A DNA stretch of 64,000 nt from Phaeosaccion multiseriatum (lineage: Eukaryota > Protista > Ochrophyta, other classes): the NCBI GenBank assembly GCA_965112735.1, contig OZ218953.1, forward strand, positions 2,046,001-2,110,000, given 5' to 3'. A program made the position numbers and the translations under genes. A model generated the notes under the pieces. The model saw nothing but the letters and a program-made list of their open reading frames with translations. It was not told the DNA's origin and did no database searches. Positions 1-64,000 of the stretch are shown here, piece by piece; within the stretch, counting starts at the first letter, position 1, and each line of letters starts with the position of its first letter.

Positions 1-612
1 TGGTCTGTCCCTCCTACCGCCGATGTGAGTCCCGCTGCCGCCACCGCTACTGCTGCTACTGCTACTGCTTCCCCATGCGCTCCATGGGCCCTGCGAGGCC
101 ATGCCGGAATCATCCGAGCCAGCCCACTCCTTCTGTGCGTGCGCTTTCATTCGGCCTCCAGGGCCGAGGACGCCTTTCTCCTTGCCCCTTCCTCCCCACC
201 TCATACCACCACCCTCTCCCGGCCTTCCCCGCAACAGCAGTCGTCTCAACGGACCACGTCTACCCCCGTCTTCTCTTCTTCCTCCTCCTCCTCCTCCTCC
301 TCCTCCTCCTCCTCCTTCCCCTTGCCTTGCTGCTGCGGCTGCTGCTGTTGCTGCACCCTTTCGCCCACCGCCCGTTCCCCGACCCCACCGCATTCCAGCT
401 GATGGGCGTCGCGGAAGAAGCCCTCTATTGCCATCATTAGAAATCCCACTACGGGTGCTCATACTTAGGGTGCTGCAGCTGTGCGAGTTGTGCCTCATAC
501 GGCCCCTTGACAGAATGCCGGTCTGTCCGCCATGCAGCCACGCGGAAGCAACGTGGACGTGCAGCAGCTGGAGGAAGAGCAAGCATGAGGTGAGGATGGA
601 CGGTGGAGACAT
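1..612 (-). CDS. 5' part of an unknown protein with a bipartite plastid-type presequence (runs off the left edge)
   Basis: Minus-strand frame open from ATG 612 to the window edge. MSPPSILTSCLLFLQLLHVHVASA-WLHGG... reads as a signal peptide with an ASA-W motif, followed by an R/S/G-rich transit-like region. An upstream in-frame ATG also exists near 763. Confidence 0.55.
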   Translation of the reverse strand, partial: MSPPSILTSCLLFLQLLHVHVASAWLHGGQTGILSRGRMRHNSHSCSTLSMSTRSGISNDGNRGLLPRRPSAGMRWGRGTGGGRKGAATAAAAAARQGEGGGGGGGGGGGGRREDGGRRGPLRRLLLRGRPGEGGGMRWGGRGKEKGVLGPGGRMKAHAQKEWAGSDDSGMASQGPWSAWGSSSSSSSSGGGSGTHIGGRRDRP

Positions 613-1189
613 GAGAAGCCTGCGGCAGCCCCGAGGCGATGACGATATGACGTGGTTGGCTGGCCTGGTCGTGCTCCTGTTCCTCCGTCCAACTCCAAGG
701 CAGCAACTCAATCTGGCTTCCTCAGCTGCTTCTCCGGCTGCTGCCGCTTCCACATGCGTCATTCACACCTCTCAAAAATGGAACCTTACCCCAACAGTAA
801 TAATGGTAGCAACAGTGCTGCAGGGAAAATGAAGGGGGAGAGGGGTGGGCGAGGCGCTGCCGTTCTGTGCTCTCTTAAGAAGCGTGGCAGCAGCTCCTGC
901 TGCTGATCCCGCCACCTTCACCAGTCTTCTAGCTTTCCTTCTAAACAAATCGAACACCTTTAGCCCCCCTCTCAAGGGCGACCACCTTCAAGGACAGGGG
1001 GAAAAGGAAGGGAAGGGTACGTGAGGCCGGCAACTGTGAATGGAGCACCACCTCTCCTTCTTCCCCCCACTTTCCTAGATGGCACTTAACGTTTTCTTTT
1101 TTTTGCCTCTCCCTTTCCCCAAGGATACCACTTGGATTTCCCTTTATGAGGGCCCCGCAGCTGTAGTGGACAGGATCCCTTGGTGGACC

Positions 1190-3197
1190 ATGAAGCTATC
1201 ACGGGGCGCAACGTCTCCTTCGCGCCCTTCTTTCCTCCGGCATCCGCTTCCGCTGCTTCTCTTCCTCCCCTCACTCCTGTTGCACCTCCTGCCGCTGGCT
1301 CTCTTTATTAGTTCCGCGCAGGGCGGTGGGCGCCAGAGCGATGACTACTATAAGCTCCTGGGCGTGGATAGGAAGGCCTCGGGACGGGTGAGCGTGACAT
1401 GTCATGTGTTTTGGACACAAGAGCTTCGATATCAGACCGTTTGGTATTTCCTCCCCTCTCCCGTACTGAGCTCACCTTGCACATATACGTGCCCCGATTT
1501 GCATGTCTCCTTTCCCCAGCCCCCCCCCCACCTCTCTAAGTTACCCCCCCCCCCTCCCCCCCCTCCCCATTTTCTCTTCGCCCTTATCTGAACGAACACG
1601 TTTTGCTGCAGGACATCGCGCGTGCGTATCGCAAGCAGGCCCTCAAATACCACCCCGATAAGAACCCCAAAGACCCCACCAAGGCCGAGCAGAAGTTCAA
1701 GCAAGTCTCAGAGGCGTATGAGGTGCTCAGCGACGATGACAAGCGACGCTCCTATGACGCATATGGAAAGGTCCGTGAGTCGCCACTGCCGCTTCTGATC
1801 AGTCGTCACTCAGACAGTAATACAAACCGTCACCCAATTCTCTCGACCGAGCTTACTTCTACTTCCCGCATACCCTCTTCTTACTTGCACTCTCTCTTTC
1901 TCTTCTGTGTGTACCCAAATTGATTTCACTCTTCACACAGGGCGGTCGTGTGCCGGTTGGAAGCGGGGCAGGGCAGGGAGGTAGCAGCTTTGGCGGCTTT
2001 GGCACACCCCCGGGGCGTAGCGGAGGTGGAGGAGGAGGAGGAGGAAGAGGAGGAGACTCTTTCCCCGGGGGCGAGGACTTCTTCTCTTCCACCTCCTTCG
2101 CGGACCCCTTCGATCTCTTTGAGCGCATGTTCGGCAGCGGCCCCTTGACGGGAGAGGGAGGGGGTGGGGGGCTCGGCCAGGGGACAGGGATGGGCTCCGT
2201 CCGGGTTTCGGATATTTTCGCCGCTTGCAATAACTTCTGTGGGGGTGGTGTTGGAGGGCCGATGAACACGGAAGAGATTGAGCAGTTTTTCAGGCAGCGG
2301 AATCAGCAGCGTCACAACCAGCACCAGCAGCAGCAGCAGGGCCAGAGGCGGAGGCCACAGACCAAGAGGAGCCCTCCCGGGGTGGTGGAGCGTCCGTTTG
2401 AGTGTAGTCTTGAGGAGCTCCTGAGCGGCTGCACCAAGCGCCTCAAGGTCACGGACTATGTCACCGACAGAGGGACGGGGCGGAGGCAGCGCGTGTCCCG
2501 TGTGTACGAGATTGACGTCAAGCCGGGATGGAAGGAGAATACGAGGATCACTTTCCCGCCAAGGAGGGCTGAGGAGGTGTCCCCTCCTGCATCATCATCA
2601 TCGTCACCGGCAGGGGGGCTGCAGCTGCCGAGCATGTGCTTTGTTCTCAAGGAGCGACCGCACCCTTACCTCACTCGAGAAGGTGACGACCTCGTGTATC
2701 GTTGTGTGCTGACGAGTCAGCAGGCTCTGCATGGTGTCCGCCTAAGGATACCCGTTGGTGACGATACAGGAGCAACAGCAGCGACATCGGAGGGGAAGGG
2801 GAAGGGAAAGGGAGGCAGAGGCAGAAGCAGCAGGCGAAAGGGGCGTGGTCCCGTGGAGGTGCGACTAAAGGGCAGGGAGATGAGGAGAGGGGCGACCGGC
2901 AGAGGCGCAGAGAAGGTTGTGGAGGGCTTCGGAATGCCCATCGGGGGGGATTCGTCGCGGAGGGGAAGCCTCCGGGTAAGGTTTGAGGTGGAGCCTGCTG
3001 CCACCACAGGAAGAGAAGGAGGACAGGGAGTCGGGAGAGGGCGTCACCGAGGAGGAGGAGTAGGAGGAAGGGGAAGAGGAGAGGGGGGAGGAGGAGGAGG
3101 AGGAGGAGGAGGAGGAGGAGGAGGAGGAGGAGGGACACAGATGCCCTTTGGCAGGCCAAAGGCTTCAGCGCGAGCTTCGAATTGGAAGACGAGATGA
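1190..3197 (+). CDS. DnaJ/Hsp40 type II co-chaperone with N-terminal hydrophobic signal; 3 exons (1190-1387, 1612-1770, 1941-3197)
   Basis: J-domain DYYKLLGV...KYHPDKN...[15 protein letters not shown]-rich region, C-terminal domain motifs [31 protein letters not shown] and [15 protein letters not shown] junctions are in frame. Confidence 0.92.
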
Positions 3198-3479
3198 GAG
3201 GGAGAGGGATTTCTAACATAGTTTTGCATGGACAGTGTGCTGTGTCCGCATAAGAGCGAGACACACACACAAGGAGGTGGCCTTCTCGGCCCCCGTAATT
3301 GATAGAAAAGAAAAAGAGAAGAGAAGCGAGCGTAATCGGTAGAACAAGAGAGAAGCGGACAATCCTTCCTGCCTGAGCACGGAGGCCGACGGGAACAGGG
3401 CGGCATCGCTCGCATGAGTAAATATATATATATAGATGATATGATTATATACATTTCTTACATCGACACAAAGAGTGTG

Positions 3480-5133
3480 CTACAAATCCTGTGCCCTCTC
3501 GTCTTGTCCTCCCTCTCCTCCTCCTCCTTGTTCTTGATGTGATTCTTCCACCACATTGTACTTGGCAAAGAGATTTTCCGGGGTGGTCATGGCCTTGAAC
3601 TCGAGGTTGTTTCCACTCGGCTGTAGAAGCAGTCGCAACAGTCGTAATAGCAGCAGAAGCGGTGGCAGCACGGAAGTGCACACAAGGCACCACCGCACAC
3701 GTGCCAGAGAGAGAGTAGCCGATGAGTGAGGAGAGGGCAGAGCAGAGCAAAGCAGCGCGTAGCAAAGAGACAAAGGGCGACAAGGCCGATGGAAGTGGTG
3801 CATGCATCGTACCCAACCAAGCCAAGCATCGCGTCAATCAAGAAGTCAGTCCTCCTCCTTCGCCCCTCCCTACTCCCAACCTTGTCAGCTCACGCACCCA
3901 CTCACTCGCTCACCAACTCACTCACTCACTCACTCACTCACATCTTTGAAGAACATTGTCCACTGCTCACCTGGGGCCCCTTTGAAACGCAAATGAGGCT
4001 CTATGATGAACTGACGAGACGAGACAAGACGGGAGGAGGCGGCACAACAAGGCAATCACACGAGGGGGGGGGGGGGGGTAAAGGGCCGGTGGAAAACATC
4101 AGCAGGGGAGGGAGGGAGGGAGGGAGGGAGGGAGAGATGGGGAGAGAGAGAGACACGGGGGTGGTGCGCGGCATGGGACGTGAACTACATCTGTCTGCAA
4201 CATATATCTTTCCTTCTCTTTTCCAAAACAAGACAAGGTGGCAGCAGCAGTTGGTGGTACAGTAAGACCCGAGTACACGGAACGCCACGTTGTTTCCTCG
4301 TCCGTCCCGTGGGAGAATGCTGGTGGCCCTCTTTGCCCTTCCCCCATCCCTCTCGAAGTGGTCTGATTCTCCCTCTCTCTTCTTTCCTTTGTCTGTACCT
4401 GAACTTGGTGCTCTCGGAGTCGCTTGGCAAAAGCGTGGAAGCTTTCAAGGGTCATCGCGAGCCCGAAATGAGGGACAGGTACCTCATCCCCATCCACAGG
4501 GTTGAAGAAGTCGGCACCTGCAAGAGTTTCGACATCCCAGAAACAGATTACGACTATCCCTCCTTTGCACATGTTTGCATATCCACTGGGAAGTCAGAAG
4601 AGTTTCCTGCCGCTCTTCCCATCGCAATGGACACTACAGCTCATTTCCCAGGTGCTAGTGCGTTCTTCTGTATGTAAAAAGCGTGATTGGTTCTGTTGCA
4701 AATACCCCACTCCTAAATGTAGTCTGCTTGTAGGCCGAACATACCTCGGTAGTTGGAGTCCACGAGGTGACACACGATTTGATGACCATCAAGGCTATAG
4801 TCCTGTGAGTGCGTGTGTGAAAGAGAACCGACTTGAGCCATCTTTAGAAGGGGGAGGGGGGAAACCTCATTTGCCCACCTGCCATCGATCACTGCTCCTT
4901 CCCTCTTCCAACCCCAGGACTTTGCCATAGAAGTTCTTGGCGACTTGTAGGTCGTGCACAGGGAACGCGAGATGGAACGGCGGGAGAGGCCTCTCCGCAG
5001 CTGCTGCTGCTCCAGTCGCTACGGTGGTGGTTGTCTGCCACAAGGAGGTGGATTTTGCGAGACAAAAGCGCGGGGACAAAAGACAGCAACATAACATAAG
5101 GACAGCCACTCCATAGCCATGGAGAAGAAACAT
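3480..5133 (-). CDS. VOC/glyoxalase-bleomycin resistance-dioxygenase family protein with N-terminal signal; 5 exons
   Basis: Spliced translation ...[34 protein letters not shown]|[14 protein letters not shown]...|[18 protein letters not shown]...|[23 protein letters not shown]|[13 protein letters not shown] His/His/Glu metal-ligand pattern. Confidence 0.9.
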
Positions 5134-5420
5134 ACTACGGAAAAGAAGAGGGCAAAATAGGGGAAAGGGAGGAGAGTGGGGCGACGAAAGGAAAACAAAA
5201 AGTACTTCGCGTGTTGGTGCACGATGGGTCAGTCGTCGCGCAATCACAAACCAACCTCCTTCACGTTTCTTCCCACCTCAATCACACACACACACACACA
5301 CACACACACTTTCACACTTTCAGTTTCTTAGGTGATTCCTATTAAGTCAATAAAGTTCATCCCACCTCAATCCCACCTCTTCGCTTTTAAGTCAAAAGTT
5401 CTCCCACCTCTTCGCTCTTC

Positions 5421-6738
5421 ATGGCTCTGGTTCCTTATTTGCCGCATTCCATCCTCAGCGCCATCTACCAGAAGACGAGATTCTTTTCCATAGATTTTCC
5501 GGAAGGGAAGAGCATCGGCATTGAGCTCCAGCAGGGAGGCGAAGGTTGGTTTATTTTTTCCCCTCAAAGAGGGGAGGGAAAAAACATGGAAAAAACTCGA
5601 GCTCCCTCCGGCTCAACTTCTTGTCCCTCCTCCTTTTCCCCTTATCTCTCTCCCAAATCCACAGGCACTGGGGCTACGACGTGGGCAGCTGGAGACAGCC
5701 TGGCCCGCCGCCTGCCGTACCTTCACCAAGACAACTCTTTCTGGCAGGGCAAGACGGTCGTGGACCTCAGTACAGGCCTCGGCTTGACCACAATCGTTGC
5801 AGGTAAGGCTGATGAAAGGCACCTCTGGCCTCATACTGACAGGGTTGGTCACGAGAAGCAGTGTCCTGATGACTCCTCCACAGCCGCCCTGGGAGCAAGA
5901 GTGATCGCAACTGACTGGAAGCAGTCTGTTCTGGACGTTGCTGAGGCAAACTTTCGAACTTATGAGCACCTCTTTTCGGTCAAGGTGAGACAGAGGGGAC
6001 CGGGTGGAGGAGGCGTAGGGAAGGCGGACACCTATTCTGCTCTGCAGAAGTAAAGCTGAGGCGTGAACTGGAGGGCATACGATCTCCACGGCCGCCGTCT
6101 TAAGCGGTTCATGCCTTTCTTCACGTGGCTCTTGTTTTCATTCTCACCCTATCCCCCACCCTCACCCCCCCCACATCCGCTCCTTGTAGCCGGAGGTCGC
6201 CATGCTTCCTTGGGGTGATGCAGAGGCTCTGCAGGCTCTCCTCCATGAACCTCGGCTTCTCAATGGGAAGCCTCCTGATGTAGTTATCACCGCAGACGTC
6301 ATCTTTGGGAGCAACCCCTTGGTCTGGGAGGCCCTGCTACTCACCCTCAATGGGCTCTGTGCCGCCCCAACAACAACAACAACAACAACAACGACCACAA
6401 CGACGACGACGGCAATGTCAGAAACAATGAGAGCAACAACAAGAACGAGTACTTTGTTGCCATCTGTAGCCCCACCCCCACCCCCACCCCCGTCCCCGCC
6501 GCACTTGCTTCTGGCCTACGCTCGACGGTACGAGGAGAAGGAGGCAATCTTCTTCGAGGGGCTCTCCAAGACCTTTGCAGTGCGTGCAGTCGAGGCCGAG
6601 ACGCCGCGGGGGGGGGGCGCAGCAGTTGGTGATGGTGATGCTGGGCCAGCCAAGGAGGCGAGGGGGGGGGTGAGCGGTGGTGGTATCATGCTTTATTCGT
6701 GCACGCATCTCGGTGTGGCGTCGGAGGAACGATGCTAA
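5421..6738 (+). CDS. METTL21-like (family 16) protein lysine methyltransferase; about 4 exons
   Basis: N-terminal MALVPY, GTGATTWAAG, motif I GKTVVDLSTGLG, GARVIATD, LPWG, and DVVITADVIF (DxxY-like). Confidence 0.85.
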
Positions 6739-7023
6739 GAGGTGTGTGTGTGCAACGAGAACGGAATGGGTGTCGGATCGTCGCACTAATTTCTGTTTGA
6801 CCCCGCTGTAAAGGAGGAGTTGGTGTCCGGACTGCTCCGCCGCCGGAGTATGTAAAACAAGATCATTCATCGCCTTGCACCTGCAAGTTCAAGTTCATTC
6901 TTCATCCACTGCCATCCATCCGTATCGACCATGACGACGTTGTAAGGGCGTGGCGGCACGCCTAGGAACCCTCCCTCCCTCTGTCCCTCCCTCCTTCCCT
7001 TTCCCCTTCCTCCCAGCCTCCAC

Positions 7024-14457
<7,434 letters not shown>

Positions 14458-14740
14458 CGTCGCACTGTTGCTCCGCCGCTGCTGCTCATGGAGGAGGGAT
14501 CGCCGCAACTGCTTTTTGAGGAGGGATTCGCCTCCCTGATGATAATGATGATGCTGATCGCTCTGTGGGCACAGCTCCTTGGAGATATTCTATTATTTTA
14601 AAGAGGGAAAAAGAAATGTGGAGACGGCGTTACATTTGTACATTTGTACGTATGACCAACTGCTGCAGCCAGCCACTTGGAGCCCTTTTTTTCTTCCTTT
14701 TTCCCCTTCCCCTTCCCTCCTTGCTTCTTGATTTAGGAGA

Positions 14741-16518
14741 ATGGCACCAGCTGCTTTTCTAGCATTGGCATTGAGCGCCATCCCGATGCTCCTGGCCTTC
14801 CGTGTCCCCTCTACGCCCCGCCCCTCCTCCATTCGCCGGTGTCCTCACCCTTTTTCTTTAGGAGGAGGAGGAGGAGGAGGATTTCACCCTCTTCGTATGG
14901 CGAGGGCGACACAAGACATGTCCAAGGAGATCCACCCGGACGTTCGCCACACTGTTTCACCTGCCTTCCAAAGCGAGCCCTGCCCCTTCACGGAAGGTAC
15001 AGAAGAGGAGAGGAAAATGAAAGCCTTGTGTGTCCTTTGAAAGAACCTAACCCCTGACGACTTGCGCTTCTACCAAGACGAGATCATCGCTCTGACGAAG
15101 AAATATGTTCAAGAGGTTGACGAGGAGAAGGTGAGGAGCGAGTAGCGTGGCGCGTGGACGTACACGCGCCCACGGGTGTGTCAAGAGAGAAGCAAACAAA
15201 CCCGATGTAGCCCAGTCCAGTCCGAGCGATTCGGAGAGGGCCGACCTTTTGTTTTAGTCAGGATACATGCCCAGTTACTAGCGGTGCAGTCAAGGTGCTT
15301 CCCCTCTTTCCTCTTTGCTCAGGCTCGCGAGCAACACATCGCGACAACCTTGGCGGACGACTATGTGTATCGAGGTCCGATCACGGGGCCCTTCGATGCG
15401 AAGGCCATCAAAGACAAGAAGAAGACGTCCTTCTCTATTGAGGACGCCTTCCCCGACCTCAACTACAAGCGCTGGGGCTTTTCAGTGGACCCCGACGACC
15501 CGTACAGGTGTTACTTCTTGCAGCGACTCACAGGTACGGAGGTGGATCGATTGGTATCTGATTTCTCTGTCCGCCGTAGCTTGTTGACTGGCCTGACTCG
15601 ACCGCCCGCCCACCCACCCTCCCATTCCCCTCCGTATCGCCGCCTCAGGATCGCACTTGGGCACTCTCGACCTGGGACACAAGCAGCTCGAGCCCACAGG
15701 CAGGAAGTATGTGGGGCCGCCCGAGGCCCACAGCTGCACCTGGAACAAAGTAAGTCAACAAAGTAAGTCAGTCGCGGGCTCGATTGAGCAGCCCCTCCCT
15801 CTCAGTGGCGCGGGGGGGGCTGGGGTATAGAGCTAAACCAGCTGGGGCATCTTGTTTGCTGCCTTGATTGGCTCGCTTGACGTACTCAGGACGGGAAGCT
15901 CAAGTACGAGACCGTCGGATATCCTGTCGATCGCTTCTCAGGTGGGTGGGTGCGTGCCCTTGGGTGGGTGCTTGGGTGGATGGGTGGGTGGGTGCGAAGC
16001 AGTAGGGGGTGTTGATGCTTTATACGCTCCACTCACTCACCCCTTTCCTTTTCCCTTTCTCTTCTCTGTACTGCTTTCGTCCATCGCTCTACTCACGGCG
16101 CTGCTTCTTGACGTGGGCTTGACATGCGTGGCTTGACCAATCAACGGACCTCACTCGCCTCATCACTCGCTGATCACTCCCTCACTCACTCACTCACTCG
16201 CTCACGCACTCACTCACTAGCTCACTCATTCACTCGCGCACTCACTCACTCACTCCTTCCCCCCTCTCTCTCACTCTCACTCTCTCACTCACTCCAGGGA
16301 ACTCCGGGGGCAGGGGAGGGCTCTTCGGTCTGAGGGACTCCGTTTCGGGACTTGAGCTGCCGCCACACCCAGGCTCTAAGCGATTGGGTCTCATGCAGAG
16401 GCTGAGGCATGCCTTCAAGCTCGGCGACAGGAGCTGGAGCCGCAAAGAGGATGTTCCCGAGTGGTGGAAGAGCAAGGCTAAGGGGGCGCAGGACAACTCC
16501 ATGGAGCGGCGCGCCTGA
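14741..16518 (+). CDS. Plastid-targeted SnoaL/NTF2-like algal protein; 5-6 exons; in-frame TGA at 15038-15040 (removed by an intron or recoded)
   Basis: Signal peptide MAPAAFLALALSAIPMLLA-FRVP. Core LADDYVYRGPITGPF...AFPDL...GFSVDPDDPYRCYF...GSHLG...PTGRKYVGPPE...GYPVDRFSGNSGGRGGLFG...DVPEWW. Stop TGA at 16516-16518. Confidence 0.75.
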
Positions 16519-17002
16519 CTGCTTCTGGGGAACTGTCAGGCTGCTCTCGTCGAAGATTTGGGGGGAAACAAGCCCATCTACTTAAATTCAAATTCTCTCT
16601 AGTCCTCTCTCTCTCTCTCTCTGGTTTCTCCTTCTCTGCCCACCGTCGCCCACCCAAAGAAACAGGGTCAACACGGGTCCTCCAGAAGTAGCAGCGGCAG
16701 CAGTTGGGGCGCAAGCAGCGGCCAATCGGCTTCACGATTTCCCTTCTTCGTCGTAAACTCTTCCTCCTCCTCGCCGTCGTGCTTCTCGTTGAGGGCATCA
16801 ATACAAATCTCGTGGTGAGTCCTCCGGGTTGTACGGGTTGTATGGCTTGCGTAGAAGTTCAGTTGGAAGTGGGGATGCATGGAAATAACATGGGGCCACA
16901 TCCCTCACCGTTCCCTCCCTTGATTCCCCACCGTCTACCTGCCCCCAGCAGGCTGCGTATCCAGCGTCATCATCACCAGCAGCAGCAGCAACAGCAGCAG
17001 TC

Positions 17003-19144
17003 ATGCCGAAGAGGGGTGTCGTGGAAGATGTGCAGGGCAATGGGACGAGCGATGAGCGGGGCGACCAAGCGAAACGTTCTCGAGTGGGGGAGGAGGGTGG
17101 AGGTGCTGAAGCAGCAAATGGAAGTGCGTCGAAGCATATCTGTGCTTTACGAGCATGGATGGAGAAGGAAGGTGTGGCGGCATTCATAGTGCCCTCGGAT
17201 GACCCACATCTTAGTGAGTATGCGGCAGCTTGTTTCAACCGGAGGTGAGTGGTGTGAGGGGAGGGGGAGAGGGAGGAGGATGAAAATGATGAGGGTGACT
17301 TGCCTGCTAGAGGGGTGGCACCCGTGGATGATGGAATATGCTAGACCGCTCAAGCCTCCGGGGAGGGGGGTGGGAGGGTAGCGAGCGGGCGGGGCTGCTG
17401 CGTAGGGGGAATCGTAAAAAGTAAAAAGGGCATTCTGTAACATCCACACCCTTTGTGCTCATGAGCGGCGGCTTGGACCGGGGCGAGCGACGATTTTACA
17501 GTATAGAAAGAGTGTGGACATATGTAGCCGGTGGCGATGATCTGGTTCCCTGTCTTACCCTTCTGTGACCGTCCTTTGTCGTTCTGTCTTCCGCCCGCCC
17601 CACCCCACCCCACCTCCACCCCAGGGAGTTCATCTCAGGCTTCACGGGCTCTGCAGGCACGGTGGTCATCACCAAGTCCGCCGCGTTGTTGTGGACAGAC
17701 GGAAGATACTTCCTGCAGGCGGGGCAGGAGCTGCAGAGCGACTGGACGCTGATGAAGTCGGGCCAGAAGGGCACGCCGACAATCAAGGACTACCTCTGCA
17801 GCGAGCTGTCCGCAGGGGACGAGGTGGCGGTCGACCCCTTCGTGCTCAGCGCCACTTTCGCCACTCAGCTCAGGGACGGGCTGCGAGAGAAGGTAGGTTG
17901 TTCGCTGGGTCCGTCAGTCAGTCGGTCGGTCGGTCAGTCGGTCAGTCGGTCTACCATACTCCAGATATGCTTGGGAGATTGGCCCGAGTCTGTGAGGTCC
18001 AACCCGCCATCCCCCTCCACCCAACTCGCCATGCGTCTCCCCTCATTCATGCCGGCCTGCCTTGCCGTTGCTTTCAACGCCCTCGCCTTGCCGTCCGACC
18101 TCCTCCTCAGAGCATCAACATGAAGAAGTACGAGACGAATCCCCTGGACGCTGTGTGGGGAGAGGCCCGCCCCTCTGCCCCCCAGAGCCAGGTGCGCGTG
18201 CACCCTCTCCAGTTCGCTGGGCAGAGCGTGGCAGACAAGCTGAAGAGCCTCCGCGGCTCCATGGCGGAGGAGAAGGCGGAGGCCTTTGTGGTGTGCATGC
18301 TGGACGAGGTGGCGTATCTGCTCAACGTGAGGGGCAGTGACGTGGCACACAACCCAGTGACTGTGGCCTACGCGGTGGTGACGGAGGGAGAGGCCAACCT
18401 GTTCATTGACCAGGCCAAGGTGGGCGAGGAGGTGCGGGCGCACTTGAGTGAGCCTGGCGTGACGGTGGCTGACTACACGGAGGCGCTGCCGTACGTGAAG
18501 CGGCTCGTGAAGGAGGGTAAGAGCGTGTGGGTGGACCCTGCCCGAGTGAACTTCGCCTTCTACGACGCGGTGGTGGGAGGGGGGGGGGAGGGGGGGGTAA
18601 AGGGGGGCAAGGACGGTACCGCCGAAGCGAGTGCCGTGCAGAAGGTCAGCCCCATTACGCTGGCGAAGGGGGTGAAGAATGACACCGAGCTGAAGGGTAT
18701 GCGGAATATTCATATCAGGTACGGTGTGCACCAGCTTGAGAGTCATTTTGACTCGACCCCAAGGGCAGCAACTAGAATGGGGGGGAGCAAAAGACTGCCG
18801 AACCTCTGCGACGGGCAGCGCGAGCTGAATAGTCGGGGATGGGATGACTGCGCCCTTGGCGAGAAGGAGGGGGGGTGTGCGCCTGCTTGACTTGGCTCTC
18901 GAGTCGGAGTGGTAGGGTAGGGCAGCGTAGGGTAGGGTAGGGTAGGGTAGAGTAGGGTAGGATAGGTTTATCTCTTGCTCCCTTCCTTTCAATCTGCCTT
19001 CTCTCGTTGAGGCTCAGTGCCCTAGTCCAGTGGGGGAAAGACGGTGGCGAAGTGGCGCTCTCTCGCCTCCCCCCCTTTGCCTAACTGGTACTCTGCTTTC
19101 TGTCTGTCGTATGTGCCCCCTCTTCTTCTTCTTCTTCTTCTTCT

Positions 19145-19175
<31 letters not shown>

Positions 19176-19358
19176 GTCTTCTCTGTGGCGCAGAGACGGG
19201 ACGGCCGTTGTGCGATGCTTAGCGTGGCTCCAACGAGAGGTGGTTGATCGAGGTCAGTCTCACCACATCAGTCCATGTGTATGGGTGGGTGGGTGTGGGT
19301 GGGTGTGGGTGGGTGTGTGCGTGCGTGGTGTGTGTGTGTACGTGGGTGGTGTGTGTTG

Positions 19359-19397
<39 letters not shown>

Positions 19398-21671
19398 CGT
19401 GTGTGCGTTCGGGTGTGTGTGTGTGGCTGGGTGTGGGTATGCCTGTGTGCCTTTGTTTGGACGGACGTTGAGTGCCTAAGCACCATGTATGTATCCATGC
19501 TTGCATTGCGTGCTTCCGTTGCTCTCCTCCTCCACTCCCAGGCAAGAGCTACACGGAGGTGGAAGTGGACGACCACCTAAGAGAGTACAGGAAGGCAGAG
19601 GGCATGATGGAGGAGAGGTGAGGGGGGGGGCGAGAGAGAGAGACGGGGGTGGAAGGGACGGGGGAAGGCGGGACAAGAGTAGAACCAACAGCGCTGCTGC
19701 TTGGTCTCTTACACGGCATGTGCCCGGAGAGCCCGACTGACGCACGTCCAAATCCCTGCAACATCGCTCCTTTGTATATCATATTTTGTTCAACCCTCAG
19801 TTTCCCCACCATCGCGGGGGCTGGTGCCAACGGAGCCATTATTCACTACAGGGCCAAGCGAGAGACCGCGGCGACTGTGGACAAGTCGGTCATGTTTTTG
19901 CTGGACAGCGGCGGGCAGTACGAGGACGGGACGACCGACGTGACGAGGACCATGCACTTCGGCACTCCCACTGACTTCCAGAAGGAGGCGTACACACGGG
20001 TGCTGCAGGTAGGAGAGAGAGGGGAGGTAAAGAGAAGGGAGAGAGAGAGGGAGAGAGAGGGGGGGGGGGGGGGGAGAGGGAGGGGGGTTTGGCAGCGGCA
20101 GTGGGGGTGGGTATGCTGTGGCGCCAACTGAAGTGGCGGTCAGTGGGAGTCAGGGTGTTGCTTGCGCCCTTCAATGCCCTCCCTCGCTCTCTCTCGCCCC
20201 ACCTCCCTTCTTCTTGCCTTTCGACGTGTGCTATTTCCGCTCCCGTTCCCTTCCTTCCCTTACGCCCGCTATCTTTCGACAGAGAATACACATCGTTTTA
20301 CCCTGCATGCCTGACGCCTTTGTCGCCTCCGCCCCCACACACACTCACATGCACTGTCGCCTTCCGACCCCCTACCAACTCGATAACTCGCCAATTGCCT
20401 GCCGTTGTTGACCGACCAGGGCAACATTTGCCTTAGTACGGCAATCTTCCCCGAAGGCGTCCCCGGCTGCCAGGTTAGTATGTTGGTTCTTTGTGTTTTG
20501 GCTTTCTGGTTTCAGCGCCAGTTGTCAGCTGTAGCCCGCGCACGCACACACGCGGCGCACGCGCACATATACACACTACCCTACTAAGATGGTTGTCAGC
20601 GGCTCACTGGCCATTCTCTGCAGTAGTGCACTGGCGCTCTCGTCACTGACTTCATCTCCTGCCAGTCAACCTGACGCCGCGACGTCCTACCTCACTGTCT
20701 GCCTTTTGTGTATACATGTCTCTGTATGTGCCTGCCTGTCTGTCTGTCCGTCTGTCTTGTCTGTCCGCAGATCGATGCGTTTGCACGTAGAGCTCTTTGG
20801 TCCTCCGGCCTTGACTACACACACGGCACCGGTCACGGTGTGGGCGCTGCCCTCAACGTGCACGAAGGCCCACACTCCATCTCGGCTCGATTCGGAAACC
20901 TCTCACCTATGGAGAAGGGCATGATCGTCAGGTCAGAGTCGGCTCCTCCTCTTCTTCCTCCTCCTCTTCCTCCTCCTCCTCCCTCATCGTCCTCCTTTTT
21001 CTCCCCCCCCCCTCCCCCTCTTCCCGGGGAATGTCGGTACCGTGTTCACTGTTTACGCTATACCTCTCGGTGCACAAGTAGTTGTCGCCGTGCTGAGTAC
21101 GTCGATGGTTGACTTGCGTTTCGAAGATGCTGCAAGAAATGTGTCTTGCCCTCATGAATTGCCTCCACCCGCCATGTCTGCCTCTCTCTCGCTCCATGTC
21201 TGTCTGTCTTGTCTCCGTGGCTGTTTGTCTCTCTCTACCTCTCTCTCTTTTCTCTCTCTCTCTTCTCTCTCTCGCGTTCTCTCTCTCCGTCTGTCCCTCT
21301 CTCGATTCTTTCTTTTCTCTCCTTCTCTTCTCTTCTCTCTCTCGTTCGCTCGCTCTCTCCCTCTCAGCAACGAGCCTGGCTTCTACCAACCCGGCGAGTT
21401 TGGTATTCGCATCGAGAACCTCATGGAAATTGTCGACACAGGCATGACCAACAAGGTCCTAAACAAGTCCTTCTTCACCTTTGAGCAGCTCACCCTCATC
21501 CCCATTCAGCAGAGCCTCATCGACACCAGCCTCCTCACCACCGCTGAGATGGACTGGCTGGATGCCTACCACAGGACGGTGTGGGAAAAGATCAGTCCAC
21601 GTCTGAGCGGGGAAGAAGACAAGCTTGCGCTCCAGTGGCTGAAGGAGGCGACAGTCCCCATACCGCGGTGA
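17003..21671 (+). CDS. Xaa-Pro aminopeptidase (aminopeptidase P, M24B), copy A
   Basis: Creatinase-N motifs AFIVPSDDPHLSEY, FISGFTGSAGT and LWTDGRYFLQA. Catalytic motifs LLDSGGQYEDGTTDVTRT, HGTGHGVGAALNVHEGP and SNEPGFY..GEFGIRIEN. About 9 exons. Confidence 0.95.
17557..18695 (+). repeat. Left arm of a ~1.14 kb near-identical inverted repeat (partner 24615-25750)
   Basis: Exons 2-3 and the intervening intron of aminopeptidase A match the reverse complement of copy B, with only scattered mismatches by eye. Confidence 0.93.
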
Positions 21672-22258
21672 CCGCTCAAGCGGTAGGGGAAGCGCTGGAG
21701 GTGGGTTTGATTGGTAGAGAGCAAGAGATGGACCAGAGGGATTCTGGCCACTGTGTGTGGAACTGCACGCCTCCCCCTGGCATGCGGGCCGAGGGCGTCT
21801 GCTCTGCTCCGCTCTGTGTCGTTCTGCTTTGCTTTACGCTTACAAGTGTGTGCCTCTCTTCCACCCTCCTTGACGGCACTTCCTTGACGGACACACAAAG
21901 GCGTTTGCCGCCTAAGACAACCCCTGAGGTATCGCCCTCGGGTATGCGAAGGAATCTAGTACATACATACCCAAGAAGAAGAAAATCAAGCTTCAAGACC
22001 TTTCATTACCTAATAAAGTATGTACAGTACAAAAAAATTAAAAGAAATAATGGACAATGGCAGCGAGAAACAAGTACAGTACAAATTAAGAGACAAGGCG
22101 CGAGAAGAAAGGTGGAGAGTGCTTGTAATGGTGCGCGGGCCCAGGCCCTAAGAAAGTCAGCCCCAGCCCCTACCGCCCTCATCTCCCATCCATCTATTTA
22201 TCCAACCAAAAACACACAGCACACGACCACACCCAGCACACCGCCACCGCCGTCACAG

Positions 22259-22881
22259 CTACCGCTTCATGGGGCCTGTCGCCTCCTTCAGCCACTGGAG
22301 CGCAAGCTTGTCTTCTTCCCCGCCCAGACGTGGACTGATCTTTTCCCACACCGTCCTGTGGTAGGCATCCAGCCAGTCCATCTCAGCGGTGGTGAGGAGG
22401 CTGGTGTCGATGAGGCTCTGCTGAATGGGGATGAGGGTGAGGTCTTCAAAGGTGAAGAAGGACTTGTTCAGGACCTTGTTGGTCATGCCTGTGTCGACAA
22501 TTTCCAGGAGGTTCTCGATGCGAATACCAAACTCGCCGGGTTGGTAGAAGCCAGGCTCGTTGCTGAGAGGGAGAGAGAGAGAGAGAGCGAGAGACAGGGT
22601 GAGAGGAGAGAAAGAGAACATGGAGAAGGTGTGCAGGTGTGTGTGAGAGAGAGAGAGAAACCCGGGGTACACAAACCTGACGATCATGCCCTTCTCCATG
22701 GGTGAGAGGTTTCCGAATCGAGGAGAGATTGAGTGTGGGCCTTCGTGCACGTTGAGGGCAGCGCCCACCCCGTGACCGGTGCCATGACCGTAGTCGAGGC
22801 CAGCGGCCCAGAGAGCCCTACGCGCAAAGGCGTCGATCTGTGAACACAAAGACAGACAGACAGATAGGCAGACAGACAGGC

Positions 22882-22961
<80 letters not shown>

Positions 22962-24267
22962 GGACAGACAGACAGACAGGCAGACAGACACACGGACAGA
23001 CAGACAAATAAGACAGACAGAGAGAGCGACAGACAAGACAGACAGAGAGAGAGAGACAGACAAGACAGACAAACAAACAGACAGACGGACACACAGACAG
23101 GCCGGGCAGACAGATAAGACAGACAGAGAGAGAGAGAGACAGACAGACAGATACACAGACGGATAGATAGAGAGGAAGGATATGAGAGGAGAGAAAGGCA
23201 GACAGATAGAAAGAGGGCATTGATGGATCTCCGCAGAACCGTTACAGAAAGAGGAAGCAAGAAGCAAGACTGACCTGACAACCGGGAGTGCCGTCGGGGA
23301 ACACGGCCGTACTCAGGCCGATGTGGCCCTACCGGTAAGGCGAAGGACACAAGGAGGGGGGGGGGCAGGGAAGGAGGCAGAAGGGAGGTTAGGAGGGAGA
23401 GAGGGAGGGAGAGAGGGGGGGGGCACGAAGAGCACAACACCCTGACTACTCGCATTAAACACCAATTCACTTGGTGCCACAGCATGTGTCCGTCCTCTCT
23501 GCCATCCCTTCGGGCATTGAGCATAAAGCAGCACTGCCGCTGCAACTGCCGCGGCCACTGCCGCTGCCACACCCCTCCCTCTCTCTCCTACCTTCAGCAC
23601 CCGTGTGTAGGCCTCCTTCTGGAAGTCAGTGGGAGTGCCGAAGTGCATGGTCCTCGTCACGTCGGTAGTCCCGTCCTCGTACTGCCCACCGCTGTCCAGT
23701 AAGAACATGACCGAGTTATCCAGCGTCGCCGCGGTCTCCGGCTGGGCATCGTAATGAATAATGGCTCCATTGGCACCCGCACCCGCGATGGTGGGGAAAC
23801 TGGGGGGAGGGGGGGGTGCACAAAAATATAATAGAGTAAGGAGAGTTCTTGCACAGCATACGGACAGGGAGGTGCAAGAAATCAAGCAGGAGGGCTGCTG
23901 CTCTGCTCCTGTCCCACCCCCACCCCCCCCTTCCCTTCCACCTCCGCCTCTCTCTCGCTCCCCCCTCACCTCTCCTCCATCATGCCCTCTGCCTTCCTGT
24001 ACTCTCTCAGGTGAGCGTCCACCTCAACCTCCGTGTAGCTCTTGCCTGGGGAGTGGAGGAGGAGAGCAACGGAAGCACGCAATGCAAGCATTTATTGGCA
24101 GATGGTGGTTAGGTCCTCCACTCTCCTGCTTGGGCTCCATCTTTGCCTGACATGTCATTCCTCACCTTGCTCTCCGACATCCCGTTGCAGCCATGACAAA
24201 AATCGAGCCATGGCGGTACCATCCCTGTGGCAAGAGGGAAGAAGAGGCGAAAGAAGGCAACAAGAGA

Positions 24268-24330
<63 letters not shown>

Positions 24331-26643
24331 CGTAAGAAAGGTAAGCAAGGCAACGTACAAAAGATTGATCTTCCTTGCCACAGCCCCAATCCCAGTTCTA
24401 TCCCATAGCCTTGTCCTTCGCCGCGTGCGCCGTTCTCACCAAGAGAGCCCCCCCGAGCCTCAGGCCCTCGGTCACAACTCTACACTGCACGCATCGCCAA
24501 CGGTGCGTAAGTCTCTTCGATCGATATGAGGTGCCGCTCTCTTCCCTCCCTCTATCCCTCCCTCACAGATGGAGATTCAAAGCAACGCACCTGATGTGGA
24601 CCTCTCTCATGCTCTTCAGCTCGGTGTCATTCTTCACCCCCTTCGCCAGCGTAATGGGGCTGACCTTCTGTACGGCACTCGCTTCGGCGGTACCGTCCTT
24701 GCCCCCCTTCCCCTCCCCCTGCCCCCCCCCTCCCACCACCGCGTCGTAGAAGGCGAAGTTCACTCGGGCAGGGTCCACCCACACGCTCTTACCCTCCTTC
24801 ACGAGCCGCTTCACGTACGGCAGCGCCTCCGTGTAGTCAGCCACCGTCACGCCAGGCTCACTCAAGTGCGCCCGCACCTCCTCGCCCACCTTGGCCTGGT
24901 CAATGAACAGGTTGGCCTCTCCCTCCGTCACCACCGCGTAGGCCACAGTCACTGGGTTGTGTGCCACGTCACTGCCCCTCACGTTGAGCAGATACGCCAC
25001 CTCGTCCAGCATGCACACCACAAAGGCCTCCGCCTTCTCCTCCGCCATGGAGCCGCGGAGGCTCTTCAGCTTGTCTGCCACGCTCTGCCCAGCGAACTGG
25101 AGAGGGTGCACGCGCACCTGGCTCTGGGGGGCAGAGGGGCGGGCCTCTCCCCACACAGCGTCCAGGGGATTCGTCTCGTACTTCTTCATGTTGATGCTCT
25201 GAGGAGGAGGTCGGACGGCAAGGCGAGGGCGTTGAAAGCAACGGCAAGGCAGGCCGGCATGAATGAGGGGAGACGCATGGCGAGTTGGGTGGAGAGGGAT
25301 GGCGGGTTGGACCTCACAGACTCGGGCCAATGTCCCAAGCATATCTGGAGTATGGTAGACCGACTGACCGACTGACCGACCGACTGACTGACTGACGGAC
25401 CCAGCGAACAACCTACCTTCTCTCGCAGCCCGTCCCTGAGCTGAGTGGCGAAAGTGGCGCTGAGCACGAAGGGGTCGACCGCCACCTCGTCCCCTGCGGA
25501 CAGCTCGCTGCAGAGGTAGTCCTTGATTGTCGGCGTGCCCTTCTGGCCCGACTTCATCAGCGTCCAGTCGCTCTGCAGCTCCTGCCCCGCCTGCAGGAAG
25601 TACCTCCCGTCTGTCCACAACAACGCGGCGGACTTGGTGATGACCACCGTGCCTGCAGAGCCCGTGAAGCCTGAGATGAACTCCCTGGGGTGGAGGTGGG
25701 GTGGGGTGGGGCGGGCGGAAGACAGAACGACAAGGACGGTTACAGAAGGGTCAGAGGAAACACCTGATTCAACACACTCTGCCACACTCCTCCTACAAAC
25801 ATGCACACACAAATGTGCCAAATATAAAACGCGACAGAGGAGGCCATTGAAAAGGGCGAAGTGAGGACGGGAAGCTCACACGGCCCAAAGAGCAAACAGC
25901 ATCGTCCCTGCCAGGCTTTCCGCCCTCTCCTGTAGACTTGCCGGTCCGCCTTCCTTTTCCAGCCGAAACCCTCACCTTCGATTGTAGTGCGGCGCTGCGT
26001 ATTCGCTGAGATGTGGGTCATCCGAGGGGACAATGAAGGCGACGACACCTTCCTCCTCCATCCACGCTCGGAGGGCAGAAACAGACTCGGATATGCCGCT
26101 ACTGCTGCTGCTGCTGCTGCTACTGCTTACATCCTCCTCTGCGGTGAGTGTCGAGGGTACGCTGGATCCTGCCATCGCTTCGCTGGAGGCGTTGGGTACC
26201 GTGGCCGAGGCGCCTCCTCGAGAAGAGAAGGCTCGGTGGAAGGAGGGGGAGAAATTCCGCGGACGGCCGAAGGAGTCTAGTATAGGTCGAGAGGAAGATG
26301 CTGATAGGGATGATGAAGAGGAGGGGGAGGAGGGGGGCGGAGAAGATGCAGAGCAAGCCGCAAAGGCTGGCGTCGGCACCCGCGCATTCCTCGGCAGATG
26401 AGCTGTTGCTGCTGCGCTGGCGAGCCTCCTCGTCCCTCTCTGCCCCACTGCGCCGATCGAAGGCACCAGCCCATCTACGACCACCGCTTTCAAGCCGCAC
26501 ACTGCCCAAAGAGCCATGCAAGCGAGGACGGAAGGTCCTGTTGGGCCACCACCTCGGCCTTCGCTGCTGGTGCTACTGCTGGTCCCCTCCTTGCTGCTCC
26601 CACTAACACCTCTGCTGCTGCTTCGGCGGCGAGTGATTGCCAT
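22259..26643 (-). CDS. Xaa-Pro aminopeptidase (aminopeptidase P, M24B), copy B, with long N-terminal targeting extension
   Basis: Same motifs and intron positions as copy A. N-terminus has a hydrophobic segment (VLACMALWAVCGLKAVVVDG) and an S/R/A-rich transit-like region of ~150 aa before ALRAWMEEEGVVAFIVPSDDPH. Confidence 0.95.
24615..25750 (-). repeat. Right arm of the ~1.14 kb inverted repeat (partner 17557-18695)
   Basis: Reverse-complement match including the intron microsatellite gtcagtcagtcggtcggtc. Confidence 0.93.
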
Positions 26644-26844
26644 GGGATCTCCTGTTGCGAGAAGCTCCCTTTTGTTTTGTTTTTATTTGCTTTTTTATAG
26701 CTGGTATGTATCACACACGCTGAGTCACGCACGTCTGCTGCCATCTACTCCATGCCGTCTGCTGCCATGGAAACTCTCCTTTTTGTTTTCTTTTTCCCCT
26801 CCCTGGCCCCTCTCACAGCGAACAGAGCGGGTTAAACTCGCTCG

Positions 26845-28239
26845 ATGCTTCCCATTTACGCGCAGCAAGTGAAGCATAAGCAGCAGCGTCGGAAGCGGAG
26901 CTTTTTAGGAGCAGGAGTGCGGAGGAGTAGTGGAAGCAGGGGCGGCAGTAACAGCTGCGGCCAGGGCTTGCTAAGCCGGCCTCCAATCCAGTGGCTTTCG
27001 TGCGGAGGGGTCACGCTATTTGTCTTAATAACCTTGCAGGTACGTGATGGCCGAGGGTGCCTGCAGTAGAAGCCGGAAGGGCTGAAACCAAGTCGATGAC
27101 CATGGTCCGCTGTGTGCCTCATCGGCCAGGCATCTCTGCTGGCCCTTCCCGGCTTTGTTTTGCCTTCCCGGCACCCAGCACGACTCCCCTGTCCCTATGC
27201 AATCTAACATCTCGAGGAGGAGTTAACGGAATGGAGTGGGTATTATTTTTACTCCTTAAAACCCCGCGTTGCGGAACTCTACTCTCTCTCTCGAAACCGC
27301 ACAGATCCGCCTTTTTTCGTCTCTCAGCCAATCTGAGGACGCCTCCGATAGCTTGCTATCCAACGTCAAGAAGGCAATAGAAGAGGCGGCGGCAGCTGCT
27401 GGTGGCCAGGGCATCACGTAAGTCTGCGACAGCAATGCCTCCTAGCCGGCCGTCTCTTCGGTTCAGCCTTCTCAATCCCCCTTGTTTCTCCTCTTTTCAT
27501 CCTGTCCCCTACATTGCATCCTCTCAGAAAGTTGTGGGGGCGGGTGGACGAGGGTGGGAAGCCTGTGACATGTGTGGACCCCATAACCTCAGTCAAGCGG
27601 TTGATACCGGGCGAGTGGATCAACGACGACTATTGCGACTGCTCCCTCGGGGAGGATGAGCCGCACACAGGAGGTAAGAGAGGGACGAGGCGGTCGAGGG
27701 AGCTTCCCAATGCGCTCATTTCTCGTTGTTGAGCCTCATGCATTCGAACAGAGCTCTTCCTGCCTTTGTCCCTCTCCCTCCTCCCTCTCTGGTCTCTCTT
27801 CCCTCTTGTCTAATGGTGTATCCATCCCCTGCTCACGTTGCAGCATGCAGTATAACGACTGTGGGTCAAAAGAAGTTTGCCTGCCGACAAGAGCGGCAGC
27901 TGATGGCGAAACAGCCTTTCGAGCGCGAGTTTGTGTTCGCCTCCCGCCTTGGCGACGGTGTATGCGACTGCTGCGACGGGTCTGACGAAGGTAAGCGCAG
28001 CCGTCTTTGCTTCATACTCGTAACTGTTCCGTCGGCCCCTCTCTGCTCTGGCCATTTAACTGATTGTGTGTCCGTACGCCCTGTCACCTAATACGCCCGC
28101 AAAAAACTTCAACAACGACGACGACTCGACGCACACAGCACCAGCTGTAGATTGCCCCGATGTCTGCCCGGCAACAGCAGCGACTGGCGGAGAGGCAGAT
28201 TCTGTCGTGGAAAAGGGCTCTAGGGAAGGAGGAGGCTGA
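26845..28239 (+). CDS. Short glucosidase II beta subunit (PRKCSH/G2B)-like protein with N-terminal signal anchor
   Basis: INDDYCDCSLGEDEPHTG|ACS...FAC...SRLGDGVCDCCDGSDE...DCPDVC is the G2B N-terminal LDLa-like domain. The junction between exon 1 (ends 27039) and the 27328 exon is unresolved. Confidence 0.75.
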
Positions 28240-28585
28240 AGCCCAGACACATGCCGAACGGACGGACGGCGCCACCCATCCCTCCTCCCCCCACAACGAC
28301 ACAAAAGGCTCCATCTGCCAAGGAATGGTCAAACAACGTGGATGAGAAACCTACAGTGCAGGAGCGCTAGACCTTGTGGAATGGAAAGGCGTGCATTGAT
28401 TGATTGATTGCTTCATTCTCATGCATTGGTCGGAGGAGTCTCTCAGTCTCTCTCCTCTGCGACCCCATATATAGTACGGCCTCGACTCGCGGGCGGGCGA
28501 CGAAAAGAGCCCCCCCCACGCACCCCGGGGTGAAAAGTGGTTTAATTATGCGGTGCCAGGAGGAGCACGTCTGATCACTCCTCCT

Positions 28586-30498
28586 CTACTTCTCCAGAGG
28601 AGTGTTGGCCGTGGGCGAGGCCTCAGCAGCAGTACCAGCAGCACCAGCAGCAGCATCACCAGCACCAGAGGCCGCTGTGGGAGCCTTGCTGGACAAGGGT
28701 AGCTCTTGCATCACGGCCCAGCGGTGGCCGCCTGCGGTGCGCACCATCCCCCAGATATCGCCCCAGTGGCGCTTCTCGATGGGGTCGGTGACGGTTGCGC
28801 CCTCTGCTCGGATGGGAGCAGATAGCAGATGGCGGTATATGGCGTGAGCACCAGCAACCAAAGAGGACCACCACCACCACCACAAACCAGCCACAGCCAG
28901 CCACAGCACCCAGCGAACGAATCGAATCGAAGCGGAGACGATGAAAGCGAGGAGGGGGGGGGGACAGATGCATGCGAGTTCAAAGTGATGAGTCAGAAGA
29001 AGGACGAAAAAAGTGGGCGGGCTTGCGACTGACTGCCTGTCCACCTGATGACTCACCCTTGACGAAGGCTTCGCCCAAGGCCTTGGCGTCATCGGTGATC
29101 GTGGTGATGAACAGGGGCGGGTGTATCTCGGTAGCCTCCTCAGTTGGCCGCTCATACACAAATAACTTGGCTCCGTTCAGCTGTTGGGCCGAGAGCGAGG
29201 CAAGAGAGGCGAAAAGAACAATGCACGAGAGAGAGAGAGACAGAGAGAGAAGAGAGGGGGCGGGAAGAAGGGTTCGGAGGGCAGGAGGCCACGTATCACC
29301 GTGCACAGGCGGAAATAAGTAACCTTACGTATTAGCACGAACCGAAAGAAGATTAAGATTATGTCTCTTACCTCCATCTCCTGGTGCATGACGATGCCGT
29401 TCATGATGTATGTCTCTCCCACCTTGCTCGCGCCCAAGCCCTTCTCCAGAAACGTCGCATAAGTGCCAAAGGTGCCCTTCTTGACGGTGATGGAGGGCAC
29501 TTGGAGCTGCGCCGACTCTGGGGGAAGGCTCTGCCCCTCTCCCTTGCGGCTCGTCCCGCTGAGAGTTGATCAGACGGGGGGAGGAGGAGGAGGAGGAGGA
29601 GGAGGAGGAGGAGTAGGGGGTGTGGGGTGGGGGGCTCAGCAAGTGAGGAGAGCGCGAAGAGCAAGGATGTGTGAAGTATACAAGAGTTAGCACGTACCCG
29701 ATGCACCAGGTGACGCCGGCAGGGTCCATGATGGCGCCCCACTTGGAGCCCCAGAACATGGTCTTGAGGTCGAACAGCACATCTGCGCCCTCAGCGGCCT
29801 TGGCCCGCTCGAACAGAGCCTCGGGGTCGCGTACGGGTAAGCACAGCCGGGTGTACGAGGAGGAAGAAGAAGAGAAAGAAGAGGCCTTTGTATCCTCCTC
29901 TTTCTTCTCCTCGATCTTCTCATCCTCCTTCTTCTTGCTACTGCCAGCGGTGCGGGTGTTGGGGAGATCCGTCTCGGTGCCGCGGTCGGCGAAGAGTAGA
30001 GTCGTTGCTCCCAGGCTCATGGACAGGTGCATGACTTTGTCTCCTGCAGAGTGTGCAGTGAAAAGAAAAGAGGAGACATCATGGGGCAGGCAGTGTTGGT
30101 TGTCGACCTTGATGGAGACAGCACACGGAGAGCAGCCACAACCCACCTTCCTCCGGCCAGCGAAAGGTCTGTTTGCAGCCCAAGATCTTGCCCAGTGCGG
30201 CTGCCTCTGTCAAGGCGTTGCACCCCACCCCATCTTCCCCTAGTGTGCACAGGAACTCTGCTTGTATCTCGTTGTACAGGGGAGGGCCGTCCGCGTCCGG
30301 GCACTCCTCGGCAACGGAGCCGGCGGTTGAGCCCTGGGTGGTGACGCTGTCAGCAGTGGGCGCCGAGGCTGTCGTTGTGGTTGCTGCCGGTGCTTTCGCG
30401 CCCTCGTCATTGGTATCACTGGTGGCGGAACAAATCTTCTGGCGCTTGCTCTCTTGGTGCACGGCATCGGTAGCAGTCTTGTCCTTTGAGTCCGGCAT
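28586..30498 (-). CDS. Tandem PhnB-like/VOC domain protein; about 5 exons
   Basis: Domain 1: DKVMHLSMSLGATTLLFAD...DPEALFERAKAAEGADVLFDLKTMFWGSKWGAIMDPAGVTWCI. Domain 2: IVMHQEME|LNGAKLFVYE...EGATVTDPIEKRHWGDIWGMVRTAGGHRWAV. Confidence 0.82.
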
Positions 30499-30933
30499 CT
30501 TGCTGGAGATTTGAGGCAGGTTGCGAGGTTGAGAAACCTGAGGGGGGAAAGAGGTCCAGAAGAGAGCTTGGAAGTGAGTGAGGGAGGGGGGCGGGTGAGG
30601 GAGAAATTTGGCGCGAACTGGCTGGCAAAATTTCTTCCCGCCCAGCCTTACTTCTTGCGTCTACATCCACCACTCGCCACCCACATACCCTCTCCTGCCA
30701 CTCCTCACGGTGTGCAAGCGTACCCTTCACGTGCCCTTGGAAGAAGAAGATTTTTTAGTATTTTCGAAGTGATGAAGAGGAAGGAAGTCAATGAAATACA
30801 GGGGCATATAGGCACGCCACCGCGCCGGGGACCACAAAGACAAATAGAAGAAGAAGAAGAAGAAGAAGAAGAAGAAGAAGAAACAGTACCTTGCTGGGGA
30901 GCGCCGGCAGCATCAGCAGGAGAAAGCAGCGGG

Positions 30934-33900
30934 ATGGATAGCTGGGAGACTCACGCAGGTGGGAAGGAGGCCGAAGAAAAGGCCGCCTCGGGTGCAGGGG
31001 GAGGGCAGGGAGGGGGAGGGGGCAGCTCCATGAATCCCAACGCGGCCTCCTTCTCCTTCAATCCCAACGCCTCGGGATGGACTCCTGGTGGAGGAGCGTC
31101 TTTCACGCCAGCGGCAGCAGCGGCAGCAGCTCCTCCTCCACCACCACCACCACCTGCTGCTGCTGCACAAGACGTGACGGAGAAGCTCGGGGGAGTGACC
31201 ATCAGCGTCGGCGCACCAAGCGCGGCAGCCGAGGGGGGAGGAGAGGACGAGGAGGCGGACGTGGTGGACGAAAGTGATCCATTATGGCAGGTATGACGCC
31301 GCTGGGGATGGTTTGCTAGATTAGCTTTGGAAGGGGGGGAGGAAAGAGATGCTGAGATTTTTCTTCTTGAGCGGTCTCTCCTTTCCTCCGCGCTGCCTTC
31401 CCCCCCCACCCTTTCTCAACCCCTGCTCGTGCTCTGAATACGCTGTGAACCTAAAGGTGACGCTGAGAATCGCGGGAGGGGACCGCAAGAAGGCCGTCAA
31501 GATGCTCGAGGACCCCGACTCCCTCATGTCACACCCCGAAGTGCTCAAGGTGAGCGCGTGCCTCACCAAGTCCATCTTATCACCAGCCCAGTTGGCTCTT
31601 ACTCTGTAGCGGTTCCTCCCGAGTCGCTCCCTCGATCCCTCGCCCACTCACTCGCTCGCTCGCTCGCTCACTCTTTCTGCTCCGTCTCTCTCTCTTCACT
31701 CTCAGGTGATTGAAGCGACCGAGGGAACAGTAGAAGACGATGCGGAGGACTATGGAGGAGAGAGTGGTGCCTCGGAGGCAGTGGCAGCAGCAGGAGCAGG
31801 CGCAGCAGCAGTAGCGGCAGCCGCTCCTGCTTCAGCGCCACCGGGCGCCAAGTCCACTGGAGACGATGAAGAGGAAGACGAGGAAGGGCAGGACGCAGAG
31901 GAAGAGGCAGAGGCAGGGGATGAGGACGAGAGAGAGCACTTGAACATTGTGTTCATCGGTCACGTTGACGCCGGAAAGTCAACACTGTCGGGGAACATTC
32001 TCTACCTTACTGACTTTGTGGATAAGCGGACCATTGAGCGCTACGAAAGGGAGGCCAAACAGAGGAATCGAGAGACTTGGTGAGTGTTTTGTATTTTTCT
32101 TAAGCCACCCTTCTCTTGCTGAGGGTACATCTACCCAGGGCTGAGCAGTCGAGCCTTTACCCAGTCAGCAATGGTTGCTCCCTGGGCCTCCATCTCTGTC
32201 ATTTGGAGGCACGATCGACCACTCTTCCAACCCGCTCTCTCTCTCTCACACACACATACACACCCTCACACTCGCACTCACGCACTCAAGCACTCAAGCT
32301 CACGCACGACGTGCACTCATTTCCGCCGCCGCCCGGTGTCTGATGTCTAATGTACCCCCCCGTGAAAGGTTCCTGGCCTTCATCATGGACACAAACGAGG
32401 AGGAGCGGGCCAAGGGAAAGACAGTGGAAGTAGGAAGGGCCCACTTCGAGACTGACACCAAGAGATACACCATTCTCGACGCGCCGGGCCATAGCGCGTA
32501 TGTACCCAACATGATCCAGGGAGCGGCCCAAGCAGACGTGGGTATCCTTGTCATCAGCGCGAGGAAGGGCGAGTTCGAGACGGGCTTTGAGAAGGGAGGA
32601 CAGACCAGGGAGCACGCTCTACTGGCCAAGACGCTGGGGGTGCGCTATTTGGTTGTGGTCATCAACAAGATGGACGACCCTACTGTAGAGTGGGCTAAGA
32701 CCCGCTTCGACGAGTGTGTCTCCAAGCTCAAGCCCTTCCTTAGGTCCTGTGGGTACGCGGTGAAGAAGGATGTGACCTTCATTCCCATCTCGGGTCTGGC
32801 CGGGAGCAACATTAAGGTGCCAGTGACCAAGGATGTGTGCCCGTGGTGGAGCGAGAGTGTGGCAGCTGGGGAGAACAACACCACCTCGGCCACGCTGCTG
32901 AAGCTCATGGACGACCTTAGTATGGACAACCGAGACTCCAGGTGGGTTCGCGCGAAGGGACGAGAGAGTGCCCCTTCTCTCTAGGATCGAAAGAGACCCG
33001 ACGCATGGGGGGGGGCGCACATTAAAACACGCCTGTGTGTCCTCCTCTCATGTGTATGGACCACACTAAGCTGCCTCCGCGAGTCCTGTCACCCCCGACG
33101 CCCTCCTTTGCTCTTACTTTTGTGTCTTCCCATGCCCCGCCCTCTGTCCTCTGCCCCTTGCCACCCCCGCCTTTGTAGCGCAAGTTTGCGTGTGCCTGTG
33201 CTGGACCGTTACACAGACCGCGGAACCATTGCGCTGGGCAAGGTGGAGCGAGGCACACTGAGGACGGGGAGCTCTGTTGTGGTCATGCCCACCCGAACGG
33301 AGGCTAAGGTAGGTGAATGGGGAATGGGCGGCGGGGGCAAGCGTGGGTGGGGCGATTGGTGGATGGGTGGGTGGGTGGGTGGTTGAGTGGATGAGTGAGT
33401 GGGTGGGTGGATGGGTGAGTGAGTGGGTGGGTGGAGTAGAGGCACTTGAGGCGTCTAGGGGGGCGGGGCGGCGGGGAATGTGTGTGACTGTGTGCTCATC
33501 GATAGAATGACATAAAGCGTGTGGAGGGCCATTCATTTGCGTACAGCAGATAGTGATGGCACAGCCGGAGAGGGGAGGGGAGGCAGCAGGCAAGATAGAG
33601 GCAGGCAGGCTCCATCGTGGGGCAGAGATCGGGGTCCGTGTCGATGAAGGATGGATGTGGGGGGGGGAGCAGGCACCACCCGGCGGGGCAAAAGTCAAAA
33701 ACTCAAAACGCTCGTCTGATCGCACAATCCTGTGTTTGTTGGTCGCGTGTGTGTATGAAAATCATCAATCAATCAATGACTCAGGTTGAGGCCATCTACA
33801 TTAACGACGTGAAGGTCAAGACCGCAAAGACCGGGGAGAATGTCAGCGTCAAGCTGAACATTCCTGACTCGGATGTTGTCAAGGGATTCGTTATCTGCGA

Positions 33901-34337
33901 CCCTTCCGACGTGAGTGGGAGAGGGGGAGGGGGGGGGGAGGGGGGGAGGGAGGAAGGAAGGAACGAAGGAAGGAAGGGAGGAAGGACGGGCCGAGAGACG
34001 AACTTAACCTGACTTGACGACTGTGGGGCATGATACTAGCGTGAAGGCGTTGGCGGCTGTTTTGTTTCACAGTTGCGAGTGTCTCTCTGTGTGTACCAAC
34101 ACCAACCTCTTAATTTGCCCCCTTGGCCACCCACCGACCATTTGCTGCCATCCACCTACAGCCGTGCAAGGCGAGCAAGAAGGTATTGTGTCAGGTGGCG
34201 GTGATCGACATGCTAGACAAGCGATCACTCTTCACCGCAGGGTACGACAGCGTGTTCCACTGCCACACGGTGGAGGAGGAGTGCATAGTGTCTTCTCTGG
34301 TGGACGTAATTGATATGAAGACGGGCAAGCCAAGCAA

Positions 34338-34382
<45 letters not shown>

Positions 34383-34737
34383 GAGAGAGACGTAGGCTTA
34401 GAGAAACAGAGAGAGGCGTAGGCTTGCCCAGCCCAGACGCACATAAGTACACACACAGATACACATACACTATCCTGCGAGCCCTCATCCCTACCCGATC
34501 TCTCCTCCCTGTGCAATTGCTCATACACACACATTCACATACATACACACACAACACACACAGTCTGGGAAGAAGCCGGCCTTCGTGAAGGAAGGGGCGG
34601 TGGTGCGGGCAGTGCTGGAGGTGCCTCGCAGCATTTGTGTCGAGAAGTATGACGTCATGCCTCAGATGGGGCGCATAACCCTCAGGACGGAAGGACACAC
34701 CATTGCCATTGGCAAGATTTTAGAAATCAAGGAGTAA
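30934..34737 (+). CDS. eRF3: Eukaryotic peptide chain release factor GTPase eRF3 (SUP35/GSPT); 8 exons
   Basis: Tandem PAM2 motifs [65 protein letters not shown]-terminal [20 protein letters not shown]. Confidence 0.96.
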
Positions 34738-34999
34738 AGTGAGAGAGGTGGCTGCGATCGATCGTTCGGTCGTACGTAGGCGCTTTTGCTTTTATATTTG
34801 CTGTGGAGGAGGAGGGGGTATGTGTGGTGGTGGAGGAGGGAGGAGCAGGAGGAGGAAGAAGAAGAGGAGGGATGATGCACAACTGCTGCTGATCGAGCGT
34901 GAAGGACGAATGGGTGGGACAGCGTTTGGTGTAGTGGGATTTAGCGACGGCCAAACTGCGATGGAAGGCCGGACTCACACACACACGGAGAGAGAGAGA

Positions 35000-35053
<54 letters not shown>

Positions 35054-35356
35054 GATGCGTGCCGACAGAGGGCATGCAAAAGGAAGGGAAGGGGGGAGGG
35101 GAGGGGGTGGCGGGGCTTCGTGGAAGAAGAGGAGATCATTTTGTTTTTCGGCCAGAAGGGTCGAAACGACGGGAAGGCAACAGCAAAGGGGGGCGACATC
35201 AAGCATTTACGACAGGAAAGAGTTGTGTAGGTGGGCTCCTGCTCTGCTTGGCTGGCTGCCGACGATTGCTTGATTGTTGCTGGATGACGAACGTGCCGTA
35301 ACGGGGCCCCAGAGAGCGGCCCGGAGGATTGCGGAGAGATGAAATGAGACGGTGGA

Positions 35357-35523
35357 GAAGGGACCATTCGTATGAAGCTGCACCAGTGGACCGTTGGACC
35401 CTTTTAGCCACCAGATAAAAGGTCACATACACTGAAAACTGAAAAACTGACGTTACCCAAAGGAAGAAGGGACCATTTCCCCGGTATGAAGCTGCACCAG
35501 TGGACCGTGGGACCCTTTTAGCC
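35357..35523. repeat. Pair of ~55 bp direct repeats (35357-35409 and 35466-35523) in an intergenic region
   Basis: gaagggaccatt...tatgaagctgcaccagtggaccgt(t/g)ggacccttttagcc occurs twice. Confidence 0.9.
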
Positions 35524-35887
35524 CTTCCAGTGCCCCGATGCCGGCTAAGCAGAGTCTCAGAAACCAAATATTTATATGTATACCTCATTTACAAGTCAGA
35601 CTCTCCTCTCATCATGCACCCCTCCACTTGCCTCCCCCGTCCTTTCGTTCAGGGCCTCTCTATCTGTCTCTCCTGGCCCGAGAGCCGTCCGTCCGTGGGA
35701 AAGTGCCAGTCCCTCTCCTCTTTTATCCGTCTCATTATACTTCTACATGTTTATGTTTATATGCACACTCAGTCACCATCAAAGCTGCCTCTTCTAATTC
35801 CCTCGCGCTGTCCCCCAATGGTATGTATTTGGCACGTTCCTCCCTCCTTGTCTGCTGCCATCTGCTTCCATCTATCCCCCCGCCCCT

Positions 35888-37354
35888 CTACACCCCTTGC
35901 GGAGTAAACTCCACGTGCTTGTCGTCGTATCGGTAGCGCCACTTGCCGCGCATAGCGCAGTCTATAATCTGGCCGAGGAGAGAGAACCGAGGGAGGGGGG
36001 CAACGTCGTCAAAAAGTGGCATCCCTACGCGCCATTTCTCCCTCCCTCCCTCCCTCCTATATCTCCCTCCATCCCTCCCATTTCTCCTTCTATCACTCGC
36101 CTTCTTTCCTCCCGTATCTCTCCCTCCCTTACTTCCTCCATCCCTCGCCTTCCTCCCTCGTCTCTTTCCCTCCCTCGCTCTCTAGCTCCCTCCACTCACC
36201 TCTTCTCCTCCGTCCTCAGCCCCAAACTCCCCTGCTTCCCCTTCGTCAGCAGCCATGAGCGCTTCGAAGCCGTACTCGCCTCCCAAGTCCTCCACATACC
36301 GATACCCATCCGTAGCAGCTTCTCCTTCAGTCATGCCCCCTTGCTCTACCCCCTCCTCATCCGCCCCACTACTCATATAGATATTGCCCCAGTCCTCCTC
36401 GGACCTGTCCTCGACCACCACCCCCATCGCCACCGCCTCCTTGTCGGCCATGTTTCGGTCATACAGCCGCCCAAACTCCAGCCTGGCCTGCTCGTCGGCC
36501 TCCAGCAGACGATTAAGCCACTTGCGGATGGAGTTGGACCATTGCTGCCGGTCGAAGCTGTAGCGTAAGCCGGCGGTATTGCGCTGAATGGTTCTGGACA
36601 TCCAGTCATCAAACTCCTCCCTTGCCAAGGCGATCATCTCCGCCGTGTTATCCATCGACGGAGCAGCCACGCAGGGGAAGCTGTCGAGACTGCGCTGCTC
36701 CTGGCCAGCAAAGCCTTTGGGACCAGGCAACATGGTCTCCCCAATTCGGGCGGGAAGCGGTCGCATACTTCTCAACACATCGTCACGATCGCCCCCCCTC
36801 CCACTACTCCCCAAATTTGGGAATATGATCTTGGCGAACCGGCCCAACCTCTCTTGAGAGACGGCGGTCAGAGGCTCTCCCTCTTTGACCTCTTCCCCTA
36901 GCCCCATCATCCCCTCCGCAAGCCTCGCAATCTCATCTGTCATTTGCAGTCGACTCAAGCCTGAGCTGGCGCCAATGCCTATCGCTGCTTCGGCCGTGAG
37001 GGCCAAGCTGCTATTCCGTCTACGCACCCTGGCGGCCCTGTTGGCCCTCGTTCTTGCTCCTTCCCCCCTTCGGGCGGGCGTCAAAGGCACATCATCCACC
37101 CTGCTGCCGGTTGAGGTAGAGGTGGAAGTTGAGGCAGAACGTCTTGCGTGCGTTGTCCGAGCCAGGCGCCGAGATTGAAGCCTATGCACCCCTGGCTGCT
37201 GCTGTCCTCCCTGCTGCTGCTGCTGCTGCTGCTGGGTAGGCCTCTCTACTCTCGAGCCTTTCCCGCCCCACCCCCCCGTGCCCGGCCCAACAACACGCGA
37301 CTCCGACTGATACACTAGGCCGCAAAATGCGGCAACTGCTACCCCTCTTTTCAT
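35888..37354 (-). CDS. Uncharacterised protein with putative signal/transit presequence; 2 exons
   Basis: Long ORF from MKRGVAVAAFCGLVYQSES. Donor gtgagt near 36198. Final exon IIDCAMRGKWRYRYDDKHVEFTPQGV*. No family recognised. Confidence 0.65.
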
Positions 37355-37581
37355 TTCCCCCTTCACAGTCCACAGACACCGGACAAGGAGCACCTCAAAA
37401 GGAAAATGACACTGATCTACGTAGGACTCGTGGAGACACACGCGTCTCTGACAAGCCCGTGCCAAGGCAGCAGAAGGAAGGTACAACCCCCTCGGGTCAG
37501 TAACCAATTGACTTACGAGGAACGGTGGGTAACTGGCACTCACACAGTAGAAGCGGGGCGGATTTAGGAAAGAAGGAGGAG

Positions 37582-40500
37582 ATGAAGACTATGAGACTGA
37601 AAGAGGTGGTCGCGGTCCTTACCCTCTACCACTCCTGCGGCTGTGCCGCCTTCCAGGTCTCGTTGAACGGCCACAGAGGCGTCATCAGGAGCAGCAGCAG
37701 GAGCAGGAGCAGCACACTCAGCAGCGGGACGGCTCTGCAGCAGGGCGCGCAGGCAGGGGACGCCGTAGATAGTGACGTGACTCTCGCGGGCTACGCTCTT
37801 GGAGACGGGAAAAATGGGGCTCTAAGGATCGCGACAGGTATCAGAGAGTCATTTTCTCATTTTGCTTGTGGGACCTTTTTTTGCCGCAAGTCCCTGGGCC
37901 GTCTTCCTGCTCTCTTCCTCACTCTCTCATTATACTGGTGGGTCTCTTGCAGGAGCGATTGATGCGCTTTTCAAATTTGAGCCGTTCTTCGAGTACTCGT
38001 GTGCCAAGGCCAGGGAGAAAATAATTGAGCGAGCCGACAGCTTGGGGTGTGGGTGGCAGGGCAGAGTGGACGGTGAGTGCTTCAGTGAGGGACGACCGAA
38101 AGCACACGGTACTCTCTTTCATTGAACAAGTGAGGAGGAAAGGGACATGCTCGACTCCTCAGTGTGTAGGGCCAGGAACTTTCCGACCACCCTGAGCTCA
38201 TGTTTCGCTCGCTCCCCTTTCCCTCCTTCTAGGAATGATGCGCAAGATGGACACTCTAAACGGGATCTACGACGGTGTGCTCGACCCGAAGGTATGTCCA
38301 GAGGGGAGCACGTAGTACCTAGCCTTGTCTGCAAGTGGACACTTTCTGGTACTTGTTTGGGTCTCAGGTATTTTATCCTCTCGTTGACTCTCTTTGCCCT
38401 TTGACTCCCTCGCCATCGTAACTTGCACCTTACAGGTCTGGACCGACACTCCAAAGTATTATAAAGCTCCCTTTCATGTGAGTTCTCAGCCGTGTACGAC
38501 AGTCCTTACTGTCCTCCTCCATAATACAACTGTACTGAACTGGCTCACCCCACCCCACGCACGCCCCCTCAGGCTTACAAGGAAGGCAACCTCTCGTGGC
38601 TGGCGGCCATGGAGGTCGACCCCAGCGCTGTGTCGGTGCACAGCAGAGTCTTCGCCGAGGATGGAGAGCTGCAGCTTGATGGGGATGATCGATTGAGAGC
38701 CAACTACCACCAGCGCATGCTGGAAATGCTTCGGGTGAGTGGGTGGGTCGGTGGATGGGTCGGAGTGGGTGGATGGATGGGTAAGAGCTCGGGGCTGGCT
38801 GCTGTAGTTGTTGTGGTATTGCATGGATGATCTGCTGTCTGTCGTTACATCAATCAGCTTGCCGTGCTGTAAGTACTTCGCTTCCCCTTCTTTCCCCGAA
38901 GCCGGCTACTGAAGTGGCCTCCTCACTCCTCTATGGTCAAATCAATCAGCTATCAAATCACCCCACCTATCAAAAACTTACGAATAAATTTTAATCAATG
39001 GATGGACGATGGGGCTGAACGGACGGATGGACGGACGGAATCAGTTCTCGCCCAAGAAAGTCGTGGACGTTGGGTGCAGCACGGGCATTAGCACCTTGAA
39101 GCTGGCACAGACCTTCCCAACCGCAGAGGTCACGGGCGTTGACCTCTCCCCGCACATGCTGTCCATCGCACAGTACAAGCTCAAGAACGGCGAGGAGGAA
39201 GAAGGTGGGATGGGGTGGAGTGGGGTGGGGTGGAGTGGGGTGGGGTGTACTATTGCTTGGGTTTGGCTTGGGCATTGGGGGGCGTGGTTTGTATGTATAT
39301 ATTTATAGGAACGAGCGCCTCACTAACGTACTTTGCTCGGACAACACAACACAACACAACTTCTGTTCCATCTCTCTCTCTGTCTCTCTCTATCTCGTGC
39401 TGCCGTACCACCACCATGTGCACCACAACAGGCATTCGTAAGGACGGCCGTGTGACATACCTCCACGCTGCAGGGGAGGCCACCTCTCTGCCCGACTCGT
39501 CTGTGGACCTCGTGTCCATATGCCTTGTGATGCACGAGTTGCCAGCACAAGCCGCCCAGGACATGCTCAAAGAGGCAGCGAGAGTGCTTAGGTGGGTGGT
39601 GGGTGCTGCAGTGAGCGGACGCAGTGCTTCGCTGGTACCGATCTCCGTTCCCTCCCCACATGTCTCTACATGTCTCCCTTCTCTTTCGATCCCCATATGC
39701 CTCTACATCTCCCCTCCTTGCCCCCCCTTAACCCTCTACATGTTCCCCTCCTTCCCTCCCCACATGCATCTACATGTCTCCCTTCTCTTTCGATCCCCAT
39801 ATGCCTCTACATCTCCCCTCCTTGCCTCCCCTTAACCCTCTACATGTTCCCCTCCATCCCTCCCCACATGCCTCTACATGTCTCCCTTCTCTTTCGATCG
39901 CCATATGCCTCTACATCTCCCCTCCTTGCCTCCCCTTAAGCCTCTACATGTCCCCTCCTTCCTTCCCCACATGCCTCTACATGTCTCCCTTCTCTTTCGA
40001 TCGCCATATGCCTCTACATCTCCCCTCCTTGCCTCCCCTTAAGCCTCTACATGTCCCCTCCTTCCTTCCCCATATCTTTCTTTTTGTGTCTCCTTATCTC
40101 CCTGGCCTCGCCCCACACCCATTATTTTACACGATCCCCCCATATACCCCCAGGCCTGGCGGTGCGATTGCCTTCATGGATATGAATCCTCACGCCCCCC
40201 GCTTCAAGGCGCTGGCGGGGAACCCCTTCGCCTTTGCGGGGTTCAAATCCTCAGAGCCCTACTTGCTGGAGTACATCAGTGAGTGAGAGAGAGAGGGAAA
40301 GAGAGATCAAAAAGAGAGAGAGGAGAGGGAGAGGGAGGGGAGAGAGAGAGAGGAGGGAGGGGGGGGGGGGGGGAAGAAGGAGATGGAAGGGGAGAGAGAG
40401 AGAGGGGAAATATCGAGAGAGGGATTGAGAGAGAGAAGGAAAGAGACGGAGAGAGAGTGTGTGTGAGCGTGACTGAGAGTGTGTGGGTGTGTGTAAAAGG

Positions 40501-40867
40501 GAGACAGAGGCGAGAAGGTGCAAAGGTCGCACTGTGTGGGAGTTGAGTACGCGTATGTACATGACGCATGACTGCATGTAAGCATTTTTTGTCCCTTGTC
40601 TTCTCGCTGCTGTATCACAAACTGCTGCTGCTCCTTTCCCCCGCTTGCACCTTCTCCTCGCGTCCTCCTTCCTACCCACGTACTCACCCCTTTCTCTCCC
40701 TCCCTCCCTCCCCTGCACTGCGCTTGGCAATTGACCATCCACGACCATCCTTTTGCTTGACAGGCCTGGACCTTGCTGCCGAGTTGAAGGCGGCAGGCTT
40801 CATAGACGTTGACGTTAAGGCCAACTCGCCATACCACAGAACTTGCGTGGGGTATACTGACAAGTAG
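37582..40867 (+). CDS. Plastid-targeted class I SAM-dependent methyltransferase (Methyltransf_11/25, UbiE-like); about 9 exons
   Basis: Signal ...LYHSCGCAA-FQV. PKYYKAPFH|AYKEGNLSWLAAMEV, motif I VVDVGCSTGIST, VTGVDLSPHML, LPDSSVDLVSICLVMHELP, RVLRPGG, SEPYLLEY. Confidence 0.9.
39654..40075. repeat. Intronic minisatellite with a ~104 bp unit in 4 copies
   Basis: ccccacatg.ctctacatgtctcccttctctttcgatc.ccatatgcctctacatctcccctccttgcc... recurs at about 39654, 39758, 39862 and 39964. Confidence 0.9.
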
Positions 40868-41237
40868 TGAGAGGGGCGGAGGGGGGAGGGAGAGGTATAG
40901 AGGGGGGGGGGGGGCAGTAAAGCGCTGCTTCCTTTTAATTTAAAACTAGTTGATGCATTGCTTTGGCTTCAAGGATATAGATTTGATAGGGAAGGCATGC
41001 GAGAGGGATACAGGCACACAAGTGTACAGAATAGGGAGGAGAAAACTGGCGGGGTTTATGGTATCGGTTTATTATTACACGAAAAGACTTACAAACAAAA
41101 TGACATCTCAGGACATGATGACATTCAAGGATACGACAGAAGCATACGACAGAAGCAAAGATGAGATTGCTAGAATGCCTCTGTAGAGACTCTTTAGTGC
41201 AATGCACCGCCGCGAACAGTTGGTGTCAGGATTGGTT

Positions 41238-41595
41238 TCAGTTCCAGTTGGGCGTTTCGCTGGGGCTCGGCTCCGGCGTGTTGGGCACCGTGGCGAGGGA
41301 GGTACCGGTGAGGGAGGAGGGGGAGCGTCCGGTCTTTGCGGTTGCGCCTCCTCCCAACAATTCACCAAGCTGCTTCCGTTGCCGCTGTGGCTGCTCCCCC
41401 AGAGGGGCGTGTCCAATATGGTGAGCACTCCCGTGGGGAAGGAAGTCCTCCCGCTGCTGCTGCTGCTGGGCGGTCAAGGTCTTCGGTGTCAGGCTCAGAC
41501 TCCGTAGGCCGCGACCACTGCTGCTGGCGTGATTGGCGCCATGGTTGGTGCTGCGCAGGTTTCCGTCTGGCGACGCCCTCTTGATGATATTGTTC

Positions 41596-41627
<32 letters not shown>

Positions 41628-43472
41628 GCTGTTGTTGTTGTCGCTTCTTCTTATGGTAGAGTTTATCATATCGTTCTCGTCCTTCTTGTGCTCAACAGTT
41701 GCGCTGCGCTTTTCTACCCCCCTTCGGTGTTGCTGCTGCTGCTGCTGCTGTATCACCAACTGTTGTTGCTGCTGGGGGCGGGAGGAAGAAGCAGGTCCGA
41801 CGCAGTCGAAGTTGGCCATGAAGCGTCCGATAGGCGTGCCCCTTGACACCGGTGTGAAGCCTTCCCACCGCTCCTGCTCCTCGCAGTGCGACGCGTCTCC
41901 TGTCCACGCCAGCCCCGCTGACCCTACCCCTCCTTCCTTGCCATCTCCCTGGCGCCGGCTACTGCGGCTGCTGCTGTTGCAGTTGGACTTGCAGGAGGAG
42001 GTAGAGCAGCATCCTACTTCTTCTGCCACCGCTGCCACCGCTGCCACTGCTGCCGCTGTCGCTGCTCTCTGTGTCTTCTCCTCATGCGTTGCCACACGCC
42101 TCAGCGCATAGCTGGGCAGCCTTGGAGGGCCGACGCGACACGTCAGTAAGTCAGGGAAGGAGAGGCCGCCGAAGAAAGGGTGCTGACGGAGGTCACTGAC
42201 GCCGTTGCTGCCCATGCGTCGATAGGGAGAGTGCTGCAGGCAGCGGCGGACGAAGTGCAGTACGGCGCAGGCTTCATGGAAATCCACGCCAGTGGAGGAG
42301 GGGGAGGAGGGAGAAGATGGTGGGGCGGAAGGGGAGGATGGGGAGGAGGACGAGGAGGAGGAGGAGGAACAAACGGAGGAGGAGCATATGTCCTCCTTGC
42401 AGTGTCGCCCCCCGCCCTCGCTACTGCTCGGAGTCGAAGTGGTCTGCAGGAGCACGTCTCGGAGGTCCGCTCGGATATCCTTCACCCCCTGCGGGTCGTG
42501 GCAAGCCCTGCGCATAAGCTTCATGTCCCCCCCTGTGATCATCTCGTACGTCAGCATGCCCAGGGCCCAGTAGTCCACCGCCATACCATAGCTCGGCCAC
42601 GACAGCACCTCCGGACTGATGTATGGGTAAGTGCCGCACATGGTCGTGGCGCCCTCGTCCCAACACGTCACCCCATGGCGAGAGAGACCAAAATCCGTGA
42701 TTCGTAAGTGGCCCGACGAGTCCAGGAGGATGTTCTCCGGCTTGAGGTCGCGGTGGACCACCCCCTGGTGGTGAATCTCTTGCACAGCGAGGCCAATCTC
42801 CGCCACGTAGAAGCGGATCGTGGAGAGGGGGAGGGCGCCGTTCTCCTGCACCCGCGTGAGGAGGGTGGCGAGGTCTCCCACAGGATAAAAGTCCAGCAGA
42901 AAGTAGATGAACTTGTCGTCTTGCGCTGCACCTCTGAAGTTTACGACGAAGGGGTGCAGGCGGGCGTCGCTGGCGAGGATGTGCCTCTCCCGTTGGGCAG
43001 TCTTGAGCAGGCCTCGTCTGCATCGCAGGGCAGCCTTCGGGACGGCCTTCACCACCAGATGTTGCTGCTGTTGCTGTTGGTGCTGGTGTTGGCGTCCCCG
43101 CTGCTCTTCCCCGCAGGTACGAGTACCGCAACAAGCGCAGGAAGAGGAGGATGGTGATGTGGCGGCGCCTCGCACCAAAAGCACCTTCCCAAAGGAGCCG
43201 CTGCCGACCTCAGCCAACGGCTCTAGGCAGTCCATGTCGGGGGCAGCGCCAATGGAGTCGGCACGTGGCCGACCGCGCAAGGAGGCGGCCCGCTTCTTCT
43301 GCAGGCGCGTGCCCTCTCTCTCTTGCTCTCGCCGCCGCCGGAGTACCTCTTCTTGTCGCTTCCGCCTCTCTGTAGCCTCCTTAGCATAGCGCTCTGCAGG
43401 CAGTCCTGCAAGCGACACCGTCCGTGCACCCCCACTTCGGACACCCAAGGAGGGTGGCGTGTTCCCCCCTCC

Positions 43473-43512
<40 letters not shown>

Positions 43513-43901
43513 GCCGTCTTGTGGGGCTTTTTCGCGGTCGTCTTGGCAGAGCTCGCACCAATCATCTCCCGAATACTTCGTCGCTTATCGGGGACCATAC
43601 CCTTCCACCTTCTTGCGTGGATGATACCGCTCTTTCCCTCGGCGCAAAGAGCAGGAGCGTAGCGATTGCCTGCCCCGCTCCCTCCAGAATCTTCTGCTCT
43701 TGTGGGTGCCTCTGCCCCCTCCGCTGTTGCTGCGGCCGTGGCCATTTCTGATACAGTTTTGAAGCTGTTGAAGCCAATCGCGCCTGTACTACGCCAATGG
43801 GTGCTCAAGCGGTGAAACAAGTTCCAGATGGGAGCAGTTAGTGGTCTTCCAGATGTGATCCCTTTCTCCTTCTTGCCGGCGGTGCCCTTCCTTCTTGTCA
43901 T
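41238..43901 (-). CDS. AGC-group Ser/Thr protein kinase, single exon
   Basis: VGSGSFGKVLLV, VVKAVPK, ERHIL, HPFVV, HRDLKPENILLD, ITDFGLS, TMCGTYPYISPE, DYWALG, RMGSNGVSDLRQHPFF in one uninterrupted ~890 aa ORF. Confidence 0.93.
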
Positions 43902-44353
43902 GCCAGTGGACGTCACATCGGAACTTGAGCCCTCATGCCGAGGGCTGATCCCCTAGCAAGTCTGGTAATGCCCATGTCCGTCGCTGTAGAGTCTCTTGCC
44001 TCATGGCATCGGGTCTCTCTCAAAGATACGGGAGACCTCAACAAGATACTTCCGGCACACCTCCCTTTCTCTCCCTTCGTAGCAGCACTTCAATGCGAGG
44101 CGGCGGTGTCCGCTATCGTCACACACTGGGTCCAGCCTGCCGCTGAGTTACCCCATCGGCGGCGGCGCTTGTACTCCATGGAAGTAACACTGGCAATGGC
44201 AGCAACATTTTCCAGTTTCAAGTGTCCAAAAGTAAAAAAAAACGCGGGAGCAACATCCTCACCGTCAGCTTCTCTTGCGCCTACCATGGGGAGCAAAGAC
44301 AACGACAAAGAAGGGGAGGGAGGCGGTGTTGAGCACCAAATCACGCGACAAGC

Positions 44354-45626
44354 ATGGCCACCGACAAGACCACCACCACTGTGTGCGAAAGGGTGGTGGG
44401 AAGTCCGACGAGGGGACAGCCCTGCTTCTGCTACCTCTTCACCTTCCTCACGGTACAGTTCGTGCTTATCGTTGCGGCTTCCCTCCTTTGCTGCATCTCC
44501 CACTCCAGCGGGTGGTTCCTGGCCACGGGCTCGTTCCAGTTCTATCCGTCGGCAGCAGACACCAATGTACAAAGCATCACAGGTACAATGGACTGCTGTG
44601 GGGGTTTGTATAGCGAGAGGGCGGGGCGGGCCGATACCTCTCTGATTCTCCATCCCCCCCCCCCCCCAAAAAAAAACAATTCACTCGCTCAGTCACGACA
44701 GACTATGGATGGGAGACGCTATGCTATGAGGCGAAGGATGACGCATCAGGCTCCTCTAGCGGACGGGACTGCAACACCCTTGACGGCGGCTTGACGGGGG
44801 TGACGCTCTTCCAGAACCAAGCGGTTGCCCCTATCATCTCGGAGGCATCCATTGAGCTTGGTAGCGCGGGCATGGCCCAGTGGGGAGAGGCTGCGGCCAC
44901 CATTTCCGCCTTAAGCTCTGTCATCGCTGTCGCTTTGGCAGGTGGGTGTGCCTGCGTGGTGCACTGAATCGCAGTGGAGCCTGTTCTGATTTCTTCTCCC
45001 GCCTTTCAGTCGTCACTCTCCTCTCACTTTCCGACCCTTGTCGTTCTTCTCCCTCCGCTCTATCTCGGGTGCTACGGCAACGCACCCCTGAAGCTCCCCC
45101 AAACCCACCCCCACCATCACCATCCCCTCCCGCACCTCGCCTCTTTGCCTCCCATTCTGCAGCAATGTTCGTGGCGCTCCGCTGCAACATCAAGCTTTTT
45201 TCTCACTTCCCCTACATGCGAGTCATGGCGGCAATCAGCCTGGGTATGGCCTTGCTCCTCCTCCCCGTGGTGGTGGGCACGCTCTACGTCTGTAGTCGCC
45301 AGCACACGCGAGCCTATGATGACCATCCGACCGAGACCAACTTGTACAGACCCCACTTCCTGCCCTACTACGCCTGGTTCGCCTGTGCCTTCCAGCTCCT
45401 CGCCTACCTGGGTGGGGCCTGCTACCTTGGCAAGAGGGGCAAGCACATTGACTCGCGCATCCATGCTCCTGCTGACGACCGTGAGGACCAAAACGAGCCA
45501 GAGTCTTCGCGTATCATCGAAGACGATAACAAAGAGGCAGAGGCAGCAGCGATGACTACAACGATGACGACAGCGATGACGTCAGAGGGCGAGGAGGTAG
45601 TGTCGATTGGGCTTGCCGAGGTATGA
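44354..45626 (+). CDS. Four-TM claudin/PMP22-like membrane protein; 3 exons
   Basis: TM1 FLTVQFVLIVAASLLCCIS, then W (SGWF) and GWETLC...C in the first loop, then three further hydrophobic helices and an acidic tail. The family call is by topology only. Confidence 0.65.
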
Positions 45627-45999
45627 TAAGTACAAGTACAGAGGAGGGGGGGGGGCGAAACACGCCTGAACGGAGCCCAACAGGGCTGTGGAGTAAGGAA
45701 AGAGGAAGCTCATCTCGTGTAGAATAGGGTGTTGATGATGAGTGGAGGGTGAAACGAACCACAACGAGCGAGCGGGGAACGCCACATATGCGCACTTCGA
45801 CTCAGTTGAGCCACAGGATCCTGATGTGCGGTTGGTTTCCGCGCTCACAACGCAGCAGCACTTGTCGTTGGATGTGGATAGCAGTCAATGGTCGTACGGA
45901 ATCGTCCTCCCCCATGCTCTTCGAGAGGAGAAAGGGGGGGAAGGAGGGCTTCTCTCTGACAGATCATTATTATAAAATTACAAGATGTCTCCAAAACAA

Positions 46000-48752
46000 C
46001 TATTGCTGCGCTTCCTCTTCTGCCCTCCCCTCCTTCTCCTCCTCCTCCTCCTCCTCCTCCTCCTCCCTCTTCTTCTTTCTTTTCTGCTGCTGCAGCTCTC
46101 CTCCCTTCTTCGGCTGCAGCTTCGTCATCTGCCGCTGCCCCCACCGCTTCGTGGCACTCATATTCATACCGCCATCCCCATCCCGCTGCTCTCTGGCCAT
46201 GGTCCGATCCCTCTGCAGCTGCTCCACAGCCTCACTCAGGTCGTACTCAGCCGTCTCCGCACTCCGAATCGTCTCCAACGCGGTGCTAATGTGCGAGTTG
46301 AGCGCAGCCAACGCCTCGATGTCCTCCCCAGTAAAGCCCCCCTCCACCCCCCCCGCTGCTCCTCCTCCTCCGCGGGGGACGAGTCGAGCTGGTGTGGTGG
46401 TGCTGCGACTCAGCGTCGAGTGAGGTAAGGCAGCATCGTCATTCCTTCTCTTTCCTACTGCCTGTACTACTCCAATGACCTTCTTGCCGTGCTTCCCAAA
46501 GACGGGCATGCACAGCATGGACTCGGTTCCGTCCTCCCCGGGGGGCTGATTCACCGTCTCTCCTGTGTACATACAGACGTACATACACACATTCGTAAGG
46601 TACATACATACATACATACATACATACATACATGCATACATGCATGCATACATATATACATACATACATACATACATACATACATACATACATACATACA
46701 TACATACATACATAAGTATACATAGAGGGTGGCAAGAGAGGATCACAAGAGGGAAACAAACAAAAGATTGGCCGGGATGAGGGTGTGGGGCTGAGGAGAG
46801 GAGGGGAAGTAGTGGCAGCGCCTTGAGAGTAGATAGGAGAGAGGGGAAGCGGGACAAACACGCCGGTGGTATCTGCATACTACAAGTAACACACATTCAA
46901 GACGCCAATTTCAAGACCCGGTCAACTTGTTGCATAGATCAGTTGCCTTTCGGCACACACACAAACCCACACCTACACACGTCGACAGACCCGCAGCACG
47001 CACACCTAGACCCACACACAGACCCACACCCACACATGTATACCCACATCCACACACGCACACACGCACACACGCACACACGCACCTGTAGTGGCCACAT
47101 GCCCCAGCGCTCCCGAGTCGAAGGAGAGAGTGAGGTCCTTGATGCCTTCGTAGTGGTGGCTGCCGCTGTTGCTGTGCCACAGCGTCCCCTCCGCCTGATC
47201 CACCACAAACAGCGTTACACTCTTGGCCTGCACCAGGCTGCCAGCCTCGCGCATGACCGAGTCGATCAAGGTGACGACTTGCTCTCTCTGCTTCTTCCTT
47301 CCGAGGACTTTCGGCTCGGGCAAGAAGAAGAGGGGACACATGCCCAGAAGGCAGCCTATGGCCACCCCGATGGCACACCCCGCGTGCCCCGCTATCCGTG
47401 TGGTGGAGAGCTTGAGCTGTGCTCGTGATAGCTGCGGATCGGGCAGGCCCAGACGCCGGGCAAAGTCCTCCACCACCCCGCCCAGACCTACTCCAGCAAG
47501 GTCGCTAATGAGGTTGCCCAGTGCCGCTGCTGCCATTGTCGTGATGCCTAGAGCCACACCCTAATGAGACAAGCACAGGCGAATGGGCATGCAGACAGGC
47601 GTAAGGACAGGCAGACAGGCATGTGGGCGGGCAGGCAGGCACGTAGACACATGGGCGGGCAAAAGGAAGGTCAGAGGAGGCAGCGGGGCTACAGAAGACA
47701 ATCTTGCTGTGAACGCTTGAACAGGTCCAGGAGAGAAAGGGGCGCTTTTGGAGCTGGGAACGTCAGGCAGATTGCGCGAGAGAGGACACAGAGAAGAGAA
47801 CAAGCGCAGACCATGCTGCTCGATTCTTGCCCCCCCTTCACTACTCCCCTCGCGCTTCCTTCCTTCCTTCCTTCCTGCTTTTTGTGTGGAGCTCACTTAC
47901 CAAGGTCAAATCAATGTACTCTCCCGCGATGATCATGATAGCGTTGTCCATGAAGCCAAAGGCGACGAAAGGCTGAGAAGGTGTGGAGTAGTTAAGCCAG
48001 AGGGTGGCGGAAAGGTTAAGGGTCGTGAAGCAGTGAGGAGCAGCGAGTAGTAGAAGTAGTAGTAGCAGGTACAGCAATGGCAGCAACAGCAGCAACAACA
48101 ACACCAGCTACAGCATCAATAACAACAATAAAAACAACAACAGCATCAACACCAAGAACAACAATAACAACAGTCAAGGAAGCACCACGTTTGGCGTTGA
48201 GCAACGCAAACACAGTACTTACCACTGCATTTTGAATAACCACTCTCCTCAGAGCTTGCGCGCTTGGCTGGGACAAGAAGAACACGTTGGGTTGAGCATC
48301 AGAACAGCAGGAGAAGGATGGACAGGGCGTCAAAGCGCAGGCCGAGGAGGAGAGCCGGGATGGGAGCAGAAGGATACATACAGACCGCCACAAAATGTGG
48401 TCCACTCCACTCCCACGCACGTCTTTAACCTCGAACGCGACACCCTTGATGGCTTGCCGCAGCTCATCCAGGGCCCCTGAGCTCATCTTCGCGGCCAGAG
48501 AAGTGGCGAGCTCACTACGGTACGAAGAGAGGGAGGGGGAGGCACACAGTATAGTTCAGGAGGGAGAGGGGCACAACCCACACGCAGAGGAAAGAAAGCA
48601 GAGACGGGGGAGGCAAGGGACACTCAGAGATCTGCTCGAAAGAGGAGCATCGAGACAAAAGAGGCGAGCATCGGAGAGGAGAGGGAGAGAGAGAGAGAGA
48701 GAGAGAGACGGCAAGATGACCCAACCATGCCGTCTGCTGGTCGAGGGAGAGC

Positions 48753-48791
<39 letters not shown>

Positions 48792-49383
48792 GGCAAGATG
48801 ACCCAACCATGCCGTCTGCTCGTCGGTCGTAGTCACGCTGTCGTACCCCAAAGACGATCAATGACAATGAGCCGTGGAGCATCGGAATGACGCACCTATC
48901 CTCCTCAATGTACAAAGCTGTTTGCCGAAGCACTTCGGCATCTTCTGGGTGCTTCTCCGTAGCGGCGGTAGCTGCTGCTGCACTCTCTCCCCCTGCCGTC
49001 GAGCCGGCTCCGCTGTTGCTGCTGCTCATGCGCATTTGCCCACAGCAGCTCAAGGCTGGACTCCGGGACTGTACTCCACCACTTGCAAAGGCCATTGACC
49101 GAACAGTGTGCTGCGAAGGTCTCCAAAGTCCACCTACTCGCGCTTTGTCACGAAAAAGGCTGCCCCTCCCCCTGCATGTGATGAGGGTCGAGCTTTCCTC
49201 ATTTCTGCTTCCCCCGTTGCTGCTGCTGCTGCTCCTCCTCACCATGCCACTTCGACATGTGCGACTGCTTCTGCTCGTCACATGATCGCCCTTGTTCGGT
49301 TGATTCCTGCTCTTCAGCCGCCTTGCGAAGCCTATTATATTTTGCCTCGTCTCTCCAACGACAATACCGCGACGCAGTGACAT
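46000..49383 (-). CDS. TMEM65-family membrane protein with mitochondrial-type presequence and C-terminal GAF domain
   Basis: TMEM65 core LRRVVIQNAV|PFVAFGFMDNAIMIIAGEYIDLTL|GVALGITTMAAAALGNLISDLAGVG...GCAIGVAIGCLLGMCPL. GAF features TLFVVD, GALGHVATTG|ETVN, SMLCMPV, VIGVVQAV.K and FTGEDIEAL. Confidence 0.88.
46600..46713. repeat. (TACA)n microsatellite in a TMEM65-GAF intron
   Basis: Direct observation. Confidence 0.95.
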
Positions 49384-49654
49384 CGCGACACTCCAGGCGA
49401 AGCGCAGCACCGGTGAGCTTAAGAAAGATGGAATGCGCAGAGCAGCATGATACGGGACTAAAAGAGGAGAGGGGTGTTGGAAATGGGAGGACAAAGTCGG
49501 GGAACTGCGGAAAACGACGCCAGTTGGGGAGGTTGGATGTAGAGGACAATCGCTATCGCCGGTGTGTATCCGCTAGGCCGTTGCGCTCCAGCGGGCCCGA
49601 CACGAAAGGTCGATTCGACATAGGAAGATGGCACTTAAGGGTGTAATATAAAAA

Positions 49655-52649
49655 CTATCCGCCATCGCCGGCGCCAGCCGATCCGCTATCCGCTATCGGA
49701 TAGCGCGCTATCGAGAATGTGGGCGATAGTGCGTCAGCAGGGGTCGAAGGAGCGGAAAGCCCTTGTCTGTGGTCCACTCTCTCGAGGTACTTCTCCAACA
49801 GAAACAGGTCCGCCTCCGCCCCGCCCCTCTTGCCGCATCCGATCTGTTCTGCGTATCCTGCCGGGGCGTCGCAGCGCTCGCCTCCTTGCTTCTTCTTCCT
49901 ACCACCACCAGCACAGCCCCCCCCCCTGGCCGTGTCGCTGCTGCTGCTGCTGCTGCTCTTGTTATTGTTGCTGCTGTTATTGATATGCAGCCTCACCACA
50001 TCGCGTTCAATCTTTTTGAGCGTCGCCCTCTCCGCCCTCTCCTTCGCCTCAATCTCCTCTCTCGCGCGCACTTCCCTTTCCGCCGCCCCCATCAGCTGCC
50101 CCACCTGCGCCTGTTGGTGCTCCAGCTGCCCCTCGTAGCACTGCTGCACCCTACTCTTCCACCCCGGCCTACTCCTTCGTCTCGCCTGCTCTCTCCTCTG
50201 CTCCTCCCTCTCTCGCACCTCCACCTCGTGTAGGCGATTCACCTCCCTCTCCCGGTCCTTCTCGTGCGCGAGGCAAATATCAAAGCACGTACCACACAAC
50301 ATCACGGCCTTGCAGCCGTCCGCAAAGTCGTGGGACGTAGGCCGGCGACCCAGCAGACTACTGCGAGCATTCATCACGACTCGGAAAGGCACCGTCCGCG
50401 ATGGAGTGATGCGCATAGAAAACACCATGCCCCCCACCAGCCGGTCTCGAGAGCCCTCATCCACGACGAAGCCACTCCCAGGAGCCCCCCTGCCCGCCCC
50501 CGAAGAAGAAGAGGGTAAATGGTTGCCTCTCTCCTGGTTGGGTCGAGCCATGGAGCAAAAGTCCCCACTGCACCTCCACATGTCTCCTCCGAGCACCAGC
50601 GGCACGACCCCTCCTGATCCTCCTCCCGCTGCTGCTGCTCCTGCTGTCCTCGCTCTCGACTTCCTCGCTCTCCTCTTTCTCTCCTTCTCCTGCTGTTGCC
50701 GCTGCTCCACTTCCAACGTCCTTCCTATCCGGTCATTCAACACCTTCTCTGCCGCCTTTGCGTCTCCCTGCATGCCGCCGCCAGCCTGCTGCTGTATCGC
50801 CAACTGCCGCTGCTCCTGCTGCTGCTGCTGATGCTGCCGCAACGCCAAGGCCCGAGCCTTGGCCTCTGCCTCCTTCTCCCTGCGCCGAACCAGCGCCGCC
50901 TCCACCTGCGCTGCATTCCTCAGTCCGTGCACCTCAAGCAACCGCCACCTCCCTGTGGTAAAGTCCATCGTCCAATCTGCCCACAGCTCCCTCAGAGTAG
51001 GGTCGTGCTGCCTCTTCATCGTCCGACCCAGCCACTCGGTTAGCAGCAGCACTTGGGCCTTAACGTGTGGCTCGGGGGCGATGGAGTGGAAGGTGTTGCC
51101 GAGGCACTTGCCGGTGGGCAAGGAGACGGGAGTGGATCCCAGTACGGGGCAGAGGTGCGAAGAGAGGCGATTGCCGTACACGAAGATGCTTACAAGCTTG
51201 AACACGAGAGGGGGCATGAGGCCACTGTTGATGCTGGCAGTGGCGTTGCTGAGACGGAAGGAAGGAGGGAGGGAGGGAGGGAGGGAGGGAGGTAGGGAGG
51301 GTCAAGTCGGGCAAAAGTAGAGGCGAAGGGGGCAGCAGCCGGCCCTTCTTTCCATTTGCTTGCACCAACGAAGCATCCAAAAACACACAACACACGCTAA
51401 CACATACACGCAACACACACACAGATGAACACGCACACACACACCTGCCGCCACCGCGCCAGAAGGAGCGATAGTACGTGGGCCTCTCAGTGGCAAGCTT
51501 CTTCCCAATGGCGGCGGCCCGGCTCTCCTCCCCGACGGAGCCCTCGCCCTCCCCGCCCCCTGGAGAAGCGCCGCTGCTGTGGCCGGACCGAGTCCCTTCC
51601 TCTGCAAAGGAGGAGAGACCCATTGCTGTTGCTGCTGCTGTTGCTGCTGCTCCCCTTCCTCTTCCCCTTCCACTTCCGTCCTTACCCCCACCCATGTGGA
51701 GAGTCACTGGTCGACCCTTCGGACTCTTACCGCCGTTGATGATGCCGTTGTGGTTGTTGGGCCGACATCGCCGCCCATGCCCTTGTCCTTCCTGTGGTTG
51801 CTGCGGCTGTTTCTGGTGATACTGGACGGAACCCCCTCTCCCTTGTTGTGTGGTCCCCCCAGCTGCTGCTTGACGAGAGCGCTGCTGCTCCGCTCCCCCT
51901 CCCCCTCCCCCTTCCCCTTCCCCTTCCCCTTCCCCTTCTTCCTCTTCGTCTTGGTCTTCCCTCGCCAGGAGGGGCCTGACCACTGCTTGCAAACATACCC
52001 ACCGCCCAAACACCCCTTGCCACATATCCTCCAACGCATTCTCCACTTCTTCCACCGAGTACAGAGACAGCACTTTTGAGGAGGAGGAAGAGGAAGAGGA
52101 GGAGGAGGAGGAGGAGGAGGAGGAGGAGGAGGAGGAGGAGGAGGAGGAGGAGGAGGAGGAGGAGGAGGAGGAGGAGTGCACCCCCGGTACCGAAGAGCGC
52201 TCGGTGGTGCGCTTGAGCGTTGCCAGAGGGAGGTAGGAAGTGCCGTCTTCAACCTTCTCAGGGCCTGAAAGGAAGGGGAGAGGGACGTGTGGGGAAAGGT
52301 GTCAGGGTCACTACGCCTCTCCATCACTACCTCCCTCACTTGACGCATGCACGCACGCACAAACGCACACACGCACGCACCCTCACTTGACTCACCCACC
52401 CACCCCCTCTCTCACCCACCTGTTGCTGTCACCCCACCGCCGGCCCTCTCCAGGTAGTCGTTCCTCAGCTGCAGTAACTTGCCGGCCAAGTCTGCAAATC
52501 GGTCAGGTGTCAAATCCTCCCTGAAGGCGATCATCTGACCAGCCGCGTTTTCTTCCGCGTAGATCCACGTCATTCTTCTCTTCGCAGCAGCGGCGGCCGC
52601 AGGAGGAGGCGGAGGAGGGGTGGCTTTTTGGTGGGCCTCGTTGTCTTCT

Positions 52650-52680
<31 letters not shown>

Positions 52681-54117
52681 CGATGCGATCGTCTTTTCCA
52701 GTTTCAGCTTGCTCTCTGTCCGCTGGCGATGATGAAGTGGTGACCTCATTCGATGCTGCCCTCATCTCCTCTTGCTTTTTCTCTTTCTTCTCCTGCAGCT
52801 GCTGGGCAGGGGAGGGAGGGGGTCCGAAGGAGAACGTCACGGTGTCAACGACGTCCACCCCCACTGTCCCCGTCGGAATGACCTCCACCCAATCCCACCA
52901 GGGGCCGTGCGGTAGGAGTGCAGGGCACCCCTTCGGCAGCATCAAGGGTGCCTCCTTCCCCCCTCCGCCCTCCTCCCCTTCCCCCTCCTCTCTTCCGTCC
53001 TGGGGTTGTCTCGTCAATCTTCCACTTGACTCTGGTCTATGCCTACGTCCCTTCTCCTCCTCCTCCTCTCCCTCCTCTTCGTTGCTTATGATGCCTTTGT
53101 GGGCCTGGGGTGGAGTCTCCATGAGCTTCCTCCGCCTTCCCCCCACAGACGGACGCGCTGTTCTGCTGCTGGGGGGAGGGCTTCGCGCCTGCTGAGACGC
53201 CGAAGATTGCTGCTCCTGCCCTAGCCCCTGCTTGTTGGCGATGGAATTACCCCCGCAATAAAGGCCGTTGTTCCTAGAGTTTCGGCGTGGTAGGGGCACG
53301 CTTTCGACTCCCGTGGTTTCTGGCACTGATCGATTTCCACCGCTGCCCTCCTCGCTCTCTTCCTCCTCCTCCTGTTGCTCCTCCTGTTGCTCGTCCTCAT
53401 CCTCTTGCTCCTCCTCCGCCAGCTTCAGCACCTCCTCAAACGCCTGCAGCTTGGTGTCAATCGTGTTACGCTGCACCACTCTCGCCGCCTCCTCTTGCTT
53501 ACGCGACAAAGCCCTGACTTTGACCTCCTCCCCTACGAAGGAGTCATGTGTACTCTGCTTCCTGATAATAGGTGCTCTCTTCTCCCTCTCTCTTCGCTCC
53601 TCTTCCCTGCGTCTCGCCCGCTCCACCATTCTGGGCCCCACCGTGGACAGGTCGATGCCCAGGCTTTGCATCAACTCCTCCCGACCAAGCGACTCTTCAG
53701 CAGGGTCCTCCAATGGCATGCCCCCGCTGCGACGGTCTCCCCTCTTTCGCAGCCTGTTGCTCTCCTTGTCGAGGGCTTCCTCCTTGAGCTCGCGGAGCAC
53801 GCGTTTCCGTTCATCCCTGTAGAGCGGAGCACACACACGACGAAGCTGTTAGCAGCCTACTAGGAACGAAACAGGCGGTTCTTTGACTTGTCTCACCTTG
53901 CACAAGCAGCTCTGGCCCTCTGTTGCAGCCGCTGGATGCCGCTGGCGCTGATGTCGAAAAGGTCATTGAGCTTAACAGCGGCCTCCCAGCGCTGGACTCC
54001 GGTGTTCGTCTTACTCTCGTAAATGGCCTTCCTGCAAGCCTCCACAAGGGGGTGGGCCGAGGCATCCACCTCGTTGATAGGGTGGTCGAGGGCCTGTCGG
54101 GGCGGGGCAGAAGGCAT
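49655..54117 (-). CDS. Large uncharacterised low-complexity/coiled-coil protein; about 4 exons
   Basis: Long ORFs 52412-53836, 51060-52181 and 49655-51217 can be joined by GT-AG introns in compatible phase. Short folded-looking segments lie between E/Q/S/G runs. Confidence 0.65.
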
Positions 54118-54302
54118 CGTGGGTTCCCAAAAAAGCTGCTTCCTCTTACTATTGATGTCACGTCATGAAATGACTGCAAATCTCTTCCTCCTACTCCTTG
54201 TTTTCTTCTTTTTCTTTTGCGCTCTTTTTTCCTCCTCCTCCCCCTCCTCCTCCAAAAAAATCGAAACTGTGGGCATAAGTTGCCATCCACGTGAGAGGCA
54301 AG

Positions 54303-57300
54303 ATGATCCCCGGGGGCCAAACCATTAGCGCTTATCGATTTAGTTTTGTGATGACGAGAAAAGGCACTGCAGCTGCGGCTGCCAAGGCGGCTGCGGCTTC
54401 CAATTTGCAGGAGGCGGCAGCAGCTGCAGCAGCGGCTGCGGCGTCGTCGGGAAATGGCGGTTCGGACATCTACTCTTACGAGGAACAGCAGGAGCGGGAG
54501 ACGGAGATGAAGCTGCTGCACCAACCTGTGAAGCTTTGGTGGCTGAAGGGAGGGGGTGCGGCGCCGGCGGGGAGGGCGACGAGGGGGAAGAGAAAGGCAG
54601 CTGCTGTCAGCGGCGATGGTGCGGGAAGTGGAGTAGTGAAGGAGCTGAAGGATAAGTTTGGGCAGGATTTTCCCATGTTTTGGCAAGATCTCAAGGAATG
54701 GGAGGGGTGGAGGGAGGTGAAGAAGGCCTACATGCTGGCCACGGAGGGCGGGACCAATAGCGGCGGTGAAGTTGGGGCGGGAGAGGCTGCGGCTCCGGCT
54801 GCTGCGGTGGCTACAGGAGGTGCCAAGGCCAAGCTCAAGGCCAAGGCCAAACCGAAGGGCAAGGCCGCGACAGCCAAAGCCAAGGCCAAGGCTGCCAAGG
54901 AGGAGGAGGAGATGGCGAAGGAGGAGGGGGGGGGGGAGGCGGGTAGTGCAGCGGCGGATGCGCTGGCAAGAGGCGGAGACGCTTCCCCGGCCGACCTTGT
55001 GGTAGCCGCCGTCACCGACGAGAAGGCCGAAGGCAAGCAGGAGGGGGAGGAGGAGGTGGCGGGAGGTGGAGAAGGAGAGGCCGCCCCCCCGGTCCCAATA
55101 GAATCAAAGCAGGAGGGCGGGGAGGAAGAGCAGGGGAATGGGGTGAAGGAGGAGGAGGAGGCGGAGGCGGAGAAGGTCGACGTGAAGGTCGAGGAGGGGG
55201 CAAACGGGGCCGCCGCCGACGGGGAGGAGGAAGCTGAGAAGGAAGCTCCTTCTGGTGCTGCTCCTGTCGCGATGGAGGAGGCGAAAGGAGGAGGCGAAGA
55301 GGCGGAAACAGCACAGGTCAAAGTAGAAGGGAGCGGCGGTGACGCGGCATTGACGGTAGCATCAGCAGCAGCAGCAGCAGCAGCAGTTGGTGATACAGAA
55401 GTTAAGGTAGAGGCAGACAAACAGATACCACCAGCAGCACCACCAGTAGCATCAGCAGCAGGAGGAGGAGAGGCGGAGGGGGCACCCGAGCGGAAGCGGA
55501 AGAAGCGCTGGGGAGAGGCAAAAAAGAGCCGCTGGGGGGGGGCAGAGGACGCGGTGGCCAATGGGGGAGGCGCGGAGGGGGAGGGTGGCAGTAAGAGGAA
55601 GTCACGGTGGGCCACTGACCCTTCCGCCAACCCACTGCTGGGGCTGCCCGGTATGGTAGGACCTGGGATCACAGAGGACCAGAGGCAAGAGGTGAGGGCT
55701 CTATATGATGCTATATATAGTGCTTAGTTCCCTTTGGGGGAGGGAGGGCGGGGGGGGAGGGGAAGGAGGAGGGAGGGAGGCAGGGAGGGTGAGTGGGTGG
55801 AACGCTGGGACAGATGGACGGAGGGAGGGCGGGCGAGGGGGGGGAGGGGGGGAGAGACGGAGGGAGGGAGGGCGAGGGGGTGGGTGGGACGGAGGGACGG
55901 AGGGAGGGAGGGAGGGAGGGAGCACAGCAAGCCATGTGTCGAGCTTTTCCAACTCTATTTGTTACGCTTTTTCATACTTCCCTGTTGTTGGTTCTGGTAT
56001 TGGGATTTGTTGTCTCACGTGATGGCGAAGTGGGCTGTCAGCTGCAAGCACCATCGCAAGGCGGCTCTCCGGCTCCTGCCTGCGTGTTCTCCGCTCACTC
56101 ATTCGTAATTCCCTCCCCTTCCTCCCTCCCTCCCCATTCCATCTATCTCATCTATCTTGCTTTCCCTTCCCTCAGGCGTTGGTGCTCCAGCTGCGACTCA
56201 AGACTGTGAATGAGAAGATGCTGACTGTGGTGGCGGATGCCAAAGCGGAGGAAGAGAACCCGAACAGACCCCCCTCTCCCCCTCCTCAGTACGACGGAAT
56301 GGTGAGTGAGATTCCATACACAGCAGAGCAAAGCAGGGCAAAGTAATGACCCAACGATTGACTGCTCAACAAACGGATGAGTTGACTGACTGACTGATTA
56401 ACTGGCTGCACGACTCTCTCTCTCACGCACACACTCTCTCACACACTCACACACACAGGGCAAGCGCGTCAACACGCGGGAGGTGCGCATGAAGGAGGCT
56501 CTGACGAGTGAGAGGGCAAAGATTATTGAGGGACTGATGGGCCTCAATCCGGCCTTCAAGCCGCCCGCTGACTACAAGGCCAGCAAGCCGCATAGGAAGG
56601 TAGGTAGAGGGAGGAGGGAGGAGGTAGGGGGTAGGGGGGCATGGTTGTGTGTGTGCGTGTGTGTGCGCGCGCGTGTGTCTCTCTTGGTGGAAGTCCTCAA
56701 TGTTTGTTGCTTCGTTTTGTTTCGCTCTGCAGGTGTACATCCCTACCAAGGAGTACCCGGGGTACAACTTCATAGGACTCATCATTGGGCCCCGAGGGAA
56801 TACCCAAAAGAGCATGGAGAGAGACACAGGTAGGTCAGAGGTCGGACAAAGGCTCTCTCCCTCTCTGTCTGTCTCTCTTGGCGCCTGTCCTTTCCTTCGT
56901 CGGGGGGGTGTTAGGGGAGAAAAAGGAAGGGTGGGTGCCTTGGATTTGCTTTGCTGTACAAGAAGGTCATTCACCAGTGCATTCACACACAGAACCACTG
57001 CATTCATACACAGAAACACTGACCTTCCTTCCAAACTAACCACACAGGCTGCAAGATCGCAATTCGCGGGCGAGGCAGCGTGAAGGAGGGCAGCAGGAAA
57101 GGAAAACCCATGGACGAAGACGACGATCTTCACGTGTATCTGAGCGGCCCTACTCAGGTCAGTCAGTCAGTCAGTCAGTCAAGTCAGTCCGTCCGTCAGT
57201 CATTCAGCCTTAGGTCACCTTTTTTCACTGTCTCTTACCTGGAAAACCGCTCTTCCTCTTTCTTTTTCGTCCTCCCCATTTTCCTTTTGTCGCTTCCCCC

Positions 57301-58754
57301 ACATCGTATCTTCTCTTCTCTCCTTCTCTTCCTTTCCGCTCTGCTCTATCTCTCCACATCTATCCTCTTGTGCATCACTCACTCCTCTCACTCCCCCACT
57401 CACTCACTCCACTCGCTGTACTCACTCACTCACAGGTGGCGGTGGATGAGGCAGCCAAGAAGGTGGAGTCCCTCCTCCGACCCCTCGACGACGACAAGAA
57501 CGAGCACAAGCAGAAGCAGCTGCGCGAGCTTGCCCTCATCAACGGAACCCTCCGAGAAGAGGACTACTGCCACGGCTGCGGGGAGAAGGGCCACCGTCTC
57601 TACGAGTGTCCCAAGAATGTGGCCAAGGGGAGGACGTTCGACGTACGTTGCGCCATCTGTGGTGACACGAGTCACCCCACACGCGATTGCGCAGTGAAGC
57701 GGCAGCAGGAGGCGATGGGCATGGGAACCAGCAAGGTGAGTTATTTTTGGTTTCAGTTTCGGTTACCTCCTCCTCTTCCCTCACTCTTCTTCCTGCACAT
57801 TCACCCCCTCCTTCTCCCCTCCATTTTCCCTTCCAGGCGGTCCTTGATCAAGAATACATGTCCTTTATGAGCGAGCTAGGAGGAGAAGGAGGAGGGGGAG
57901 GAGCGGGAGCAGGAGGGGGACGAGGAGGAGGAGCAGCAGCAGCAGCAGCAGGAGGAGGAGGAGGAGGAGGAGCGCCTGGAGGGGGGGCAGGGGGTGCAGG
58001 AGGAGGTCGAGGGGGAGGAGTAGGAGGGGCGCCGCCACCGCCGCCACCAGTGCCGATCCAATTGGGCCAGCAGCAACAGTCGTATGGGCAGCCGCAGCAG
58101 TATAACGGAGCCCCCCCAGCTCCCCCTCCCCCACCCCCGCCTCCCCCCGCAGCTCCCTCGCCGTATTCCGCGGATCCGTATGGGCAGCAGCAGTATGGTC
58201 AGCAGCCACAAGCGACGAGCTACGGCCAGTATCAGCAGGCACCACCGCCACCGCCACCGCCGTCTCAGGCGAGTGCGTACGGCGGGTATGATCAACAGGG
58301 GACTTATGGGGGACAGCAGCAGGCAGCAGGGGCGTATGGGGGACAACAGCAGGCGTACGGAGGACAGCAAGGAGGAGGAGCGTATGGTGCAGCGGCGGCG
58401 CCCCCGCCCCCACCAGCGCCGGAAGGGTACTCCTCCGAACCCTATGGGCAACAACAGGCGCAGCAGCAAGGGTACGCACAGCAGCAGCAGCAGCAGCAGC
58501 AGCAGGCTGGGTACGACTACTACGGGGGGGGAGGGTACGGCGGTCAGCACCAGCAGCCTGTGGCACCGGGTTATGGGGCAGCCCCTCAGGCTGCTGGAGG
58601 CTATGCCCCTCAGGGGGGTTATGATGCTAGTGGGTACGGGGGCGGCTATGGGAGCTATGGTGGTGGTGGTGGTGGTGGTGGATACAGCCAACCCCCGCCA
58701 CCGCCGCCGATGGAGGGGCAGCCTCCTCCTCCTCCTGGCCCACCGCCTCCTTAG
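54303..58754 (+). CDS. SF1: Splicing factor 1 / branchpoint-bridging protein; 7 exons
   Basis: [19 protein letters not shown]|[15 protein letters not shown]2 [32 protein letters not shown]|[28 protein letters not shown], two Zn knuckles, [12 protein letters not shown] and a P/Q/G/Y tail. The start may be 54351. Confidence 0.96.
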
Positions 58755-58764
58755 AATATACCCT

Positions 58765-58802
<38 letters not shown>

Positions 58803-59193
58803 GTGGTTGTTGTCTTGTCAAGGCAGTGAGGGGCGGAGGTCTGTGCACGAAGGGAGAGAGAGGGGGGCAAAGGCGAAGAGAACAGTGAACTGACTCGTAG
58901 GCAGGGGTGTTGGGTGAGTAAGGACTGAGGAGGGACAGGGTGTGTGTGGAGGGGGTGTCAGTGTTGGGTTGACGCCAGCGGTTCAACGTCTCTCTTACCG
59001 AGGAACAAACCACGTGTGGAGTAAGAAGGTGAAAGACAACCTTCAACCGCTTAAACCATAAGACCCGAAAGGGACCTTTCCTTATCTAATTGTATATCTT
59101 AACATTCGTTTTTCGCCGGAACGCGATGAATTATGAGAGAGCTCCTGCTCTGTGCCATCTAAGCTATCTATCGACTTCAGTTTCAGTTTCAGT

Positions 59194-59640
59194 TTAGAAC
59201 TCGTCATCGTAGTCGTCTTCGTCCTCAGACTCTTCCTCGTCCTCCTCCTCCTCCTCCTCGTCCTCCTCCCCCTCCTCCTCCTCCTCCCCCTCCTCATCCT
59301 CATCTTCCTCCTCGTCGTCCTCTTCCTCCCCTTCGTCGCCGCCCTCTTCCCCTTCGTCCTCCTCCTCCTTTGCGGCTGCTGCTGCTGGCGACGAAGGCGA
59401 TGATGCTGCTGCTATTCTCGTCGGTGCTGCAGTCGCTGCACCCACGTCCTCGTCGCTCTCTGTCTCCTCCTCCTCTTCCTCCTCTTCCTCGACAGGGGCC
59501 AGACTCAGTTGGTCCCCTGTCAGTCGCTCAATGTCGAAGGGTCCTCCTGCCTCCTTGGACTTTGGAACCTTGTTCACGTAGGTAAGGAATCTGCAGGAGA
59601 GGAGTCGTAGTGAGAACACAACGTGGGGTCGAAGCGGGCG

Positions 59641-59678
<38 letters not shown>

Positions 59679-62600
59679 CAGCATTAAAAAGGGAGATGGT
59701 CAAAGTCAGCGCGGGGGAGTGAGCGAATTCGTGCGTGCGTAGCTCTCGCTGGGCGGGGGAAAGACGGACAGACAGATAGCAGACAGCAGACAGACAGATA
59801 AGACACACAGACAGATACACATACAGCGAGCAAGCCAAGCCGAGGCAGGCAGACCAGCAGGACCAGGATCCGCCCCCCCCCCGCAACTCCTCACTTCTTG
59901 AGATCGTCCTGAATGTTGAGGGCTGCCTCTAACTCCGCCTTCTTGCGAGCCAACACCTTGGCCTTCTTGGGGCTCAGAGAATCGTCGCCAGCGAAGTCTG
60001 CTTGCTTGAGACGCTGTACACCCTCCAGCACTACCTCCCACAGCAGCACCAGGTCCTGAGCAAGTGAGTGGGTGCGTGTGTTTGTATGAATGTGAGTGCG
60101 CAGGGAAGTAGACAGACGTGAGAACTGTTGAAAAGGAGAGAAATACGTGACTGACTGCTGACGTGCTGCACGCATCTGTGCAGCACATCTCTCCCCTGCC
60201 CGCTCCCTCTCCCTCTCACACATATTTTCACTTTCTCTCCCTCTCTCTCGCGCGCACACTTTCTTTACTTCTTACACTCTCCCTCCTCTCATCTCCCTCC
60301 CTTCTTACACTCTCCCTCCTCTCATCTCCCTCCCTTCTCACTCTCTCTCTCTCTCACGCACTCCCTCTCCCTCACCAGCGCAACGTAGCAAGAGACTGCA
60401 TCAGTCAACACATGCTCAAGTCCCTTCGGGGCTCTGACGCTCATGCCTAGGCGAATGGCGTCGAGGCAAGCGGTCATGGCCTCCACAGCCGCAAATTCCG
60501 TCGACTGCAATAAAATAAGGAGGAGGAGGAGGAGGAGGAGGAGGAGGAGGCGGAGGAAGAGGAGGAGGTAGAGGAGGAGGAGGAGGAGGAGGAGGACGAG
60601 GAGGAGGAGGAGGAGGAGAAGGAGGAGGAGGAGAAGGAGGAGGAGGAGGAGGAGGAGGAGGAGGAGGAGGAGAAGGAGGAGGAGAAGGAGGAGGAGGAGG
60701 AGGAGGAGGAGGAGGAGGAGGAGGAGGAGGAGGAGGAGGGGGGGGGGAGGAGGCCATGCAAGCAAACAGTCCATGTCAACAACACAATGGTGTGAGGAGG
60801 AGCGAAGTACAAAGCGTGTCCGAGCATTCACCTCTCTCTAACCAACACACACTGCACTCCACCCACTCACTTACTCACGCACTCACCCACGCACTCACTC
60901 ACACACACTCAGCTCACCTCCTTGCCCTGTACGGTCTCCTCAAGCCTGTCCCCGCCCCCTTCAAAGTCAACAACGCGAGCCTTGCAGAACTTCCAATAGG
61001 CCTTGACGACGCCTTGGTAGTCCTTGCCCGCAGAGTTCACCGCCAGCACCTTGGCATTCTATCATGTAAGGAAGATGAGGGCATATATGCGGCAGAAAAA
61101 GGACAGAAATAAAGACAGGATGCCCCCAACAACAGCCAAAACAAACCAAACAAACGAGGCAAGGCCAATGGGTTGGGTTGGGTTGCGGAGGTGGGTGAGA
61201 AGAAAGGAGAAGCAAGTAGTAGTAGTAGTAGTAGTAGTAGAGTAGTAGAAGTAGTAGTACGATTGGAAACGGGAGAAAAAGAGGTGCTCAGAGGGATAAC
61301 TGGCAAGTAATGATATATCGCCCATTCAGCATTTTACTGTAAGAGACGTCATTCATGGTTTCATCATAGCACCTTCCATCCCTTCCTCCTGCCTGCTTCC
61401 CTACCACTCCCAGCCCCCGAGCAAGTGCATATATGCCCACGCTTCCGTCCCTCCCTCCGCCTCCCTCCCTCTCCCCACCCTCCTTCTCCCCCCCCACACC
61501 CTCCCAACCTGCCCACCACCCACTCACGTTGAAGTAGTTCTCCTTCCCCTTGGTCTTGGGGTAGGCCTTCTTGGTGAGGCGGAGCATGTTCCTGCGCAGT
61601 CGCACCGCAGAGCCCTCCACCACCTCGGCGGACAAGCAATGAAGCACCTGACAGGAGAGGAGTGAGGGGACAGATAGAACAGACGATGTAAAAAGAGGGG
61701 GTGTAGAAGAGGGGATAGATAGAAGAGGCCATGGATAGAAGAGGAGAATAGAGGCGAGGCGGGGCAGGGCAGGGCAAGGAAGGGAGAGGAAAAGGCAGGG
61801 CAGGGAAAGGTAGTGGGCGAGTGGATGGGAGAGTGGGTAGATGAGTGAGTGAGTGAGTGAGTGAGTGAAGTAACCCTCCCTCCTTTCTACCACTCCTCCA
61901 AACCTAAACCCAACCTAACCAAACTCCAACTCCAACCCCAACTTCCTCACCAGGATTGCCTTCATCGTAGTTCGCCAATCCTCCTCCCTCATACGCGCGT
62001 AAATCTTGCCCAATACCCGCTCAATGTGGCTCTTTCCCTTGGATCCCACCGGCTCGTCAAAGGAGGCATAGCGATTCATATCGTGCACCATGTCCTGGAT
62101 CTCCTCCCGGAAGGGCGCCGTGTCTGCCGGCCACGTCATGCTCAGAATGAACTTTTCCATTTGAGAAGAGTACATTCCCTTTGCCACTTTCTTCCACTCC
62201 CCCAACTTGCCCTGCCCATCCTCTGCTACAGTCTTGGCCTTCTGCACCATCGCGTTCGCCAAGCCCGACAGGAGCGCACCTCCCCCTCCCCCTCCTCCAC
62301 CTCCTGCTCCGCGTCCACCGCGTCGGGGGGCAGGAGGGCCCCCCTTGCCTCTACGAGCGGGGACTACTTGTCGGTCCTTCCTGTGGGGGTCAGGCGGGGA
62401 GGCAGGCAGGGCATGGGAGAGGGTTGACGAGGGGGGTGAGAGTAAGTAAGAGGGGGTGCTGGTGCTAAAGACCCAAACAAGGCCCGCAGAGGCAACCTCA
62501 CCCTCCCCCCCCCCCCACCCCACCCCACGCCACCCGCTTCTGTATGCTGGCACCGCACGCACCCACGTACCATCTCCAGTCATCCTCCTCTTCGTCATAC

Positions 62601-63584
62601 CCGTCGTACTCGTCATCGTATTCGTCGTCAAAATCATCCTCTTCCTCCTCGTATCTTCTCTTCGCACTACTGCCCCCTCCTCTCCCACTCCCTCCTCCTC
62701 CCCCTCCGCTTTTCCGCTTTGCGCTCCTGCTCCCTGGTCTTTCTGGCTCAGCAACACGTGTCTTCCCCCCTCCCCCTCCTCCTCCTCGTCCACCGCTGCT
62801 CGATCTTCCCGACCCTGCTCTACTCTTGGAACTCCTGCTGTTGCTGGTGCCACTACCTCTGCTGCCACTTCCCCCTGACTTTTTGGGGCGAGATGCCCCT
62901 CCTCCTCCTGTGTGGTACGCCACGGCAGTTGAAAGCAGTGAGTCGGCAGATCAAAGCAACCAAACGGACAAGGACACATGCAAGGAGGAGGTTGCATTAG
63001 TTGTATGACATACGAGGGAGGGAAAGCTGCACTACTGCCCGAGTCTTGGTAAGATGCACGGCGGCATTGGCACCTACGGGCCCGGAGCGTTAGACACGTA
63101 GCAGCGTCGTCTCTGGTGTTGCCCTCACGATCCCTATAAGCACTGCTCCGCTGTCTGGCACCAGCGCTAAGAGCGAGGAGCGGACACGTCGCTGGCGACA
63201 TTGCCTGTACTGCCGCTACAAGCAAGTAGCACAAGGACAAGTGGCAGCCAACAGGAGGGAGCTCCCCGTGTAAACAATCCTTGCAACCATTCCTCGGCGC
63301 CTAACAAACTAATGGCCATAGCGCACAGCCGAGGACAGTCATACTTTCTTCTCTACATAGCCGGTGAGAGAAGCAGGGGCTCCACAACGGAGCCCCCCCA
63401 TCACAGTCTCTGTTTCTACTGTGAGGGACTTGCATGTGGGGACAGCCGCACGCATACCTCAGCCTGTTTCGCGACATCAACGCTTACCTCTGGAAGAGCG
63501 CGACGAGGAGGGAAGCGCCACCACAGTTGCCAGCAGCAGAGTTACGAGCACAAACAGCGCTATCCTCGGCGAAGCAGCCGCCAT
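59194..63584 (-). CDS. ANTH/ENTH-like domain protein with N-terminal signal peptide and acidic tail; about 8 exons
   Basis: Exon 1 MAAASPRIALFVLVTLLLATVVALPSSSRSSR splices in phase to a G/S/R/K-rich exon. ANTH-like motifs MEKFILSMTWP, VLGKIYARMREEDWRTTMKAIL|VLHCL and VVKAYWKFCKARVVDF. Confidence 0.75.
60518..60738. repeat. (GAG)n microsatellite, read as a (CTC)n polypyrimidine tract in an ANTH-gene intron
   Basis: Imperfect trinucleotide run just upstream of a minus-strand acceptor (ttgcag). Confidence 0.95.
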
Positions 63585-63790
63585 CGTACAATACGTCTCA
63601 GATGGAGGCAATCCACATCCCCAGGGGGGAGGATATGTCAATGACGAGTACGTAGAGTGCCATATTTGACGATTTTGCTAAAAGTAAAGTGGTACGCGGA
63701 CGGCCACCACCCACGCTTGGCGCTGTCTCGCAAGGAAAGCCTCAGGAGAGGACACCCCAAGGAACAAGGGCCTCTAGGGGAGAGGCGACG

Positions 63791-63889
63791 ATGGACAGTG
63801 TAGATTTTGTGCTCCAGGCTGTACCCGAGCTGAACGAAGAGGGAGATTTTCTCTCTCTCGAGGGGGCAGCCTTCTATGCCAATGGAGAG
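63791..63889 (+). CDS. Probable first exon of an unknown gene running off the right edge
   Basis: MDSVDFVLQAVPELNEEGDFLSLEGAAFYANGE followed by donor gtacgg. Divergent from the ANTH-like gene. Confidence 0.45.
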
Positions 63890-64000
63890 GTACGGGGCGG
63901 GATGGGACGGGACGGCACAGGGGTTGACAGAGACAGGCTGGGGTGGCTCAGAGGGTCCAGATTAGGGAGCGAGTGGGGGGACGATGGAGGAAGAGCTGCT

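Follow-up and report, generated by a model that had tools for sequence, protein, structure and literature searches.

Bacterial shufflons and the Hin/Gin/Cin invertases depend on a dedicated site-specific recombinase and short crossover sites, and the DNA inversion swaps C-terminal coding segments in frame. In the eukaryote Ogataea polymorpha, a nuclear inversion between inverted repeats also has a functional outcome, the switching of the mating type; this inversion is induced by starvation, follows a defined pathway and changes expression via centromere proximity (PMC5720833). On chromosome XIV of Saccharomyces, a flip/flop segment is bounded by the homogenised inverted paralogues YNL018C and YNL034W (Salzberg et al. 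2022, PMC9731477). The 4-kb repeats of this system comprise whole genes, the flipped segment of 24 kb carries 15 other genes, and both orientations are documented. In human sex-chromosome palindromes (P6, PMC3723533; X palindromes, PMC8981503), inverted arms of tens to hundreds of kb, which are more than 99.9% identical throughout, undergo intrachromosomal conversion with kilobase tracts and GC bias. Inversion accompanies arm conversion only rarely in these palindromes; for P6, 3 inversions compared with 146 conversions were reported (Hallast et al. 2013, PMC3723533).

A tail-to-tail pair of aminopeptidase P genes (A and B) of the alga Phaeosaccion multiseriatum can be compared with each of these systems. 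As on Saccharomyces chromosome XIV, the inverted repeat consists of paralogous genes, whose near-identity apparently goes back to recurrent homogenisation and which form a substrate for ordinary homologous recombination without a dedicated recombinase; in Phaeosaccion, however, the main tract is located inside both genes, a flip would give chimeric genes, and one orientation has been seen. With the human palindromes, the locus appears to share intrachromosomal conversion between inverted arms, kilobase tracts and GC bias, but the pair is old and mostly diverged and is patched by short tracts. The geometry of the inverted repeats resembles that of Ogataea, whereas the locus shows no sign of regulation or inversion. 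The in-frame swap brought about by shufflons and invertases is the effect that was imagined for this locus in a preliminary description; unlike those systems, the locus has neither a dedicated recombinase among ten flanking open reading frames (ORFs) nor short crossover sites.

Two inverted genes for aminopeptidase P

Both genes are located in a window of 64,000 nt (contig OZ218953.1 of assembly GCA_965112735.1), whose positions are used as coordinates (Table 1). They are intact, consist of nine exons each and have canonical GT-AG junctions, and the coding sequence of gene A, 1980 nt in total, is in phase. The lengths and phases of exons 2 to 9 are identical in A and B. Convergent paralogues at a distance of about 590 bp had been described before, which agrees with the 587 nt between the two stop codons.

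Table 1. Features of the aminopeptidase P locus (positions in the 64,000-nt window; T1 to T3 are the tracts shared by the two genes)
Feature	Position	Partner	Strand	Basis
Gene A, aminopeptidase P (M24B), short N-terminus, ~659 aa	17003-21671		+	Pfam per exon, tblastn with algal homologues
Gene A, nine exons	17003-17244, 17625-17892, 18111-18718, 19194-19252, 19542-19617, 19801-20008, 20420-20473, 20771-20931, 21368-21671		+	GT-AG junctions
Gene B, aminopeptidase P (M24B), leader ~190 aa, protein ~801 aa	22259-26643		-	Pfam per exon, tblastn
Gene B, nine exons	26643-25976, 25684-25417, 25198-24591, 24224-24166, 24045-23970, 23799-23592, 23328-23275, 22837-22677, 22562-22259		-	GT-AG junctions
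Spacer between the stop codons of A and B, 587 nt, not palindromic	21672-22258		.	Alignment and exon models
T1, left arm: end of intron 1, exon 2, intron 2, most of exon 3	17553-18701	25755-24608	+	blastn, 98.7% over 1149 nt
T1, right arm, in gene B	24608-25755		-	blastn and inverted-repeat search
(GTCR)n microsatellite in intron 2, equal length in both copies, one substitution	~17909-17951	~25358-25400	+	Difference list
Difference-free stretch of 573 nt within T1	18015-18587	24722-25294	+	Difference list
T2, older tract: exon 5 and ~45 nt of intron on either side	19497-19664	24091-23926	+	blastn, 92.9% over 169 nt
T3, recent tract in the last exon	21353-21654	22577-22276	+	Difference list (6 differences in 302 nt), pS 0.03
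Core between the T1 arms, 5.9 kb: exons 4-9 of A and B and the spacer	18702-24607		.	Geometry

Domain and homology searches were carried out exon by exon, without a spliced protein, and synonymous counts were pooled across exons by summing. In both genes, the Pfam domains Creatinase_N, Creatinase_N_2, Peptidase_M24 and Peptidase_M24_C follow each other in this order, with scores above the cut-offs (170 bits for Creatinase_N_2). The metal ligands of XPNPEP1 are Asp415, Asp426, His489, Glu523 and Glu537; the alignment of gene A to 3CTZ revealed D, D, H, E and E at these five positions, and the aligned exons of gene B encode identical residues. Domain order and metal ligands are like those of the three-domain Xaa-Pro aminopeptidase 1 (human XPNPEP1, PDB 3CTZ; C. 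elegans APP-1, 4S2R; Plasmodium APP, 5JQK), from which copy B differs by its additional long leader. As judged from these features, A and B are three-domain aminopeptidases P of the XPNPEP1 type (MEROPS M24B), for which Xaa-Pro aminopeptidase activity is predicted. Their best database matches, from the brown algae Sphacelaria and Laminaria, reach no more than about 52% identity in exon 3; the word-based search of proteins that identified them returned no protein from the Phaeosaccion genome itself and no close relative, and a metagenome scan with exon 3 yielded bacterial contigs only, with 26-39% identity.

The N-termini of A and B had been called unrelated, with a short one in A and a long one in B. 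Indeed, about 47 residues precede the conserved part in A and about 190 in B, and the two leaders are unrelated. The B leader contains 27% serine and few acidic residues and carries a net charge of +8; a hydrophobic segment is located around residue 42. Its designation as organellar-type reflects a compositional impression; the leader is possibly a candidate for organelle targeting, and the two copies are presumably targeted differently. The T1 arms occur exactly twice in the whole 67-Mb genome, which contains no Creatinase_N_2 genes other than A and B; a third genomic copy as donor could therefore be ruled out.

The mosaic of near-identical and diverged segments

The main tract, T1, begins in intron 1, of which it includes 72 nt, continues through exon 2 and all 218 nt of intron 2, and breaks off in exon 3, 17 nt short of the donor of this exon. 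In the blastn alignment, the two arms differ by 14 mismatches and 1 gap, and an inverted-repeat search located them at 17576-18726 and 24583-25733 (1151 nt, 98% complementary). The near-identical blocks reported in the preliminary description at 17557-18695 and 24615-25750 are thus real and close to these positions, and they were correctly said to include a whole intron together with its microsatellite: intron 2 has the same length in A and B and shows 3 differences per 218 nt. An Rfam scan of intron 2 identified no family above threshold (the top match, on the microsatellite, reached 29.5 bits compared with a cut-off of 90), and its fold is nothing unusual (z-score +0.78), so that constraint by an intronic RNA does not explain the identity and was rejected as its cause. 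The edges of T1 ignore the exon borders, the left one lying inside intron 1 and the right one ahead of the exon 3 donor. The right edge is sharp, with 9 differences within the final 23 nt of exon 3, just past the tract. Within T1, the differences cluster at the edges around the perfect core of 573 nt, which indicates recurrent events. If about 10 differences were spaced uniformly over about 1120 nt, a gap of this size would occur with a probability of about 0.008; the perfect stretch is probably a nested, younger conversion.

Smaller homogenised patches had been proposed at about 19497-19640/23950-24090 and in the last exon; both were recovered and correspond to T2 and T3. The seven intron pairs other than intron 2 differ in length and are unalignable, with 30-48% identity under forced global alignment, as had been noted for most of the introns.

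The synonymous sites form a mosaic as well. The Nei-Gojobori pS values of exons 1 to 9 are 0.75, 0.03, 0.05, 0.89, 0.29, 0.24, 0.43, 0.32 and 0.03; synonymous sites are saturated in exons 1 and 4, whereas values are low in exons 2, 3 and 9 and intermediate in exons 5 to 8. The values of exons 6 and 8 could in part be due to codon bias (GC3 0.64-0.83) instead of old conversion. Third codon positions differ at 9 of 290 sites within the tract and at 71 of 312 outside (Fisher p = 1e-13), and in the alignment of the concatenated coding sequences, A and B are identical over as many as 660 consecutive nt, compared with a permutation maximum of 190 nt (0/20000); chance is thus far from explaining the pattern. 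GC3 is higher where exons are homogenised (Spearman rho = -0.84, p = 0.005, n = 9 short exons), a correlation that codon-usage constraint could also explain. It suggests that the conversion is apparently GC-biased, and the trend agrees with published work on palindromes, in which conversion is GC-biased (PMC3723533, PMC8981503).

Probable gene conversion and alternative explanations

The locus very probably goes back to an old inverted duplication, in which interlocus gene conversion, apparently with a GC bias, has homogenised patches time and again. Long ago, a gene for a three-domain aminopeptidase P would have been duplicated tail-to-tail, one duplicate having a short N-terminus and the other a long leader, which might target an organelle. 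During homologous-recombination repair between the inverted copies on the same chromosome, stretches would have been copied from gene to gene repeatedly, presumably without crossover. Recent events would have produced the 1.15-kb tract from the end of intron 1 to exon 3, with its still younger 573-nt core, and the last-exon tract, which measures about 0.3 kb. Patches near exons 5 to 8 would be older, and the saturated exons 1 and 4 as well as the introns would have been left untouched. Recent recombination or gene conversion between the arms had already been assumed in the preliminary description, and the data support it: the near-identity extends over intron and microsatellite sequence as well as synonymous sites, the edges are sharp and the background is saturated. 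Identity at neutral sites (introns and synonymous sites) significantly exceeds that of the paralogue background, and the boundaries are discrete and independent of exon borders.

A crossover within the T1 arms would flip the core between them, of which one orientation is known from a single assembly. Since intron positions and phases are shared, such a crossover would keep A and B in frame, and the corresponding statement made earlier holds for exons 2 to 9, whose lengths and phases are the same. It has to be considered that the T1 arms also allow occasional crossover by non-allelic homologous recombination; strains or cells would then differ in the orientation of the core, each leader would be re-paired with the other catalytic half, and the result would be a passive polymorphism comparable to that of Saccharomyces chromosome XIV. 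This is unlikely, although the core is flanked by homogenised inverted repeats, whose 1.15 kb are 99% homologous and include a perfect core of 573 nt, and both products would be in frame because of the identical intron positions and phases. The swappable halves, which had been described as two diverged catalytic halves, are actually identical at 254 of 280 positions (91%) and both retain the five metal ligands; an inversion would therefore probably be nearly neutral. Moreover, there is a precedent for recurrently homogenised inverted paralogues that lead to a long-lived inversion polymorphism (PMC9731477). Against this, a single orientation is seen in the one assembly, crossover resolution is rare where it was measured, as in human palindrome P6 (PMC3723533), and the yeast flip/flop is reportedly stable over laboratory timescales (PMC9731477). 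When 14 database homologues were scored against A and B, with each unconverted exon taken separately, all of them gave near-equal scores, and no footprint of a past A/B swap is visible among them. That some members of the population, or some somatic cells, in fact carry a flipped core, and that the alga has both pairings of the leaders (cytosolic-type and organelle-type) with the two catalytic halves, is quite improbable; if true, it would be a natural flip/flop within a coding gene pair, kept possible through recurrent conversion of the arms.

It is very unlikely that an assembly or polishing artefact made moderately similar paralogous segments appear near-identical. Paralogues can be cross-corrected by short-read polishing; however, an unalignable intron cannot be polished to 98.6% identity, the arms retain their 14 mismatches and one indel as well as sharp edges against saturated flanks, and the same pattern is found in two more tracts of different ages. 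Furthermore, the assembly comprises 22 contigs, the locus lies 2 Mb inside one of them, and the 9.6 kb of the locus fit into single long reads.

In the preliminary description, the core was regarded as a possible invertible cassette or shufflon-like 2x2 switch. A programmed, regulated inversion, which sets the catalytic half that reaches a given compartment, is extremely improbable. Only the geometry speaks for it, together with mating-type switching in Ogataea polymorpha as a eukaryotic precedent for regulated inversion between inverted repeats (PMC5720833). However, when ten ORFs of 72-273 aa from the flanks, all within about 6 kb, were scanned against Pfam, no recombinase or transposase domain was detected; the only matches were PRKCSH-like, GTP_EFTU (a GTPase) and a weak Glyoxalase. 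The arms show the plain homology of coding and intron sequence, have accumulated mismatches and are not specific sites, and there would be little to switch, because the catalytic halves are near-equivalent. Purifying selection alone, acting for instance on a functional RNA or splicing element in the intron, has next to no probability as the force that preserved exons 2 and 3 and intron 2: these exons encode conserved domains, but the near-identity extends to synonymous sites, the microsatellite and 72 nt of intron 1, and equally conserved protein segments (e.g., exon 1c) have saturated synonymous sites.

Implications for the gene pair and its annotation

The Phaeosaccion locus is a new instance of a known and ordinary process, by which duplicated genes are kept alike by conversion, and no new mechanism. 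For a stramenopile alga that has been little studied, it provides a clean and well-delimited mosaic of interlocus conversion in a pair of inverted paralogues; the tracts represent at least three different ages, and GC bias is hinted at. The locus also marks a place at which a small inversion polymorphism that keeps the frame could occur. The practical relevance concerns annotation and phylogeny, since a paralogue tree built on exons 2, 3 and 9 would date the duplication falsely young.

The convergent aminopeptidase P genes

The aminopeptidase P genes A and B lie tail-to-tail and are the only Creatinase_N_2 genes in the genome. The Pfam domains Creatinase_N, Creatinase_N_2, Peptidase_M24 and Peptidase_M24_C were found exon by exon on both strands; all searches were made per exon, with no spliced protein. 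Nine-exon models were built from tblastn of algal homologues and from junction sequences, and each gene has eight introns, all GT-AG and at homologous positions. Exons 2-9 of A and B agree in length and phase, and the difference in summed exon length (1980 nt in A, 2406 nt in B) sits in exon 1. The preliminary description, which had given A a short and B a long N-terminus and placed the genes about 590 bp apart, is borne out: around 47 residues precede the conserved part in A and around 190 in B, and 587 nt separate the two stop codons. The B extension is rich in Ser, Ala, Arg and Pro, poor in acidic residues, and carries a net charge of +8; a hydrophobic segment lies near residue 42. This composition is compatible with a candidate organellar leader.

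The closest solved structures are C. elegans APP-1, human XPNPEP1 and Plasmodium APP. In the alignment to 3CTZ, Asp, Asp, His, Glu and Glu occupy positions 415, 426, 489, 523 and 537, with the same residues in A and B; we take Asp415, Asp426, His489, Glu523 and Glu537 of XPNPEP1 to be the metal ligands. The best protein matches are from brown algae, in agreement with a stramenopile alga as the source; identity to them is about 52% over exon 3 and reaches 72-76% over the catalytic exons. At the N-terminus of the Laminaria digitata homologue, some 100 residues ahead of the conserved domain, a hydrophobic signal-like segment precedes an 'SAF' motif. This homologue is a brown-algal aminopeptidase P with a plastid-type bipartite leader; targeted forms of the enzyme therefore exist in the wider lineage.

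The last exons of A and B form a 348-nt inverted repeat of 94% identity with arms 591 nt apart, and the predicted fold of this region has an MFE of -900 kcal/mol. A read-through or convergent transcript would form a hairpin of about 350 bp, a possible source of double-stranded RNA. Elsewhere in the window, a tetranucleotide microsatellite explains a local AT skew of 0.865 and stop-free ORFs in several frames.

Coordinates of the features in the window
Feature	Position	Strand	Remarks
Gene A	17003-21671	+	
Gene B	26643-22259	-	
Main tract, arm in A	17553-18701		
Main tract, arm in B	25755-24608		
Core between the arms	18702-24607		exons 4-9 of both genes and spacer
Difference-free stretch	18015-18587		573 nt
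Cluster of differences	18588-18599 / 24710-24721		four within 12 nt
Last-exon inverted repeat	21322-21669 and 22261-22608		
Folded region	21300-22630		
Microsatellite	11913-13633		1.7 kb, (ACAG) x 430, 99% matches
Glucosidase II beta subunit-like (PRKCSH-like) exons	27514-28091	+	divergent from B
ORF with EF-Tu-type GTP-binding domain	32175-32984	+	E = 8e-37

Homogenised blocks in an old duplication

The two arms form an inverted repeat of 1149 nt with 98.7% identity (14 mismatches and one 1-nt gap; repeat search and blastn). Repeats of at least 200 nt in the 64-kb window comprise these arms and two shorter inverted blocks from the same gene pair, and none else. Across the whole 67.1-Mb, 22-contig assembly, in which the window spans positions 2,046,001-2,110,000 of one contig, the arm sequence occurs at these two places only, the remaining matches all falling on a (GTCR)n microsatellite. 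Sliding-window identity, a check proposed earlier, is 95-100% per 100 nt from about 17564 to 18663 and falls abruptly to 30-60% on either side (global arm alignment). Both edges are discrete: the left one lies inside intron 1, 72 nt upstream of the exon 2 acceptor, and the right one inside exon 3, 17 nt before its donor, with 9 differences already in the final 23 nt of that exon. Intron 2 has 218 nt in both genes and just 3 differences, one of them within its microsatellite, whose length is unchanged. The seven remaining intron pairs are unequal in length (e.g., 380 vs 291 and 436 vs 114 nt) and unalignable.

Within the tract, differences crowd toward the edges. The longest difference-free stretch is unlikely under even spacing (p ~0.008 for about 10 differences in about 1120 nt, by our own calculation), and a younger event is therefore probably nested inside an older one. 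The 12-nt cluster of differences falls where exon 3 has a low-complexity insert rich in Gly (GGEGGVKGG vs GGQGEGKGG); it stems from a complex mutation or else marks where the nested tract ends. A second patch covers exon 5 together with some 45 nt of each flanking intron (92.9% identity, blastn), and a third covers the last exon (6 differences in 302 nt).

Exon length and synonymous divergence between A and B (pS, Nei-Gojobori proportion of synonymous difference)
Exon	Length (nt), A and B	pS
1 (conserved part)		0.75
2	268	0.03
3	608	0.05
4	59	0.89
5	76	0.29
6	208	0.24
7	54	0.43
8	161	0.32
9	304	0.03

Since the untouched exons 1 and 4 are saturated, the duplication is old, and exons 2, 3 and 9 have been overwritten recently. 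Exons of intermediate pS may be older conversions, which in the case of exon 5 is supported by its similar intron flanks; codon bias could contribute in exons 6 and 8. Third-position differences number 9/290 in exons 2-3 vs 71/312 elsewhere (Fisher p = 1e-13), and the observed identical coding run of 660 nt was reached in 0 of 20000 permutations (permutation maximum 190). More homogenised exons have higher GC3 (rho = -0.84, p = 0.005), a trend which, in a small sample of nine exons, is in line with the GC bias of conversion known from palindromes (PMC3723533, PMC8981503). The preliminary description had already noted the near-identical block with its whole intron and microsatellite, the smaller patches, the mostly unalignable introns and the age of the duplication, and each of these observations stands.

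Conversion, inversion and other readings

The best explanation, and a highly probable one, is that old inverted paralogues have undergone interlocus gene conversion, recurrently and possibly with a GC bias; intronic and synonymous near-identity, sharp edges and a pS mosaic with saturated exons all favour this part of the earlier proposal. The other part, a shufflon-like switch of diverged catalytic halves, fares less well. Its geometry is sound: wherever in the arms a crossover took place, the core would be inverted and exons 1-3 of A joined to exons 4-9 of B, and vice versa, in frame. The exchangeable halves are in fact 254/280 identical with all ligands present, and domains I-II are virtually identical, so that a flip would come down to a leader exchange between two near-equivalent enzymes. 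A Pfam scan of ten flanking ORFs of 72-273 aa, within about 6 kb, found no recombinase or transposase domain. The neighbours are the GTPase and the glucosidase II beta-like gene, whose Pfam scores lie below the gathering score because exon pieces alone were scanned.

In human palindrome P6, 146 conversions were counted vs 3 inversions (PMC3723533). The Saccharomyces flip/flop region lies between inverted paralogues that have been homogenised repeatedly, and it is polymorphic on an evolutionary timescale and stable in the laboratory (PMC9731477). In systems of this kind that have been measured, conversion far exceeds crossover. Together with the absence of recombinase domains from the scanned ORFs and the near-equivalent halves, this lowers inversion from a switch to a possible by-product. 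A passive inversion polymorphism of the core is improbable. None of the 14 homologues compared carries the footprint of a past swap (A-like in exon 1, B-like in exons 4-8), all being equidistant from A and B. The protein database searched contained no close relative, and a metagenome scan gave just distant bacterial genes. A programmed switch is far less credible still. Ogataea mating-type switching uses regulated flipping via inverted repeats (PMC5720833), whereas nothing at the A/B locus points to regulation.

An assembly or polishing artefact that made the arms look alike is unlikely, since differences persist between them, their borders are sharp against saturated flanks, two further tracts of other ages behave alike, and the 9.6-kb locus lies deep within a multi-megabase contig. 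Constraint on intronic RNA as the cause of the similarity of intron 2 is not supported, as its Rfam matches are far below threshold and all on the microsatellite, and its fold is no better than that of shuffles (z = +0.78). On the preferred reading of recurrent conversion, the locus adds one more case to a process already known.
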